Positions 1 through 62,817 are shown, counted from the whole stretch's first letter. The stretch: DNA of 62,817 bases, filler included, from a candidate division TA06 bacterium SM23_40 (GCA_001303705.1; 6 parts of 6 records of this genome joined end to end with filler, not necessarily neighbours in it); one strand, 5' to 3'. The notes: generated by a model from the sequence alone, not told the origin. Program-made: numbers and translations.

Positions 1-213
1 GCGGCGTGTTAGTTGCGTCTGAAGCGCAGTCTGGAGGTTCCAGTGCCGATCGCGTGGGGAGCACCGATTGGACAACCTCGAAGAGAGGCACTCTGGATAA
101 GATGATCCGGTCGGTCAGCTGCCTGGCTGCGGCTCATCTGAGACCGTCAGTCGAGCGGGCCGCGTCTTCTTCCGGGGATGAGACGCGGCAAGCCGATACC
201 AAAGACTCGGCAT

Positions 214-1134
214 ATGAAGAGACTGCTTCTCAAATCTGATGCATTGCTCTTGCTCACGGCCATCATCTGGGGATTCGCGTTCGTGGCCCAACGTAAGGGA
301 ATGGAGTACGTTGGGCCGTTCACCTTCAACGCCGTTCGTTTTGCATTAGGCAGCGTCTTCCTGATTCCCTTTCTGGTGGGGCGACGGCGCAGGCGTGCGC
401 GCGGCGGGGACGGTCCGCCGTTCATCGCGAAGGTCGCCCTGTCGGGTTGCGGTCTGGCCGGAGTCGCGCTCTTCATGGGCGCATCCCTGCAGCAGACCGG
501 CATAGTCTACACGACAGCGGGGAAGGCCGGGTTCATTACCGGGATCTATGTCATCATCGTGCCGATCCTGGGCTTCTTCATTGGGCAGCGTTCCGGCATC
601 GGGACCTGGATCGGCGCTTGTTGTGCGGTAGTGGGTCTTCACTTCCTGAGTCTGAGTGGCAGGTTCTCCTTTTCCCACGGCGATCTGCTGGTCCTCGGCG
701 GGGCGTTCTTCTGGGCCGCTCACGTCCTCATCATCGGATGGCTCACGTCCTGGGTTGCCCCGCTCGTATTGGCGTTCCTTCAGTATGCAGCCTGCGCAGC
801 GCTGAGCTTCATGGCGGCAATGCTCGTCGAGGCGATCTCCGCCGAGGCACTGCTCCGGGCGGCCGTACCGATTCTCTACGGGGGAGTTCTCTCCACAGGG
901 ATCGCCTACACCCTGCAGGTAGTGGCGCAGCGAACTGCTCATCCATCGCATGCGGCGATCATTCTGAGCCTCGAGGCCGTCTTCGCTGCGCTGGGCGGCT
1001 GGCTGCTGCTCGATGAGACGCTGCCGCTCCGGGGGTGGTTCGGCTGCGCACTCATTCTCGCGGGGATATTCGCCTCCGAGCTCACCCACAGGGGAAAATT
1101 GAGGGGTGGCTCCGTCAGAGCGATCTCGACCTAG
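214..1134 (+). CDS. DMT/EamA family transporter
   Basis: ~10 hydrophobic segments; IWGFAFVAQR, TTAGKAGFITG, LSLEAVFAALGG motifs of a two-repeat EamA protein. Confidence 0.9.
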   Translation: MKRLLLKSDALLLLTAIIWGFAFVAQRKGMEYVGPFTFNAVRFALGSVFLIPFLVGRRRRRARGGDGPPFIAKVALSGCGLAGVALFMGASLQQTGIVYTTAGKAGFITGIYVIIVPILGFFIGQRSGIGTWIGACCAVVGLHFLSLSGRFSFSHGDLLVLGGAFFWAAHVLIIGWLTSWVAPLVLAFLQYAACAALSFMAAMLVEAISAEALLRAAVPILYGGVLSTGIAYTLQVVAQRTAHPSHAAIILSLEAVFAALGGWLLLDETLPLRGWFGCALILAGIFASELTHRGKLRGGSVRAIST

Positions 1135-1179
1135 CCCGGCCGGATCCATAGGGAGGTTAGTCAGCCGAGAGGAGAGAGA

Positions 1180-1377
1180 ATGATGCCGACGGTCGTGGTA
1201 GATGGCCCGCCGATGAAGAGCATCGAGCAGAAGCGAACAATGGTACAGCGGCTCACAGATGCCGCGGCCGAGGTCTATGGGTACGACAAGATGAAGATCT
1301 CGGTGATCATTCGCGAGAACCCGCCTGAGAACGTCGGGAGAGGCGGTCGCCTGATAGCCGATCTGCGCGGGGAATAG
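1180..1377 (+). CDS. 4-oxalocrotonate tautomerase family protein (DmpI-like)
   Basis: 65 aa, N-terminal Pro after Met, EQKR and ENPPENVGRGG motifs; GGAG RBS. Confidence 0.85.
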   Translation: MMPTVVVDGPPMKSIEQKRTMVQRLTDAAAEVYGYDKMKISVIIRENPPENVGRGGRLIADLRGE

Positions 1378-1621
1378 CGTGTCCCCCGCGGTCCGAGAAC
1401 CGTCGGGCCGGGCCCGCTGGGGGGGGTAGCCAGCGGTATTGTTCGCGGTTATGGGAACCGGAGGCCGTTTCCTGCGTCGGAAAGGTGGGAGAGCCACCAT
1501 AGAGACATGGGTGCTTTTGTCCTTGCGCCTCGTTGTCTCACGTAGTATAGTACGAGAGTGGCAGAGTGATCTGGCCCTCCGGCGAACGCAATTGGGATTC
1601 GTTGGCGAAGGAGACTCGGTG

Positions 1622-2185
1622 ATGCAACTCGATAGGCCGGTCGGCGATATGTTGCGGGCCAACGTCTGGGTCGTCAGCGTGACGATTGCGGTCATTGTGA
1701 TCACAGCGCTCGTCCTGGGACTGGTCGTCATGCCGATGGCCGTGTCGATCGGGCAGACGAGGCGTGAGCTCGCTTCCGGGGCGTACGATCTGGAGATGTG
1801 GCGACGCAAGGTTGCCCGCCGGGCCCAGCTGCATTCGGAGAATCTGGAGCTGTCGCGCCGCGCTGAGAGCATGGGAGCGATGGTGGAGCGGGGCGAAGAG
1901 CCTTCCCATCTCCTCGATACGCTCATAGCGGCGGCCGCGAAGAGCGGTATAGACTTCATCTCCATCGTTCCGTCGGAGATCGTCGACCACGGCAAGTACC
2001 GGGAATTCCCCATGGAGATCGAGGTGCGGGCGCGGTTTCACAATCTCGGGCAGTTCGTCAACGAGATCGAGCGGTCGAGCACGACTATCACGGTCGTAGG
2101 TTTGAGCATAGGGACTTCCGAGGCAGGGACGAGACAGGGATTGCTGAACATTAGTCTGGAGGCTGTCGCCTATCTGGTCAACTGA
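1622..2185 (+). CDS. pilO: type IV pilus/T2SS inner-membrane protein PilO (GspM-like)
   Basis: Single TM, coiled coil, then YREFPMEIEVRARFHNLGQFVNEIER typical of PilO; AAGGAG RBS before ATG 1622. Confidence 0.8.
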   Translation: MQLDRPVGDMLRANVWVVSVTIAVIVITALVLGLVVMPMAVSIGQTRRELASGAYDLEMWRRKVARRAQLHSENLELSRRAESMGAMVERGEEPSHLLDTLIAAAAKSGIDFISIVPSEIVDHGKYREFPMEIEVRARFHNLGQFVNEIERSSTTITVVGLSIGTSEAGTRQGLLNISLEAVAYLVN

Positions 2186-2274
2186 ATCTGCTGCAGGTGG
2201 AAAGTGCGACGTCTTCCTGCCTCAGGATCTAGATGAGGTTCGGATCTCTCCGATGTTGTGGAGGTGCTGGCAAA

Positions 2275-2763
2275 GTGAATTGGTCAGAGAGACTTCCACG
2301 GGGCGTGAAGCCGATTTTGATCGCGCTCATCATCATGGGCGTTACTCTGGTCTGGGCACACAATCTCGTTCTGTTGACCAGGATCGTGATGGTGTCAAGA
2401 GCGTGGCGACCTGAGATATTCACCACGCCGTCTATAGTGATGCCTGAGGATGAGACCGGCATCTCATCGTTGTACGCAGCAGCTGACTCAGGATTTGTAT
2501 ACGAACCGTCGTTCCGGGATCCATTCTCCGTTTCAGGGAGCTTCGGTGGCGGATCTGACGAACGACAGGCTGCGCTTACACTCAAAGGCGTACTGTGGAG
2601 CCCGACTCGTCCCCTCGCCGTTGTCGAGGATGCAACTGGCACCTCCTACCGCGTCGAAGAGGGTGACCCGCTGGGTGAGGCCAGGGTAGTTTCGATACTC
2701 GTCGATGGCATCGTCCTCGACAAAGGAGGGGGCGAGGAGCTACTGAAGGTCTGGGAACAGTAG
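2275..2763 (+). CDS. PilP/GspC HR-domain protein
   Basis: N-terminal TM, RDPF motif, LTLKGVLW...LAVVED...YRVEEGDPLGEARVVSI HR-domain pattern; follows pilO; start codon uncertain. Confidence 0.65.
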   Translation: MNWSERLPRGVKPILIALIIMGVTLVWAHNLVLLTRIVMVSRAWRPEIFTTPSIVMPEDETGISSLYAAADSGFVYEPSFRDPFSVSGSFGGGSDERQAALTLKGVLWSPTRPLAVVEDATGTSYRVEEGDPLGEARVVSILVDGIVLDKGGGEELLKVWEQ

Positions 2764-2764
2764 G

Positions 2765-4276
2765 ATGTTGGTCGTATCTCCAAATAGAAGGTGCAGAAAG
2801 GGCGAGCAGGGTGCTGCATTGATCATTACGGTCCTGATCGCCTTCATCGTCTTTCTGCTTGTCGCTTCCTGGCTCATTACGACGACCCGCCGTCTCCGGC
2901 TCATCTCACTGGAGCGGGATCGCCTCCAGGCGTTCTATACTGCGGAGGCGGGCATCAACAAGGCGCTGTGGTACCTGAAGGGAAATGGCGACCGGAATGC
3001 GAGCTGGCGGACGCAGGACGAAGAGGGCGAGGAGGAACCGGTAGAGGATACACTCTTCGTCGGGCGGGCGGATGTCGCAAGGCTTTCTGTTCAGGACCGG
3101 GGCGCCTTCCTGGGCATCACCTCGCGCGGGAGGGCTCGTTGGGCGACCAAAGAGGTGAGCGTGACAATGGGGACCGAACTCTCCGGCGTATTCGGACCTG
3201 CCGTCACCGTGGCGTCACAGACTGCGCTGGTTCTCGATGCGGGGACCGAGATCGTGGGAAACTTTCAGGCACGGGTGCCTCCTGTCGAGATGGGTGGCCG
3301 GATCGAGGGGAAAAAGCGGATTGATGGTAACGTGGCTCTTCCTCCGTTTGATTCCTCTTCGCTCACCAGCACCGCTGAGAAGTTTCGCGCGATGCTGGGG
3401 GATGCAAGCCTTGCTGATGAGGAACTTTTCTCGCCCCAGATATTCGACGAGCGCAACCTGCCCGATTTCGCCGGCGGCAAGACCATCTATGTGAACGATC
3501 TCGTCCTTATCGAAGGGGGGGAGCCTGATGCCCCGCTCATCATCAAGGGTCCTGGGACGATCATCAGCATCAATGAAATACAGGTCTCCGGAACCGTGAG
3601 ATTGCTCGATCAGGTAACGCTCGTGGCGCAGGACGAAGTTCGGTTGCTGGAATCCGCGGAGTTGTACGACGGCATGATATACGCCGGCCGGAAGATCGGA
3701 ATCAGGGAGGAATCGCAATTCCGTGGTCAAGCTCTCACCCCGGGCAAGATAGTCGTTGGCGAGGAGGCCACCGTCCATTCTCCCAGCGTGCTGTTCGCAG
3801 GCGGTGGTGGGGATGGGCAGAGGGAGGGGCGCATCGTCGTCGACGGAGATGCGATCGTAACTGCATCGCTCCTGGCTATGCAGGCTAGTTCTGGCGGGGG
3901 CATGTTCCAGGGGAGTCAGGCACGCGGAGGGGCCGGGCGCGGGACCAGCTGGGCGGCCAGCAGAGGAGGACAGCCCGGCACATCCCGGCAGGCGGAGGAG
4001 GAGGAGGCGACGATCTACATCGGGGAAGACGCGCTCGTCAGAGGTCTTGTCTACACCCCGGCGTCGGCCGAGATACGGGGAACGGTCAGGGGTGCAGTGG
4101 CCATCGGGGAGTTCTATAGCAAGGCGCTATCTTCAACACCAGGTCATCCCATGGCGTCGACGAACCGAGTGGTGGGAGCAACGATCGATCGAGGGGGACT
4201 TCCTGCGGACTTTGTCGCGCCATTCGGGTTCGCTGGTTCTCAAACCCTGAGACTCGTCTCATGGATCGAACTGTAG
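2765..4276 (+). CDS. PilX/GspK-like minor pilin with C-terminal beta-solenoid-like region
   Basis: EQG/AALIITVLI prepilin-like N-terminus without Glu5; QAFYTAEAGINKAL PilX N-terminal motif. Confidence 0.75.
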   Translation: MLVVSPNRRCRKGEQGAALIITVLIAFIVFLLVASWLITTTRRLRLISLERDRLQAFYTAEAGINKALWYLKGNGDRNASWRTQDEEGEEEPVEDTLFVGRADVARLSVQDRGAFLGITSRGRARWATKEVSVTMGTELSGVFGPAVTVASQTALVLDAGTEIVGNFQARVPPVEMGGRIEGKKRIDGNVALPPFDSSSLTSTAEKFRAMLGDASLADEELFSPQIFDERNLPDFAGGKTIYVNDLVLIEGGEPDAPLIIKGPGTIISINEIQVSGTVRLLDQVTLVAQDEVRLLESAELYDGMIYAGRKIGIREESQFRGQALTPGKIVVGEEATVHSPSVLFAGGGGDGQREGRIVVDGDAIVTASLLAMQASSGGGMFQGSQARGGAGRGTSWAASRGGQPGTSRQAEEEEATIYIGEDALVRGLVYTPASAEIRGTVRGAVAIGEFYSKALSSTPGHPMASTNRVVGATIDRGGLPADFVAPFGFAGSQTLRLVSWIEL

Positions 4277-4293
4277 CAATGAGAGGTGGGGCA

Positions 4294-4950
4294 ATGCTGA
4301 GGCAGAGAGGGCGGAGGAGTCGTGCGGACGGAGTTCGCGGATTCACACTCGTCGAGCTTCTTGTGGCGATCTCTATCATCGGCATCTTGCTCCTTCCGCT
4401 GCTCAACGTGTTGAGCAGACAGGTGAGGACGGAGAGGGATCTGAGGGACATGCAGATCGCGCTTGCCCTGGCGCAGGATGCAATGGAGCAGATGCAGAAT
4501 CTTCCGATGCGGGAAGATGAACTGAAGGATCGCGAATTCTTTATCGAGCTCCAGGGCACCACGTGGCGCATCGTTCGTGATGTGATCGACGGGGAAGAGG
4601 AGGACGAACCGCTCGACGGTACCGACCCCCTCGAGATCTGGATCCAGGTATACAAAGGAGAGAGTCCCACGGCCATTGCAGAGCTGGCGATGCTGAAGGA
4701 GGACTGGCAGGGGAGCTTCGGCGGAGCGATTGCCCAGATGGGAGGTGCAGGGGGACCCGGGGGCGCCGGCGGGTTCGGGACGACGTCTAGTCTGGACTGG
4801 GGTGCGGAGGGATGGGGAGAGATGGGCAGCGATTGGGGGAGCGGAGGCGACTGGGGTGGCGGCGACTGGGGCGGAGGCGACTGGGGCGGAGGCGACTGGG
4901 GAGAATGGACATTCGATACAACCGGAGGATGGTTTGGAGGCGGGCCGTGA
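4294..4950 (+). CDS. prepilin-type minor pilin (PilV/GspI-like) with Gly/Trp/Asp-rich tail
   Basis: RG/FTLVELLVAISIIGIL class III signal peptide; ALALAQDAMEQM. Confidence 0.8.
   Translation: MLRQRGRRSRADGVRGFTLVELLVAISIIGILLLPLLNVLSRQVRTERDLRDMQIALALAQDAMEQMQNLPMREDELKDREFFIELQGTTWRIVRDVIDGEEEDEPLDGTDPLEIWIQVYKGESPTAIAELAMLKEDWQGSFGGAIAQMGGAGGPGGAGGFGTTSSLDWGAEGWGEMGSDWGSGGDWGGGDWGGGDWGGGDWGEWTFDTTGGWFGGGP
4846..4902 (+). repeat. 15-bp tandem repeat (4 copies) encoding (GDWGG)n
   Basis: ggcgactggggNNNN units at 4846, 4861, 4876, 4891. Confidence 0.95.
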
Positions 4951-5711
4951 GCACACCTGATCGGCATCGGTCGAGAACTGACGAGCGAGCTGCCGCGAGT
5001 CTCGACTTCCGCAGTGGCTTCACCCTCGTCGAGTTGATGGTGACGATGACCATTTTCGCCATCGTCACATCTATCGTCTATTTCGCCTATGTACAGGCGC
5101 TACGCACGATGACCAAGGGCGAAGAGGCGGCTGATCTGGGGAGTGCGGTCCACGGCCTCGTGAAGACGATCCGGCAGGACCTGCTGCATTCTTCTTATCT
5201 CACGGAGGCTGCCCGGGAATCACTGGGGATCGTCACTTCCGACGGAGAAGAGATCCTCTACGTTCTCCATGACAGCGTGCTTGTCCGAAACGAGGCGCCT
5301 GCGCTCCCGCAGGGGATCATGCTGGACACATTTGCCTTTGCGTTTTATGGCAACGATCTCTCGTTCGATACGGACGGCGACAGCAGCGTTACGCTCGAAG
5401 AGCTCGACCTTGATAGCGACGAGGTATTGAAGCCGGGGGAGATCGAGCGTGTGACACTCGTTGAGGTCTACTTGCAGGCGTCGAAGCACGACCTGTCAAG
5501 GGCGATTACTTCCTCTGTCTATCTCCGGAGTCCGGGCCGCGCGCCAGCCACAGGACTGGCCGATACGAGCGCGTTTCCGGGAGACCGGTTTGGAGAGGGA
5601 ACGCTGTTTGGAGAAGGGACGGTGTTGGGAGAGCGAGAACGGCTGAAGGAGAAGGACCGTCAGAAGCAGAAGGAGAAGGGATTCGGTTTCGACTCGGATA
5701 TCTTCAAGTAG
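4947..5711 (+). CDS. prepilin-type minor pilin (PilW/GspJ-like)
   Basis: SG/FTLVELMVTMTIFAIV cleavage/methylation motif; GTG start overlaps upstream TGA (GTGA). Confidence 0.8.
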   Translation: MSTPDRHRSRTDERAAASLDFRSGFTLVELMVTMTIFAIVTSIVYFAYVQALRTMTKGEEAADLGSAVHGLVKTIRQDLLHSSYLTEAARESLGIVTSDGEEILYVLHDSVLVRNEAPALPQGIMLDTFAFAFYGNDLSFDTDGDSSVTLEELDLDSDEVLKPGEIERVTLVEVYLQASKHDLSRAITSSVYLRSPGRAPATGLADTSAFPGDRFGEGTLFGEGTVLGERERLKEKDRQKQKEKGFGFDSDIFK

Positions 5712-5724
5712 CAGGGACCGTTCA

Positions 5725-6510
5725 CTACTGCCATGGCAGGAGTGATGGAGCCTTAGCCGTATCCGGCAGAGCCGTATCCGGCAGATCGGCCTCTTTCTCA
5801 GGGGCCGGTTCCTTTTTTGCGGGCTGTTCCTTCTGAGGAGCTTTCGGTGGCTTTGATTGAGGGACTTCCGGTGGCTCCGGGGATGCGGGGCGCATCTCTT
5901 CGGGGGCTGTGGTGACCTCCGGAGTATCCGCGGCCGCAGCCCGCTCTTTGCGTTCGTGTCTACGCTCACTCTGCCGTTCGATGGGAGCGACCTCGCCGGA
6001 CACCGATACCGCCATCTTTCTCACTACGACATCGGTGAGCTCACCGATATCTGCGTGGTCCTCCCGGCGGTAGGTCGCTACTCCAACGAGTTCTCCGCTC
6101 GACGCGTCGATCAGCTCGAGTGAAAGGGCGATCCGCTGCTTCTCTTCCGTGATGAGCCCGACTTCGTACTCGTCGATGGCTCCCATGACGAGGATGTCCG
6201 CGTCCAGAATGGTCCCTGCCGCCACGATCTCCTCGGTGGAGAGGTCCACTCCCTGTTCGATTCCCGCCTCCTCGAGTTTGCGGTTGAGCTGCCCCCGCTC
6301 CACGACGATCAGCTGATCCTGATGAAACAACTCGTGGGAAAGCTTGTCGGCGACCCTGCTGCCGAGGTGACGGTCGGCAGACGAGCTGTGATCGACGAAA
6401 TCGAGGATCGCAACTGTAAGTGGGGTCTCGGGGGGGAGCGAGCGCACGGTCGTGCGGGGCGCTGCACACGAAGTCACTACCAGAACAGGAATCAGCAGAA
6501 TTCTCTTCAT
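5725..6510 (-). CDS. CsgG/HfaB-like lipoprotein with Pro/Lys/Glu-rich tail
   Basis: Lipobox VTSC; TVAILDF, VVERGQL, LDADILVMGAI, LIDASSGELV pattern of the CsgG/FlgO fold. Confidence 0.7.
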   Translation of the reverse strand: MKRILLIPVLVVTSCAAPRTTVRSLPPETPLTVAILDFVDHSSSADRHLGSRVADKLSHELFHQDQLIVVERGQLNRKLEEAGIEQGVDLSTEEIVAAGTILDADILVMGAIDEYEVGLITEEKQRIALSLELIDASSGELVGVATYRREDHADIGELTDVVVRKMAVSVSGEVAPIERQSERRHERKERAAAADTPEVTTAPEEMRPASPEPPEVPQSKPPKAPQKEQPAKKEPAPEKEADLPDTALPDTAKAPSLLPWQ

Positions 6511-6518
6511 CGGATCGA

Positions 6519-8309
6519 TCAGCTCTCTATCAGGTGCGGGGTGATATAGATGACGAGCTCTTGGTCGTCTCGGGTCTTGTCCCACGAGGAGAAGAGGATT
6601 CCGACAAGGGGGAGATCGCCCAGAAGCGGAATCTTGGTCCGTGTGTCCGTGACGCGGGACTGGCTGAGCCCGCCAATGATGATTGTCTCTCCATCACGGA
6701 GACGTATCGTCGTGTCAGCCACCCGTCGCCCAACTTCTGGGAGCCCCTCAGAGGTAATACCGGTGATGTCTGAGATCTCGATGTGGATCACCGTAGTGAT
6801 CTCGCCCGATGCAGCCACCCAGGGTATGATGTTGAGGCGGATCGCCACATCGATCGAGTGGAGCTGCGTGATCGGCTCGAGAGCAGTGCCTGTCGTCGTA
6901 CGGTACCACTGGACTGTCCCCACATCGATGCTCGCCTGGTTCCCGTTCAGGGTTGCGATCCTCGGCCTGGCCCTCACTCTCACATCGCCGGAGGTCTCGA
7001 GCGCCTCCAGGGTCAGCACGAAGTCCTCGGGCAGCCGGCCCAGACTGCCGAACCGGAGCTGGTCGGTGATATCCTCGACTCTATCGCTGATGTCGTCGCC
7101 CGTCAGCACTACGTTGAGGGTGGGGATGATCGTGCGCCCTGTATCCGGAGTAGTTGGCTCGAAGTACCCCCCCCTCATGCCCAGCTTCATCTGTGCCTTA
7201 TCCGACAGCTGGGCGATGACCGCGTCGAACATGACCTGAGGCGATACCACATCGATCTGCTGGATAAAGTCCTCCGTCCGGTCAAGGAGATCCTCCGTCC
7301 CCATGACAAGGATGGCGTTCTGTTCCTTTACGACCCTCACGTTGACTGCAGGGATCGATTGAGGAAGGAGCTGAAGTACTCCCTCAGCCTTGATATGGTG
7401 GAGGGGGATGAGCTTGGTCGAGCTCATCGCCTGGGCGGCAGGGCTATTGATGCTCTTGTCTCCGACGAGATAGATCTTGTCGACCTTGCGGTAGGTCAAA
7501 TTGGTGCCCTGGAACAGGAGGCTGAATACCTGCTCCAGCGGGACCCGCGTCAACTTCGCGTTGACGAGTCCCCGCACGTCTCCGTATCGGACGATGTCGA
7601 TATCGGTCTGGAGGGCGATCTCGTCGAGGACGTCGGCTATGTCGGCGTCGCTCACATCGAGAGTGACGAGAAGCCCCTCCTCAATGGTGATGGACAGCCC
7701 CTTCCGAGCGCCCGGCCGTCCGGCCGCCCGGGAGACCTCGTACACATTGAGGCGTTTGCGCAGGATGTAGCCATTGGCGCTGAGAAATGATGCGAGGCCG
7801 GTGTCGAACTCAACGTCGTGGAGCATCCCGGACACCGGTCCCCGGACGGTCTGGTCGGAGACGATGTTGATCCCGCTCTGGCGGGAGATCTCACGGAGGA
7901 CAGTGGTGATCTCGGCGTTGGTGACGTCGATACTGAGGACCTCAGTCGTGGCCTCGATGTCGATTCGTCCCTCGCTGCGCCGCACGATGTATGCGTCGGC
8001 CTCGCGGATAAGCATGAAACCGTTCTGCTCGAGGAGGAGTTTCAGACCTTCGATGACGGGGATTTCGTGGAGATGAATCGTGACGTTTCCCTCCACCGCC
8101 TGATCGACGATGATGTTGAGGCCGAACTGATCTCCAATGGCCCGCACGATATCCCTGATATCGGCATCCTTGAAGTCGAGCGTCATGGTGCGGGTCGTGT
8201 CCGGCTCCTCCTGTGCGACGGTTTGAACCCCCAACACGCACAGGACGAACAGACCTGCAATCACCAGGCGATGTGCCAGCTTACCGTGTCGCTGATGCTT
8301 CCGTCTCAT
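6519..8309 (-). CDS. outer-membrane secretin (PilQ/GspD family)
   Basis: Signal peptide, three LDxxxADIxDV-type N-domain repeats, N3 domain, PRIATLNGNQASIDVG and KIPLLGDLPLVGILF...ELVIYITPH secretin signature. Confidence 0.92.
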   Translation of the reverse strand: MRRKHQRHGKLAHRLVIAGLFVLCVLGVQTVAQEEPDTTRTMTLDFKDADIRDIVRAIGDQFGLNIIVDQAVEGNVTIHLHEIPVIEGLKLLLEQNGFMLIREADAYIVRRSEGRIDIEATTEVLSIDVTNAEITTVLREISRQSGINIVSDQTVRGPVSGMLHDVEFDTGLASFLSANGYILRKRLNVYEVSRAAGRPGARKGLSITIEEGLLVTLDVSDADIADVLDEIALQTDIDIVRYGDVRGLVNAKLTRVPLEQVFSLLFQGTNLTYRKVDKIYLVGDKSINSPAAQAMSSTKLIPLHHIKAEGVLQLLPQSIPAVNVRVVKEQNAILVMGTEDLLDRTEDFIQQIDVVSPQVMFDAVIAQLSDKAQMKLGMRGGYFEPTTPDTGRTIIPTLNVVLTGDDISDRVEDITDQLRFGSLGRLPEDFVLTLEALETSGDVRVRARPRIATLNGNQASIDVGTVQWYRTTTGTALEPITQLHSIDVAIRLNIIPWVAASGEITTVIHIEISDITGITSEGLPEVGRRVADTTIRLRDGETIIIGGLSQSRVTDTRTKIPLLGDLPLVGILFSSWDKTRDDQELVIYITPHLIES

Positions 8310-8591
8310 GATCTCCTCAGAATTCGCGGCGTCTGTCATCAAGACGGCGGTACTACCAGGAAAAAGAACCGACCCGATGAGTCAACAAGTCGGTGCCGAC
8401 TACATACTAGGGCATTGGGCACCTATTTGCAAGTGAAAAAGTTCGCCGTTCGAGGGTTCCCCAGTAGATCCTGCGGCCCAGCTAGTGTAACGAGCGGGGG
8501 AGGCAAAAGTTCCCTGTTTCCTCCTCGATCTGGATGGAACTATCGTGCCCCTCTCTGCGTCAGAAGCGGCGGGAAAACGAGCAATATGGAC

Positions 8592-8620
8592 TTGACGCTT
8601 CGAGGGTGCTTTGCTATCGT
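8592..8620 (+). promoter_or_regulatory. sigma70-type promoter upstream of pilM
   Basis: TTGACG-17 bp-TATCGT with extended TGn. Confidence 0.55.
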
Positions 8621-8670
8621 CTGGTTGGATAACACGTAATGCGTGCCAGGCGACCTCTTTTTATGGGGGA

Positions 8671-10352
8671 ATGGAACGTATGGCAGAGTGGCAGGAGCAG
8701 ATCAGACGTCTCGTAGGAGGCAGGAAGACCTACGTCGGGCTCGACATAGGGACACAGGCGGTCAAGGTCGTCGAGGTGGCCCTGGACCGGGATCAGCTCG
8801 TCGTTTCTCGGCTGGGAAGTGCGCCGATTGCGGGCTGGGCCTCTGCGGGCGGCCCAATCTGAGCGGAGCGTTCGTGGTGTCGCGTTCGCTCAGCGTTCCT
8901 TCGCTGGCACGGGGAGCGATCGATCAGATACTCTCAACCGACGCGCTCGCCTACCTGCCCCCGGGGGTGGGAGGCAAGGATGTCGTCGTCGACTACCAGG
9001 TGATTGGAGAAACGCAGGCGAGGGGGAAGGGAAAGGGTGTGGCCCAAGTCCTGATCGTTGCTGCGCGGAAGGATGCGATCCACGAACATGTCGACCTCCT
9101 GAGGCAGGCCGGGTTGCTGGCGCGACGGATCGACGCGAACTGCCTTTCTCTGCTCGAGGCGTTCCAGGGGCACCGGTGGCTTACTGAGGGGAGGGCGACG
9201 GCGATCCTCGATGTGGGGGCGAGCAGCACCAAAGTCGTCGTGGTTGAACGCGGCGCGGTGAGGCTCTCTTCCGAGCTCACGTTCGGAGGTGTGCAGGTAA
9301 CGCAGGCGCTTGCCTCCAGGTATGATCTGGACGAGGAGGGGGCTGAGGCTCTGAAGCTAGAGGTATCCCGGGCCGGTGAAGAGACCGAATCCGTGGAGGT
9401 CGACGGCAGGGCCTACTCTGTGGCAGAACTGCGGGAGACGCTGGAAAGCCTGTACGAGGCGCTTATTGGTTCGCTGCGACGTCTGTTCGATTTCTATCAG
9501 CGGACTGAGTTTGCTGGTAGTTCTGTCGATAGTCTGATTCTGGCTGGAGGTGGGGCTCGGGCGTTCGGGCTCCAGCCGTTCCTGGCGGCAAAGATGCTGC
9601 TCGATGTCGAGGTGGGCAACCCCTTCGGTCGCCTGCCCTTTCGTCTCTCCGGCCCGGCACTGGTGGATCTGGACGAGGCTTCGCCGAGATATGCGCTGGC
9701 GCTCGGTCTCGCACTCAAGGGCATGGCTCCGCGTGAGGGCGCGGTCGACCTGCTTCCGCTCTCTGTACGCGATGACCAGACGAGAGTTCGTCAGGGGCGA
9801 CGCGCGCGGAGAGTTGCCCTCGTCTACTTTGGTGTGCTGGCTCTCGTCGCCGCTCTCCTCGCCGAAGGGCGGCACTACTTCCGTGCTCAGGCCGATTATG
9901 CTCGAGAGCAGACGGCTGTGCTCAGGCCTCTGGTCGAGGAAGCGACGAGACTGGAGGAGGAGAACGTCCGCCTGCGCGACAAACTCGCTCTGCTGGAAGG
10001 TCTGGGCGGCGGGAGACTCATCTGGGCCAAGGCACTTCACGATATCGGAAGCCTCGTCCCCGACGGTGTGTGGCTTACGGACATCTCCTCTGAAGAGAGA
10101 CTCAGGGTACGGCGGCGGGAAGCCGAGGAGGCCTCGAGCGCTGAGCCGGGGCGCACGGTCACCAGCCTGACCATGTTGACTGTCGAAGGGAGGGGATCGT
10201 CGGAGAGCGATGTTTCGCGTTTCCTCAGAGCTCTCGAGACATCCCCCGCGATGACGAATGTGAGGCTCGACTACGTCAGGGAGATCGAAGATGAGGGAAG
10301 ATACGCGGCTCAGGGGGTCGAGTTCCAGATCAGGCTTGCATTCACACCATAA
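8671..10352 (+). pseudogene. pilM: PilM-PilN fusion, frameshifted near 8830-8860 (pseudogene or assembly error)
   Basis: VGLDIGTQAVKVVE in one frame (stop 8860-8862); rest of PilM (ILDVGASST, LILAGGGA, YALALGLALK) and PilN (TM, VPDGVWLTDIS, VSRFLRALETSP) in another frame. Confidence 0.75.
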
Positions 10353-10407
10353 TGATGGCCGCCGCAATTCCGGTCGGCTCGTTCGTCTTCGCAGGAGACG
10401 CGGGTGC

Positions 10408-11596
10408 ATGACGCTCGCGTCTCTTGTCTATCTGTGCCTCGTGGTGACTGTGAGCTTGCCCGGAGTCAGCGGCCGGGCGTGTGCCGCGGAGAGCGCCGCC
10501 TCCGCCCTCGGGACTGCCTCCGACGATAGTACGATTCCTGTACCCTCTCCTGTTGGGGAGGAGGCGTTGGTGGAGGCGCTACGTGGCCTGAAGATGACGC
10601 CGGATGACGTTCACTTCAGGCTCGACTATGCCGATCCAGAACCATTCCGTCTTGCCCTCATCGATGAGCTGCTCGATACTCCCCTCGATGCGGGCGAGCT
10701 GAGCTACGAGATCGCGAGAGGCCTCTCCTGGAGCGAAGAAGCGAGCATCGAGTCATTTGTGGTGAACGCTGCCGGGCTGCTCGATGTCGAACTCAGCCCT
10801 GTGGCAGATGGCCCGGCGATGGCTCAGGCCAGGGTGAAGCTGCCGCGAGGGCTGCCCGCTCCGCTCCGTTCGCCGGTGGCCCGGCTCATCGCGGCCATGG
10901 AGACGGCGTCGGCTGAAGTGGGCGACGCGTTCCGCGAGTTCACCCCCTCCGAATTGGAGTTCCTGATAGCCCAGGCGCCGCGGATACTCGAGGAAGAGGC
11001 AGCGATCGAGGAAGAGAAGACACCGGAAGAGGAGTACGAGGAATGGGAGAGGGAGGAGGCGCTGGCAAAAGAACTACTCAGGCTCGCCGATCTTGTCGAT
11101 CGCGGGAGTCTGTACCGCGGGGCTGCGCGAGTTGCGAAGGCGCTCGACGAGTTGCGGGCCGCGGTGGAGGAAGGCGGCGCGGCCGACATGGCCGTTCCCG
11201 GGCGGCGTCGACCCGCGCATCGGGCGGATGATGGCGTGCAGGGCGATGTCCTCGGGGTCTGGGAGTCGTCGATCGGGCGGATCGTCATCGGAGGTCCTGG
11301 CAGGACCGTGTACACCGGCGACTGTGCCCTCATCGTCGACCTCGGAGGGGACGACAGATATGAGAATGCCGCGGCGGGTGCACGCTACCCGGATCTCCCC
11401 GTGGCGGCCGTCGTCGATCTGGGGGGCAATGATACCTACCTGTCGGACGCACCGGGAGCACAGGGCGGGGCCTATCTCGGGGTGGGCATGCTCATCGATA
11501 TGGCGGGAGACGACTCGTATCGGAGCGGCAATTACTCTCAAGGAGCGGGGCTGTTCGGCACGGGGGTACTCCTCGATCTCTCGGGACACGATACGT
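10408..11596 (+). CDS. secreted protein with D-x-x-G-x-D-x-Y repeats (3' truncated)
   Basis: Signal-like N-terminus; IVDLGGDDRY, VVDLGGNDTY, LIDMAGDDSY, LLDLSGHDT; runs into gap. Confidence 0.65.
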
Positions 11597-11696
11597 NNNN
11601 NNNNNNNNNNNNNNNNNNNNNNNNNNNNNNNNNNNNNNNNTTAATTAATTAANNNNNNNNNNNNNNNNNNNNNNNNNNNNNNNNNNNNNNNNNNNN
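11597..11696. other. artificial contig spacer
   Basis: N-run + TTAATTAATTAA (stops in six frames) + N-run, 100 nt. Confidence 0.98.
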
Positions 11697-11873
11697 GATC
11701 CGGACACGAGCCCGGATGGTGAGTGCCTCTTCGGTGAGGTGGAAGATTGGCAGGTGCACTACTTCGAAATTCAGGCAGGTCAGTGGATCAAGAAATAACG
11801 GACTAGGAAGAGACCGATTGTTATGCGTACACGGAACGATTTTAATCGCAAAAAAGCACAGAAAGGATTCGAA

Positions 11874-14800
11874 ATGTTTTCAAGAAGTAAGCTCTTTGGC
11901 TGTGCAGCGGTTCTCCTAGTCCTGCTAGTCTTGTTCCCAACGGTGCATTCGGTTGATGCTCAGGAAGAGCAGAAGGCAAAGATTGCACCGCAACTAGCAG
12001 CACAACTTACTGCTGCAAAGCCTGACGATTATGTAACGGCGATCGTGCGCATGCGCGACATGCCGAACGTACAGATGCTTCGCGGGGACCGGCTCGCGGT
12101 TTATAACGAGCTGCGTACCGTGTCGAAGCAAACACAGGCGGGCCTGGTGAGATACCTGGCAAGCGCTGAGATGCAGGGCAAAGTCGAGAAGATCCGGCAG
12201 TTCTGGATCGACAACATTGTCCTCGTTCGGGCAAAGCCGGAAGTCATCTCGGCACTCGCAGCACGGCCCGATGTAATGGAAGTATTCGAAAACTTCACGG
12301 TCACCTTGCCTCCGAGACCGGAGGGTGGCGACAGGCCGCAACTCGGTCAGAGCCAGAACCAGCTCTGGGATTCGATAACGAAGATCGGTGTCAAGCAGGT
12401 CTGGAGCACCTATGGCCTGGACGGTACCGGTGTCGTCATCGGTGGACTCGATACCGGTGTCGATATCACGCACCCCGACATCGCGGGCAAGATGATTACC
12501 AACAACCCGGCCGATCCTACCTACCCGGGTGGTTGGGCGGAGTTCGATGCGAACGGGAACATGATCGTTGGTTCTGTACCTCATGATTCCGATGAGCACG
12601 GAACGCATACGACTGGAACGATGATCGGCGGCAACGCCAGTGGTTGGGATATCGGTGTTGCTCCCGGCGCATCGCTCATGCATGCACTCGTCATCCCGGG
12701 TGGGAGCGGTACATTCGCCCAGGTGATTGGTGGCATGGAGTGGATCATAGATCCCGACGGTATCCCGGCAACAGATGATGGCGCCCGGGTCATCAACATG
12801 TCCCTCGGGGCGACGGGAACGTATACTGAGATGATCGCGCCTGTTGATAATATGATCGCGGCCAACGTGTTCCCGGCCATCGCGATCGGAAACAGCGGTC
12901 CTTCCCCGAATTCGACGTCAAGCCCCGGAAACGTGCCCAGCGCGTTCGGTGTCGGTATGACCGACAGTATGGATGTTATCGCAACCCTCTCGGGCCGCGG
13001 TCCGGTGACCTGGAATTACCCGCCCTATGTCGGAACGTACATAAAGCCGGACATCTCAGCACCCGGTGTCAAGATCTACTCATCGGTGCCCGGTAATGAT
13101 TGGCAGTGGACCAGTCCTCTCGGGGATTGGAGTGGTACCTCGATGGCCACACCGCATATGGCGGGGACAGCGGCCCTCATGTACCAGGCCAACCCAACAC
13201 TTTCCGTGGCAATCGCCAAGGATCTGGTTGCCCAGACTGCGATCGATCTCGGCGCTCCCGGAATGGACAACGATTACGGATGGGGACGCGTCAATGCGTT
13301 CGGAGCCGTCAGTGCGGCACTCGCCGGGGTCGGAACGGTGGAGGGTACGATTTACAGTTCAGCCGGTGGTACGGTAGAGAACGCGATGATCCTGCTCACC
13401 GATACCGGCCAGCGGGTTTACTCGGATGAGTTCGGCCACTACTCCCTCATGGCGGTCGCGGGGGATCATAACGTGGAGGTATCTCGTTTCGGTTACGAGA
13501 CCTACACCACGGCGGTCACCGTCATCGCTGACGAGACTGTCACGCTCGATGTGACCCTGACGCAGCTGCCGTCCGGCACGATCGCCGGATATGTGACCGA
13601 CGGTGAGAGTGGTGCGGGGATCGAAGCCAACATCACTATCAAGCTCGCCGGCGAGGCGGTTGTCTGGACATCGACCGATCCATCGACGGGTGAGTACAGT
13701 GCTGTCCTACCTATCGGCATGTACGATCTCGTGTTCGCACCGGTATTCCCCTATCCCGTTACGATCAGAACGAATGTCGAAGTCTATGAAGGTATGACGA
13801 CGACACTCGATGTCACCATCGAGGGCGCCCAGATACTGATCGTCGACGATGATAAGGGCCAGGCATTCGAAACGTACTATGAAGCGGCCGTAATAGGTGC
13901 GGGGAGGTCGTTTATTACCATCACGACACCTCCCACAGCAGCCGATATGGCTCCTTTCGAGACGGTCGTCTGGCTTACCGGAAACGACTGGTCGACCACG
14001 CTGACCACGGAAGATCAGGCGGAGATTGCCGCGTACCTCGACAGCGGCGGCCGGTTGTTCATATCGGGACAGGACATCGGTTACGATATCCGCACGGACG
14101 AATTCTACGCGAACTACCTCCATGCGACGTACGTGCAGGACGATGTCGGTCTCGGTGCCGTGATCGGTGATCCCGCGAGCCCTGTCGGTTACGGCTTCGC
14201 CTTTGAGATCCAGGGCGGAACGGGTGCCAATAACCAGGGGTATCCTTCCGAGATCGATCCGATCGTACCGGCGCTGCCCGCATTTCTCTACGATGAGTCC
14301 GTCCCCATGGGGACTGTGACGGGAAATGATCTGACGAAGGGGCAGGTCGAGACGAACAGTATCAACAGCTCGGGAACAGCCGCCTTGACATACGAAGGTG
14401 CCTACAAGCTGGTGTACTTCGCCTTCGGTTTCGAGGCAATTGCTGAGACAGAGACGAGGACACTCGTCATGGCCCGTATCCTCGACTGGCTCCTGGGGTA
14501 CCCGGAGATCGTCCATACGCCTCTCGGTGATACCGAGGATACAGAGAATCCGTATCGGGTAACAGCATTCATCACCTCTGATTACTTCACCCTCGACCCA
14601 GCGACCTTCGCCGTTGTCTACGACGTCGGCAGTGGTCCGGTCGTTCTGCCCATGTCTGCGACAGGCGTGCCCGATGAGTACGAGGCATACATCCCTGCGC
14701 AGGATATCGATACCGAGGTCTACTACTACATCACGGCGAGTGATGTGGAAGGACACACGAGTACCCATCCCATCGGTGCCCCGCTGAACATGCACATGTT

Positions 14801-17800
14801 CACGGTAGGTTGGGATGAGGAAGCTCCCATGGTCGCTCACTCCAGGCACTACAACACGAATGACCTGGAAGGTCCGTACCGCATCTATGCCGAGGTATCC
14901 GACAACATCGGCGTGGAGGCCGTCTACCTCATGTATTCGAGGAACGGGGGAATGCACCACCGTGTCAGGATGGAATACAATGATATGATGGGGAATGGCA
15001 TGTATCACGGTGAGATCCCTGGACCTTCCGAGGTCGGTGACATCTACGCTTACGATATCTATGCAATGGACGACTCGTACCACGGTAACGCCACCAGGGT
15101 GCCCGAGATGGGTGCCTTTATGTTCGAGATCGTCGAGTCCTTCTCGTGGGATTTCGAACTGGATAACGGCGGTTTCATGCAGACAGGGGACGTCTGGGAG
15201 TGGGGTGAGCCGACAACTGGTCCGGGAGAAGCCCATTCCGGCACCAATCTGTGGGCCACCGTTCTCGACGGTAACTACCCCAACTACGCCGATGCAACGC
15301 TCGACATCCCTGCGATCACACTCTCCGCGAGCAAGCCGTACGCGTTGCTCACGTTCTGGCACTGGTACTACATCGAGACGAACTACGACGGTGGGAACGT
15401 GAAGGTGTCGACTGACGGCGGAGCGACCTGGGAAGTCGTCGTCCCGATGGGTGGCTACGACGGGACGGCCCGGAGCGGAAACAGTGGTATTCCGGGCGAA
15501 GAGTGTTTCACCGGGTACAACAACGACTTCTGGCAGATGGAGCTCTTCGACCTCTCTGCCTACTCCGGCAGCCAGGTCATCGTTCGCTTCCACTTCGGCA
15601 GCGATAGCAGTGTGCCCAAGGTTGGATGGTATGTCGACGATGTCGAGCTGAGAAGTACAGATGTTGACGATATACCGCCTGTTATCAGCGATACAGAGAT
15701 ACCCACGAGCACCTTCGATACGGCAGGTCCGTACGAGGTTTCGACATACGTCGTGGACCCGCTGTCCGATGTTGCCGGTGTCTCCATCTTCTACAGTGTC
15801 GATGACGGCGCCACCTTCACAGAAGTGGCCATGGCACCCGGCACGGAGGAGAACCAGTGGGTAGGCTCGATTCCCGGCCAGCCGAATGGAACGAGGGTAA
15901 AGCTTTACCTCCGGGCGACGGATACCTCGTCCGGTGCGAACGAGGCTTTCGACCCGGCGGGAGCACCCGAGGATACCTACGAGTTTGCGATCCTCCCGTC
16001 CGCACCGATCCTCGTCATGCAGGCTACCAGCACGGCGAGCTCTCTCGAGATGTTCCGTGAGGCCCTCGAGGCCTACGGGCACGAGGCGGACTACTGGTAC
16101 AACCCCACTCAGGGTTGGCTGTCGCTCGATCAACTCGAGCTGTACAAAATCATCATTCTCGATGAAACGGGCAGCCTGCTTACCACCGAACAGTCCGATC
16201 TCGGTGCGTACCTCGATGGTGGTTCCATGGGTGCGAAGAGACATCTCTTCATCATGGGCCGCGACCTCGGCTATTATTCCTCAACCAGACCGTGGATAGA
16301 GGAGTATATGCGTGCCGCGTACGTCCAGGATAACCCCGGATGGCGCGAGCTGACCGGTTATCCCGGCGAATCTATCGGAGCTGGCGAAACCTTTGTGATT
16401 TCCGGCAGCTATCCGGACGAGGTGCAGCGTTCCACCACCTATCCCGGAGGCCAACTCGTGTACCAGTACACGGGAGAGGGTACTGCATCGTTCACGAGGG
16501 AGGAAATCGCCGGCGAGTATGAGAAGGACGAGAAGGAGTGGGACGGCATCATGCCATACGCTCCCAAGAGCCTCGATGCCGGTGCGGCGATCAAGTACAA
16601 CGGCGAGACGTACCGGTCCGTTTACTTCGCCTTCAACTTCTATTACATCCAAGAGCCCGACCGGCGAGCCGGCATCATGGACCGCGCCCTGGCATGGCTC
16701 TCGGCACCGGATATCTTGCACGAACCGCTGCACGATACGGAGGATATCGAAAATCCATACCCGGTGGTTGCAGAGGTCTACTCTGAGACACTCGACCCCA
16801 GCCGCGTCAACATGGTCTACGACGTGGGCATGGGTCCCGTGTCGGTTCAGATGTTGCCCACCGGCAATCCCAACGAGTATGCGGCCAATATTCCTCCGCA
16901 GAGTCACGGAACGACGGTCAGTTACTACATCAGCGCGACCAACTACGACGGAACGACGGGCTTCCACCCGGATGGTGCGCCTGATGTGCAGCACACCTTC
17001 GAGGTGACAACCGATATCACGCCGCCCGAGATCGTCCATATGCCCCTCGGCAATACGGCGAATCTCGCCGGTCCGTACGTGATAGAGGCCGTCATCACCG
17101 ATAACGTCGGTGTCGATCCGGCCGGTGTCTTCCTCACCTACAACAAGAACGGCGGATCGGACGTCACCGTGCCAATGGTCACATCAGGTGGCGACCTGTA
17201 CAGTGCCGAGATCCCAGGGCCGTCAGTGCTCGGCGATGTGTACAACTACTTCATCCGTGCCCGCGATGTCGCCGCCGTACCGAATACGGCGAGACACCCC
17301 GCGACCGGGTATCACTCCTTCGAGGTCGTCGATTACTACGCCTGGGATTTCGAGGCGAGTGACGGCGGCTTTGCCGCTACCGGTCCCGATTGGGAGTGGG
17401 GAGAGCCGACAACCGGTCCGGAAAATGCGTATTCCGGTGTTAATTTGTGGGCCACCAAGGTAGGTGACGACTACTCATACAGCTCGGATTCGAGGTTGGA
17501 GACTCCTGTGATCGGGGTTCCGACGGGTAGCACCTATGCAGCCCTGAGCTTCTGGCAGTGGTACTACATGCAGACTAACTACGACGGCGGGAACGTGAAG
17601 GTCTCCACTGACGGCGGCGCAACCTGGACGATCCTGACACCTGATATCGGATACAACGGTACAGCCTCCACAACCAACGCCGGTATCCCCGGCGAACCCT
17701 GCTTCACCGGCTACAACGGTGACGAATGGCACAAGGTGACGTTCAACCTGACACCGTACAAGGGCCAGAACGTCATTATCAGGTGGCATTTCGGCAGTAA

Positions 17801-19250
17801 CTCCTACACGAACTATGTCGGCTGGTACATCGACGATGTGAGGATCGAAGGTGTCGAGGACACCGAAGGCCCTGCGTTCGTTTCAACCGAGGTGCCCGGA
17901 AGCACGTTCGATACGGCGGGACCGTACACCGTGACGACCACGGTACTAGACGCTCTTTCGGGTATCGCTTCGGTGGACCTCTCCTACAGCACCGACAACG
18001 GTACGAGCTGGACCGTTGTGGCGATGACCCCGACCGGCAATCCGGACGAGTACAGTGGGGATATCCCGGGACAGGATTCCGGTGCCAGGATCAAGCTGTA
18101 CCTGGAGGCGACAGACAACGCCGCCAACAGCTCGACCGATCCTGCCGGTGCCCCGGCGATCACCTACGAGTTCGGCATCATGCCGTCGGGTGACTACCTG
18201 GTGCTCCTCGGTGGTGGTTCGCACACGTCACCCGAAGACTACCAGCTGGCCTTCTCTGCGATCGGCCGGACTGCGGATATCTGGGATTGGGACGATCTTG
18301 GATTGCCCACCGTCGAGATCATGCTCCTCTACGACGGTGTGGTCGTTGATGAGAGCTGGTACTTCGATTCATACCAGCAGGACTCCATCGGCAGTTTCCT
18401 TGACACCGACCGCGACGTCCTGAACCAGATCTTCTTCCTCGGAAGGGATCTCTCCTACGGTTCTTCGGCGCGTCCGTTCATGGAACAGTACACGGGAGCG
18501 GCCTACGTCCAGGATAATCCGGGATGGCGTGAGCTGACCAGTACGCCTGGCGATCCGATCGGTAACGATTCGACCTTCGTCATCCAGGGTAACTACCCGG
18601 ATGAGCTGAAGCTCTCGACATCGTACCCCGGCGCAAACATAGTCTACAGGTACAGCGCCCTCGGCTCGTCTCTCGAGCTCTTCGATACCGAGCAAGAGCT
18701 GAGAGAGTTCTACGAGGCGGAAGGGAAACCCTGGGATCCGAGGCTCTGGCCGATGGCTCCTCAGGGTCCCGACACGGCGGCCGCTGTACGCTACGTCGGC
18801 CCGCACCACGCGGCGGTCTACTTCGCGTTCAATCTCAACTACATCCAGGAGGATTGGCGGAGAGCGGGCATTCTCGACCGCGCCCTCAACTGGCTGTCGA
18901 TGGCGACAAGCGTCATTGGCAAAGAGGTCGCCGGTGGCGGTCTGGCGGAAACGCCGGAGATCCCGGACAAGCTGACCCTATGGCAGAACTATCCGAACCC
19001 GTTCAACCCGGTAACCACTGTACAGTTCGGTATACCGGCGAATGTGAAGGGTTCTGTGCAGCTCAGGATCTACAACGTCAAGGGTGAGCTGGTGAAGATA
19101 CTCTTCGAGGGCACCAAGGAGCCCGGCGTCCATACCTTCAAGTGGGATGGACGAAATGAGCACGGGCGCAAGGTGTCATCCGGTATCTACTTCTGCAGAT
19201 TTGTTGCAGGTGATGTCCGGATAACCAAGAAGATGGTGCTCTTGAGGTAG
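11874..19250 (+). CDS. large secreted S8 (subtilisin-like) serine peptidase with FlgD/T9SS-type C-terminal domain
   Basis: Signal peptide; catalytic LDTG, HGTHTTGT, GTSMATPH; C-terminal QNYPNPFNPVT...IYNVKGELV...WDGRNEHG..VSSGIYFCR...KKMVLLR. Confidence 0.93.
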   Translation: MFSRSKLFGCAAVLLVLLVLFPTVHSVDAQEEQKAKIAPQLAAQLTAAKPDDYVTAIVRMRDMPNVQMLRGDRLAVYNELRTVSKQTQAGLVRYLASAEMQGKVEKIRQFWIDNIVLVRAKPEVISALAARPDVMEVFENFTVTLPPRPEGGDRPQLGQSQNQLWDSITKIGVKQVWSTYGLDGTGVVIGGLDTGVDITHPDIAGKMITNNPADPTYPGGWAEFDANGNMIVGSVPHDSDEHGTHTTGTMIGGNASGWDIGVAPGASLMHALVIPGGSGTFAQVIGGMEWIIDPDGIPATDDGARVINMSLGATGTYTEMIAPVDNMIAANVFPAIAIGNSGPSPNSTSSPGNVPSAFGVGMTDSMDVIATLSGRGPVTWNYPPYVGTYIKPDISAPGVKIYSSVPGNDWQWTSPLGDWSGTSMATPHMAGTAALMYQANPTLSVAIAKDLVAQTAIDLGAPGMDNDYGWGRVNAFGAVSAALAGVGTVEGTIYSSAGGTVENAMILLTDTGQRVYSDEFGHYSLMAVAGDHNVEVSRFGYETYTTAVTVIADETVTLDVTLTQLPSGTIAGYVTDGESGAGIEANITIKLAGEAVVWTSTDPSTGEYSAVLPIGMYDLVFAPVFPYPVTIRTNVEVYEGMTTTLDVTIEGAQILIVDDDKGQAFETYYEAAVIGAGRSFITITTPPTAADMAPFETVVWLTGNDWSTTLTTEDQAEIAAYLDSGGRLFISGQDIGYDIRTDEFYANYLHATYVQDDVGLGAVIGDPASPVGYGFAFEIQGGTGANNQGYPSEIDPIVPALPAFLYDESVPMGTVTGNDLTKGQVETNSINSSGTAALTYEGAYKLVYFAFGFEAIAETETRTLVMARILDWLLGYPEIVHTPLGDTEDTENPYRVTAFITSDYFTLDPATFAVVYDVGSGPVVLPMSATGVPDEYEAYIPAQDIDTEVYYYITASDVEGHTSTHPIGAPLNMHMFTVGWDEEAPMVAHSRHYNTNDLEGPYRIYAEVSDNIGVEAVYLMYSRNGGMHHRVRMEYNDMMGNGMYHGEIPGPSEVGDIYAYDIYAMDDSYHGNATRVPEMGAFMFEIVESFSWDFELDNGGFMQTGDVWEWGEPTTGPGEAHSGTNLWATVLDGNYPNYADATLDIPAITLSASKPYALLTFWHWYYIETNYDGGNVKVSTDGGATWEVVVPMGGYDGTARSGNSGIPGEECFTGYNNDFWQMELFDLSAYSGSQVIVRFHFGSDSSVPKVGWYVDDVELRSTDVDDIPPVISDTEIPTSTFDTAGPYEVSTYVVDPLSDVAGVSIFYSVDDGATFTEVAMAPGTEENQWVGSIPGQPNGTRVKLYLRATDTSSGANEAFDPAGAPEDTYEFAILPSAPILVMQATSTASSLEMFREALEAYGHEADYWYNPTQGWLSLDQLELYKIIILDETGSLLTTEQSDLGAYLDGGSMGAKRHLFIMGRDLGYYSSTRPWIEEYMRAAYVQDNPGWRELTGYPGESIGAGETFVISGSYPDEVQRSTTYPGGQLVYQYTGEGTASFTREEIAGEYEKDEKEWDGIMPYAPKSLDAGAAIKYNGETYRSVYFAFNFYYIQEPDRRAGIMDRALAWLSAPDILHEPLHDTEDIENPYPVVAEVYSETLDPSRVNMVYDVGMGPVSVQMLPTGNPNEYAANIPPQSHGTTVSYYISATNYDGTTGFHPDGAPDVQHTFEVTTDITPPEIVHMPLGNTANLAGPYVIEAVITDNVGVDPAGVFLTYNKNGGSDVTVPMVTSGGDLYSAEIPGPSVLGDVYNYFIRARDVAAVPNTARHPATGYHSFEVVDYYAWDFEASDGGFAATGPDWEWGEPTTGPENAYSGVNLWATKVGDDYSYSSDSRLETPVIGVPTGSTYAALSFWQWYYMQTNYDGGNVKVSTDGGATWTILTPDIGYNGTASTTNAGIPGEPCFTGYNGDEWHKVTFNLTPYKGQNVIIRWHFGSNSYTNYVGWYIDDVRIEGVEDTEGPAFVSTEVPGSTFDTAGPYTVTTTVLDALSGIASVDLSYSTDNGTSWTVVAMTPTGNPDEYSGDIPGQDSGARIKLYLEATDNAANSSTDPAGAPAITYEFGIMPSGDYLVLLGGGSHTSPEDYQLAFSAIGRTADIWDWDDLGLPTVEIMLLYDGVVVDESWYFDSYQQDSIGSFLDTDRDVLNQIFFLGRDLSYGSSARPFMEQYTGAAYVQDNPGWRELTSTPGDPIGNDSTFVIQGNYPDELKLSTSYPGANIVYRYSALGSSLELFDTEQELREFYEAEGKPWDPRLWPMAPQGPDTAAAVRYVGPHHAAVYFAFNLNYIQEDWRRAGILDRALNWLSMATSVIGKEVAGGGLAETPEIPDKLTLWQNYPNPFNPVTTVQFGIPANVKGSVQLRIYNVKGELVKILFEGTKEPGVHTFKWDGRNEHGRKVSSGIYFCRFVAGDVRITKKMVLLR

Positions 19251-19262
19251 TGTGTTCAAGGA

Positions 19263-19298
19263 GGGGGCTTCCCGCTTTTCGGGGCGGGGAGCCCCTTT
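19263..19298 (+). terminator. intrinsic terminator after S8 gene
   Basis: GGGGCTTCCCGC / GCGGGGAGCCCC hairpin followed by TTT. Confidence 0.7.
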
Positions 19299-19447
19299 CA
19301 TATTCCCGACCTTTTTGTTATTATATTATTGTATTGAAACCGGCTTTCGTTGTTACGTAAGATGTTCATCGGTTAGACGAAGGCTTGAGATACGAGAAAC
19401 CACCAATCGTGGCTGATTGTGCGGTGATTGTGACGTGGAGGTGGAAG

Positions 19448-19837
19448 ATGATGAAAAGAGCCGTCCTCGCGATATGTATCTCTCTGGTGCTTCTTCCCTG
19501 CTTAACTGTCCCGGACGTTGTTGGCTCTTCGGGGGCGGATGTCTCGCTCGGAACCCTGGAGTACATTCCACCCCCCGACGTGACGATATGCTTCTGCAGC
19601 TCGTACCACCTGGTCGGTGAGGAGGGATTCGAAAGCTATTACCTTCTTCCCGGTACGCTCGATCTGACCCCGTACATCGGTCAGAAGATACTTGTCCGGG
19701 GCAGGGCCTTCACGGGTATCTGCCAGGGAACCCTTGCCCTGCCTTGTGATTACCTCGTGGTGGAAAAGATCACTGCCCAATCGAGGTGGGAAACGACCGA
19801 ATCTAACTGGGGTGGAATCAAGAAGATATATCGGTGA
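19448..19837 (+). CDS. small secreted Cys-containing protein ending in WGGIKKIYR
   Basis: GGAGG RBS, signal peptide MMKRAVLAICISLVLL, four further Cys, C-terminal ESNWGGIKKIYR. Confidence 0.7.
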   Translation: MMKRAVLAICISLVLLPCLTVPDVVGSSGADVSLGTLEYIPPPDVTICFCSSYHLVGEEGFESYYLLPGTLDLTPYIGQKILVRGRAFTGICQGTLALPCDYLVVEKITAQSRWETTESNWGGIKKIYR

Positions 19838-19954
19838 GGGGCCGGTGAGACATCTCAGTAGCTGTTCCGGGATCGCAGCATAATCCTCGCTACGATTCTC
19901 GAGATACATGTGATCCGTAGAATCTACGTTTTAGCATAAAAATTAAAAAATTAG

Positions 19955-20005
19955 TTGACAGGCGGGCTCTGATTATTAATAATAGTAATTGTTACTATTA
20001 TTAAT
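19955..20005 (+). promoter_or_regulatory. promoter with overlapping Fur/PerR-type operator
   Basis: TTGACA at 19955; perfect 14-3-14 inverted repeat ATTAATAATAGTAA-TTG-TTACTATTATTAAT (19975-20005) over the -10 region. Confidence 0.8.
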
Positions 20006-20012
20006 TACAGTT

Positions 20013-20432
20013 ATGCAACCAGAAAGACACATAAGGATGACTCAGCAGCGCCAGGTTATACTGGATGAGTTACGAAAGCTCGATTCGCATCCCACCGCGG
20101 ATGAGATCTACGAGATCGTCCGCAGGAGGATTCCCCGGATCAGCCTCGGTACGGTATACCGGAATCTGGAGTTTCTTTCCAGGTGTGGTATCATTCGAAA
20201 GCTCGAACTCAGCGGCTCCCAGATGCGGTTTGACGGTTTTATAGACAGACATAACCATATCAGGTGCATTCGCTGCGGCAGGGTTGATGATTTACCCGCC
20301 GAGCAGTTGCTGACAGAATGTGACAGGGATCTACTGAAAGAGACGGGATACAAGGTTATCGAGCGACGGGTTGAGTTCCTGGGCGTGTGCCCGAACTGCA
20401 GGGAAGATGAGGGCACCGAATCAGCGGGGTAA
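20013..20432 (+). CDS. perR: Fur family repressor, probably PerR
   Basis: HPTADEIY, ISLGTVYRNL, HNHIRCIRCG, CPNC; upstream of rbr/dfx/ftn. Confidence 0.8.
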   Translation: MQPERHIRMTQQRQVILDELRKLDSHPTADEIYEIVRRRIPRISLGTVYRNLEFLSRCGIIRKLELSGSQMRFDGFIDRHNHIRCIRCGRVDDLPAEQLLTECDRDLLKETGYKVIERRVEFLGVCPNCREDEGTESAG

Positions 20433-20503
20433 TCTCCTGGGGATGAATCTGGCCGAAAGATATCTGACAGGCCTGGAGGGCATGTAAGCAGGGGGAGGAT
20501 ACG

Positions 20504-21319
20504 GTGAACCACAAGACCACAAAAAAGAAGCGCTGGCGCCGGCACGTGAATTCTGATCCTCTCGTCTTCCTGTACGACTACGACGATATCCGGGATCGGG
20601 AAATTGTCGGGCTCATCGCATCTTCTCTCGCATATGGGAATGTAAAACAGATATCGAAAAGCGTGGACGGTGTATTGAGTTTCATGGGAGCATCACCGGC
20701 TCATTTTCTCGAGACGTCAACCCCCAGAGCAATTGAGAGAACATTTTCGAGTTTCAAACACCGGTGGACAACGGGTTGGGATTTGGCATCGATGCTCAAA
20801 GGAGCGAAGCAGGTGATAGAGAAGTACGGATCTCTCGAATCCTGTTTCGCCTATGGTCTCGAGACGTCCCATGTCGATACCGTTGCAGCTCTCACACATT
20901 TCGTGAGCGAGTTGAAAGGTGCTGATGGCAGCTCGTACAATAGTCTTCTCCCCTCTCCGTGTAGGAACAGTGCCTGCAAACGTCTTCACCTCTTCTTACG
21001 TTGGATGGTTCGGAGCGATCGGGTCGATCCCGGCGGCTGGACCGAGGTTTCCGCTTCAAAGCTTCTCGTTCCTCTCGATAGACATATGTACCGGTTTGCC
21101 ATGGATACAGGCCTGACCGAGCGGAAGCAGCCCAACCTGCATACGGCACGGGAGGTCACAGAGGCATTCAGGGAGATCTCTCCAGAGGATCCCGTGAAAT
21201 ACGACTTCGCCCTGACACGGCTGGGGATTCTCCGGATTGATGACCGGAATAAGTTCATGAGGCAGCTCGGTATGAATAAGGGAGACCGGATTAAGGGGGG
21301 TATCGCGTGGAGGGCGTAG
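20504..21319 (+). CDS. TIGR02757 (DUF2400) family protein
   Basis: SSLAYGNV, SACKRLHLFLRWMVR, LLVPLDRH, PEDPVKYDFAL. Confidence 0.85.
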   Translation: MNHKTTKKKRWRRHVNSDPLVFLYDYDDIRDREIVGLIASSLAYGNVKQISKSVDGVLSFMGASPAHFLETSTPRAIERTFSSFKHRWTTGWDLASMLKGAKQVIEKYGSLESCFAYGLETSHVDTVAALTHFVSELKGADGSSYNSLLPSPCRNSACKRLHLFLRWMVRSDRVDPGGWTEVSASKLLVPLDRHMYRFAMDTGLTERKQPNLHTAREVTEAFREISPEDPVKYDFALTRLGILRIDDRNKFMRQLGMNKGDRIKGGIAWRA

Positions 21320-22566
21320 CCATCGCATTCGTTCTCGAACTCTGGGAGACGCTCCGTGAGATGGCGCCCTTTCTCATATTCGGCTTCTTCGTTGCGGGAG
21401 TGCTTTCAGTCCTGATCCAGCCCGAGGTTGTTGAGCGTCACCTGGGAGGGAGAGGATTGTGGCAGGTGATCAAGGCTGCGATCTTCGGTGTACCGCTGCC
21501 CCTCTGCTCCTGCGGCGTGATCCCGGTTGCCGCTTCTCTCCGGAGGCACGGGGCCGGTTCCGGCGCTACGACCTCATTCCTCATATCGACACCCCAGACG
21601 GGCGTTGACAGTATCATGGTGACCCTGAGCCTCCTCGGTCCTGTATTCGCTGTGTTCAGGCCACTCATCTCATTCGTGAGCGGTCTGCTCGGCGGCTCGC
21701 TCGTTACCTACTTCGGTTCGAGTGCCGGCTCTCGTGAGGAGCCGCGGCCGAAATGTGTGGAGGAATGCTGTACCGGCGTGGAGATTCAGGGAAAAATCCC
21801 CCGAGTTCTTCGCTACGGATTTATCACCCTTCCGAGGGATATCAATAAGGCGCTCATTATCGGTGTGCTCGTGGCGGGAGCAATCTCCGCACTCGTTCCT
21901 GACGACTACTTCTCATGGATTCTCGGCGGTGGGATCGTCTCGATGCTCGTGATGATGGCAGTCGGTATCCCAATATATGTATGTGCCACGGCATCGGTAC
22001 CCGTCGCGGCAGCACTCATCGCAAAGGGTGTATCGCCGGGTGCCGCCCTCGTATTCCTCATGACGGGTCCGGCCACGAACGCCGCGACGGTGACCACAGT
22101 GTGGAAGATCATGGGAAAGAGAACAGCGGGTATTTACCTCGGAACGGTTGCAGTCTCTTCTGTTGCGGCAGGTCTTTTTCTCGATTACATCTTTGAGGCA
22201 GGCGCCTTGCCGGTGGCTTCGGGCATGCCGTGGATGGTACCTGGTTACGTGAAAACAATCAGTGCGGGAGCACTGCTTGCGATCATGGTAGCCGCTTTTT
22301 TCCGACCTTCAAAGGTAGGTGAGAAACCGATGACCAAAGAAGCGGGACAGACCTTGAAGTTGACGATAGAGGGGATGAGCTGTGATCACTGTGCGAGGAG
22401 CATTCAACGGGCCCTCGTCGAGAGCCCCGGTGTGCAGTCGGCGGTGGTTGATCTCAAGAGCGGTGAAGCTCTCGTCACAGGCGAGGATCTCGATACGGCC
22501 GTACTCAGCGAGGCGATCGAAGAGCTGGGGTATAAGGTCGTGGACAGTGATTTCCTGGAGGAGTAG
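21307..22566 (+). CDS. SO_0444/DUF318-type metal permease with C-terminal HMA domain
   Basis: PLPLCSCGVIP, STPQTGVDS, YVCATASVP, GPATN; HMA GMSCDHC. Confidence 0.85.
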   Translation: MEGVAIAFVLELWETLREMAPFLIFGFFVAGVLSVLIQPEVVERHLGGRGLWQVIKAAIFGVPLPLCSCGVIPVAASLRRHGAGSGATTSFLISTPQTGVDSIMVTLSLLGPVFAVFRPLISFVSGLLGGSLVTYFGSSAGSREEPRPKCVEECCTGVEIQGKIPRVLRYGFITLPRDINKALIIGVLVAGAISALVPDDYFSWILGGGIVSMLVMMAVGIPIYVCATASVPVAAALIAKGVSPGAALVFLMTGPATNAATVTTVWKIMGKRTAGIYLGTVAVSSVAAGLFLDYIFEAGALPVASGMPWMVPGYVKTISAGALLAIMVAAFFRPSKVGEKPMTKEAGQTLKLTIEGMSCDHCARSIQRALVESPGVQSAVVDLKSGEALVTGEDLDTAVLSEAIEELGYKVVDSDFLEE

Positions 22567-22648
22567 ATCTCGAGAGATCTCTCCTTCCGTTTATCATAGA
22601 TGAGAGAAAGAATGAAACATCGTGGACGTTGACCAGAAGGAGGAGTAT

Positions 22649-23221
22649 ATGTCCATCAAGGGTACGAGGACAGAAAAGAATATCCTGACTGCGTTCGCCG
22701 GCGAGTCACAGGCGAGGAACCGTTACAGCTACTTCGCGAGTCAGGCGAAGAAGGACGGTTACGAGCAGATCACCTCGATCTTCCAGGAGACGGCGGATCA
22801 GGAGAAGGAGCATGCGAAGCGGCTGTTCAAGCTGCTCGAGGGGGATGAGGTCGAAGTCCAGGCATCTTTCCCGGCCGGTGTCATCGGCACCACCGCCGAG
22901 AACCTCAAAGAAGCTGCAGCCGGCGAGAACTACGAGTGGACGGATATGTACCCCGGTTTCGCCAAGGTGGCCCGGGAGGAAGGCTTCGATGAAATCGCCG
23001 ACATCTTCATGTCCATCGCCGTGGCTGAAAAGCAGCACGAGAAACGGTACAACGATCTCAGGGCGAACATCGAGGCCGGCCGCGTTTTCAAGCGGGATAC
23101 AAAAGTCGTGTGGCGCTGCCGGAACTGCGGTTATCTGCACGAGGGGAATGAAGCACCGAAGGAATGTCCGGCGTGTGCTCATCCCCAGGCTCACTTCGAG
23201 CTGCTCGGTGAAAACTGGTGA
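22649..23221 (+). CDS. rbr: rubrerythrin
   Basis: [22 protein letters not shown]-terminal CRNCGY...CPACAHP. Confidence 0.95.
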
Positions 23222-23296
23222 ATGTGTATTTCGTCTATTGTCACAGTGGGTACTGTGGCAGGCGAATGCATGAAACGGTGAGAAGGAGGTTGTCAA

Positions 23297-23674
23297 ATGA
23301 CGAAGCGACTCCAGGTTTACAAATGCGGTGTATGCGGCAACATTGTCGAGGTGCTGCATAAAGGAATGGGCCAGCTCGTGTGCTGCAATCAGCCGATGAG
23401 ACTGCGCGAGGAGAATACAACGGATGCCGCAACTGAAAAGCACGTCCCCGTTATCGAGAAGGTCGAGGGCGGCTACAAGGTGAAGGTCGGGAGTGTTCCC
23501 CACCCCATGGAGGAGAAGCATTACATCGAGTGGATTCAGCTCCAGGCCGGTGGAGAGTCTTACCGACGGTTCCTCAATCCCGGTGATGCACCGGAAGCGT
23601 TTTTCAACGTGACTGCTGAGAAGGTTTCGGCTCGCGAGTACTGTAACCTTCACGGCCTCTGGAAAGGGGAGTGA
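23297..23674 (+). CDS. dfx: desulfoferrodoxin (superoxide reductase)
   Basis: YKCGVCGN...[29 protein letters not shown]. Confidence 0.95.
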
Positions 23675-23680
23675 TCGCTG

Positions 23681-24205
23681 ATGATCAAAAAGAAGATTCG
23701 TGATGCATTCAACGAACAGATACAGCACGAACTGTACTCGGCATACCTCTACCTCTCGATGGCGGCTTACTGCCATTCGATCGGATTGGACGGGATGGCT
23801 CAGTGGCTTCGCGTTCAAACGATGGAGGAGATGACTCATGCCATGAAGTTCTTCGATCACATCATCGAGCGCGACGGCAAGGTCGAACTTCTGCCGATAA
23901 AAAAGCCGAAGATAACGTGGAAATCTCCGCTCGAAGGATTTCAGGATGCCTACAAGCACGAGCAGTTCATTACCGGCAGGATCAATGAGCTTGTCAAGCT
24001 CTCCAATGCGGAGAAAGACTACGCATCGAACAGTCTTCTCCAGTGGTTCGTTGACGAACAGGTCGAGGAGGAGGCTTCGGCATCGAAGGTTGTCCAGCAG
24101 TTGGAGATGGTCGGTGATTCCGGTAACGGCCTTCTCATGCTCGACCGGGAGCTGGGACAGCGAACCTTCACCTGGCCGACCGCAAAGGAAGGTGAGGGTG
24201 AATAG
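23681..24205 (+). CDS. ftn: ferritin
   Basis: ELYSAYLYLSM, EEMTHAMKF, HEQFIT, LQWFVDEQVEEE. Confidence 0.93.
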   Translation: MIKKKIRDAFNEQIQHELYSAYLYLSMAAYCHSIGLDGMAQWLRVQTMEEMTHAMKFFDHIIERDGKVELLPIKKPKITWKSPLEGFQDAYKHEQFITGRINELVKLSNAEKDYASNSLLQWFVDEQVEEEASASKVVQQLEMVGDSGNGLLMLDRELGQRTFTWPTAKEGEGE

Positions 24206-24333
24206 GATCCCTGCTGCTTTGTCGGGGATCCGTCTCTGTGACCGGCAAAGCAGAGGATCGTATCAGCGGTGATTTCTTAGTTCATGGGGGGGGATCGTTC
24301 CCCCCTCCGTCATAACTCATCTGAGGGGACGAT

Positions 24334-25301
24334 ATGGATGTCAGGTCATGTAACATTGTCATTGGTGGAGAGGCTGGTCAGGGACTGGTGACCGTGGGTC
24401 AGCTCCTCTCGAAGATACTCGTGCGGAGTGGTTACTCGATCGTTGTCACCCAGAGCTACCAGTCGAGGATACGGGGAGGGCACAACACCTTCGCCGTTCG
24501 GGTTAGTGCAGATCGTTTGGAGGCTCCCGTAGAACCGATCGACCTCCTCGTGGCGCTGAATGAGGAAACCGTCCACTTACACCAGGGTGAGATGTCTTCA
24601 GACGGTCTCGTGGTGGTGGATGGAGTATTTGGTATCACGGCCGAGCACTGCCTGAACGTCCCCTTCGAGAAGCTGGCCGGGGAGGAGTACATCAATACTG
24701 CCGCACTGGGGATTCTCTGTGCGCTCCTGGGGCTTGATCTCGGTATGGCTGCAACGATGCTGGAAGAGGTGTTCGGGAAAAAACATCCCGAGACGATGGA
24801 GGATAACAGGAGTGCACTGACGAAGGCGTTCGAATGGACTCGTGGTCATCCTGAGTTCCTGCGAAAGCTGCCGCGGGTTAAGAGAGTGAAAAAGCGATTG
24901 ATGTTGGATGGAAATCAGGCCATCGCTCTCGGGGCGGTCTCTGCAGGTGTCAGGTTCTGCTCATTCTATCCTATGACGCCGTCGACATCCGTTTCATTGA
25001 ACCTGATCGGGATGGCAGAACGTATGGGTCTTGTCGTGGAGCAAGCCGAGGACGAGATTGCAGCAATCAATATGGCTATCGGAGCTTCATACGCTGGAGT
25101 TCCCGCCATGGTTGCCACCTCCGGTGGAGGTTTCGCCCTCATGGTGGAGGGAGTGAGCCTCGCTGCAATGACCGAGACACCAATCGTCGTTGTCGTCGCA
25201 CAGCGGCCGGGTCCGGCAACGGGCCTCCCAACGAGAACGGAGCAGGCGGATCTGGAGTTCGTCCTTCACGCGGGGCACGGGGAGTTTCCTCGGGCGATCT
25301 T
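24334..25301 (+). CDS. 2-oxoacid:ferredoxin oxidoreductase alpha subunit (gamma-alpha fusion; 3' truncated)
   Basis: [45 protein letters not shown]. Confidence 0.92.
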
Positions 25302-25401
25302 NNNNNNNNNNNNNNNNNNNNNNNNNNNNNNNNNNNNNNNNNNNNTTAATTAATTAANNNNNNNNNNNNNNNNNNNNNNNNNNNNNNNNNNNNNNNNNNN
25401 N
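25302..25401. other. artificial contig spacer
   Basis: N-run + TTAATTAATTAA + N-run. Confidence 0.98.
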
Positions 25402-25458
25402 CACACAGATACAGGCCACCGTGGCGGCGACGACCGAGGTAATCGGGCAATAGCAGCC

Positions 25459-25490
25459 CCCCCGCCATGTCCGGCCAGGCATGGCGGGGG
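25459..25490. terminator. GC-rich hairpin, possible terminator
   Basis: CCCCCGCCATGTC / GGCATGGCGGGGG stem; no clear U-tract. Confidence 0.45.
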
Positions 25491-25551
25491 ATCATTGTCC
25501 TGCGCTATTCCAGTGCCGGCCCGTCCTGGCACAGCCTGCCCATGATTTCCC

Positions 25552-25580
25552 TTGACATTCCGCCCACCCTGGCGTAGCGT
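25552..25580 (+). promoter_or_regulatory. sigma70-type promoter
   Basis: TTGACA-17 bp-TAGCGT. Confidence 0.5.
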
Positions 25581-25582
25581 GG

Positions 25583-25729
25583 TGCGGGGTTGAAGACTGG
25601 GCTGCTGGGGAAGACGGATACCCCGCATCAACGACGACACTAGCACACGCATCGATACGAGACCCAGTCCCTGGCGACGAACCCGCAGATCTTGCCCAGT
25701 TCGCACGGCGAACGACTTCGCCACTTTCT
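25583..25729 (+). ncRNA. candidate structured RNA/leader, family not recognised
   Basis: Nested stems after a promoter, closed by hairpin GGCGAA-cgac-TTCGCC + ACTTTCT. Confidence 0.3.
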
Positions 25730-25909
25730 CCCGTCCGACCAGCAGTTCTCAGTACATGCCTGCCCCGCGGAGAAATGGTATCAGGAGGCAGGGATCGGCT
25801 CCGCCCGATCTATAGCGACATGCCACAGGCATGCGCGAGGCGTCGTTCTAGAGAGCATCAATCGACTGAGCGTTACATGGAGTCTGTGCGGAATCGAAGG
25901 GAGGAAACG

Positions 25910-26542
25910 ATGACGGAGTGGAAGAACCTGAGCACTCTCAGTCCCAGGAAATTCACCTGTAGCTACTGTGGCTCGCACGTCCGTTCTGACAGGGGCTATC
26001 TCACCGGCACTCCCTCTCGGCACATACGTATCTGCCCTAACTGCAACAATCCTACATACTTCGAAGGGGACCGACAGACTCCCGCTCCCCCGCTCGGAAA
26101 TCGGGTGAGCAATGTACCGGCTGAGATCGACTCATTATATAACGAGGCGAGGGCCTGCGCCGCCGCCCGGGCCTACACCGCTGCCGTGCTGGCATGCAGG
26201 AAGTTGATTACGATCATTGCGGTGGAGCAGGGGGCCCTCAAAGGCAAGAGCTTCCTTGAATGCGTCGAATTCCTCGCAGACAGGAACTTTATCCCGCCAA
26301 ACGGCAGAATATGGCTGCACTACATCCGGACCAGGGGCAGTGAAGCTGCGCACGACCTGTCTCTCATGACCGAAGATGATGCGAATAATCTGATCACATT
26401 CGCCGAGATGCTTCTGAGATTCATCTATGAGTTCCCCGCCCGGGTCACGTCTTCACCGCCTTCATTCTTTGCGGCCGACCACCCGCCCCGGCGGCCAGTC
26501 CCGGTAGGCGACCGGCCTCACAGTGATGCTACCGGCCACTAG
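25910..26542 (+). CDS. DUF4145 (HEPN-like) protein with N-terminal zinc ribbon
   Basis: CSYC...CPNC; LYNEARAC, AAVLACRKL, IRTRGSEAAH; GGAGG RBS. Confidence 0.8.
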   Translation: MTEWKNLSTLSPRKFTCSYCGSHVRSDRGYLTGTPSRHIRICPNCNNPTYFEGDRQTPAPPLGNRVSNVPAEIDSLYNEARACAAARAYTAAVLACRKLITIIAVEQGALKGKSFLECVEFLADRNFIPPNGRIWLHYIRTRGSEAAHDLSLMTEDDANNLITFAEMLLRFIYEFPARVTSSPPSFFAADHPPRRPVPVGDRPHSDATGH

Positions 26543-26889
26543 CCGATAGGCTACCATCGACCATGTGGACACGATGCGCCTCGCCCCCACTGTGTGTCCT
26601 GAGAGCCGCCGACGGCCCGCTCCCCTCCCAATGCCGACTCCCTTCCATGTAGATGAACCGGACCTGACCCCCTCGGTGGGCCCTTTCGACACGGCACCTC
26701 CCCCCCAAACACCGGTCGCCACCGCCTCTTAGGCGAAGCGGCCGCTCTCGAGATTCCTCCCCCGAACATACAAAAACGACTTGACATAGCGCCGGAAAAA
26801 GAGGATAAAGAAGGGTACTGGCCGACACAGGAGAGGTGGCTCTCGAATGTCGCGGCCTACATTGTGCCCAATGAGGAGGCTCCGCGCAA

Positions 26890-27864
26890 ATGCGATTCCC
26901 CCAAGGAACTCCACATCTTCAGAACGCCAAGCTGTCGTTCGTGAACTTCGACAACATACTCCACGACGCCAAAGTAGAGCGTGCCAGCAAGATATGCGGC
27001 CTCATCACCATCATCTATCCGGACGTCACCGAGCTCCTTTTTCTGAGGCAGGGCGAACCGGTGAATGCCGCGAGATTCACCAGAAACGATCGAGACATCG
27101 TACCCATTCGCGAGGTCATTGAAAAAGCCAAGAAATCACCGGTCGGTACCGTCAGCATCCATGAGGTGCCCGATGAACTACTGGCTATGATCCTGGCGAC
27201 ATTCAACACGAAGCCCATGTTCAAGGACATCGATGTGGCGGAGACCTCACCGGATACTTTTCTCGAGAAATTGACTTCTACGAAGTTCTCCGGGTTTGTC
27301 GAGCTACGACGCGGCGTCGAGCTTTCCTACGTCGGGTTCGAAGAGGGCAAACCAACCCACGGCTACTTCGCGGGCCGGGCCGGCAACGAGGTCTCGGATG
27401 AGATCATGCAGAAATACCTCGCGTTGCAGGATTCCGAGGGCGGTTCGATCAAGGTTAGCGGCTTCGAGGTGACGCCCGAGCGCATCGAGCAGGCCACGCC
27501 GGCGCTCATATCGCTATTCCTCAAGATGATCAATGCCATGATAGCAGAATACGGCACACTGGTCGGTCCGGCACTCGCCGAGAAAACTCTTCACAGCTCC
27601 CGTGAGGCTGCCGCCAAGCAGTTCTCCCTGCTCACCGATTTCGTCATCGACAAGGACTTGACAGTGAGCGGCGAACCTCTGGCCTCGCCGGACGACCTGT
27701 CACGAGCCTTTGCGGCCTGGACAGACCTGCTCGTCGACGCCTTCCGCGCCGTCCTCGGGGATCGTGCCGAGGAGGTATTCGCCCGCTCGACCAAGGACTT
27801 CCGGTTCGCATTGAAGTCGACGACGTTCTCCGAGCATTCCAAGCTCTCAAAACTCCTCGAGTAG
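26890..27864 (+). CDS. hypothetical protein with two internally similar domains
   Basis: GAGGAGG RBS; repeats ICGLITIIYP..ELLFLRQGEPVNA and FSGFVELRRG..SYVGFEEGKPTHG. Confidence 0.65.
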   Translation: MRFPQGTPHLQNAKLSFVNFDNILHDAKVERASKICGLITIIYPDVTELLFLRQGEPVNAARFTRNDRDIVPIREVIEKAKKSPVGTVSIHEVPDELLAMILATFNTKPMFKDIDVAETSPDTFLEKLTSTKFSGFVELRRGVELSYVGFEEGKPTHGYFAGRAGNEVSDEIMQKYLALQDSEGGSIKVSGFEVTPERIEQATPALISLFLKMINAMIAEYGTLVGPALAEKTLHSSREAAAKQFSLLTDFVIDKDLTVSGEPLASPDDLSRAFAAWTDLLVDAFRAVLGDRAEEVFARSTKDFRFALKSTTFSEHSKLSKLLE

Positions 27865-27870
27865 ACCGTC

Positions 27871-28632
27871 GTGACCGATTCCGGACAGGAGAGGCTCCCG
27901 CCCGCTCTTTACATCGTCAGCACGCCGATCGGAAACTTGAAGGACGTCACATTCCGCGCGCTCGACGTCCTGCGCGCTGCCGATGTTGTCGCTGCAGAAG
28001 ATACACGGAGGACGAGGATCCTGCTCGCTCACTATGGGGCGAGCCGCAGGCTACTCAGCTATCGCGATCGCAATAAGGAGGTCAGAGCACCCAAACTGGT
28101 ACAGACCATCCTTGCCGGGTCGAGCGTAGCGCTCGTCTCCGACGGCGGCACACCGGGGATATCGGATCCAGGATACTACCTGATACGAATGGCCGTACAG
28201 AGGGGCATCGACATCGTGCCCATCCCCGGACCGACTGCCGCCATCGCCGCCCTCGTCGCTTCCGGGCTGCCCTGTGACCGGTTCGCATTCGAGGGATTTC
28301 TGCCTTCACGCCCAGGGAGGAAGCGAAGACGCCTGGAAGAACTCCGAACTGAGCCACGCACGCTGGTCATCTACGAAGCACCGCACCGCCTCAAGTCGAC
28401 CCTCGTTCTAATGGCTCAGATCTTAGGTGACCGGAGCGCTGCCGTCGCCCGGGAGCTGACCAAGGTCTTCGAAGAGATCCGTCGCGGTTCTCTCAGCGAA
28501 CTGGCTGCTTACTATCAGACGGAACCAGCCAGAGGTGAAATCGTCATAATCCTGGAAGGTGCGCGCCAACAGGCTCTGTCGGATGTGAGGCAGCACAAGG
28601 GAGATGTCGCGAGTTGCTCTCACGAAGAGTAA
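27871..28632 (+). CDS. rsmI: 16S rRNA (cytidine1402-2'-O)-methyltransferase
   Basis: LYIVSTPIGNL, AEDTRRT, VSDGGTPGISDPG, YEAPHRL, RELTKVFEE. Confidence 0.95.
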   Translation: MTDSGQERLPPALYIVSTPIGNLKDVTFRALDVLRAADVVAAEDTRRTRILLAHYGASRRLLSYRDRNKEVRAPKLVQTILAGSSVALVSDGGTPGISDPGYYLIRMAVQRGIDIVPIPGPTAAIAALVASGLPCDRFAFEGFLPSRPGRKRRRLEELRTEPRTLVIYEAPHRLKSTLVLMAQILGDRSAAVARELTKVFEEIRRGSLSELAAYYQTEPARGEIVIILEGARQQALSDVRQHKGDVASCSHEE

Positions 28633-29225
28633 GCACCATATGGAGAAGATCTCTTCGTCCCCTTACCAACTTCTCCATGCGCATGTCCCTGCCGCCCAAT
28701 TTGCTCACGGCCTGCGGTCTGGTAGCTAGCATCTTCAGTGCTCTGGCTTTCAGGATAGGTGAGTTCCGAGTCGGGGCCATCGTTCTCCTCATCTCGGGCC
28801 TCTTCGACTCGCTCGACGGCGAAGTGGCTCGTCAGACGCATGGAGAAACAAAGTTTGGCGCGTTCCTCGACTCGACGGTAGACCGATATTCGGAATCAGT
28901 AGTTTTCCTCGGTATCGCATGGTACTATCTGCCCGGGCCGCAAGTGCTCATCATCATAGCTGCCCTCGTGGGGAGTTACATGGTGAGCTACGCGCGGGCC
29001 CGTTCTGAAGGAATCGGATACGAGTGCCGAACCGGCCTGATGGAGCGCCCAGAACGAATGCTGCTCCTCGTCTGTGGCGGTCTACTGGGAGAGCGGTTCT
29101 TCTTGGGATTCGTCATCGCCGTCGCAGTTCTCACGCATTTGACGGCTCTACACCGCATCTATTACGTGTGGCGCCAGACGAGAGACACCGCCGGTTCCGG
29201 AGAGCATGGTCAAGGCAGTACGTAG
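28614..29225 (+). CDS. CDP-alcohol phosphatidyltransferase, phosphatidylinositol-phosphate synthase-like
   Basis: PNLLT, DSLDGEVAR..TKFGAFLDSTVDR, VSYARARSEG, GLMERPER. Confidence 0.85.
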   Translation: MLSRRVSTIWRRSLRPLTNFSMRMSLPPNLLTACGLVASIFSALAFRIGEFRVGAIVLLISGLFDSLDGEVARQTHGETKFGAFLDSTVDRYSESVVFLGIAWYYLPGPQVLIIIAALVGSYMVSYARARSEGIGYECRTGLMERPERMLLLVCGGLLGERFFLGFVIAVAVLTHLTALHRIYYVWRQTRDTAGSGEHGQGST

Positions 29226-29296
29226 AGTCGACCTTACACCGACAGAACCGGCCACCGTCATAGAGACAAGACAATACCAGGAGAGGGGGGTCCAGG

Positions 29297-30466
29297 ATGC
29301 CCAAGGTGAGAGTCGGCATCATCGGCGTCGGAAATTGTGCCTCAGCCCTGATCCAGGGCGTGTACTACTACAGACGGGCGCCAGCTGACGAGAGCATCCC
29401 GGGGCTGATGCACGTCAATCTCGGTGGCTACCACGTCGGCGACATTGAGTTTTCCTGTGCCTTCGACATCGACAAGAACAAGGTCGGCAAGGACCTCGCC
29501 GAGGCGATCGTCACCACGCCCAACAACACCTACACCTTTGCCAATGTGCCGAAGATGGGCATCAAGGTGCTCCGGGGCATGACGCACGACGGGCTTGGCC
29601 ATTACCTGTCGCAGATCATCACCAAGGCACCTGGCTCCACCGTGGATATCGTGCAGGTACTCAAGGAATCGAAGACCGACGTGGTCATCAACTTCCTCCC
29701 CGTGGGTAGTGAGGAAGCAACGAAGTGGTACGTCGAACAGGTGCTCAAGGCCGGCTGTGGTTTCATTAACTGTATTCCGGTCTTCATCGCCAGGGAGCAG
29801 TATTGGCGGCGTCGATTCAGCAAGGCCGGCCTCCCTGTCATCGGGGACGATATCAAGTCCCAGGTCGGCGCCACGATTCTCCACCGCGTCCTGACGAACC
29901 TGTTCATCAACAGGGGGGTGCGGCTCGAACGGACAAGCCAGCTCAATGTCGGGGGCAACACCGATTTCCTCAACATGCTCGAGCGATCGAGACTCGAATC
30001 GAAGAAGATATCGAAAACGAGTGCCGTGACCTCTCAGCTTCCCTATGATATCGGGGAGTCGAATATCCACATCGGCCCCTCGGACTACGTCGCCTGGCTC
30101 CTCGACCGCAAGTGGGCCTATATTCGCCTCGAGGGAAAATCGTTCGGCGATGTTCCGCTCAACATCGAGATGAAACTGGAGGTGTGGGACTCCCCTAACT
30201 CCGCCGGCGTGGTCATCGATGCCATCCGATGTTGCAAACTCGCGCTCGATCATGGGCTCAGCGGGGGACTCAAGGAGCCTTCGAGTTACTTCATGAAGTC
30301 GCCTCCAGTCCAGTATACCGACGAAGAGGCCCGTCTCAAGGTAGAGCAGTACATTTCCCGGTACCGAACGAAGCCATCCAGAAAGAAGACAACCCGGGCG
30401 GCGACGAAACCGAAGACTGCAAAGGGAAAGAGGCGAGCACGCGCCGGAGGCAAAAAGAGGCGATGA
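29297..30466 (+). CDS. ino1: myo-inositol-1-phosphate synthase
   Basis: [46 protein letters not shown]. Confidence 0.95.
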
Positions 30467-31131
30467 GCGGTTCTCGACTGCCGAGAGGGGCACTGATCAC
30501 ATTTGAGGGAGGCGATTGGAGCGGGAAGACGACCCAGGCGCGCAGACTGGTAGAGTGGCTGGAGAAGGCCGACATTCCCTGCGTCTTCTCGAGAGAGCCC
30601 GGGGGCACGGAGATCGGTGAAGAAATCCGCACCATTCTCCTCAATCCAGATCACGCGCCAATGTCCCCCAAGACAGAGCTCTTCCTGTACATGGCCAACA
30701 GGGCACAGCACACTTCTCAACTCATCATTCCTGCCCTCGATGCGGGCTCGATCGTCGTCTGCGAACGCTTCTCTGATGCCACGTTCGCATATCAGGGGGC
30801 AGGTAGAGGAATCGACAAAAACGTTATCGAACCGATTAACACCATCGCCACCTCCGGCATCGTCCCCGACCTGACGATTATCATCGACGTGCCGCCGGAC
30901 GAGAGCACGGAGCGGGCAACGCACGCCGGGAGAGGCGAGGATCGAATCGAACGAGAAGGTCTCACATTTCAGAAGAAGGTGCGGCAGGAGTATCTCCGGA
31001 TTGCACAACAAGATCCGGAACGAGTCAAAATCGTCGATGGTGCAAAAGAGATCGATCATATAGCGCAAGAGATCATCGGCATAGTTGAGCAATTCCTTCG
31101 CGACCGGGGGTTCCTACCGGATACAGATTAA
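30463..31131 (+). CDS. tmk: thymidylate kinase
   Basis: [40 protein letters not shown] overlap with ino1. Confidence 0.93.
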
Positions 31132-31264
31132 ATATCTATCGACCTCACGTTGATTCACCACTGCGTTCGAGACATGTCCGTACTGGCGATAGCCTGCAGC
31201 GGGAAGCCGCGGCTCCATTTCGCTCGCAGCCGCCCGCCGGCCATATCAGGAAGGGAGAAGAAAG

Positions 31265-32845
31265 ATGAGGGGTCGTACACTACCGGTGGTGGGGATACTT
31301 GCCCTTGTTGCCACCTTGCTCCTCGGCTGGTCGCTGATCACGCCGGGACACGGAGCGAGAGATGAGATCTATTACGATCTCACCCTCTTCAGCGAAGTGC
31401 TTTCGAACATCAAGACCAAACACGTCGAGCAGATCGACTCGCGGCAACTGATCAGAGCCGCCATCGCCGGCATGCTCGACGAACTGGATCCCCACACCCA
31501 ATTCCTCGATCCGGAGGAGTACAGAGAACTCCAGATCGGGACTGAGGGCAGCTTCGGCGGGCTCGGAATAACGATCGGCATCAGGAATGATGTTCTTACG
31601 GTCATTTCTCCCATCGAGGGGACACCTGCCTATTCCATGGGCATTCAGCCGGGGGATCAGATCATCGAGATCGAAGGAGTCTCCACAGATGGCCTGGCAC
31701 TGCGAGATGCGGTGCGCCAGCTACGCGGCCCGGCCGGGACCAGGGTTACGATCACCATAAGGCGTGAGGGTGTGGACACGCCGTTCGACATCACGATCAC
31801 CCGGGCGACGATCAACATCGAGAGCGTGCCGTACCATGCCATGCTCACCGCTGATATCGGGTACGCACGTCTCGCAACATTTTCTAGGCAATCGAGCAGA
31901 GAACTCGAAAACGCCATATCGGAACTCAAAGCGCAGGGAGCCCGGGGATTGGTACTCGATCTCCGGAACAACTCCGGCGGGATGCTGCGGGGAGCAGTCG
32001 ATATCGCGGATACCTTCCTCGACAAAGATGAACTTATCGTCTCTACCAAGGGTCGCACAAGAGAGTCGAATCAGAAGTTCATGGCCAGATCGGATAGCGA
32101 ATATGGTGATTTGCTCCTCGCCGTAGTTGTCAACGGCGGCAGCGCCAGCGCATCTGAGATCGTGGCCGGCGCGATCCAGGATTGGGACAGAGGCCTAGTT
32201 GTGGGGACACGCACCTTCGGCAAGGGATCAGTCCAGTCCGTGATCCCGCTCAGTCACGAGAGTGCGCTCAAGCTCACGACAGCCAAATACCATACGCCAT
32301 CGGGAAGGTGCATTGACGACGCCGAACGTCTATCAGAAGAGGAAGACGAGGGCGCAGCGCAAGCCGAGTCCATTGCCGTCGATACGACCGAGACCTTCCA
32401 TACTGTAGGTGGGTTGGAGCGTGTGGTCTACGGCGGAGGCGGAATCACACCTGATGTCATCGTTCGGTTCCCCGATCTGCCAATGATCGTGCAGGACTTC
32501 CTGCGCCACTCGGCTTTCTTCGAGTTTGCCGTCAAATATACGGCTGCCCATAGGGACATCGATCGTGGATTCAGAGTAGACCGAGGTATGGTGAGCGAGT
32601 TTAAAGCATTCCTCGCTGAGAAAGAATATACCTTCGAAGAATCCAAGTTCGCTGAGCATCTCGACCTCATCAAGCAGGAGATCGAACGCAACATCGCGAA
32701 TGACCTCTGGGGGACGGAGGGCTGGTATGACGTCGCCCTCAAGGATGACGTCCAGGTCCAGAAGGCCATCGAACTCCTTTCGAAGGTAGGCGATACCGGA
32801 GCGCTGCTCGCACTCGCTCAGAGCCAAATAGGAAGCGATGACTGA
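31265..32845 (+). CDS. ctpA: S41 carboxyl-terminal processing protease with PDZ domain
   Basis: LDPHT, FGGLGI, LDLRNNSGG, SASASEIVAGAIQD, TFGKGSVQ, GGITPD. Confidence 0.92.
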   Translation: MRGRTLPVVGILALVATLLLGWSLITPGHGARDEIYYDLTLFSEVLSNIKTKHVEQIDSRQLIRAAIAGMLDELDPHTQFLDPEEYRELQIGTEGSFGGLGITIGIRNDVLTVISPIEGTPAYSMGIQPGDQIIEIEGVSTDGLALRDAVRQLRGPAGTRVTITIRREGVDTPFDITITRATINIESVPYHAMLTADIGYARLATFSRQSSRELENAISELKAQGARGLVLDLRNNSGGMLRGAVDIADTFLDKDELIVSTKGRTRESNQKFMARSDSEYGDLLLAVVVNGGSASASEIVAGAIQDWDRGLVVGTRTFGKGSVQSVIPLSHESALKLTTAKYHTPSGRCIDDAERLSEEEDEGAAQAESIAVDTTETFHTVGGLERVVYGGGGITPDVIVRFPDLPMIVQDFLRHSAFFEFAVKYTAAHRDIDRGFRVDRGMVSEFKAFLAEKEYTFEESKFAEHLDLIKQEIERNIANDLWGTEGWYDVALKDDVQVQKAIELLSKVGDTGALLALAQSQIGSDD

Positions 32846-32875
32846 GCATCTGTCGATAGAGGAGGAGCCGCGGAC

Positions 32876-33754
32876 GTGTCACCCGAGAAAGTCACAATAC
32901 CTGAACTGGCGAAGATGAAGAAACGGGGTGAGAAGATCACCCTGCTGACCGCCTACGACTATCCCATGGCCCGCCTCGTCGACAGGGCAGGGATCGACAT
33001 GATCCTCGTGGGGGACAGCCTCGCCATGACAGTCCTCGGACATGAATCGACCCTCCCGGTTACCATGGACGAAATGATCAGCCATGCCAGGGCGGTGACA
33101 AGGGCCGTGGAGCGGACATTCGTCGTGGGAGACATGCCGTATCTCTCTTACCAGGTTTCGGACGAAGAAGCCATCCGGAACGCAGGCCGGTTCATGCAGG
33201 AGGCCCTCACCGACGCAGTCAAGGTTGAAGGAGGGGAACAGATGCTCGATCGGATACGGGCCATCATCCGGGCGGGCATACCGGTAATGGGCCATCTCGG
33301 CCTCACCCCGCAATCCCTCAGCCTGCTCGGCGGGTACCGTGTGCAGGGGAAGACCGCCCGCGCGGCCAAGCGGCTCCTGGACGAGGCCAAGATGCTCGAA
33401 GATGCGGGCGTCTTCTGCATCGTCCTCGAGTGTGTCCCGAGTGAGGTTGGCAAACTCGTAACTGACTCCGTGACGATCCCGACACTCGGCGTGGGGGCCG
33501 GACCGCACTGCGACGGACAGATACTCGTTATGCACGATATGCTGGGCCTGTTCGAGTTCTTCGCCCCGAAATTCGCCAAGCGCTATGTCGATCTGGCCGA
33601 GACGGTCACCGAGGCATTTCAGGAATTCAGACGAGATGTCAAAGAAGACAGATTCCCCGGACCAGAGCACTGCTACACGATGAAACAGGAGGAGCGTGAG
33701 AGACTATCCGCCGATCTGCCCCCTAAGACTGCACGAGTCAAAACTGATCCTTGA
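32876..33754 (+). CDS. panB: 3-methyl-2-oxobutanoate hydroxymethyltransferase
   Basis: LTAYDY, ILVGDSL, AVKVEGG, GHLGLTPQS, DGQILVMHDMLG. Confidence 0.95.
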   Translation: MSPEKVTIPELAKMKKRGEKITLLTAYDYPMARLVDRAGIDMILVGDSLAMTVLGHESTLPVTMDEMISHARAVTRAVERTFVVGDMPYLSYQVSDEEAIRNAGRFMQEALTDAVKVEGGEQMLDRIRAIIRAGIPVMGHLGLTPQSLSLLGGYRVQGKTARAAKRLLDEAKMLEDAGVFCIVLECVPSEVGKLVTDSVTIPTLGVGAGPHCDGQILVMHDMLGLFEFFAPKFAKRYVDLAETVTEAFQEFRRDVKEDRFPGPEHCYTMKQEERERLSADLPPKTARVKTDP

Positions 33755-33779
33755 CACCCATTGAGCGTTGTGCTACGAT
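33751..33779 (+). promoter_or_regulatory. sigma70-type promoter
   Basis: TTGACA-17 bp-TACGAT with extended TGn. Confidence 0.55.
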
Positions 33780-33930
33780 CCAACATGTGGGTCCCCGGGC
33801 ACGAGCGGCAACATATCCGGTCCGCAACCCGGGGTCTCTTTTCTCCCACAATCGCCGCCGATCTTCGATCACTTCGCTACCATCAGGAGCAGCAACGGCT
33901 TACCGTCATGGACCACAAGGAGCGAACGAA

Positions 33931-34167
33931 ATGAAACCCCACGTGCATCTCTGCCTTGTCCTTGTCAGCCTCGCCGTCCTCATCTCAGGGACTCGTCTCC
34001 CCGCCCATGGCGCCTATCGCGCTGAAACGGCCCCGCACTCCGAGCTCACCCGTTCCGTCGTGCCGCAACAGCAGATCCTCGACCAGGCAGCGGACTATCT
34101 CGCCGTGTGCGCACGGGTGAACCAGGCACGCCTCGAAGAGAAGCCAGACGCCATCATCGCCAGGGAA
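33931..34167 (+). CDS. secreted protein, N-terminal fragment
   Basis: AAGGAG RBS; signal peptide MKPHVHLCLVLVSLAVLISG...AHG; runs into gap. Confidence 0.55.
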
Positions 34168-34267
34168 NNNNNNNNNNNNNNNNNNNNNNNNNNNNNNNNN
34201 NNNNNNNNNNNTTAATTAATTAANNNNNNNNNNNNNNNNNNNNNNNNNNNNNNNNNNNNNNNNNNNN
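34168..34267. other. artificial contig spacer
   Basis: N-run + TTAATTAATTAA + N-run. Confidence 0.98.
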
Positions 34268-34718
34268 ACCGTTTCGTGAGACGGGGGATCTCACCCGCAG
34301 TCTCGTACTTGAGAAAGCGCTTCCCCATCCGGAGATGTTCGGGATTGGGGAACCCATACGTGAAATCGTACGCCTCGGTGTAGTAGGCCTCCGCCACCCT
34401 GGCTGTGCGAAGAAAGGTCCCGGCCTTCTTCAGGCCCCGCCGGAAGTCGGCCCGGACGGCGAAATCGAACGTGAGGAGTCCCATCTCCTGCCCGTCCCTC
34501 ACCTTGGTCCTGGAAAGGAGCCCACCCACATGACTGATGATCTGCTCACCCCTGACGCCGAGGACGATTGCATCCTTGTCAAACCCAGATGGGTTCTCCT
34601 TGTTCTTCCACAACCACTGTTCGGGCGTGCGCGACTGGGAGAAGACCTCGTTCATGACATCCGTGATCTGGATCTCGTCCCCATCCTCATAGCGCCTGAC
34701 GGCATACTCCTCAGCCAT
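34268..34718 (-). CDS. GNAT family N-acetyltransferase (3' truncated)
   Basis: WLWKNKENPSG, DFAVRADFRRG, FTYGFPN, typical of glycan-locus GNATs. Confidence 0.8.
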
Positions 34719-35910
34719 CTCCTTGTCCTCTCGATTGAGGTGGACGTCCGGACACAGTTCGCTTTTTGATCGACCCGACAAGTACATCTCCCGTGCAACC
34801 CTCTCGGTCCAGAGGCACTACTCTCCAGTAGTAGGTGTCATCGGGCCAGCCGCATAAGAAGAAATCCGGCAGTCGAAGGTAGGTTCGATCTGTTCTCGTC
34901 AAACCCTTGATCATGAAATGAGGCGAATCGGATATCTCAATCAGATACCCCTCGACACCCTCCATCTCGGGCCAGACGATTACGGGATCGCCTTCGATAC
35001 GGCCATCGACGATTTCGATCGTACGCTCATCGACGATCTTGGGCCTCCTGCGGGGACTCCTTCCGAAGATTTGTCCGATCCGGATAAGGACGCCATCGAG
35101 ACGGAGTATGATGCGCAGCGCGCCGGATCTCAGCACCCCGAAGTGTTTCCTGAGATAGTACCTCATGCTCCGAAGCAATAGCCGTGATGCTTCTGCGCGA
35201 TCAGGTGTGCTCTTCAAAGAATGATGGACCACCTCGGCAGATGCCAGAAAATAGAGCCGCCAGCCTGCCCGACGCATGCGAAGGCTCCAGTCGGTGTCCT
35301 CGAAGTAGAGGAAGAAGTTCTCGTCGAGCAGTCCGATATGATCGATCGTGTCCCGACGGACTGACAGGCAGTGTCCGACAAGCGAATCTACTTCGCAGAA
35401 CTCCTCCGATAGGAATGTTCTCCAATCAGACCTCCACCGGCGACGGAAAATCGAGTTATGGGGAAAGATGCTCCCCAATACGGTGAACTGCCAGATAGCC
35501 AACGCCGGTGTGAATGTGTAGGCTGCCCAGAGCTGGAACATCTTCTGCCGGTCGGTCCACGTTCGTATCCCGACCGCTCCTGCCTCGGGGTGTTCATCAA
35601 GGAACGTGACCACCCGGTCGAGGGCACCGGGAAGGATCTCTGTATCGGAGTTGAGCAACATGATATGACGACCACAACTCGGTACTATCGCCTGATTGTT
35701 GGCCCTCGCGAATCCGACATTCTCTCGGTTCTCGATCAGCGTTACCTGAGGGAAATCAGACCTCACCATTTCGGGGCTGCCGTCGACAGAGGCATTATCA
35801 ACGACAAGGACCTCGAACTGACACGCATGCTCGCATCCGTAGATCGACTCGAGGCATTTGTGCAGATAATCTCTGGTGTTGTAGCTTATGACTATGATCG
35901 AGATGTCCAT
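34711..35910 (-). CDS. GT2 glycosyltransferase with C-terminal extra domain
   Basis: VVDNASVDGS, NVGFARANNQA, LLNSD, LDENFFLYFEDTDW. Confidence 0.92.
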   Translation of the reverse strand: MDISIIVISYNTRDYLHKCLESIYGCEHACQFEVLVVDNASVDGSPEMVRSDFPQVTLIENRENVGFARANNQAIVPSCGRHIMLLNSDTEILPGALDRVVTFLDEHPEAGAVGIRTWTDRQKMFQLWAAYTFTPALAIWQFTVLGSIFPHNSIFRRRWRSDWRTFLSEEFCEVDSLVGHCLSVRRDTIDHIGLLDENFFLYFEDTDWSLRMRRAGWRLYFLASAEVVHHSLKSTPDRAEASRLLLRSMRYYLRKHFGVLRSGALRIILRLDGVLIRIGQIFGRSPRRRPKIVDERTIEIVDGRIEGDPVIVWPEMEGVEGYLIEISDSPHFMIKGLTRTDRTYLRLPDFFLCGWPDDTYYWRVVPLDREGCTGDVLVGSIKKRTVSGRPPQSRGQGDG

Positions 35911-35976
35911 TTGCCTGACCCGTACATGCTATTTTCACTCTCGACGCCGGGCTCGCTCACCCTGCTCACCATGTTG

Positions 35977-37674
35977 TCAGCCCACGTAGCCCAGGCCCTT
36001 CAGCCGCTTCCTCACTGCGGCCTCCTCATCTTCGCTGAACACCTGTTCGTCCTCTCTCGCCGACGGCGCCACATCGGGACGTGACCGCTCCACTGGATAC
36101 CGCGAGAGATATTCAGGAGAGACCGCCTCGGTCAGGACTCGGCCATCCATATCCTCGGGGATCGGTACGCCGGCGAGGTAGAGCAGCGTTGGTGCTACGT
36201 CGGTCATGTCGCTCTTCTTCATTTTGATTCCCTGCCGGATGGTCGGGCCGCAGAGCAGGAGAATGCCGTCCAATCGATGCGTGCCGGTATGCCATCGCTC
36301 GACCTCTACCACCCGCGAGCCATGGATAAATTCATTTGCCTTGTATTCGTACCCTCGCATCATGAATGTAATGTCCGGAGCCTCATCGGTGTACTCACCA
36401 TGATACAGATCACCCGGCCTCCACACCTGATCGACCAGCTTCCCTCCATCGTCCGGATCACGCAGTTGATGTAATTCGGCCTCGAGTACCGCACGCAGTT
36501 CCTCGTACTCCTGTCCCGGCTCTACAATCCCCAGCGGCTCGCGCCCGCGGACGTTGAGGAAGATGCCCTGTTCAGATCGGTGGCCTGCGAACGCCCTCGT
36601 ACGCGACCAGTCGATCACGGCGGAAATAGAGAGCCCCATCCGACCATCCACAACTCTGCGGTCTGCGTTAATCTGGCGCAGCACAATGGGATCAAGATAG
36701 GGTACGCCGAGCTTCCGCAGCCAGCCGTACGCAGGGAAAGGAAGGCGCCACTTCACAAGCGGCGCGGCCTTCTTCTTCACCTTCAGCAATCCGAGGTCCC
36801 GCAACCACTGGTTCAGAGAGACCGCCTTCGTGTTGGGCCCGAATCCGTGATCGGATACGACGATTACGTTTGTCTCGCTGCCCATGCGCTCGATGAGATC
36901 CCCCATGAGCCGATCAGTCGCTTCATATACTTCATGTATGGCCTCACCGTACTTATCGCGCAACACTGGATCGTGGGCCGGATGGCTCTCATCCATGTAC
37001 TTCCAGAAGAAGTGTTGCACCGGATCGGTCATGATCACGGTCACGACGAGAACATCCAGCTCGTGCCGTTCCATCAATACGGAAGCAGCTCGTCTCGTTG
37101 CCTCGACTCCCCTCTTGAGTGCAGCGAGAAACTCGTCTTTCTCGTCCGTGAACCAGTAGCGAAGATAATCAATCCCCTGAAAGAACTCGGGGACCTCCCG
37201 CGCCAACAGAGACGCGAGCTCGGGAGGGTGACTGAATACACGGTCCTTGGGGACGAAACCAGGGGGTTGGGGGACGACGAATCCATTCACCTCCTCCGGA
37301 GGATAGGTGAATGGAAGGTTCAGGATCCCGACTCTCCGCCCGGCTCGGCTCAATAGGTTCCACGCGGTCCGAGCCTTGATCGATGCAGCACTGAGCACCT
37401 TCCGTTCGTACCCCGCCGAGGGCGAGCTCACAAACCCAAACACGCCATGCTTTCCCGGATTTTTCCCCGTCTGAAAAGAAACCCAGGAGGGAGCTGTCAC
37501 CGGGGGAACGGTGGATCGCAGCTCACCCCACGATCCTTCCCGCATGAGCCGGGCAAAGGTTGGGAGGCGGCCCGCATCGGCGAGGGGGCGGATAAGACTG
37601 AATGTCCCGCCGTCCACGCCTATCACCAACGTCTTGATGGTCGTCCCGCTCGCCATCGTAGCCTGCCTCCTCAT
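35977..37674 (-). CDS. AlkP superfamily phosphodiesterase/NPP-like protein (COG3379-like)
   Basis: VIGVDG, STVPPVTAPSW.SFQTGKNPGKHG, D..QH, VSDHGF, H..DG, RLKGLGY. Confidence 0.9.
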   Translation of the reverse strand: MRRQATMASGTTIKTLVIGVDGGTFSLIRPLADAGRLPTFARLMREGSWGELRSTVPPVTAPSWVSFQTGKNPGKHGVFGFVSSPSAGYERKVLSAASIKARTAWNLLSRAGRRVGILNLPFTYPPEEVNGFVVPQPPGFVPKDRVFSHPPELASLLAREVPEFFQGIDYLRYWFTDEKDEFLAALKRGVEATRRAASVLMERHELDVLVVTVIMTDPVQHFFWKYMDESHPAHDPVLRDKYGEAIHEVYEATDRLMGDLIERMGSETNVIVVSDHGFGPNTKAVSLNQWLRDLGLLKVKKKAAPLVKWRLPFPAYGWLRKLGVPYLDPIVLRQINADRRVVDGRMGLSISAVIDWSRTRAFAGHRSEQGIFLNVRGREPLGIVEPGQEYEELRAVLEAELHQLRDPDDGGKLVDQVWRPGDLYHGEYTDEAPDITFMMRGYEYKANEFIHGSRVVEVERWHTGTHRLDGILLLCGPTIRQGIKMKKSDMTDVAPTLLYLAGVPIPEDMDGRVLTEAVSPEYLSRYPVERSRPDVAPSAREDEQVFSEDEEAAVRKRLKGLGYVG

Positions 37675-37700
37675 CCTCTCTTTCTACTACACCGTTTGCC

Positions 37701-39398
37701 CTAGTCGATATACCCGATCGCCCGAAGATGGTCTTTGACTTGCTCCTCCTCCTCACTCGAAAACGAACGTTCCGGTGCGGCACGAGTCTCTTCGGGAGGT
37801 TCGACGAACTCCGGCTCATGCGACTGCACAAACTCGTCCTCAATCGCCGACACCAGTATCTTCCCGTCCATATCCTTCGGCACAGGAATACCGAGGAGAT
37901 AGAGGACAGTAGGTGCAAGGTCGATGATCGAGGCACCCGTTATCGCTGTCCCTCGCTTCACGGGACCCCCCGACATCGCTAGAATCCCTTCGAGCGTATG
38001 GAGGGCAGGGGTCCCGGTAGGAGGATTCTCGAACAGATCATTTCCATCAAGCTCTCCACGAGGATGGTAGCTCATCTTCCTCGTGGTAAAGGTTATGTCA
38101 GGGGCTTCCACCAACAGCGGCCCGCGGTAGATCTCCTCAGGGCGATATGCGCCCTCGATTATCGGCTCGCCGGTCACAGGATCCCTGAGCTCCTTCAGTC
38201 GATCGATCACGCTCTGCCGCGCCGACTCGAATTCGTGCCCGGGCTCGACACACCCCTTCGGCTCCCTCCCTCGCTGGTTGATCGAAATCGTTTCCTCCCC
38301 TCCCTCGAAGCTGGAAAAAGCCCTGGTCCGGGACCAATCGACGCGCTCTTCCGGGCGACAGGGCCGGAACACCGGGATACCAACGGGCAGGCCCCTCAGC
38401 AGGCGCGGCAGGAACCTGCTGATGCTGCGGAAGGGACTCCTTTGTACGATCCTCCCGAGGCTCGTCTTTCGGTACGAAAGCCGACGCCTCGCTCCGAGCC
38501 CGCGCTTCAGCTTCAACAGCCCCTCGTCTATGAGCCATCGGTTGACATAGAAATGTTTGTCGATGGGCCCGAATCCGTGATCGGAGAGGATGACGACCGT
38601 TGTCTCGTCGCCAACGCGCGCCAGCATCTTCCCGATGATCCCATCGACCAGCTCATAACACTGGGAGATCACGTCGCCGAGCTTGCCTGCCCACTCCCCG
38701 CCCTGCCGCTCATAATCGTCACGCCACATCCTGCCGGCCTGGTGCTGCAGCCGATCCGTGGCCGTAAAGACCGCCACGAACAGGTCCCATGGATAGCGAT
38801 CCATCAGATAGAGGACTGCCTCCCCCCTCTTCCGCTCGGTGAAGAAGAGCTGATCGAGAGTATTGAGAGCGGTGTCGCGCTTGAACGTGGCCATGATGTC
38901 ATGAAACAGCGGCAGCGTCCCAACCTCGAAGATCAACTCGAGATGCAACGCCGACGGATACGTGAAGACGCTCTCCTGGCTGGGGGTCAACAAGCCGGAG
39001 ACCATCACGCCATTAATGGCCCTCGGCGGGTAGGTCACCGGCACATTGAAGACGTTGACCCGGTTGCCTGCGGCACTGACGATATCCCACAGTGTCTGGC
39101 TGCGCACCCAGTCGGCGTTGATGAGCGGCCTCTCGTAACTGCCGTTCATGCGACGACGAAAGAAGTACACGCCATGCTTCCCGGGGTTCTTTCCGGTCAT
39201 GAATGAGGTCCAGGCAGTCGAGCTCGAAGGGGGGATCGTCGAAAGAAGATCGCCGCGGACCCCCCGTTCGATCAACCGGCCGATGTTTGGGAGCCTCCCT
39301 TCGCACAGAAGCGGGTCGATTACGCGGAACGTACCGCCGTCGATCCCGATGACCAGAACCCTGCGGGCGGCGGAATCTTGTCTTGCCGGACCGTTCAT
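37701..39398 (-). CDS. AlkP superfamily phosphodiesterase/NPP-like protein (COG3379-like)
   Basis: VIGIDG, STIPPSSSTAW.SFMTGKNPGKHG, DRLQH, LSDHGF, HLRAIGYID. Confidence 0.9.
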   Translation of the reverse strand: MNGPARQDSAARRVLVIGIDGGTFRVIDPLLCEGRLPNIGRLIERGVRGDLLSTIPPSSSTAWTSFMTGKNPGKHGVYFFRRRMNGSYERPLINADWVRSQTLWDIVSAAGNRVNVFNVPVTYPPRAINGVMVSGLLTPSQESVFTYPSALHLELIFEVGTLPLFHDIMATFKRDTALNTLDQLFFTERKRGEAVLYLMDRYPWDLFVAVFTATDRLQHQAGRMWRDDYERQGGEWAGKLGDVISQCYELVDGIIGKMLARVGDETTVVILSDHGFGPIDKHFYVNRWLIDEGLLKLKRGLGARRRLSYRKTSLGRIVQRSPFRSISRFLPRLLRGLPVGIPVFRPCRPEERVDWSRTRAFSSFEGGEETISINQRGREPKGCVEPGHEFESARQSVIDRLKELRDPVTGEPIIEGAYRPEEIYRGPLLVEAPDITFTTRKMSYHPRGELDGNDLFENPPTGTPALHTLEGILAMSGGPVKRGTAITGASIIDLAPTVLYLLGIPVPKDMDGKILVSAIEDEFVQSHEPEFVEPPEETRAAPERSFSSEEEEQVKDHLRAIGYID

Positions 39399-39408
39399 AC
39401 GCTGCAGC

Positions 39409-41118
39409 CTAGTTGATGTACCCGAGCCCTCGCAGGCGATCTTTGATCGCCGCAGACTCCTCCTCCGTGAATTCGCTGACAGCCTGCTCCTCCTCCGACC
39501 ACTCCACCCGCTCAAACCTTACGGGATATCGTCGCAGGTGGTCCTCCTCCAGGGCCTGCTCAAGGACACTGCCGTCCATATCATCCGGCACGGAAAGGCC
39601 GAGCAGATAGAGGATCGTGGGGGCGAGGTCGATGATCCGCGCCCCTTCGATCTCAATACCACTCTTGACCCCAGAACCGTGGAGTACAACTAATCCATCG
39701 GGTCGATGACACCCCATGTTCCAGTCCTGGAACAGCGGGCGAAACGGGTATCGCGGCACCATCCAGCATCCACCGCCCTCTGTCTCGACCACCACGTCGG
39801 GTGCAAGGGAAAGGGCGTCACCTGAATAGATCTCCTCCTTCAGGTAGATGCGGCTGATGAGCGGTGCGTCCGTCATTGGATCCCTCAGTTCCTTCAGGCG
39901 TTCCACGAGATACCCGCGGACCCGCTCGTACTCTGCTCCGGGCGCGACGATGCCCCCGCGTTCCCGATCGCGTCGATTTACGTAGAACGATTGATGACCT
40001 GTCGTCCCCGAGTACGCCTTAACCGTGTCCATTCGCACCAGAGAAGACCATCCAGGATCGCGAAGCCGCGGAATCCAGACTCCCACACGCCCCATTGCCT
40101 GGGGCAAGTGGTCCGCCACGACCTGCATGCCGAGTCTCGCCAACACATCACGGAGCGACTTACGAATGAGGACAAGAAATCGACCATCGAGGCGCCGCAA
40201 CACCGGGAGGCGTTTCGCGAGGCCGATATCGACAAGCCACTGGTTCGAATAGAAGATCCGATTCCAGGGCCCGAACCCATGATCCGACATAATGATCGTT
40301 GTGCATCCCCGCCCGAGAGCCCCAAGGATCTCGCCGATGAGGCCGTCGACATGTACAAGGACATCGCGCATCACTTCCCCCCCCGGGGTGGCGTCCCATC
40401 GCTCCGCTCCGGCCTGCACACCTTCGAAATCTGCCCAGAAGAGGTGCAGCACGCGATCGGTGCTCGTGAAGACGAGCATAGTCAGATCGGGCTCGAATTC
40501 CCTATCGAGATGGATGAGCGTCTCCTTGCGTTTCGTATCGACCCTCATAATCTCCTCTGCAAGACCCCTCTCGTCAGTGATCCGACATGTGGCGGGAGGG
40601 AGCGAGTCCTGGATATCGACGAACCGGTCGTAGTCCGCCTCCACCTCATATCCACCGAGCTCCTGCCTGAGCTCTTCGATAAGGTGCGGTGGATAGGCAA
40701 ATGACGCCTCGTCGTCCCTGGGTGTGAGCATGCCCGTGAGCACATACCCATTCACCGGACGCGGTGGATAGGTAAACGGGACGTTGATCGTCCCGACACG
40801 CTTTCCGCCACGCCCCACAAGATGCTGGACGGTCGCTGATCTGAGGTGGGTGGCGTTGAGCGCAGGCCGCTTCCCGTTTTCACGCTGGAGGCCACAGAAA
40901 TCGAAGATGCCGTGCTTCCCGGGGTTCTTGCCCGTCAGGAACGATACCCATGCCGGCCCGGAGAGAGGAGGTACAGTCGACCTGAGAGGTCCGTGTGATC
41001 CCTCCGCGACGAGATGAGCGAGTGTCGGCAGCGCCCCCTCCTCGAGAAGTGGCGACAGAACCCTCCACGTCGCGCCGTCCAATCCTATGACAAGTATCCG
41101 TCGCTTCATCTCGCTCAC
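39409..41118 (-). CDS. AlkP superfamily phosphodiesterase/NPP-like protein (COG3379-like)
   Basis: VIGLDG, STVPPLSGPAW.SFLTGKNPGKHG, DRVLH, MSDHGF, RLRGLGYIN. Confidence 0.9.
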   Translation of the reverse strand: MSEMKRRILVIGLDGATWRVLSPLLEEGALPTLAHLVAEGSHGPLRSTVPPLSGPAWVSFLTGKNPGKHGIFDFCGLQRENGKRPALNATHLRSATVQHLVGRGGKRVGTINVPFTYPPRPVNGYVLTGMLTPRDDEASFAYPPHLIEELRQELGGYEVEADYDRFVDIQDSLPPATCRITDERGLAEEIMRVDTKRKETLIHLDREFEPDLTMLVFTSTDRVLHLFWADFEGVQAGAERWDATPGGEVMRDVLVHVDGLIGEILGALGRGCTTIIMSDHGFGPWNRIFYSNQWLVDIGLAKRLPVLRRLDGRFLVLIRKSLRDVLARLGMQVVADHLPQAMGRVGVWIPRLRDPGWSSLVRMDTVKAYSGTTGHQSFYVNRRDRERGGIVAPGAEYERVRGYLVERLKELRDPMTDAPLISRIYLKEEIYSGDALSLAPDVVVETEGGGCWMVPRYPFRPLFQDWNMGCHRPDGLVVLHGSGVKSGIEIEGARIIDLAPTILYLLGLSVPDDMDGSVLEQALEEDHLRRYPVRFERVEWSEEEQAVSEFTEEESAAIKDRLRGLGYIN

Positions 41119-41192
41119 CTGTCATCGAGACCATAGACGATATGATAGTGGATGCCCGCCCCGCCTGCCTCAACGCAGGCCGGGGAGGCCGA

Positions 41193-42362
41193 TCATGAAG
41201 AGCAGCGCTTGAAACGCCTCGCCCTGAAGGTGCCGCTCCTCAGGCACTTGGCAGTGGGCACGACCCGCCAGTGGTAGGCGCCGTCCGGCCAGCGCCGCCA
41301 GATCTCCTCCGGGATCGAGAATCTCGATCCCTTGACGAGTGCGCCGCACTGCCGGATGAAGGATGGCCCATCGGATATCTCCACTAAATACGAATCGACG
41401 CCGACGTACCGTCCCCAGACAAGAACATTCGTCTCGGGAGTGATGCGTATCGTCTGCGCTCGCTCCTTGCGCGCCGCGCCGCACATCAGCCGCCAACGGC
41501 GCACGATCTTTGCGATCATGAAGCCGATCACCTTCAGCACCTGAAAGAGCAGACACCCGCCCAATCCATAGTACTTGCGTAGATAGTGGCGCAAGCTGTT
41601 TACGAAGATCTCGTATGTCCTCACGCCGTTCCTTGAGCTGCCGCCCACGTAGTGGATCACCTCCGCCCGCACGCAGACATAGAGCCTCCAGCCCGCCCGT
41701 CTCATCCTCAAAGACCAGTCGGTATCCTCCAGATACATGAAGAACCGCTCATCGAGGAGGCCGATCTCATCGATCGCCTCTCTGCGAACCATGAGAGACT
41801 CCCCGGTGAGCAGCTCCATCTCGCACCAGTCCTCACACTGCCACAGCATACGATCGATCTCCCACCCGTCACGGAAAATCTTGTTATTGGGGAACACCTC
41901 AGCCAGCCCCGTGTGGGCGAGCAGTATGAACGGCAGATTGAACACCTTGTGCGTCCCACCGCGAAACGTCCGACCGTGGTCAAGCCACGTGCTCGCCGCC
42001 GCCGCTCCGGCCTCGGGGTGGCCATCCATGAACGAAGCCAGCTTCGTCAGTGAACCGGGGAGGAGCACGGTGTCCGGATTGAGGAGGAAGAGATAGCGCC
42101 CTGAGCTGAGACGCGTCGCCTGATTATGGGCTGCCGCGAATCCACGGTTCTCCTCGTTGACGATCAGCGTCACATCGGGGAACTCCCGACGGATCAGTTC
42201 CGCAGACCCATCGGTCGAGGCGTTGTCCACGACGATGACCTCGACCTCGAGCCCCCCGTGCTCCGCATAGGTCGAGCGCAGACAATCGACGAGGAAGTCT
42301 CTTGAATTGAAACTGACGATCGATATCGTCACGTCAGCGCTCCGAGACTCGAGAGCACCCAT
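41193..42362 (-). CDS. GT2 glycosyltransferase with C-terminal extra domain
   Basis: VVDNASTDGS, NRGFAAAHNQA, LLNPD, LDERFFMYLEDTDW; paralog of 34711-35910. Confidence 0.92.
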   Translation of the reverse strand: MGALESRSADVTISIVSFNSRDFLVDCLRSTYAEHGGLEVEVIVVDNASTDGSAELIRREFPDVTLIVNEENRGFAAAHNQATRLSSGRYLFLLNPDTVLLPGSLTKLASFMDGHPEAGAAAASTWLDHGRTFRGGTHKVFNLPFILLAHTGLAEVFPNNKIFRDGWEIDRMLWQCEDWCEMELLTGESLMVRREAIDEIGLLDERFFMYLEDTDWSLRMRRAGWRLYVCVRAEVIHYVGGSSRNGVRTYEIFVNSLRHYLRKYYGLGGCLLFQVLKVIGFMIAKIVRRWRLMCGAARKERAQTIRITPETNVLVWGRYVGVDSYLVEISDGPSFIRQCGALVKGSRFSIPEEIWRRWPDGAYHWRVVPTAKCLRSGTFRARRFKRCSS

Positions 42363-42378
42363 CTTCTCCTCATCTCGT

Positions 42379-42986
42379 CTAATCCATCAAGATCAGTTCC
42401 TTGGCCCGGTTGCCCAGCTCACTGCCCACACTCCGTATCCGGCCGATATCCTTCCGCGTCAACTCTCCCGACCCTACGAGCACAGCCAGATACGTGGCCA
42501 ATCCCACCGGAAGGGTCACCGCCAGACCCATCCCGCGTAACCAGTACATCACCAGCGCCATGAGTCCGGCAGCGCCTGTCGGGCGCACCAGTATCCGCAG
42601 CACTACCTTCCAGTCTGCGAGCAGCCGGTTCACCCAGTAGATCTTAATGATGAGATTGGCAGCAGAACAGATAACGGTCGAAACGCTTGCACCGTAGAAA
42701 TCGTACCGCGGAATGAGAAACGAATTGAGCACAATGTTGAGTACGGCGATACTGGCCGCGTACGGCGCGAACTGAAATATATTCACACCGCACGCAATGA
42801 CAAATGTCCCCACCGGGCCGCTGATGACGTTCAGACAGAACGCCCAGACGAGTATTCGAAGAGCGACGGCACTCCCTCCGTTCAGATATTCCTGACCGAA
42901 CATCCTTCCAACGATGACATCGGATCCGGCCCCTATCACCACGGCTGTATGCAATGCGAAGAGTATTGACACCCGCAGAGCCGTTT
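42379..42986 (-). CDS. Wzx-type flippase, C-terminal part (5' truncated)
   Basis: MFGQEY, ALRILVW, LNIVLNSFLIPRYDFYGASVST polysaccharide-biosynthesis C-terminal pattern. Confidence 0.8.
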
Positions 42987-43086
42987 NNNNNNNNNNNNNN
43001 NNNNNNNNNNNNNNNNNNNNNNNNNNNNNNTTAATTAATTAANNNNNNNNNNNNNNNNNNNNNNNNNNNNNNNNNNNNNNNNNNNN
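42987..43086. other. artificial contig spacer
   Basis: N-run + TTAATTAATTAA + N-run. Confidence 0.98.
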
Positions 43087-43149
43087 ACACCCTGCCCGTC
43101 CGTATCCTGTGTACGGCGCCCATTCCAGGCGCTCACGTACCCGCCGCCG

Positions 43150-44268
43150 CTACGGCACCATCTCGAACTGGAACGTGTCCTGATCCCACAGATCATCAGG
43201 AGGCTGGCCGATCATCGCCGTCGCCGCGTACGTGCCGAGCGGAGCGGCCATGGGAATGGGATGCGCCATATGCTTCTCGATGTACGCTCCCGGACCCAGC
43301 GTCACCGGCCTCGGCGAGATCACCTCCACCTGCCCAATACCGGGCACGTCAGCAACGACCTTCCCCCAGAACGTCTGAGCAACATCAGTCTGGTTTGCCA
43401 GGATCGCCGTGTACCCGAGTGTGCCGCCCGGGTGGTAGAAGACAGCATCGGGAACGAGGTTGATCGTCACCGACGGCATTCCGGCGGCCCACTTCAGCGC
43501 GTTCTCGAAGACGCGGTGGAAGTCTCCCCCGAAATCGATCCCGTAGTTGCCATGGTTCTCGTACGCCGGGAAGATACTGATGGCGACCATCCGTCCTCCC
43601 GTGGTGGCGTCGTACGCCATCGCCGGCGTCTGATCGGACCACCTGGCCAGCCCGGTGGCGCCCGGCTGCATGGCCGTCCCTCCATGGAAACTGGTGCACC
43701 AGAGGGAGGTGACACCGGCAGTCACCGCGTGCGGAACGATCGAGCCCGGGTCGAGTTCGTCATAGTTGTACTCGCATCCTCCCGCCTCGATAAGGGGACA
43801 GATTCCTTCCATCAGACCCCAGCCGTACCCAGCTGGCCACGTGGACCAGTCCTGCCAGACGAACGTGGCGAAGACGACGCGTCCATCATAGTTGGTGACA
43901 TAGTCGTAGATGACCGCCCCCACATTGGGCGCGTTGGCGAAGATGCCGTTCTCGAAGAGCAGCACGACGTCGTAGGCCTGGAGCTGATCGATCGTGGGCG
44001 TCACGGTAACGCAGTCGAATATGTCGAAGGCCAGGCCATACATGTTGTCGGCAAAGTCCTGAGCAGTTGCGGTCAGGTCGCTGTAGCTGTTCGCCAACAA
44101 CAGGCAATAGACATCATCGTCGGTCGGCGCCTCCGGAACGTAGTTCCCGGACCCCTCGGCTATCGCTTTTCCCCTCTCGACAGTCCCTGAACCATACCCT
44201 GCAACCAGCACCGCGCTCGCTCCCGCGACGACCAATATCATTGCGAAAATCACTGTCCTGTTCATCAT
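43150..44268 (-). CDS. secreted protein: alpha/beta (class I GATase-like) domain plus shared C-terminal beta domain
   Basis: GGAGG RBS, signal peptide; TPTIDQLQAYDVVLLF...FENALKW; C-terminal HPIPMAAPLGTY...DTFQFEMV. Confidence 0.8.
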   Translation of the reverse strand: MMNRTVIFAMILVVAGASAVLVAGYGSGTVERGKAIAEGSGNYVPEAPTDDDVYCLLLANSYSDLTATAQDFADNMYGLAFDIFDCVTVTPTIDQLQAYDVVLLFENGIFANAPNVGAVIYDYVTNYDGRVVFATFVWQDWSTWPAGYGWGLMEGICPLIEAGGCEYNYDELDPGSIVPHAVTAGVTSLWCTSFHGGTAMQPGATGLARWSDQTPAMAYDATTGGRMVAISIFPAYENHGNYGIDFGGDFHRVFENALKWAAGMPSVTINLVPDAVFYHPGGTLGYTAILANQTDVAQTFWGKVVADVPGIGQVEVISPRPVTLGPGAYIEKHMAHPIPMAAPLGTYAATAMIGQPPDDLWDQDTFQFEMVP

Positions 44269-44694
44269 TGTCCCTCCTCATATCAACCGACCCCAATGAG
44301 CCAACCACCCCGTCTCGTTGTGACCCTGTACCACCGATCCTCCATCACGTCTGCTCTTCCCACCCCCTCGTATGGTGTGTGTGAAATGCCAATGGGGGAT
44401 CAACCCCCCAGCAATCAGCGGGGATTGCCGGACCTCTTGCCGATTCTTGCCTCGAATCTATGGGAGGTCCCGTCTATCATGTCCGATGCGCCCACGCGAA
44501 TGGAACTGAGGAGGAAACAGGTACCGCCCCCTTCCTCCCTGAGCTACATCGTGAGCCAGCAGAACCTCGCCCTATTGCCCACAATAGAGCAGGGCTACCC
44601 AGCACTGCGCTTGCTGTTCATCGCCCGCCGGAGCAGCCCCTATTATCCACAATTCTTGCCGGCTTGTCAAGCACAGATCGGGGTGCCCCGGCCG

Positions 44695-45399
44695 CTAGGT
44701 AACCTCCTCTCCGGTGTCGGCCCGATATCCGATTCGATCGAAGGGATTGGTGATGCTCGTGGCGATATTGACGAGATGCGAGCTGATCCTCTTGAGATAT
44801 CGCATGTACAGGGCGAGCGTAACAGCATCGCTGCAGGAGAACGGCAAGCTCTCGTGATGGATCAGACGTAATATGTGCTGTTCGCAGAAGCGCTTCACCT
44901 TCCACATATCTTCCTGCAGACGTTGTGCCTCGGCCTCGTCGGACTTACGGAGGGCGTGGATCAATCGCCCGAATCCGTTCGCCACGAGAGCCTCGATCTC
45001 CCTGAACTCAGACTCCCACTCCCCCGCCTCAAGCCGGCGGGGATGATCACCGGCGAGCTCGACGATATTTTTGGTGAAGTCCCCTATCCGTTCTATGTCG
45101 ATCACGATACTCGCCAACACGAGACCGATATTGAGGTCGGCAGTACCGCTCACCGCCAGATGAGTGAGGACCTTCTGGCGAACCTCGCGCTCATATTCGT
45201 TGACCTTCCTGTCCAGCTCGTAGATGTCGAAATCGAGTTCTGCATCATCGCGCTCCCGCAGCGATTTGACGGCACCGACAAACATCGCCCGGTCGATCTC
45301 GAGCATCTTCAAGGATTCGGTCAAGGCCTCCTCCATGAGGCTCTTGCGTTGGAATATTTTCTGGAGTTCTTTGAGCATGATTCTCACCTCGTCAGCCAT
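44695..45399 (-). CDS. PhoU-domain protein
   Basis: LDRKVNEYEREVR, DIERIGDFTKNI, RYLKRISSHLVNIA. Confidence 0.85.
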   Translation of the reverse strand: MADEVRIMLKELQKIFQRKSLMEEALTESLKMLEIDRAMFVGAVKSLRERDDAELDFDIYELDRKVNEYEREVRQKVLTHLAVSGTADLNIGLVLASIVIDIERIGDFTKNIVELAGDHPRRLEAGEWESEFREIEALVANGFGRLIHALRKSDEAEAQRLQEDMWKVKRFCEQHILRLIHHESLPFSCSDAVTLALYMRYLKRISSHLVNIATSITNPFDRIGYRADTGEEVT

Positions 45400-46763
45400 A
45401 CCATCAGCAGCGGTACGACGTAGAACGCGAACAGTATATACCCCAATGGTATGAGCTTGTTCTTGATAGAGATCTCGGCAAGCCCCCGAGCCAGGAAGAG
45501 CGGGATCCCGCGGACCGGACGCAGGGGATAGATGATGGCGATACCGCTGACATTGAAGAACAGGTGTGCGAGGGCGACACTTACTGCAGCAGGACTCCCT
45601 GTCGCCAGGGATGCGAGGAGAGCGGTCACCGTCGTGCCAACATTCGCACCGAGCGTGTAGGGATATATCTGCTCGAGCGCGAGGATCCCGGCGCCGGCAA
45701 GGGGGACGACCAGCGACGTCGTAATGGAACTGCTCTGCACGAGCGCTGTCAAGATCAGACCAAATGCCAAGCCGCGGATCGCACTTCTGAATATCACCTT
45801 ATCGAAGAAGACTTCCGCGCGCCTCATGATGGTCGATCTCAGAGACTTGACCAGGTACTTGAGCGAGAGAAAGAGCAGCACGAGTGCTACGATGAGCGTG
45901 ATGATGCCCGACTCGCCCGTCAACCGCACGATGAGCTTTGTCACCGGATCGACGGCTAGTCTGATAGGGCTCACGAAGCTGGGCCCGGCTACTGCATGAA
46001 CCAGCCCGGACGCCCAGACGGAGGCTCGCCCGAGGAAGTTCGTGGCGATCTGCAGTGGAAACAGTATGAGCACCGCACACAGATTGAAGAAGTCATGAAC
46101 AGTGGCCGCGGCGAATGCGCGGCGGAATTCCGCTTTTCTCGAAAGGTGACCTACGGAGACGATCATATTGGTCACGCTCGTCCCCACATTGGCCCCCATG
46201 ACGATCGGAATGGCCGTGGCGACGGTGAGAGCGCCTCCCCCGACGAGTCCGACGACAAGCGAAGTGGTCAGTGACGAACTCTGTATCAGGGCGGTGGCGA
46301 GGATGCCGATGAACAGGCCAGTGAGCGGGTTCGAGGTTGCCGCGACCAGCCTCTCTGCCATACCCTCGCCGAACAGCCGAAATGCGGATCCGAGAAGAGA
46401 GATGCTGAGGAGGAAGAGATAGAGGAAGAAGAATATCGCAACGAGGTTGAGCGCCAGGTGCCGCCGTCCACTACTCAGTACCGGCGCACCGAGGCCCTCA
46501 GTCCGGCCAGGCGAAGACCTTGCCCCAGCCGGCGAGAGCCTCCGAGGCCATGGCCCTTCCACGGCATCGGCCAGCTCGGTATCAGCGGCCTCGACCAACC
46601 GCGACTCCGTACCGGCCTCAGCCTGGTCAGGCTCGATACCTACCTCTCGGGAGCTGATATCCACGTGACCGGACTCGGCATGCCCCACGTCCCGCCCCTC
46701 CGGATCATATCTCAAAATCGGTGGCAACGGATCGCCCGCGGGCATTGGGGACAACGAGTTCAC
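45384..46763 (-). CDS. Na+/Pi cotransporter (NptA-like); true start may be further downstream
   Basis: Two QSSS motifs, GANVGTSVT/GANVGTTVT, AATVHDFFN. Confidence 0.9.
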   Translation of the reverse strand: MNSLSPMPAGDPLPPILRYDPEGRDVGHAESGHVDISSREVGIEPDQAEAGTESRLVEAADTELADAVEGPWPRRLSPAGARSSPGRTEGLGAPVLSSGRRHLALNLVAIFFFLYLFLLSISLLGSAFRLFGEGMAERLVAATSNPLTGLFIGILATALIQSSSLTTSLVVGLVGGGALTVATAIPIVMGANVGTSVTNMIVSVGHLSRKAEFRRAFAAATVHDFFNLCAVLILFPLQIATNFLGRASVWASGLVHAVAGPSFVSPIRLAVDPVTKLIVRLTGESGIITLIVALVLLFLSLKYLVKSLRSTIMRRAEVFFDKVIFRSAIRGLAFGLILTALVQSSSITTSLVVPLAGAGILALEQIYPYTLGANVGTTVTALLASLATGSPAAVSVALAHLFFNVSGIAIIYPLRPVRGIPLFLARGLAEISIKNKLIPLGYILFAFYVVPLLMVWLTR

Positions 46764-46866
46764 CCGGCGGTCGAGCCGAACTCGTGAGCCAGATCTATGA
46801 GCATCCGTCAGGCGCAGCGATGCGATGGCCCTCGCGCAACGATTCCGGTGGAGACGAACAACCGGT

Positions 46867-47775
46867 CTATTTGACGAAGAGGATCTTACGAGAGTCCACC
46901 TCGTCGCCCACCCTCAGCCGGCAGAAGTAGACCCCGTTGGCCAGGCGATCGCCCCGCGAATCACAACCGTCCCAGAGGACCCGGTGACGGCCGGGGTTCT
47001 CCCGCCGTTCGACGAGGACATCCACGAGCTGCCCGGTGATGGCATAGACTCGTATCGAGACTCTCTCCGGCCTGGAGACCGCGTATTCGACGGCAATGCG
47101 CTCGCGGAATGGGTTGGGTGCGGCAGAGACGATGCGTGACCGATCGCAGAACTCCGACGGCGAGTTCTCGTCACCCCCGTCGACGAGAACACCGGGAGTC
47201 AGGCTCACATCATCGAACAGGGCATACGATCCCACCTGGTCTCCGAATATTCCCAGCCATACAAACGCGGAATCGGCATCCGGCTGGCCCTGTATGACCT
47301 CGGCGATGCCGGTGCGGTGTGTGTAGGAGGGCGCGAGATCGAGCGAGTCATACCACGCGCCGACGGCGAGCGGTCCGGCGAACAGCAGAACCTCGGCCCA
47401 CGCGTACTCTGAGCCCGTTCCCGACAGCAGATACTCGAAGTCGAACGTGAATGCCCGGCCGGAAGCCCCCGTGTTCTGCATGACCCAACCGCCGTACGTC
47501 GTATCGATGAACTGCACGATGGCGCACTGAGCAGCGTACTGGCCGCTGTATGCGTTTGTACTCGGCGTCACCGGCTCGAGAATGGGCGGGATGTTGGGTG
47601 TCACCCACTCGTCGGGGATGTTTCCTGTCCAGGCCTCGAATCCCGGATTGAGGAGAAGATTTTGCGCTCTGGCCGGTGAGGCGAAGGCACCTATGATCGC
47701 TACACTCATCGCCGCGGCGAGAAGACAGATCGGCCGACCGAGGAACTTCACTCTGTCCCGGACGTTGTATTGCAT
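46867..47775 (-). CDS. secreted protein, CBM-like domain plus FlgD/T9SS-type C-terminal domain
   Basis: AQNLLLNPGFEAW...FDDVSL; PNPFRE...WDGCDSRG..LANGVYFCRL...KILFVK. Confidence 0.8.
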   Translation of the reverse strand: MQYNVRDRVKFLGRPICLLAAAMSVAIIGAFASPARAQNLLLNPGFEAWTGNIPDEWVTPNIPPILEPVTPSTNAYSGQYAAQCAIVQFIDTTYGGWVMQNTGASGRAFTFDFEYLLSGTGSEYAWAEVLLFAGPLAVGAWYDSLDLAPSYTHRTGIAEVIQGQPDADSAFVWLGIFGDQVGSYALFDDVSLTPGVLVDGGDENSPSEFCDRSRIVSAAPNPFRERIAVEYAVSRPERVSIRVYAITGQLVDVLVERRENPGRHRVLWDGCDSRGDRLANGVYFCRLRVGDEVDSRKILFVK

Positions 47776-47988
47776 TGGACTCCTCCATTCCTCCGGTCCT
47801 TATGCAGATCTCTTTAGAACCGGCGCCGGTCGGGCCATTATCTTACAGGCAGCTCTCAGCTGTCAAGAAGAAGATATCGAATGGAGATTTCCCTTGACAA
47901 GGAATGTCATGAGCATGCTCCAATGTGCGACGGTCTGTGCGTTCTTCGAGACGGACTGTCCCCGAGCACTATTCGAGACGCGGCTCCG

Positions 47989-48534
47989 ATGACACCTGCT
48001 ATGACAGACGACGAGTTGATGGCCCGGATCGCAGGTGGAGACGAGGACGCATTCCGCGATCTCGTGCTTCGCTGGGAGCGCCGAGTCTACGCATTTTTCT
48101 TCCGCTGTCTGGGCTCGCGCGAGGATGCGGAGGATCTGGCCCAGGAGACCTTCGTCCGTATCTTCCGTTCGGCCGGACGGTACCGTGCCCGGGGATCCTT
48201 CCCCAGTTACCTGTTTCGGATCGCGGGAAACCTGTATCGCAATGAGGTGAGAAGACGGCGTCGTCGCCCTCAGCCGAGGCTCGAGACTGTCGCCCAGAAT
48301 GGAGATCGGCCAGATGTTGCCCTCGAGCGCCGCGAGCTGGCACAGGCGGTCAGGGCGGCCATCTCCCACCTCCCCGATCGACAGCAGATCGCCGTCATAC
48401 TACGGCGGTATGAGGGGCTCACCTATCAGGAGATCGCTGATGCCCTCGGCACGAGCATCCCTGCTGTCGAATCACTGCTCCACCGTGCCAGCCGATCGCT
48501 GCGTGAAGCACTGAAAGACCAGGTCGGGCCCTAG
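47989..48534 (+). CDS. ECF RNA polymerase sigma factor
   Basis: DAEDLAQETFVR, SYLFRIAGN, LPDRQQ..ILRRYEGLTYQEIA. Confidence 0.92.
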   Translation: MTPAMTDDELMARIAGGDEDAFRDLVLRWERRVYAFFFRCLGSREDAEDLAQETFVRIFRSAGRYRARGSFPSYLFRIAGNLYRNEVRRRRRRPQPRLETVAQNGDRPDVALERRELAQAVRAAISHLPDRQQIAVILRRYEGLTYQEIADALGTSIPAVESLLHRASRSLREALKDQVGP

Positions 48535-48678
48535 TCCCGCCCGGTTCGCGCACGCGGCTCCACGGCCCTGCGCGACCGGAATACCTGTCCGCACCCCCGG
48601 CGCGAAAAATTCTGTCCAGAGACGCGCAGGTTTTTCACACACCCCGTGTTTTGCACTATAGAAAGGACAGATCAGACT

Positions 48679-49266
48679 ATGCGCGACAGACACATTGCCG
48701 AGCGTCTCACCGCCTACGTCGACGGGCAACTCTCGTCTGAGGAGCGCCGACAGGTTGAAGAACATCTCGCCAGGTGCTCAGCCTGCCGGCATGAACTGGA
48801 AACTCTGGGGCGCCTCTGGACGTTCATAGATGATGGACTGAGAGCCAAGGTAGAGGACGAAGAGCCTATCCCGGCCCTCTGGCCGGCCATCGCTGTCCGG
48901 ATAGAGCGTGAGCGAATCCGTCGCAGGCGCTGGCTCCTCCCCTGGATGGAACTGTGGTGGAGACTCCGCGACTCCCTCCGGCCGCTGCAATGGGCCCGGA
49001 GCCCCGGTTGGCGTACTCCGTATGCCTATGCGCTCGCGAGTGCCATTATTCTGGGGTTCCTGGCAGGTGCCGGGCTGGAATACGGAGCCTCGATGCCGCA
49101 GGGCTCGGAGACGATAGCCACAACTCAGGTGGAGGTCCTCGAGCCGGCCGATTACTCCAGTCTGATCGAGCTGCCCGAGGAGTCGTTCGCGTCTCTATTC
49201 TTCGGCGCGGATGGCGCGAACAGCTCTGGATCTTTGAATTCGGAGATCGAGAGGGAAGGAACGTGA
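48679..49266 (+). CDS. zinc-finger (zf-HC2) transmembrane anti-sigma factor
   Basis: LTAYVDGQLS, HLARCSAC, single TM. Confidence 0.88.
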   Translation: MRDRHIAERLTAYVDGQLSSEERRQVEEHLARCSACRHELETLGRLWTFIDDGLRAKVEDEEPIPALWPAIAVRIERERIRRRRWLLPWMELWWRLRDSLRPLQWARSPGWRTPYAYALASAIILGFLAGAGLEYGASMPQGSETIATTQVEVLEPADYSSLIELPEESFASLFFGADGANSSGSLNSEIEREGT

Positions 49267-49267
49267 G

Positions 49268-49894
49268 ATGAGGAAACCATTGCTCATACTCCTCACTTTC
49301 TCCCTCGCGCTCAACGTGGGGTTCGGAGCTGCAACGCTTTTTCGGTGGCTCGGGTGGCGCTCTGTGGGCCGACCGTTATGGACCGAGGGCATGCGGCGAC
49401 CGTCGGGGATGAGGCCGCCGTTCACGCACGGGAATGGCCATCGACCCGGCCACCCAGGTGGGCCAGAACTGGGACCGCACTGGGTGGATCGCCATCTCGA
49501 GCATCTGGATGCATGGGTCACCCTCACTCCGGAGCAGAAGGCTCTTCTGCATGAGGCGCTTTCCCAGTCCCGCGATGAAGCAGGTCGCCTGGTCCAGAAG
49601 TTGAGAGAGCGCCGCGAGGAGCTGCGCGAGCTCCTCTCGAGCGTGGAGGTCGACAGCATCTCGATACGATCGACGGTCGCCGACATATCGCAGCTCCAGA
49701 GCGAACTCGACAGTCTCCTCATGGAGACCCTGCTCCGCGAACAGCTCATACTCCGTCCGGAGCAACGTGGGGCATTCGGCCGGTGGCTTGCGCGTTCGCG
49801 CGCTGAACGACACATGCGTATGCACAAGGGGGACCAGTCCCCTGGCGGCGATGACCCGTCGTCAACCAAGATCGACCCGCCTCCCGGGCGATAA
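49268..49894 (+). CDS. periplasmic heavy-metal sensor (CnrX/Spy-CpxP-like)
   Basis: SLALNVGF N-terminal anchor, His-rich linker, LTPEQ and LRPEQ motifs. Confidence 0.8.
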   Translation: MRKPLLILLTFSLALNVGFGAATLFRWLGWRSVGRPLWTEGMRRPSGMRPPFTHGNGHRPGHPGGPELGPHWVDRHLEHLDAWVTLTPEQKALLHEALSQSRDEAGRLVQKLRERREELRELLSSVEVDSISIRSTVADISQLQSELDSLLMETLLREQLILRPEQRGAFGRWLARSRAERHMRMHKGDQSPGGDDPSSTKIDPPPGR

Positions 49895-49954
49895 CAGTAC
49901 TCTCTCCCGGAACGCAGAACTGCTGTTCCGGGGCAGCAGACGAAAGGAGAACGA

Positions 49955-50644
49955 ATGATGAGACAACGCCACCTCAGGCTTCTCGCATCTCTTACGGCGC
50001 TGACCTTGCTTTTCGCCGTGCCGGCGCTGGCGCAGGCTGAGGAGATCGACAAGGAGATGGAAGTCGACCTGGAGACCATCATGATGGATGATGGCTGTCT
50101 GCTCATGGGCGGACCCGGATACTGCCTGCTCGCCATGGGCGAAGAGGGCGAGATGGAGATGGGCGAGTTCGAAGGCTGGCCGCTCATGGGCGGAGCGGGA
50201 GGTCCCATGCGCATGGGCGGAGCGGGATGTCCCATGTACATGGGCGGACCGGGATGCTGCGCGATGCTCGATCTGACCGAGCAGCAGCAGAAGAGGCTGC
50301 AGGAGATGCGGACCGCCTCTGCCGAACAGATGTTCGAGATGAAGAACGAGCTGGGGAAGCTCCGCATCGATCTGAGAAGTCTGATCCTCTCGGAGACACC
50401 TGACCAGCGCAAGATCGAGCGGATGATCGACCAGATCGGCGAGCTCCAGACCAAAATCATGAAGCAGAGGGTCCGGAACAGGCTCGAGATGCGCAATGTC
50501 CTCACCCCGGAACAGTGGGAGAAGTGGCGGAAGTTCGCCATGAGCTGCCCGCACGGCCATCGCCAGATCCGCATGCATCGCATGAAGGGCCCTGAGGGTA
50601 TGATGAAGAAAGAGATCATGATGAAAATGGAAAAGAGCGAATAA
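49955..50644 (+). CDS. Spy/CpxP/ZraP family periplasmic protein, Met/Cys-rich
   Basis: Signal peptide; LDLTEQQ and VLTPEQ motifs; MGG repeats. Confidence 0.85.
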   Translation: MMRQRHLRLLASLTALTLLFAVPALAQAEEIDKEMEVDLETIMMDDGCLLMGGPGYCLLAMGEEGEMEMGEFEGWPLMGGAGGPMRMGGAGCPMYMGGPGCCAMLDLTEQQQKRLQEMRTASAEQMFEMKNELGKLRIDLRSLILSETPDQRKIERMIDQIGELQTKIMKQRVRNRLEMRNVLTPEQWEKWRKFAMSCPHGHRQIRMHRMKGPEGMMKKEIMMKMEKSE

Positions 50645-50658
50645 CCGATTGGAGGATG

Positions 50659-50701
50659 CAGAAAGACGGCGATCCGTTCGTGGATCGCCGTCTCTGTTTT
50701 T
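50659..50701 (+). terminator. intrinsic terminator
   Basis: AGACGGCGATCC / GGATCGCCGTCT stem followed by CTGTTTTT. Confidence 0.85.
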
Positions 50702-50751
50702 GGAGTCGTGGCGCCTCGGGCTGCTCCCGATCGGTCCCTCGGCTTCCGCCG

Positions 50752-50780
50752 TTGACACCACAACTCTCACATACTAGTCT
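50752..50780 (+). promoter_or_regulatory. sigma70-type promoter
   Basis: TTGACA-17 bp-TAGTCT. Confidence 0.5.
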
Positions 50781-50843
50781 CAACCATGTGCATGCTGATG
50801 CGCCTCTATGCTATTCGACTAATTATCATCTATGGAGGCAGTG

Positions 50844-52199
50844 ATGGCTGATTCGGAGATCGGTGTTGTGAGACTCGTGGGCGGCACGGCACTCACGCCG
50901 CACCAACTCATCCGTGACATGAGTCTGGCCATCTCCAACGGAAGGATCGTAAGTCTTTCAGGGAGAGTGCCGATCTCTGGTGGAGACGTACCCAGTCATG
51001 AGGAAACACCGTCCCTTCCGCAGACCCGGGCAGGTCAAGACACGCTCCCCAGCCAGGAACCCCACGGTGGATTCAATGAAAGCATCACTATCGACACGAA
51101 GGGCATGACGATCCTCCCCGGCCTGATCAACATCCACGACCATCTCCTCGGGACCTGGCATTCGAAAATCGGCGGCGGCCCGTACCCGAACGTCTACCGT
51201 TGGCTCAAGGCCGTCGAGTATCATCCCCTCAGGATTGAGTGCAAGAAGAATACCGAGGAGGACATCTATCTCCTCGGGGCGTACAAGAACCTCTTCTCAG
51301 GCGTCACCACCGTCCTCGATCACTACATCCGCTATGACCCGGATTTCTATCAGGCCCTCCCGCTGCGCGTCATCCACGAGTTCGGCCGGACGTGGACGCT
51401 GCGGGAGGAGACGGGCTGGGGAGGAACGATTGAGGAGGAGTTCAGCAGAACGAATGGCCGGCAGCCGTACGTGATCCACATCGCCGAAGGCGTCGATGGG
51501 GAGGCCCGATCCGAGCTCGCAGCACTGGAACGGCGAGGCGTCCTCGCGCGCAACACCGTGCTGGTGCACGCGATTGCGCTCAGCGACCAGGAGATCGAAC
51601 TCATCGCGCAGCGCGGCGCCACCGTGGCCTGGTGCCCGGCATCGAACATCTTTCTCTACGGTGCGACGGCCAACCTCCCGGAGCTCCTCTCATCCGGCGT
51701 CAACGTCGCGATCGGAACAGATTCCTCCTGGTCCGGAAGTGCGAACCTGCTGGAGGAGATCCTGCTGGAGGAGATCCTGTATGCGCGGCGCTGTGCGGAG
51801 GAGGTATTCGGTCTCCCGCTCGACGCCCGGACGATCCTCTCCATGGTGACGACCAATGCTGCAACAGGACTTCAGAGGAGTGGAGAGATCGGCGCCCTCG
51901 CCCCGGGCTATCTCGCGGACATCCTCGTCCTCGAGGGCGAGGAATCGGATCCGTACCAGCGCGCCGTCAGGGCGAATCCAGAAGACATCGATCTGCTGCT
52001 CCTCGAAGGACGTCCCGTCCTCGGGTCCATACGCCATGAGGACATCGCGTCTGCCCGCCTCTCCTCGTTCTCCCGTGTGAAGGTCAACGGCAGGGAGAAA
52101 TTCGTGGCCGGCGATCCCATCGCCCTGAGGGAGCGCATGTGGGAGGTATCGGGCACAGTGAAGAGATTCCCTTTTCTCCCGATCGCCCGAGCAGAGTAA
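50844..52199 (+). CDS. amidohydrolase superfamily protein
   Basis: PGLINIHDH, HIAEG, VLVHA, WCPASN, IGTDS, GALAPGYLADI. Confidence 0.88.
   Translation: MADSEIGVVRLVGGTALTPHQLIRDMSLAISNGRIVSLSGRVPISGGDVPSHEETPSLPQTRAGQDTLPSQEPHGGFNESITIDTKGMTILPGLINIHDHLLGTWHSKIGGGPYPNVYRWLKAVEYHPLRIECKKNTEEDIYLLGAYKNLFSGVTTVLDHYIRYDPDFYQALPLRVIHEFGRTWTLREETGWGGTIEEEFSRTNGRQPYVIHIAEGVDGEARSELAALERRGVLARNTVLVHAIALSDQEIELIAQRGATVAWCPASNIFLYGATANLPELLSSGVNVAIGTDSSWSGSANLLEEILLEEILYARRCAEEVFGLPLDARTILSMVTTNAATGLQRSGEIGALAPGYLADILVLEGEESDPYQRAVRANPEDIDLLLLEGRPVLGSIRHEDIASARLSSFSRVKVNGREKFVAGDPIALRERMWEVSGTVKRFPFLPIARAE
51746..51779 (+). repeat. perfect 15-bp tandem duplication in frame (LLEEI x2)
   Basis: cctgctggaggagat repeated twice plus cctg. 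Confidence 0.9.
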
Positions 52200-52274
52200 T
52201 CGCCTGGGTACAGCGGTCACTTGATAACGCGAACCGCGACTGAGCGGTCGCGGACCGCCTCCCTCCGGGTTGGA

Positions 52275-53819
52275 TCAATCGCCGCAATATGATCGCGATC
52301 CTGAAACCGCGGGACCGATGACCTGCCCCGGAGCTCTCACACGCAGCCGGAAGCTATCCTCATCGATAACCTCATCGGGGGAGAATCCGATCCCGGCCCG
52401 GTACAGATATCGGCCGTGCGGAGCAGATGGCGGCACTGCATGAGATCGAAAAATCTGGGCCGTATACTGCCCGGGGAGGTGAACCCATATCGGCCCGAGC
52501 ACTCTCACTGATTGCCCGGCCGGCAGCGCGGCCTGTGAGGCGAACCAGAATTCCCGGGCGGCCGGCCTGCGGTTGATGAACGTGTAGATCACGCCGACCT
52601 TTCCCGCCGGCGCGACATCTGGTCCGTCGGGGCTAATGTACAGAGTGATCGAGTCACCCTGATCGAAGAAAAAGGCACCTATGTCACTGCGCGTGCTGTC
52701 GGGATCGTTCAGCACGGGATCGCCACTGTCGATACAGGGCGACTCCCAGAGCAGGCGGCAGTCATCCCACGCCGGGAAGACGAATAACGGATCTGCATCG
52801 ATGTTCCCCTGCCCCGGCCAACCGCCCTCGACATCACAGTAGGTGAGGACGGGCGAGGAGTTGTACGGATAGACCTCATCAGGGGTGTTGTCCCAGAGGA
52901 TGGTATTGTTGATGAACGGCGAGGCGTAACTGCAGAAGATGCCGCCTCCGAACAACAATGCTTCATTGCCCGCTACGGTATTGCCGCGAAACTCAAGCGG
53001 GGGAGAATAGATGATGGCGCCTCCCCCCGCATCTTCCGCTACGTTGCGGGCGATGAGATTTCCGATGACAGAGGGACAGGCGTTATGGTAGACAGACAGG
53101 CCGCCTCCAGCCAGGGACCAGTTTTCGATGACGCGGTTCTCGAGCAGTTCTGCCAGCCCCTGATCACCGACATGGATCCCCCCGCCGAAGAGCAACGCCG
53201 AGTTGTCGCGAATGAGGTTTCCTGCGACGAGCGGCGCCCCGGATACCGCGTGCACGCCCCCGCCACATCCATAGGCCACATTCCCGACGATGACGTTCTC
53301 AACGACAGTGGAACCGTCCAGCTCGCAGCGGATCCCGCCGCCGCCGCACCCCGTTCACCCTCCCGTCGATAAGTTGGCCTCGATCCAGTTCCGCGTAATC
53401 GTGGGAGACCCATACCCGACGAAGATGCCGGCACCGTGCTCGGTCTCATTCAGTGTGATGATGCACTCCTCGATCGTGGGCGAGGAGTAGAGGCAGAGGA
53501 TACCCGCTCCGATGAGCGGCACCTTACCTTTCCGGATCGTGAGCCCTCTCAGAATCGAACCAGGACCTTCGCCCGAGTGGAAAACAAACCCTCTCCCCTG
53601 GCGCTCGCAGTCGATCCCCGTCTTCTCCGGGCCGTGTTCCGAGGTGACGAGTATCGCCCGGCCCCCGAAGTCGATATCTCTGTTGCCCGGGCCCGTGAAC
53701 CGACCATCGGCGATGAGAACGGTATCGCCGTCGACTGAAGCATCGATGCCCTGTTGAATGGTGGAGAAATCCCCGGGAATGTGGATGATCGCCCCCTCCA
53801 CAGGCGCTGCGACCAGGGC
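52275..53819 (-). CDS. secreted right-handed beta-helix protein with in-frame TGA at 53355-53357 (candidate selenocysteine); 5' truncated
   Basis: IPGDFSTIQQGID..GDTVLIADG N-terminus; GGGI repeats continue in one frame across TGA; GNIDADPLF...SPCIDSGDP...DIGAF; shared C-terminal domain. Confidence 0.8.
53325..53344 (-). promoter_or_regulatory. putative bacterial SECIS-like hairpin
   Basis: GCGGCGG-CGGGAT-CCGCTGC, 11-30 nt downstream of the in-frame UGA. Confidence 0.35.
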
Positions 53820-53820
53820 G

Positions 53821-53920
53821 NNNNNNNNNNNNNNNNNNNNNNNNNNNNNNNNNNNNNNNNNNNNTTAATTAATTAANNNNNNNNNNNNNNNNNNNNNNNN
53901 NNNNNNNNNNNNNNNNNNNN
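53821..53920. other. artificial contig spacer
   Basis: N-run + TTAATTAATTAA + N-run. Confidence 0.98.
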
Positions 53921-54102
53921 CCCACAACACCGTGCATCTGACCTGCCTCGAGCGCGGCACCCGTCCCCGGCCACGCACATTTTGCGGCCGGGTCCGTGGT
54001 TACAAAGGCTGTCTGCGCTCGCGCCGCCGGGCGGATCGCTATTCGTTAGACGGTCTAGATGCTGAGGCTTGTCTGTCAAATCGAAGGAGAGAGGAGGGCG
54101 CC

Positions 54103-54318
54103 ATGGCTGAGAGTGTGTACAAAGTCGTTGAGTTGGTGGGCACGAGCAGCGACTCTTGGGAGAGGGCTGCTGCAACCGCCATCGACAAAGCCGCCAAGAC
54201 ATTGCGCGATCTTCGAGTGGCCGAGATATCTCAACTTGATGTGCAACTCAAGGATGGTAAGATCGAAGCTTACCGTGCAAAGGTGAAGGTGTCCTTCAAG
54301 TACGAAGGGGGCGACTAG
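54103..54318 (+). CDS. dodecin family flavin-binding protein
   Basis: SVYKVVELVGTSSDSWE...YRAKVKVSFKYE; GGAGG RBS. Confidence 0.92.
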   Translation: MAESVYKVVELVGTSSDSWERAAATAIDKAAKTLRDLRVAEISQLDVQLKDGKIEAYRAKVKVSFKYEGGD

Positions 54319-54446
54319 ATTTCGTCGCCGTCCAAGGGGCCACTCAGCTGGCCCGGCAGGATCGTCTATTGTGAGTGCAGGCCCGGTGAGCGCGCGCGGC
54401 TGATGATCCGGCGTTTCGCGGCGCTGGATCGAACTCGTGGAAGGGC

Positions 54447-55007
54447 ATGACAGTGAGAACGGCCCCACCTGCGATGACTACGCCTCGGCTCATTCTCCGG
54501 GCCTTCACGGAAGAGGACATTACACGCTTGCATCGGCTTCTGAGCGAAAGGGATGTGCTGCGTTACTTTCCCAAGGTCGATCCTCCGTCGCGGGATAGGG
54601 TCGAGAAGATGGTCACCGGGCTGCTCGAACACTGGGAAGAACGTGGCTATGGATTATGGGCGGTGGAATCGCGGTCGGGAAGGGAGCTGATGGGAAGGTG
54701 CGGCTTGCAGTATCTAGTGGATACGGGAGAAGTCGAGGTGGACTTTATACTGGGGAAGAGATACTGGGGAGAGGGCTTCGCCACTGAAGCCGGCCGAGCC
54801 AGCTTGCGGTACGGTTTCGAGGATCTCGGATTGGAGTGCGTGGTAGGCATCGTGCATCCGGAGAACAAAGCTTCCCAGAGGGTACTGGAGAAGCTGGGAA
54901 TGAACTTCATCGAGCAGAGAGAGTACTTCGGGATGCAGTGCCATCGGTATGTTATCGAACGTCCCTCATATGACAGGGCATCCCGGCTATGGAACGATCT
55001 CACCTGA
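54447..55007 (+). CDS. GNAT acetyltransferase, RimJ/RimL type
   Basis: TPRLILRAF, YWGEGFATEA, PENKASQRVLEKLGM. Confidence 0.9.
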   Translation: MTVRTAPPAMTTPRLILRAFTEEDITRLHRLLSERDVLRYFPKVDPPSRDRVEKMVTGLLEHWEERGYGLWAVESRSGRELMGRCGLQYLVDTGEVEVDFILGKRYWGEGFATEAGRASLRYGFEDLGLECVVGIVHPENKASQRVLEKLGMNFIEQREYFGMQCHRYVIERPSYDRASRLWNDLT

Positions 55008-55138
55008 GCTTTCGGTGGTGCCGGTGCGGAGGGCGCGCAATCTCAGATCCGAATTAGCTCCGCCTCGGTCGCTCGATTTGCAGGCTTTCGGCGGTCCGGT
55101 GACTGGCTATCCGGTGAGGGTGGTGGGAGGGTAGAGAG

Positions 55139-55894
55139 TTGACGGTGATTTCGGTCGACCATATCGATGAAGCAGCGGTGGTCAGGCTGAATCGAGGCGT
55201 CACTAATCCACTCAATCTGGAGCTCGTGAACGAGCTGGCCGCGGCTCTTGTGGCATTGGAACGCGATCCGAAGGCACGCGGCATTGTGCTCACCGGCTCC
55301 AATGATAAGTTCTTTTCAATAGGTCTTGACATCCCGGAGCTTTTTCCGCTTGCGAGGAACGAATTCGAGGTCTTCTATCGGGCATTCAATCAACTCTGCC
55401 TCACCCTCTATACGCTGTCCATTCCGACCGTGGCAGCAATAGCGGGGCATGCAGTTGCCGGAGGGTGCATACTGGCGCTCTGTTGTGACTACCGGTTTGT
55501 GGCGGAAGGCAGAAGGCTGATGGGGATGAACGAGATCAAGCTCGGAGTTCCCGTGCCCTACGTGGCGGACTGTATACTCCGGTACACGGTCGGCGTGCGG
55601 AATGCGCGTGAGATCATGGAGAGCGGAGAATTCTACCCACCCGATACGTCTCTTCAGCTCGGCCTGGCAGATCGGGTGTTGCCGCTGGAACGAGTGGTGC
55701 CGGCCTCGATCGAGAAGATCGGGCTGTTGAGCTCGTCGCCCCGAGAGGCATTCGCCATGATCAAGCGGAATCGGGTTGAGCCGGTCGAGACGCAGGTGCG
55801 CGCTCGCCTGGACCAGAAGATGGCGCTGTTCATAGAGCGCTGGTATTCTGAGGGGGCCCGCGAACAGCTGAGAGCGGCAATGGACAAGTTCTAG
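55139..55894 (+). CDS. enoyl-CoA hydratase/isomerase family protein
   Basis: FSIGLDI, AAIAGHAVAGGCILALCCDYR, GMNEIKLG. Confidence 0.9.
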   Translation: MTVISVDHIDEAAVVRLNRGVTNPLNLELVNELAAALVALERDPKARGIVLTGSNDKFFSIGLDIPELFPLARNEFEVFYRAFNQLCLTLYTLSIPTVAAIAGHAVAGGCILALCCDYRFVAEGRRLMGMNEIKLGVPVPYVADCILRYTVGVRNAREIMESGEFYPPDTSLQLGLADRVLPLERVVPASIEKIGLLSSSPREAFAMIKRNRVEPVETQVRARLDQKMALFIERWYSEGAREQLRAAMDKF

Positions 55895-55970
55895 ATCCTC
55901 TGCGCCCTGCGCGGCGCCGATCTGTGAGCTGTGAAAATCCGAAAACCAATTGCCCCGGAAGGAATGTTGC

Positions 55971-56546
55971 ATGAAGGTCACCGCTTTCAATGCCAGTGGA
56001 CGAAAAGACGGGAATACCGCCACCCTGCTCAAGGCCGTGCTCGGCGAATTGGAAAAGGAGGGGATTGAAACTGAGCTGGTTCAACTCGCCGGCACGAGCA
56101 TCCGGGGGTGCAGGGCATGCTATAAGTGCTTCGAGAATAGAGACCGGCGTTGCTCGGTGAATGACGACGCGCTGAACGAATGCATCGAGAAGATGCTCGC
56201 CTCGGACGGGATCATTCTGGGGTCACCCACCTATTTCGCCAATGTGAGCGCCGAGATGAAGGCGTTGATCGACCGCGCCGGGCTTGTGGCAAAGGCCAAC
56301 GGAGATATGTTCAGACGAAAGGTTGGCGCGGCGGTCGTGGCCGTGCGGCGGGCAGGGAGCATACACGCCTTCAACTCCATCAATCACTTCTTCCTCATAA
56401 GTCAGATGATCGTGCCCGGTTCCAGCTACTGGAACGTGGGGGTGGGTCGGAACAAGGGTGAGGTGGAACAGGACGGTGAAGGCATGGCCACGATGAAGAC
56501 TCTGGGTGGAAACATGGCCTGGCTGTTGAGGAGACTGCATAGCTAG
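55971..56546 (+). CDS. iron-sulfur flavoprotein (flavodoxin-like, NADPH-dependent FMN reductase family)
   Basis: SGRKDGNT, CRACYKC-x6-C, LGSPTYF, GSSYWN. Confidence 0.9.
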   Translation: MKVTAFNASGRKDGNTATLLKAVLGELEKEGIETELVQLAGTSIRGCRACYKCFENRDRRCSVNDDALNECIEKMLASDGIILGSPTYFANVSAEMKALIDRAGLVAKANGDMFRRKVGAAVVAVRRAGSIHAFNSINHFFLISQMIVPGSSYWNVGVGRNKGEVEQDGEGMATMKTLGGNMAWLLRRLHS

Positions 56547-56589
56547 GATCGCCCGGCTCGGCGTGTTCGAGCGGTGCGGTGGACAGAAT

Positions 56590-57345
56590 ATGGGACTGCC
56601 AAAGCTTGTGCTCTCGGTGGTGGCTCTCACGGCGGTGAATTGCGTGCCGCTGGCCGGGATCCTGGTACTCGATTGGGACGCAACGGTCATAGTCCTGCTC
56701 TACTGGACGGAGAATGTGATCATCGGGGCGTACAACATCGTAAAGATCGCGATGGTGAAAGTTGACCGGCCGATCCTCCATCTCACCAAATTGTTCGCAA
56801 TACCCTTCTTCTCCATCCACTTCGGAGGATTCTGTGCAGTCCATGGACTGTTTCTTCTTTTCTTCTTCGGTCTCGGGGACGGGCTGGAGTCATTCTCCCC
56901 GGGTCCGACGTGGCCGGGTCCTTTCATATTCGTGCAGTTGCTGGTTGCCGTGCTGGCCCAGCTCTGGCGAAGCCGCCCATACGGTATGGAATGGCCTGTT
57001 ATCGGTCTCGTTCTGAGTCACGGCGTATCGTTCGTCCAGAACTATCTCGTGGGCAAGGAATATCTCTCTCTCAGCATCGGCGAGCTGATGAGCCAGCCAT
57101 ACAAACGGATCGTGCTCCTTCATGTGGCGATTATTGCTGGAGCCATCCCGATCGTATTGCTCGGCTCGCCGATCCCCCTGTTGTTGATCCTTGTGGTTGC
57201 GAAGATATGGATCGACATCCGATTGCACATCAAGTCCCACAAGCTCGGATCAGCAGGGGGCGGGGGAGGGCGTAAGGAGGGTGGACCTGAACCGGCCGCT
57301 GAGCCGGATTCGAGGAGGCGTGAAGTCCGTTCAGAAAGCATGTGA
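56590..57345 (+). CDS. DUF6498-like membrane protein
   Basis: LYWTENVIIG, FFSIHFGGFCAVHG, PYKRIVLLH. Confidence 0.7.
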   Translation: MGLPKLVLSVVALTAVNCVPLAGILVLDWDATVIVLLYWTENVIIGAYNIVKIAMVKVDRPILHLTKLFAIPFFSIHFGGFCAVHGLFLLFFFGLGDGLESFSPGPTWPGPFIFVQLLVAVLAQLWRSRPYGMEWPVIGLVLSHGVSFVQNYLVGKEYLSLSIGELMSQPYKRIVLLHVAIIAGAIPIVLLGSPIPLLLILVVAKIWIDIRLHIKSHKLGSAGGGGGRKEGGPEPAAEPDSRRREVRSESM

Positions 57346-57428
57346 TTTTGCGGGTCGGGTGCCCGGGGCGGGCGTTCGCCCGTTCGCAATGATAGAAGAG
57401 AGTCGGCACTCGCTCAGGGGTGTGCAAC

Positions 57429-58142
57429 ATGAAGATCGAATCGTTCGATCTGGAGCCGGGCAGAGTTATCGCAGGGAAGTACCGCGTCATCTCCAAGCTC
57501 GGGTCGGGGTGGGAGGGGGAGGTCTATCGAGTTGTCGAGACTCGTACCGGGATAGAGAGAGCTGCGAAGCTGTTCTATCCTCACAGGAACATCGGCAACC
57601 GGACTTCGAGGCTTTACGCTAAGAAACTGCACAAGCTCCGCCACTGCGCGCTGTTGATCCAGTACCACACTGAGGAGGTCATCAGATTCCGGAAAGAGCG
57701 GATAACGGTTCTCATCTCCGAGTATGTCGAGGGCGACCTGCTCTCCGATTTCCTGAGCCGCCTCCCGGGCAAGAGGCTCAGTTACTTCGAGGCTCTACAT
57801 CTTCTGTATGCCCTGGCCAGGGGCATGGAGGAGGTCCATCGCGCCAACGAATATCACGGCGATATACACTCAGACAATGTCATAATAAATCGCCGAGGCG
57901 TGGGGTTCGATCTGAAGCTGATGGACCTTTTTCACCTGGACGCTCCGAAGACCGAGAACAAACGGTCCGATATCTGTGATGTGATACGACTCTTCTATGA
58001 ATCACTCGGCGGCTCAAAGCACTATGCCAGGCAGCCGCGGGCGGTGAAGCAGATCTGTTGTGGGCTGAAGACGAGTCTGATACTCACGAAATTCCGGACA
58101 ATGACACAACTGTGCAAACATCTGGAGACGATGGCGTGGTGA
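57429..58142 (+). CDS. short protein-kinase-like protein
   Basis: LGSGWEGEVY, AAKLF, SEYVEG, YHGDIHSDNV, LMDL. Confidence 0.8.
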   Translation: MKIESFDLEPGRVIAGKYRVISKLGSGWEGEVYRVVETRTGIERAAKLFYPHRNIGNRTSRLYAKKLHKLRHCALLIQYHTEEVIRFRKERITVLISEYVEGDLLSDFLSRLPGKRLSYFEALHLLYALARGMEEVHRANEYHGDIHSDNVIINRRGVGFDLKLMDLFHLDAPKTENKRSDICDVIRLFYESLGGSKHYARQPRAVKQICCGLKTSLILTKFRTMTQLCKHLETMAW

Positions 58143-58755
58143 GCTGTCCTGCCTGCGTGGGCGATCGCCCGGAGACCTACGGCAGAGGCCACGAAGGCTG
58201 ACCCGTCTGGGGTAGCGCGGAATTCGACGAGAGGCGATAGAGAGGAGTGGCACAAAAAGCACGAGGCACGCGTGAGGGAGGGTGGACGCTTTCACGCGCG
58301 CCTCGCAGTTGTATGTATACAGCAATCTCCGTGCCAACTGAACGGGAGATCATGCATCCGGGTGTGTAGGGCCGTAACACAAAACAGTGCAGTATGTTAT
58401 GCGATGACGCCGAGAGGCGTGCGAGCGGAAGAAGAGACGATTCAGGGGCCTATTTGGGTAGTCTGCTACCCAGGAATGGGAAAAGAGCTAACCAGATTGC
58501 CCACGGCAGGGCGTGCACTGCCTTTTCATCTGCGCACCCCGGCATGTGCTCGCCGATGCGGTGGGACCATGGATGCGGTGGCCCATTTGCCAGAGGTGCG
58601 CGTATTTTTCGAGGTTACCGCGTGCGCATAAGCATGGTGCTCTCGCCACTCTGAACCCCAGAGGGACCGACCGTACACGATTCTAGCCCCGGTATCGGGA
58701 TTTCCACGCATTCTTGGTCCGCGCAAGCGGGCCCCTCAAGTCGAGCTAGATACAG

Positions 58756-58792
58756 AAAAACGCCCGCCCTCCTGCTGAGAAGAGCGGGCGTT
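58756..58792 (-). terminator. intrinsic terminator of the FG-GAP gene
   Basis: AACGCCCGC / GCGGGCGTT stem with T-run on the minus strand. Confidence 0.7.
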
Positions 58793-58815
58793 CCATGTCC
58801 TGAGCCTCGTTCAAG

Positions 58816-60459
58816 CTACGGCTCCACCACCTCGAAGAAGAGCGTGTCCGCCGCCAGGATCGGAAGCGGGTAGGAGCTCGAGACGAACCCCATGTAGGTG
58901 TACTCGCCCAGAGGCGCTGCTAATGGAATCCGATGAGACGGGTGAGCGATCAGCGTATCGTTCGGAGCTAGCGTCACGCGGATTGGTCCGAGCACGGGGT
59001 TTCTCGCGAAAGGCACGCCGCCCGGCAGGAGCACCTCAGTCCAGACATCGACCGTCTCGGGCGTCGCCTCGAGATTGACGAGCATGCCGTCGTAGCAGAG
59101 TGTTCCGCCCTGGGGGATGACCGTTCCGTTGGTAGCGATATCGAGCTCGAAGTAGCCGTAGGCTCGGCGGTCCTCCAGAATGAGGCTCAATGACCAATTC
59201 CCCAGCCCAGCCCAGACTATTTCGTCGTAGCCGTTGCGATTCAGGTCGTGAGCGTGAAGGCTGGCCACTAAAGTGTCAGGTGGTTGCGGGTAGTAGGCTA
59301 TTGGCACATATGTTCCCACATCGACTGCTTCGTATACCCGGAGTTCCCCGTAATTGGAACCCACGAACTCCCCGATACCGTCACTATCAACATCTCCCAC
59401 GGCGCAATAGGCGCTGCCATGCCAGCCATTGATGATCTTGATGCTGTCGACGACCGCATAGGTGTTGTCGCCAACTGCCTCAAAGATCGTATACTTGTTC
59501 CCCAGCCATGAGGCGTTGATGTCTCCTCCCACGACGAACTCCCACCGACCGTTGCTGTCCATGTCGTGGGCCTCGACGGCGTAATAGCTGTTCCAGACGC
59601 CGGTGTAGAGCGTCGCAACCTTATGGTAGCTGTCGTCCCCCCTGCACTCATACACGAACACCCGCCCATGGGTATCCCCCACCGCAAACTCCATCCATCC
59701 ATCCTGGTCGAAGTCCCCCACGGCAAACGACCCCAGGTTCTGGCCGCTCGTGTGCGAGCCATACACATACTCGAAGCTGTTATCCCCCCTGCACTCAAAG
59801 ACCACGACATCGCCGTCTCCACCCAACCCGTCCCGATTGAGCAGGATCTCATTCTTCCCATCCTGGTCAAGATCGACGATCCGCTGCTGTTGGTGGACAT
59901 TGCTGATATGGGGTGACTGCCAGACCAGCTGGGACGGGTGACTGTTGGGTGTCGGGCTCTCCCACAACTGTGCGTAATAGGAGTTGCCCTGGGCAGCGAT
60001 GTCGGGCAGCCCGTCTCCGTCTGCGTCGCCGCTGTCCCAGGGAATGATGTTCGGCTGGATCATGAAGGTGTGCTGGAGAGTGTAGATGTCATACCCATCG
60101 TTCTCGAAGATACGGGTGTAGCCGTATGACAGAGGCACCAACAACTCCCACAGACTGTCCTGATCGGTGTCGCCGATGGTGAGCAGTCCACCACCGTCAC
60201 CAGGCGCCCAGGCGATGCGGATGAGCTCAAGAGTGTCGAGGGGCAGACACGGCTCGGAGGATGTCGGCAAGACAGGCTCAGACCGGGCCGAAGTGTATTC
60301 CGACCGAGTATCCCACAGACCTTCCCGGCCGAGGTGGAGCTCCGGCACGATTTCGGTGGCGCCGGACACGAGCGGAGCGCAGAGCAGGGCTGTCGGGACC
60401 AGTAGCAATAGACATCCCCACCCACTCCTCAAACGCGACAGAGAATTGTGAATTATCAT
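58816..60459 (-). CDS. secreted FG-GAP/VCBS repeat beta-propeller protein with shared C-terminal domain
   Basis: Seven DxDxDG-type repeats (GDTDQDS, GDADGDG, DLDQDG, GDFDQDG, DMDSNG, GDVDSDG, DLNRNG); C-terminal HRIPLAAPLGEY...DTLFFEV. Confidence 0.85.
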   Translation of the reverse strand: MIIHNSLSRLRSGWGCLLLLVPTALLCAPLVSGATEIVPELHLGREGLWDTRSEYTSARSEPVLPTSSEPCLPLDTLELIRIAWAPGDGGGLLTIGDTDQDSLWELLVPLSYGYTRIFENDGYDIYTLQHTFMIQPNIIPWDSGDADGDGLPDIAAQGNSYYAQLWESPTPNSHPSQLVWQSPHISNVHQQQRIVDLDQDGKNEILLNRDGLGGDGDVVVFECRGDNSFEYVYGSHTSGQNLGSFAVGDFDQDGWMEFAVGDTHGRVFVYECRGDDSYHKVATLYTGVWNSYYAVEAHDMDSNGRWEFVVGGDINASWLGNKYTIFEAVGDNTYAVVDSIKIINGWHGSAYCAVGDVDSDGIGEFVGSNYGELRVYEAVDVGTYVPIAYYPQPPDTLVASLHAHDLNRNGYDEIVWAGLGNWSLSLILEDRRAYGYFELDIATNGTVIPQGGTLCYDGMLVNLEATPETVDVWTEVLLPGGVPFARNPVLGPIRVTLAPNDTLIAHPSHRIPLAAPLGEYTYMGFVSSSYPLPILAADTLFFEVVEP

Positions 60460-60526
60460 AGGTCTGTCCTTCACTTCGGCGCAGAGGGGAGGAAGCAAGC
60501 CTCCTCCCCTCCACTTGTTCTGACCG

Positions 60527-62710
60527 TTACGGCGAATCGAAGTAGATCTCCCAGGTGCCGTGGCGGTAGTCCTCCCACACCACCCCCTTGTGCTTGCAGG
60601 CGTGGGGGCGGAGCGAATAGCTCTGCCCGTCCGAGAGCCTGTATTGGTTGGAGCTCCAATGCTCTCCCCCGTCTGTGCTATAGCGATAGACGATATGGGC
60701 ATCCACAGGGGTACCGGACCTATCGTACTCGGCCCAGAAATCGTAGAAGTTATTGTCACTGGCAAAGATTAACTCTGGGTCGATTGCCGTGCTATCACTG
60801 GATAGCACGGCCTCGTCCTCCCAGTGGTCACCAACGTCCTCGCTCCGGCCGCAGTAGGTCTGCCACTTCGCGTTGTCGCCGTCCCACAGCGCCCAGGAGA
60901 CCACCACATAGGGAAGATCGGTCGCAACGGTGGGATCCGCAACATAGGTCGAGTCCTTGTGGAGATCTCTCAGATCAAACCAGTAAGCTCCTCCATTGCT
61001 GCTCCGGTTGAACTTGATGTACCACGCGTACCCCTTAAGACCGGTGGCCAGCGTATCGAGATCACACCAGGCGGCAAATCCCCAATCGTCGTTCTGATAC
61101 GACTCGGAGGCCAGATCGAGATGCTGGGGAACCCACGCAAGAGTATCGACCCAGCTCGTGTCCCAATGCGCACCACCGTTGGTGCTGTAGAAGGAGACGA
61201 TCCGGTTCTTGTTCCGTTCGATCCCGTATAGAGCGGCGGCACACATCTTGTTCCCACCATCGTAGTTGATCGATGGATCCCAGATCGTCCAGGAGGGCTT
61301 CTCTCTGACAGGAACCCTCTCGTACTTGCTGGATGCAACCGGGATTACATTACTCCAGTGTCCCCCGCAATCGGTCGTCCTGCTGTGGCATAGGTACCAT
61401 CGAGGCACCGAATCGGCCTGCCCATCTTTATGGAGCCGGCTCTCCATCCAGACGGTGTGTACGTCCTGGCCAATCATGCAGATTGAAGGCACCTGGGCAT
61501 CGATCGCGGTATCGGTGCTGATCTGAGCGGGCGAGCTCCAGTCGCTGCCCGAATTGGTGCTGTACGCATACATGATCTCGAACTCGCCATCCGACTTGTC
61601 CGCGTAGACGACGTGCAGGGTATCCCCGGTTGCGGAGCTGGCGATCTTCGGACTGACCGAGATCGAATCCGTGGAAGTGATGCGCACATCGTCCTGCCCG
61701 GCGCCGTAGTTGGTGCCCGTCTGATGGCTGGGCTCGAACTCGAGCATCTCGCTCAACGCACTCCCCCGAGCATGCGGGTAGTAGAACCCGAGAAGCTCCC
61801 CCACCGTCGGGCAGATGTCGATCTGATAGGCGTAGCGCGTAACCACGGTTTCCTCGGGTGTATCCGGCCCGACCGCGATCAGGAACAGGTGTCGACAGCC
61901 GTGGCAGATGCCGCCGTGGTGATAGAAGCCACCATGATCGTCATCGTGGCGCCCGTGGTCGGTGGTCACGATGAGCGTCGTCTTGCCCTTGTAGAAGGTA
62001 TTCCATTCGGCATCTAGCCACTTCCACAGGTTCCACACAAGACTATCCGCTACCACAATCGCCCGATAGTAGTCGCTCGGCTCACCTCTTTCGTCATCTG
62101 GGTCAGCCCAATGCCCGTAGCGATCCACATCCTTGAAGTTGACCAGGACAAGGTGCGGGTGATACGTGCTGAGCGTGTTGATCAGCACCCTGTACGTCGC
62201 TGTATCAGCTGGCGCCGTCTCGTCTTGGGGATAGATCACCACTCTACCACCGACACTTCTGCCGAACTCCGGATCCACGCTACAGGCGATCGTGTCTCTC
62301 CAGGTCTTGCCCCCCACATAGAACGTCTTGTTGCTGTCGGGGTGGTAGCTGTTCGCCTTGTTGTAGTACTCGAAGAACGTCGGCTTATCGGGCTCGGTGC
62401 TGATGTTGTCTTCTGTATCATCCCCTTCGCAGATACCGAAGGAGGTGGTACTGTTGGGCAGCAGCTGCCAGATCCCCGTCCCGATGGTGAGGTGACCGCC
62501 GTGGGTCTGCGTGACGCCGTTGTTCCAGAAGTTCTGATACCGTGTGCCCAACGGGGCCAAGCTGTCCCGCATGCACTCCACGTAGTCCGAAGCGATGACG
62601 TAGTCGGTGGTCGGGTCCGCGCTGACATCCCGCACCCAGATTCCGAACATTAGCGCAGCAGCCATCACGGCCACCGCACAGACGGTACCTCCTCTGCTGA
62701 GCCTTTCCAT
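60527..62710 (-). CDS. secreted AlkP-superfamily domain fused to BNR/Asp-box repeats
   Basis: GGAGG RBS, signal peptide; DVDRYGH, TTDHGRH, QIDICPTV; Asp-boxes STNSGSDW, TTDCGGHW, STNGGAHW, SSNGGAYW, SEDVGDHW, STDGGEHW. Confidence 0.8.
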   Translation of the reverse strand: MERLSRGGTVCAVAVMAAALMFGIWVRDVSADPTTDYVIASDYVECMRDSLAPLGTRYQNFWNNGVTQTHGGHLTIGTGIWQLLPNSTTSFGICEGDDTEDNISTEPDKPTFFEYYNKANSYHPDSNKTFYVGGKTWRDTIACSVDPEFGRSVGGRVVIYPQDETAPADTATYRVLINTLSTYHPHLVLVNFKDVDRYGHWADPDDERGEPSDYYRAIVVADSLVWNLWKWLDAEWNTFYKGKTTLIVTTDHGRHDDDHGGFYHHGGICHGCRHLFLIAVGPDTPEETVVTRYAYQIDICPTVGELLGFYYPHARGSALSEMLEFEPSHQTGTNYGAGQDDVRITSTDSISVSPKIASSATGDTLHVVYADKSDGEFEIMYAYSTNSGSDWSSPAQISTDTAIDAQVPSICMIGQDVHTVWMESRLHKDGQADSVPRWYLCHSRTTDCGGHWSNVIPVASSKYERVPVREKPSWTIWDPSINYDGGNKMCAAALYGIERNKNRIVSFYSTNGGAHWDTSWVDTLAWVPQHLDLASESYQNDDWGFAAWCDLDTLATGLKGYAWYIKFNRSSNGGAYWFDLRDLHKDSTYVADPTVATDLPYVVVSWALWDGDNAKWQTYCGRSEDVGDHWEDEAVLSSDSTAIDPELIFASDNNFYDFWAEYDRSGTPVDAHIVYRYSTDGGEHWSSNQYRLSDGQSYSLRPHACKHKGVVWEDYRHGTWEIYFDSP

Positions 62711-62817
62711 CGTTGTGACCTCCTCCTGGATAACACAGTGGATGGTTGCTCAACATCCCGTTGTGCCTCGCGCTACCGCGCAGATTCGTCTCGGCCGTTC
62801 TTGATCTCACCTTCTCT

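What the first reader, a model, noticed from the sequence alone, without database searches (positions are those of the whole stretch)
52275..53819. In-frame UGA in a U-x-x-C loop of a secreted beta-helix protein: candidate new selenoprotein
Seen: the ORF track splits this gene, but both halves are in one frame, separated only by TGA (53355-53357): NWIEANLSTGG*TGCGGGGIRCELD. Other rungs have short N-x(3-5)-GGG loops (NVAYGCGGG, NSALLFGGG, NVAEDAGGG). Only this rung carries a longer insert, and the stop sits three residues before a Cys. The next rung also has a Cys (YGCGGG). A 7-bp hairpin with a G-containing loop lies 11-30 nt after the UGA. Established: UxxC is a common selenoprotein redox motif and bacterial SECIS elements lie just 3' of UGA. 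Inference: a Sec-containing extracellular pectin-lyase-fold protein, a fold I do not know among characterised selenoprotein families. Many genes here end in TGA, so global UGA recoding is not the explanation. Caveat: other small lesions occur in this assembly, and GC-rich DNA forms hairpins easily.
Basis: partly seen in the sequence, partly recalled or inferred. Interest (0 to 1): 0.82.

Follow-up and report, generated by a model that had tools for sequence, protein, structure and literature searches.

The report
Secreted beta-helix selenoprotein family
The apparent stop codon inside this secreted beta-helix gene is almost certainly a selenocysteine codon with its own RNA insertion signal, kept in dozens of related genes from sediment bacteria, and it reveals a selenoprotein family that gene callers cut in two and that a 2026 catalogue does not list.

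Summary
One minus-strand gene (52275-53819, 5' end cut by the contig end) has a single in-frame TGA at 53355-53357, in ...NLSTGG-U-TGC-GGGG-IRCE.

The selenocysteine reading is strongly supported:
- A diverged paralog in the same genome has TGA at the same codon, followed by the same 23 nt.
- An upstream-unconstrained DNA pattern for C-GGGG-IRC-D/E found 39 beta-helix rungs in metagenomes and 19 in species genomes. All 58 carry an in-frame TGA 3 (or 4) codons before the Cys.
- Synonymous sites of a 7-bp hairpin with GAU triloop, 13 nt after the UGA, are invariant in 32 of 32 unique sequences. The hairpin fits the published bacterial SECIS model.
- The genome has selA, selB, tRNA-Sec and a Sec-type selD. 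All 8 other host genomes have selA.
- Contigs of 4 independent runs keep the TGA.

I found no Cys counterpart of the loop. No beta-helix family appears in the 2026 catalogue of 119 selenoprotein families, and no NCBIfam or Rfam model matches. Selenium incorporation and the protein's function are untested. Earlier notes of this scan report a Sec codon in secreted beta-helix proteins on other DNA; whether that is this family was not checked.

The parts
52275..53819 (-). Selenoprotein gene, 5'-partial (contig end): 514 codons plus terminal TGA. It encodes a right-handed beta-helix followed by a C-terminal beta-sandwich.
   Evidence: Translation. The contig end and N linker are shown. Pfam NosD PF05048 scores 24.8 bits (cut-off 23.6). 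The AF2 model of the 46%-identical paralog P0122 has pLDDT 92.5.
53355..53357 (-). In-frame UGA read as selenocysteine (residue 155 of the partial protein)
   Evidence: Searches show the codon. The homologous codon is TGA in the paralog C65:3172-3174, in 39 of 39 family rungs from metagenomes and in 19 of 19 from species genomes. It is unchanged in contigs of 4 runs.
53346..53348 (-). Cys codon three residues after Sec (U-x-x-C)
   Evidence: Invariant in alignment A1, 32 of 32, but it was part of the search pattern.
53325..53341 (-). SECIS core hairpin GCGGCGG-GAU-CCGCUGC: 7-bp stem with a triloop, lying in the codons for GGG-I-R-C
   Evidence: Consensus fold of 32 unique sequences. Synonymous positions +21, +24, +27 and +30 are invariant in 32 of 32. 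Position +18 is C or U, and both pair with G32. MFE is -10.6 kcal/mol.
53323..53345 (-). 23-nt stretch GGCGGCGGCGGGATCCGCTGCGA, identical in the two paralogs of this genome
   Evidence: Other GGGIRC rungs in the genome differ from it at 3-4 of 23 positions.
53793..53819 (-). Tail of the signal peptide (ALVAAPVEG); the rest lies beyond the contig end
   Evidence: Inferred from L094, a near-identical contig whose frame starts ...MQIPSSKGGRLLLLLGLGIALVAAPVEGAIIHIPGD.
52329..52652 (-). C-terminal beta-sandwich domain of about 110 residues, shared with many other proteins of this genome; it sits where most homologs carry a T9SS sorting domain
   Evidence: Many own-genome matches cover only residues ~390-497. 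Strands 438-542 appear in the model of P0122. Homologs L064, L068, L079 and L086 match TIGR04183 Por_Secre_tail above its cut-off.
52275..52277 (-). True stop codon (TGA) of the gene
   Evidence: It is not followed by the hairpin motif, which occurs exactly only twice in the genome (C60 and C65).

Best explanation
The gene encodes one secreted protein of about 540 residues: signal peptide, right-handed beta-helix, C-terminal beta-sandwich. UGA 53355-53357 is decoded as selenocysteine by the bacterial SelB/tRNA-Sec system. The insertion signal is a 7-bp hairpin with a GAU triloop that starts 13 nt after the UGA and is written in the codons for Gly-Gly-Gly-Ile-Arg-Cys. That is why the peptide GGGGIRC(D/E) and even its synonymous sites are frozen across the family. 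Sec sits in an 11-residue Gly-rich loop inserted into one rung (G-[GT]-U-x-x-C-GGGG). With the Cys three residues later it most likely forms a redox-active (or metal- or chalcogen-binding) selenenylsulfide on the exposed surface of a cell-surface or extracellular protein. Shown here: the conserved UGA, the conserved hairpin, the Sec machinery, the signal peptides, the export domains downstream of the UGA, and the fold. Inferred: actual Se incorporation, the redox role of U-x-x-C, and the substrate.
For: (1) A second paralog in the same genome (C65, complete, with signal peptide, ends in TAG) has TGA at the same codon: NNTALGT-U-GIC-GGGG-IRCE. The two are no closer to each other (43-48%, 46%) than to non-Sec paralogs (41-47%).
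(2) The metagenome scan used TGYGGNGGNGGNGGNATHCGNTGYGA with nothing specified upstream. It gave 55 loci, 39 of them beta-helix rungs. All 39 have TGA, 37 at -3 and 2 at -4. The other 16 are unrelated sequence.
(3) The same scan of species genomes gave 33 loci, 19 of them rungs. All 19 have TGA, 17 at -3 and 2 at -4; 14 are unrelated.
(4) Frames stay open for about 200-270 codons upstream (with signal peptides) and for 260 to more than 510 codons downstream in loci not cut by a contig end. The downstream part carries the T9SS sorting domain in 4 of 5 homologs scanned. The first possible restart codon lies 12 to more than 100 codons after the TGA, so it is not conserved.
(5) In 32 unique sequences the synonymous positions inside the stem and loop are invariant. 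Flanking synonymous sites are scrambled: +9 is C10/G11/U11, +12 is C12/U20, +15 is A24/C6/G2. Elsewhere in the same genes the codon shares are Gly GGC 0.43 and GGG 0.19, Ile ATC 0.54, Arg CGC 0.32.
(6) The hairpin meets all four bSECIS constraints quoted in PMC13188914: loop 3-9 nt, stem 4-16 bp, G in the first two loop positions, 16-37 nt spacing (here 20), MFE <= -7.5 kcal/mol (here -10.6).
(7) The genome has selA and selB (C5), tRNA-Sec at 77.7 bits, and next to it a selD with its own in-frame TGA. selA is above cut-off in 8 of 8 other host genomes and selB in 5 of 5 tested.
(8) TGA is the commonest true stop in this genome (538 of 1034), so there is no global recoding.
(9) Contigs of 4 runs from 4 studies cover the TGA and hairpin with no difference between 53278 and 53501, although strain variants differ at many sites in 53205-53277.
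Against: There is no direct evidence of selenium in the protein, and no RNA run was listed. No Cys-for-Sec homolog of the loop was found; the deep-Sep paper says all known selenoproteins have such homologs (passages). My pattern required the GGGGIRC peptide, so relatives that lost the hairpin, including any Cys forms, could not be seen, and 58 of 58 is conditional on that motif. The stem never varies on both sides, so there is no compensatory covariation, only synonymous-site conservation. GC-rich Gly, Arg and Cys codons form hairpins easily: another GGGIRC rung (C117:11235) could fold similarly. The family does contain pseudogenes in this genome (TAG at C117:1919; TGA plus frame decay at C117:11160). 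Two homologs (L114, L131) have an A at +21 that breaks one stem pair.
Confidence: 0.9

Rival explanations
1. Sec-independent recoding or regulated termination: the conserved hairpin stalls or promotes read-through of UGA with a standard residue (Trp, Cys or Arg), or the cell makes mostly a truncated N-terminal fragment on purpose.
For: Conservation of TGA plus a hairpin does not by itself say which residue is inserted. No Cys homologs were found. There is no direct Se evidence.
Against: All 9 host genomes examined carry Sec machinery. The hairpin fits the bSECIS geometry. The motif is U-x-x-C, the commonest Sec redox motif in Table 1 of PMC13188914. The export domain lies downstream of the UGA.
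Confidence: 0.05
2. Nonsense mutation in a decaying paralog (pseudogene) of a hugely expanded family.
For: The family has 152 matches in a 2.88-Mb genome and includes broken copies: TAG at C117:1919, and TGA at C117:11160 followed by frame decay. TGA is the easiest nonsense codon to reach in 60% GC DNA.
Against: The same codon is TGA in 58 of 58 homologous rungs from many assemblies. The sequences are only 31-45% identical in the 94-residue region, and the frames on both sides are intact.
Confidence: 0.02
3. Two separate genes: a short secreted N-terminal protein ending at TGA, and an independently translated downstream protein.
For: Gene callers report the halves separately: P0002 (334 aa) and P0007 (306 aa, 60% identical) are in the protein collection as stand-alone proteins.
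Against: The break falls inside one beta-helix rung. The first possible start after the TGA lies 12 to more than 100 codons downstream and is not conserved. The downstream half would have an export domain but no signal peptide, and the upstream half a signal peptide but no export domain.
Confidence: 0.02
4. Assembly or sequencing error (true codon TGG, TGC or GGA).
Against: Contigs of 4 of 4 runs from 4 studies show no difference at 53355-53357. Independent assemblies L094 and L059 carry the same TGA.
Confidence: 0.01

Closest known systems
Bacterial SelB/bSECIS-decoded selenoproteins with a U-x-x-C motif (Sec-thioredoxin, DsbA-like, GrdB and others in Table 1 of PMC13188914)
   Same: They share an in-frame UGA, a coding-region hairpin just downstream, a U-x-x-C motif, and dependence on selA, selB, selC and selD being present in the genome.
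   Different: The fold is a right-handed beta-helix, not thioredoxin-like. Sec sits in an inserted Gly-rich loop of a repeat rung. No Cys homolog of the loop was found. The protein is exported, in most homologs as a T9SS cargo. It is not among the 119 families of that table.
Consensus bacterial SECIS (bSECISearch model; prototype E. coli fdhF) as summarised in PMC13188914 section 5
   Same: It has a stem of 4-16 bp (here 7), a loop of 3-9 nt (here 3), G as the first loop base, 16-37 nt from UGA to loop (here 20), and MFE <= -7.5 (here -10.6).
   Different: Bacterial SECIS elements are described there as bearing little sequence resemblance to one another. This one is nucleotide-invariant over 17 nt across diverged genes and at least two phyla. 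Its loop is GAU rather than the commoner G[G/U]. No Rfam family matches it.
Right-handed parallel beta-helix surface proteins (Pfam Beta_helix PF13229, NosD PF05048, Chlamydia PMP repeat PF02415)
   Same: They share the rung motif N-x-[AS]-x(2-4)-GGG-[ILV]-x-C and the fold. Foldseek hits include pectate lyase Pel9A, PL6 alginate lyases, phage tailspikes and AlgE4.
   Different: No member of these families is recorded as a selenoprotein in the catalogue read. It is not a NosD orthologue: TIGR04247 scores 25-41 bits against a cut-off of 300.
Other exported or outer-membrane predicted selenoproteins (TonB-dependent receptor FCYXU type, GSU2204/MtrB-PioB family, GOS_C/Omp28-related) listed in PMC13188914
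   Same: They also place Sec in proteins destined for the envelope or surface of anaerobic sediment bacteria. One GOS_C-type gene was noted earlier in this same genome (e1-2860200, unchecked).
   Different: The folds and motifs are unrelated, and those families have Cys homologs.

Membership tests
Bacterial selenoprotein gene (SelB/bSECIS-decoded UGA) | In-frame UGA conserved at the same codon in homologs | tested here: met
   TGA is found in the paralog C65, in 39 of 39 metagenome rungs and in 19 of 19 genome rungs.
Bacterial selenoprotein gene (SelB/bSECIS-decoded UGA) | Hairpin downstream of UGA meeting the bSECIS model (loop 3-9 nt, stem 4-16 bp, G in first two loop positions, 16-37 nt spacing, MFE <= -7.5) | tested here: met
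   It has a 7-bp stem, loop GAU, 20 nt spacing and -10.6 kcal/mol. The criteria were read in PMC13188914 section 5.
Bacterial selenoprotein gene (SelB/bSECIS-decoded UGA) | selA, selB, tRNA-Sec and selD present in the genome | tested here: met
   All four score above the curated cut-offs in G000. selA is present in 8 of 8 other hosts and selB in 5 of 5.
Bacterial selenoprotein gene (SelB/bSECIS-decoded UGA) | Cys-containing homologs aligned with Sec (usual, and used as a filter by prediction tools) | tested here: not met
   No C-x-x-C-GGG(G) loop in rung context was found in: the own genome; the 309 proteins held, which include all hits; 5 host genomes; or 79 genomes of the host phylum. The second region search gave 2 hits among 75 candidates, which were not inspected for the motif.
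Bacterial selenoprotein gene (SelB/bSECIS-decoded UGA) | Selenium actually incorporated (75Se labelling or MS) | not testable with these tools
   This needs an experiment.
Right-handed parallel beta-helix (Pfam PF13229 / PF05048) | Profile match above the gathering score, and a beta-helix fold | tested here: met
   P0122 scores 60.4 bits on PF13229 (cut-off 25.9) and P0001 scores 24.8 on PF05048 (cut-off 23.6). The AF2 model has pLDDT 92.5, and Foldseek matches beta-helix enzymes and tailspikes.
NosD (nitrous oxide reductase maturation protein, TIGR04247) | Score above the curated cut-off of 300 bits | tested here: not met
   Scores are 22-41 bits.
T9SS type A cargo (Por_Secre_tail, TIGR04183 / PF18962) | C-terminal sorting domain above cut-off | tested here: not met
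   It is not met for the window's protein P0001 or its paralog P0122, which give no hit. It is met for homologs L064, L068, L079 and L086: 27.6-44.2 bits against a cut-off of 23.
Rfam SECIS families | Covariance-model match | tested here: not met
   There were 0 matches at E <= 10 on window 53150-53450.

The most novel reading that the evidence does not exclude
This is a selenoprotein family with no cysteine counterpart at all. Its SECIS is a frozen 17-nt sequence that dictates the protein's own GGGGIRC motif, and in the LCP-89/Calditrichota-type phylum it is served by a second, dedicated SelA/SelB pair. Two full selB copies occur in 6 of 8 genomes that carry the gene, against 4 of 71 that do not. 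Two full selA copies occur in 6 of 8. The Sec loop would then be an obligate-selenium extracellular redox or chalcogen-binding site on a T9SS-displayed beta-helix.
Probability: 0.25. Interest if true: 0.88.

Novelty: new member of a known kind. Interest (0 to 1): 0.72.

Why it matters
It adds a fold (right-handed beta-helix) and a location (secreted, in most homologs a T9SS cargo) to the known selenoproteome.

It shows that gene callers and Cys-homology filters miss whole families. [quoted passage not shown] That paper also states that all known selenoproteins now seem to have Cys homologs; this family may be an exception.

The nucleotide-invariant SECIS gives a simple DNA probe for the family. 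It is also a clean substrate for testing SelB-SECIS recognition, including the duplicated SelA/SelB of the host lineage.

In practice, hundreds of 'truncated hypothetical proteins' in sediment metagenomes are halves of one protein.

Tried and rejected
- A genome-wide screen for TGA-joined frames by codon-usage score gave 257 candidates and missed the C65 case, so I dropped it as too unspecific.
- The profile search of 1.84 billion representatives with alignment A1 returned giant multi-repeat beta-helix proteins. It was uninformative apart from showing no C..CGGGG motif in the 150 listed.
- Region-restricted protein searches gave only 208 and 75 candidates. No intact U-rung counterpart appeared among the hits of the first; the 2 hits of the second were not inspected.
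- No RNA holder was listed among the sequencing runs.
- Rfam gave no match.
- Foldseek gave only generic beta-helix matches (TM 0.2-0.36, identity 10-16%), so no functional assignment follows.
- For the SelB tree only the quick tree finished. Two-copy genomes contribute one copy to each of two clades, and the window genome's single SelB is a long branch beside one of them. The 'U-rung genome' label is not clustered on the tree (11 changes against a shuffled mean of 11.8), so the tree does not show a dedicated SelB.
- L056, L063, L067 and L103 (AV*RGCGGGGIRCDHPSD) have TGA at -3 but no rung context and different synonymous bases. I treat them as chance.
- C117:11160 (NGSA*WGGG) was considered as a third Sec site and rejected. 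It has no motif, and the frame decays about 50 codons later.
- Look-ups of earlier findings by sequence found nothing.

Full report
**Observation.**
The window is a concatenation of contigs joined by N/TTAATTAATTAA linkers. The finding lies on contig C60 of a 2.88-Mb, 189-contig, 89.8%-complete genome G000. On the minus strand, 53819->52275 is one frame of 514 codons. It has a single internal TGA (53355-53357) in ...NWIEANLSTGG-TGA-TGCGGGGIRCELD and ends in TGA. The 5' end is cut by the contig end.

**A second case in the same genome.**
A six-frame search of G000 with the read-through protein gave 152 matches, so this is a hugely expanded paralog family. One complete paralog on contig C65 has a signal peptide and ends in TAG. 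It has TGA at the same codon...NNTALGT-TGA-GIC-GGGG-IRCEDS. Starting 10 nt after the TGA, 23 nt (GGCGGCGGCGGGATCCGCTGCGA) are identical in the two genes, while the flanks are diverged. Other GGGIRC rungs in the genome differ from this stretch at 3-4 of 23 positions. The two Sec paralogs are 43-48% identical (46%), no closer than the non-Sec paralogs (41-47%).

**Outside the genome.**
I scanned the metagenome collection with a pattern for C-GGGG-I-R-C-D/E only (TGYGGNGGNGGNGGNATHCGNTGYGA), specifying nothing upstream.
- It gave 55 loci, 39 of them beta-helix rungs (N-x-S-x-x-x-...).
- All 39 have an in-frame TGA: 37 three codons and 2 four codons before the Cys.
- The other 16 loci are unrelated sequence. 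Four of those happen to have TGA at -3, but without rung context and with different synonymous bases.
- Two of the 39 are the genome's own contigs. L094 and L059 are near-identical copies from other assemblies.

The same scan of one genome per species gave 33 loci:
- 19 are rungs, all with TGA (17 at -3, 2 at -4); 14 are unrelated.
[quoted passage not shown] Tariuqbacter arcticus (2), a Calditrichaeota MAG (1) and five unnamed MAGs.
- All eight fall in one GTDB phylum of 79 held genomes.
- G000 is not among those 79, and the tool found only 'same domain' relatives for it. The family therefore spans at least two phyla.

In the 94-residue region around Sec, the homologs are 31-45% identical to the window's protein.

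**One gene, not two.**
In loci not cut by a contig end, the frame is open for about 200-270 codons before the TGA and 260 to more than 510 codons after it. Every complete N-terminus is a signal peptide, and L094 supplies the window gene's missing one. Four of five homologs scanned carry a T9SS type A sorting domain at the C-terminus, downstream of the TGA. The first possible restart codon lies anywhere from 12 to more than 100 codons after the TGA.

An AlphaFold2 model of the C65 protein (70-sequence alignment, pLDDT 92.5, pTM 0.89) is a continuous right-handed beta-helix plus a C-terminal beta-sandwich. Sec176 lies in an 11-residue loop (173-183) where other rungs have 2-5 residues. Foldseek returns pectate and alginate lyases, tailspikes and AlgE4. 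These are generic beta-helix folds and suggest no function.

**The RNA signal.**
Across 32 unique 72-nt contexts the consensus fold is a 7-bp stem (+17..+23 / +27..+33, U of UGA = 1) with triloop GAU.
- The pattern left the third codon positions free, yet +21 (C), +24 (G), +27 (C) and +30 (C) are invariant in 32 of 32.
- Position +18 is C (30) or U (2), and both pair with G32. Position +33 is C (29) or U (3), and both pair with G17.
- Outside the stem, +15 is A24/C6/G2, +12 is C12/U20 and +9 is C10/G11/U11.
- Elsewhere in the same genes the shares are Gly GGC 0.43 and GGG 0.19, Ile ATC 0.54, Arg CGC 0.32.

So the constraint acts on the nucleic acid, and the peptide GGGGIRC is largely its by-product. 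The hairpin alone folds at -10.6 kcal/mol. It satisfies the four constraints of the consensus bacterial SECIS as given in PMC13188914, section 5. The stem shows no two-sided compensatory change, and two homologs (L114, L131) have an A at +21 that breaks one pair. No Rfam family matches. The genome's own selD has a Sec codon followed, at +31..+45, by a 6-bp stem with triloop GUU.

**Machinery and code.**
G000 has selA and selB side by side on C5, a tRNA-Sec (77.7 bits), and immediately after it a selD with an in-frame TGA (TCAG-U-ASK). TGA ends 538 of 1034 long open frames in G000, so it is an ordinary stop there. selA is above its curated cut-off in 8 of 8 other host genomes, and selB in the 5 of 5 tested.

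**Not an error.**
Contigs of four runs from four studies cover 53278-53819 or more. They show no difference from the window anywhere between 53278 and 53501, which includes the TGA and hairpin. Strain variants differ at a dozen sites in 53205-53277.

**Pseudogene background.**
Among family copies in G000, five internal stops are flanked by at least 40 aligned residues on both sides:
- the two U-rung TGAs;
- a TAG at C117:1919;
- a TGA at C117:11160, whose frame decays about 50 codons later;
- a dubious TGA at C117:6655.

**No cysteine counterpart found.**
A C-x-x-C-GGG(G) loop in rung context was absent from:
- the six frames of G000;
- the 309 proteins held after three protein searches;
- five host genomes, with 5 pattern hits against 7 control hits and none in a rung;
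- the 79 genomes of the host phylum, with 7 hits against 8 control hits and none in a rung.

The second region search returned 2 hits among 75 candidates, which I did not inspect for the motif.

**Comparison with what is known.**
I read Table 1 of the 2026 review PMC13188914 (section 7, parts 1-2). It lists 119 prokaryotic selenoprotein families or subfamilies, and none has a beta-helix, NosD or PMP-repeat domain. NCBIfam release 20 gave no selenoprotein model for 7 family members. Full-text searches found nothing relevant for:
- 'selenoprotein' with 'beta-helix';
- 'selenocysteine' with 'parallel beta-helix';
- 'selenocysteine' with 'T9SS';
- 'selenoprotein' with 'Calditrich'.

[quoted passage not shown] The paper also states that the method may miss selenoproteins lacking Cys homologs, and that all known selenoproteins now seem to have them. 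The MAG of that name in my scan carries four of these genes; I did not verify that it is the same assembly.

Earlier notes of this scan (e1-358433, e1-935166, unchecked AI notes) describe a Sec codon in secreted beta-helix proteins on other DNA. So the scan has probably met this family, or a sister of it, before.

**A lead on mechanism.**
In the host phylum, two full-length selB genes occur in 10 of 79 genomes. That is 6 of the 8 that carry the U-rung pattern and 4 of the 71 that do not. selA is also present twice above cut-off in 6 of 8, with a seventh having a partial second copy at a contig edge. A quick SelB tree puts the two copies of each genome in two different clades, but it does not by itself tie either clade to the U-rung genes. 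G000 shows only one selB. Kin are not independent, so this is a hypothesis: a second Sec-insertion set may serve the invariant hairpin.

**Verdict.**
This is a genuine selenocysteine-coding UGA (confidence about 0.9) in an uncatalogued, secreted beta-helix protein family with an unusually frozen SECIS and no Cys form detected. The decoding mechanism is the known bacterial one, so I class it as a new member of a known kind. The biochemical role of the U-x-x-C loop, most likely a surface-exposed selenenylsulfide redox or binding site, is inferred only.

Noticed in passing
G041-G048 and the 79-genome phylum of G042: Genomes that carry the U-rung gene mostly have two full selA and two full selB genes. 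selB is present twice in 6 of 8 carriers against 4 of 71 non-carriers. In a quick tree the two SelB copies of each genome fall in different clades.
   Followed up: partly
window 52329-52652 (-), and many G000 contigs (e.g. C60:76-390, C126, C76, C24): A C-terminal beta-sandwich domain of about 110 residues (...LTLYLTPD...GVTYT.INR...) recurs at the end of dozens of otherwise different proteins of this genome. It sits where homologs in other lineages carry the T9SS sorting domain, so it may be a lineage-specific sorting or anchoring domain. Pfam and NCBIfam give no hit on it.
   Followed up: no
G000 contig C117 (20.6 kb) and contigs C79, C128, C185, C65, C89: There is a massive tandem expansion of beta-helix paralogs: 152 matches in a 2.88-Mb genome, with more than 10 copies on C117 alone. 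Some copies are broken: TAG at C117:1919, and TGA at C117:11160 followed by frame decay.
   Followed up: partly
G000:C58:183-274 and C58:439-1365 (outside the window): tRNA-Sec lies immediately upstream of a selD that is itself a selenoprotein (TGA at C58:469, TCAG-U-ASK). Its candidate SECIS is a 6-bp stem with triloop GUU at +31..+45.
   Followed up: partly
L070, L077, L126, L130: A variant of the loop has one extra residue between Sec and Cys (U-x-x-x-C: HGT-U-FTT-C, TNT-U-VST-C). Its hairpin sequence is unchanged and is therefore shifted 3 nt further from the UGA.
   Followed up: partly
L114 (G042) and L131 (G044): In these two homologs the hairpin has A instead of C at +21, which breaks one stem pair; L131 also has loop UAU. 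They may be weaker SECIS elements or decaying copies.
   Followed up: no
L056, L063, L067, L103 (the last titled Ca. Faeciplasma gallinarum): Identical short frames AV-TGA-RG-CGGGGIRCDHPSD show the same peptide and a TGA at -3, but without beta-helix context and with different synonymous bases (GGCGGCGGAGGGATACGATGC). I judged this chance and did not examine it further.
   Followed up: partly
window 11597-11696, 25302-25401, 34168-34267, 42987-43086, 53821-53920: N runs with a TTAATTAATTAA linker show that the window is six contigs joined artificially (C55, C56, C57, C59, C60, C61). Neighbouring genes across these joins are not really adjacent.
   Followed up: yes
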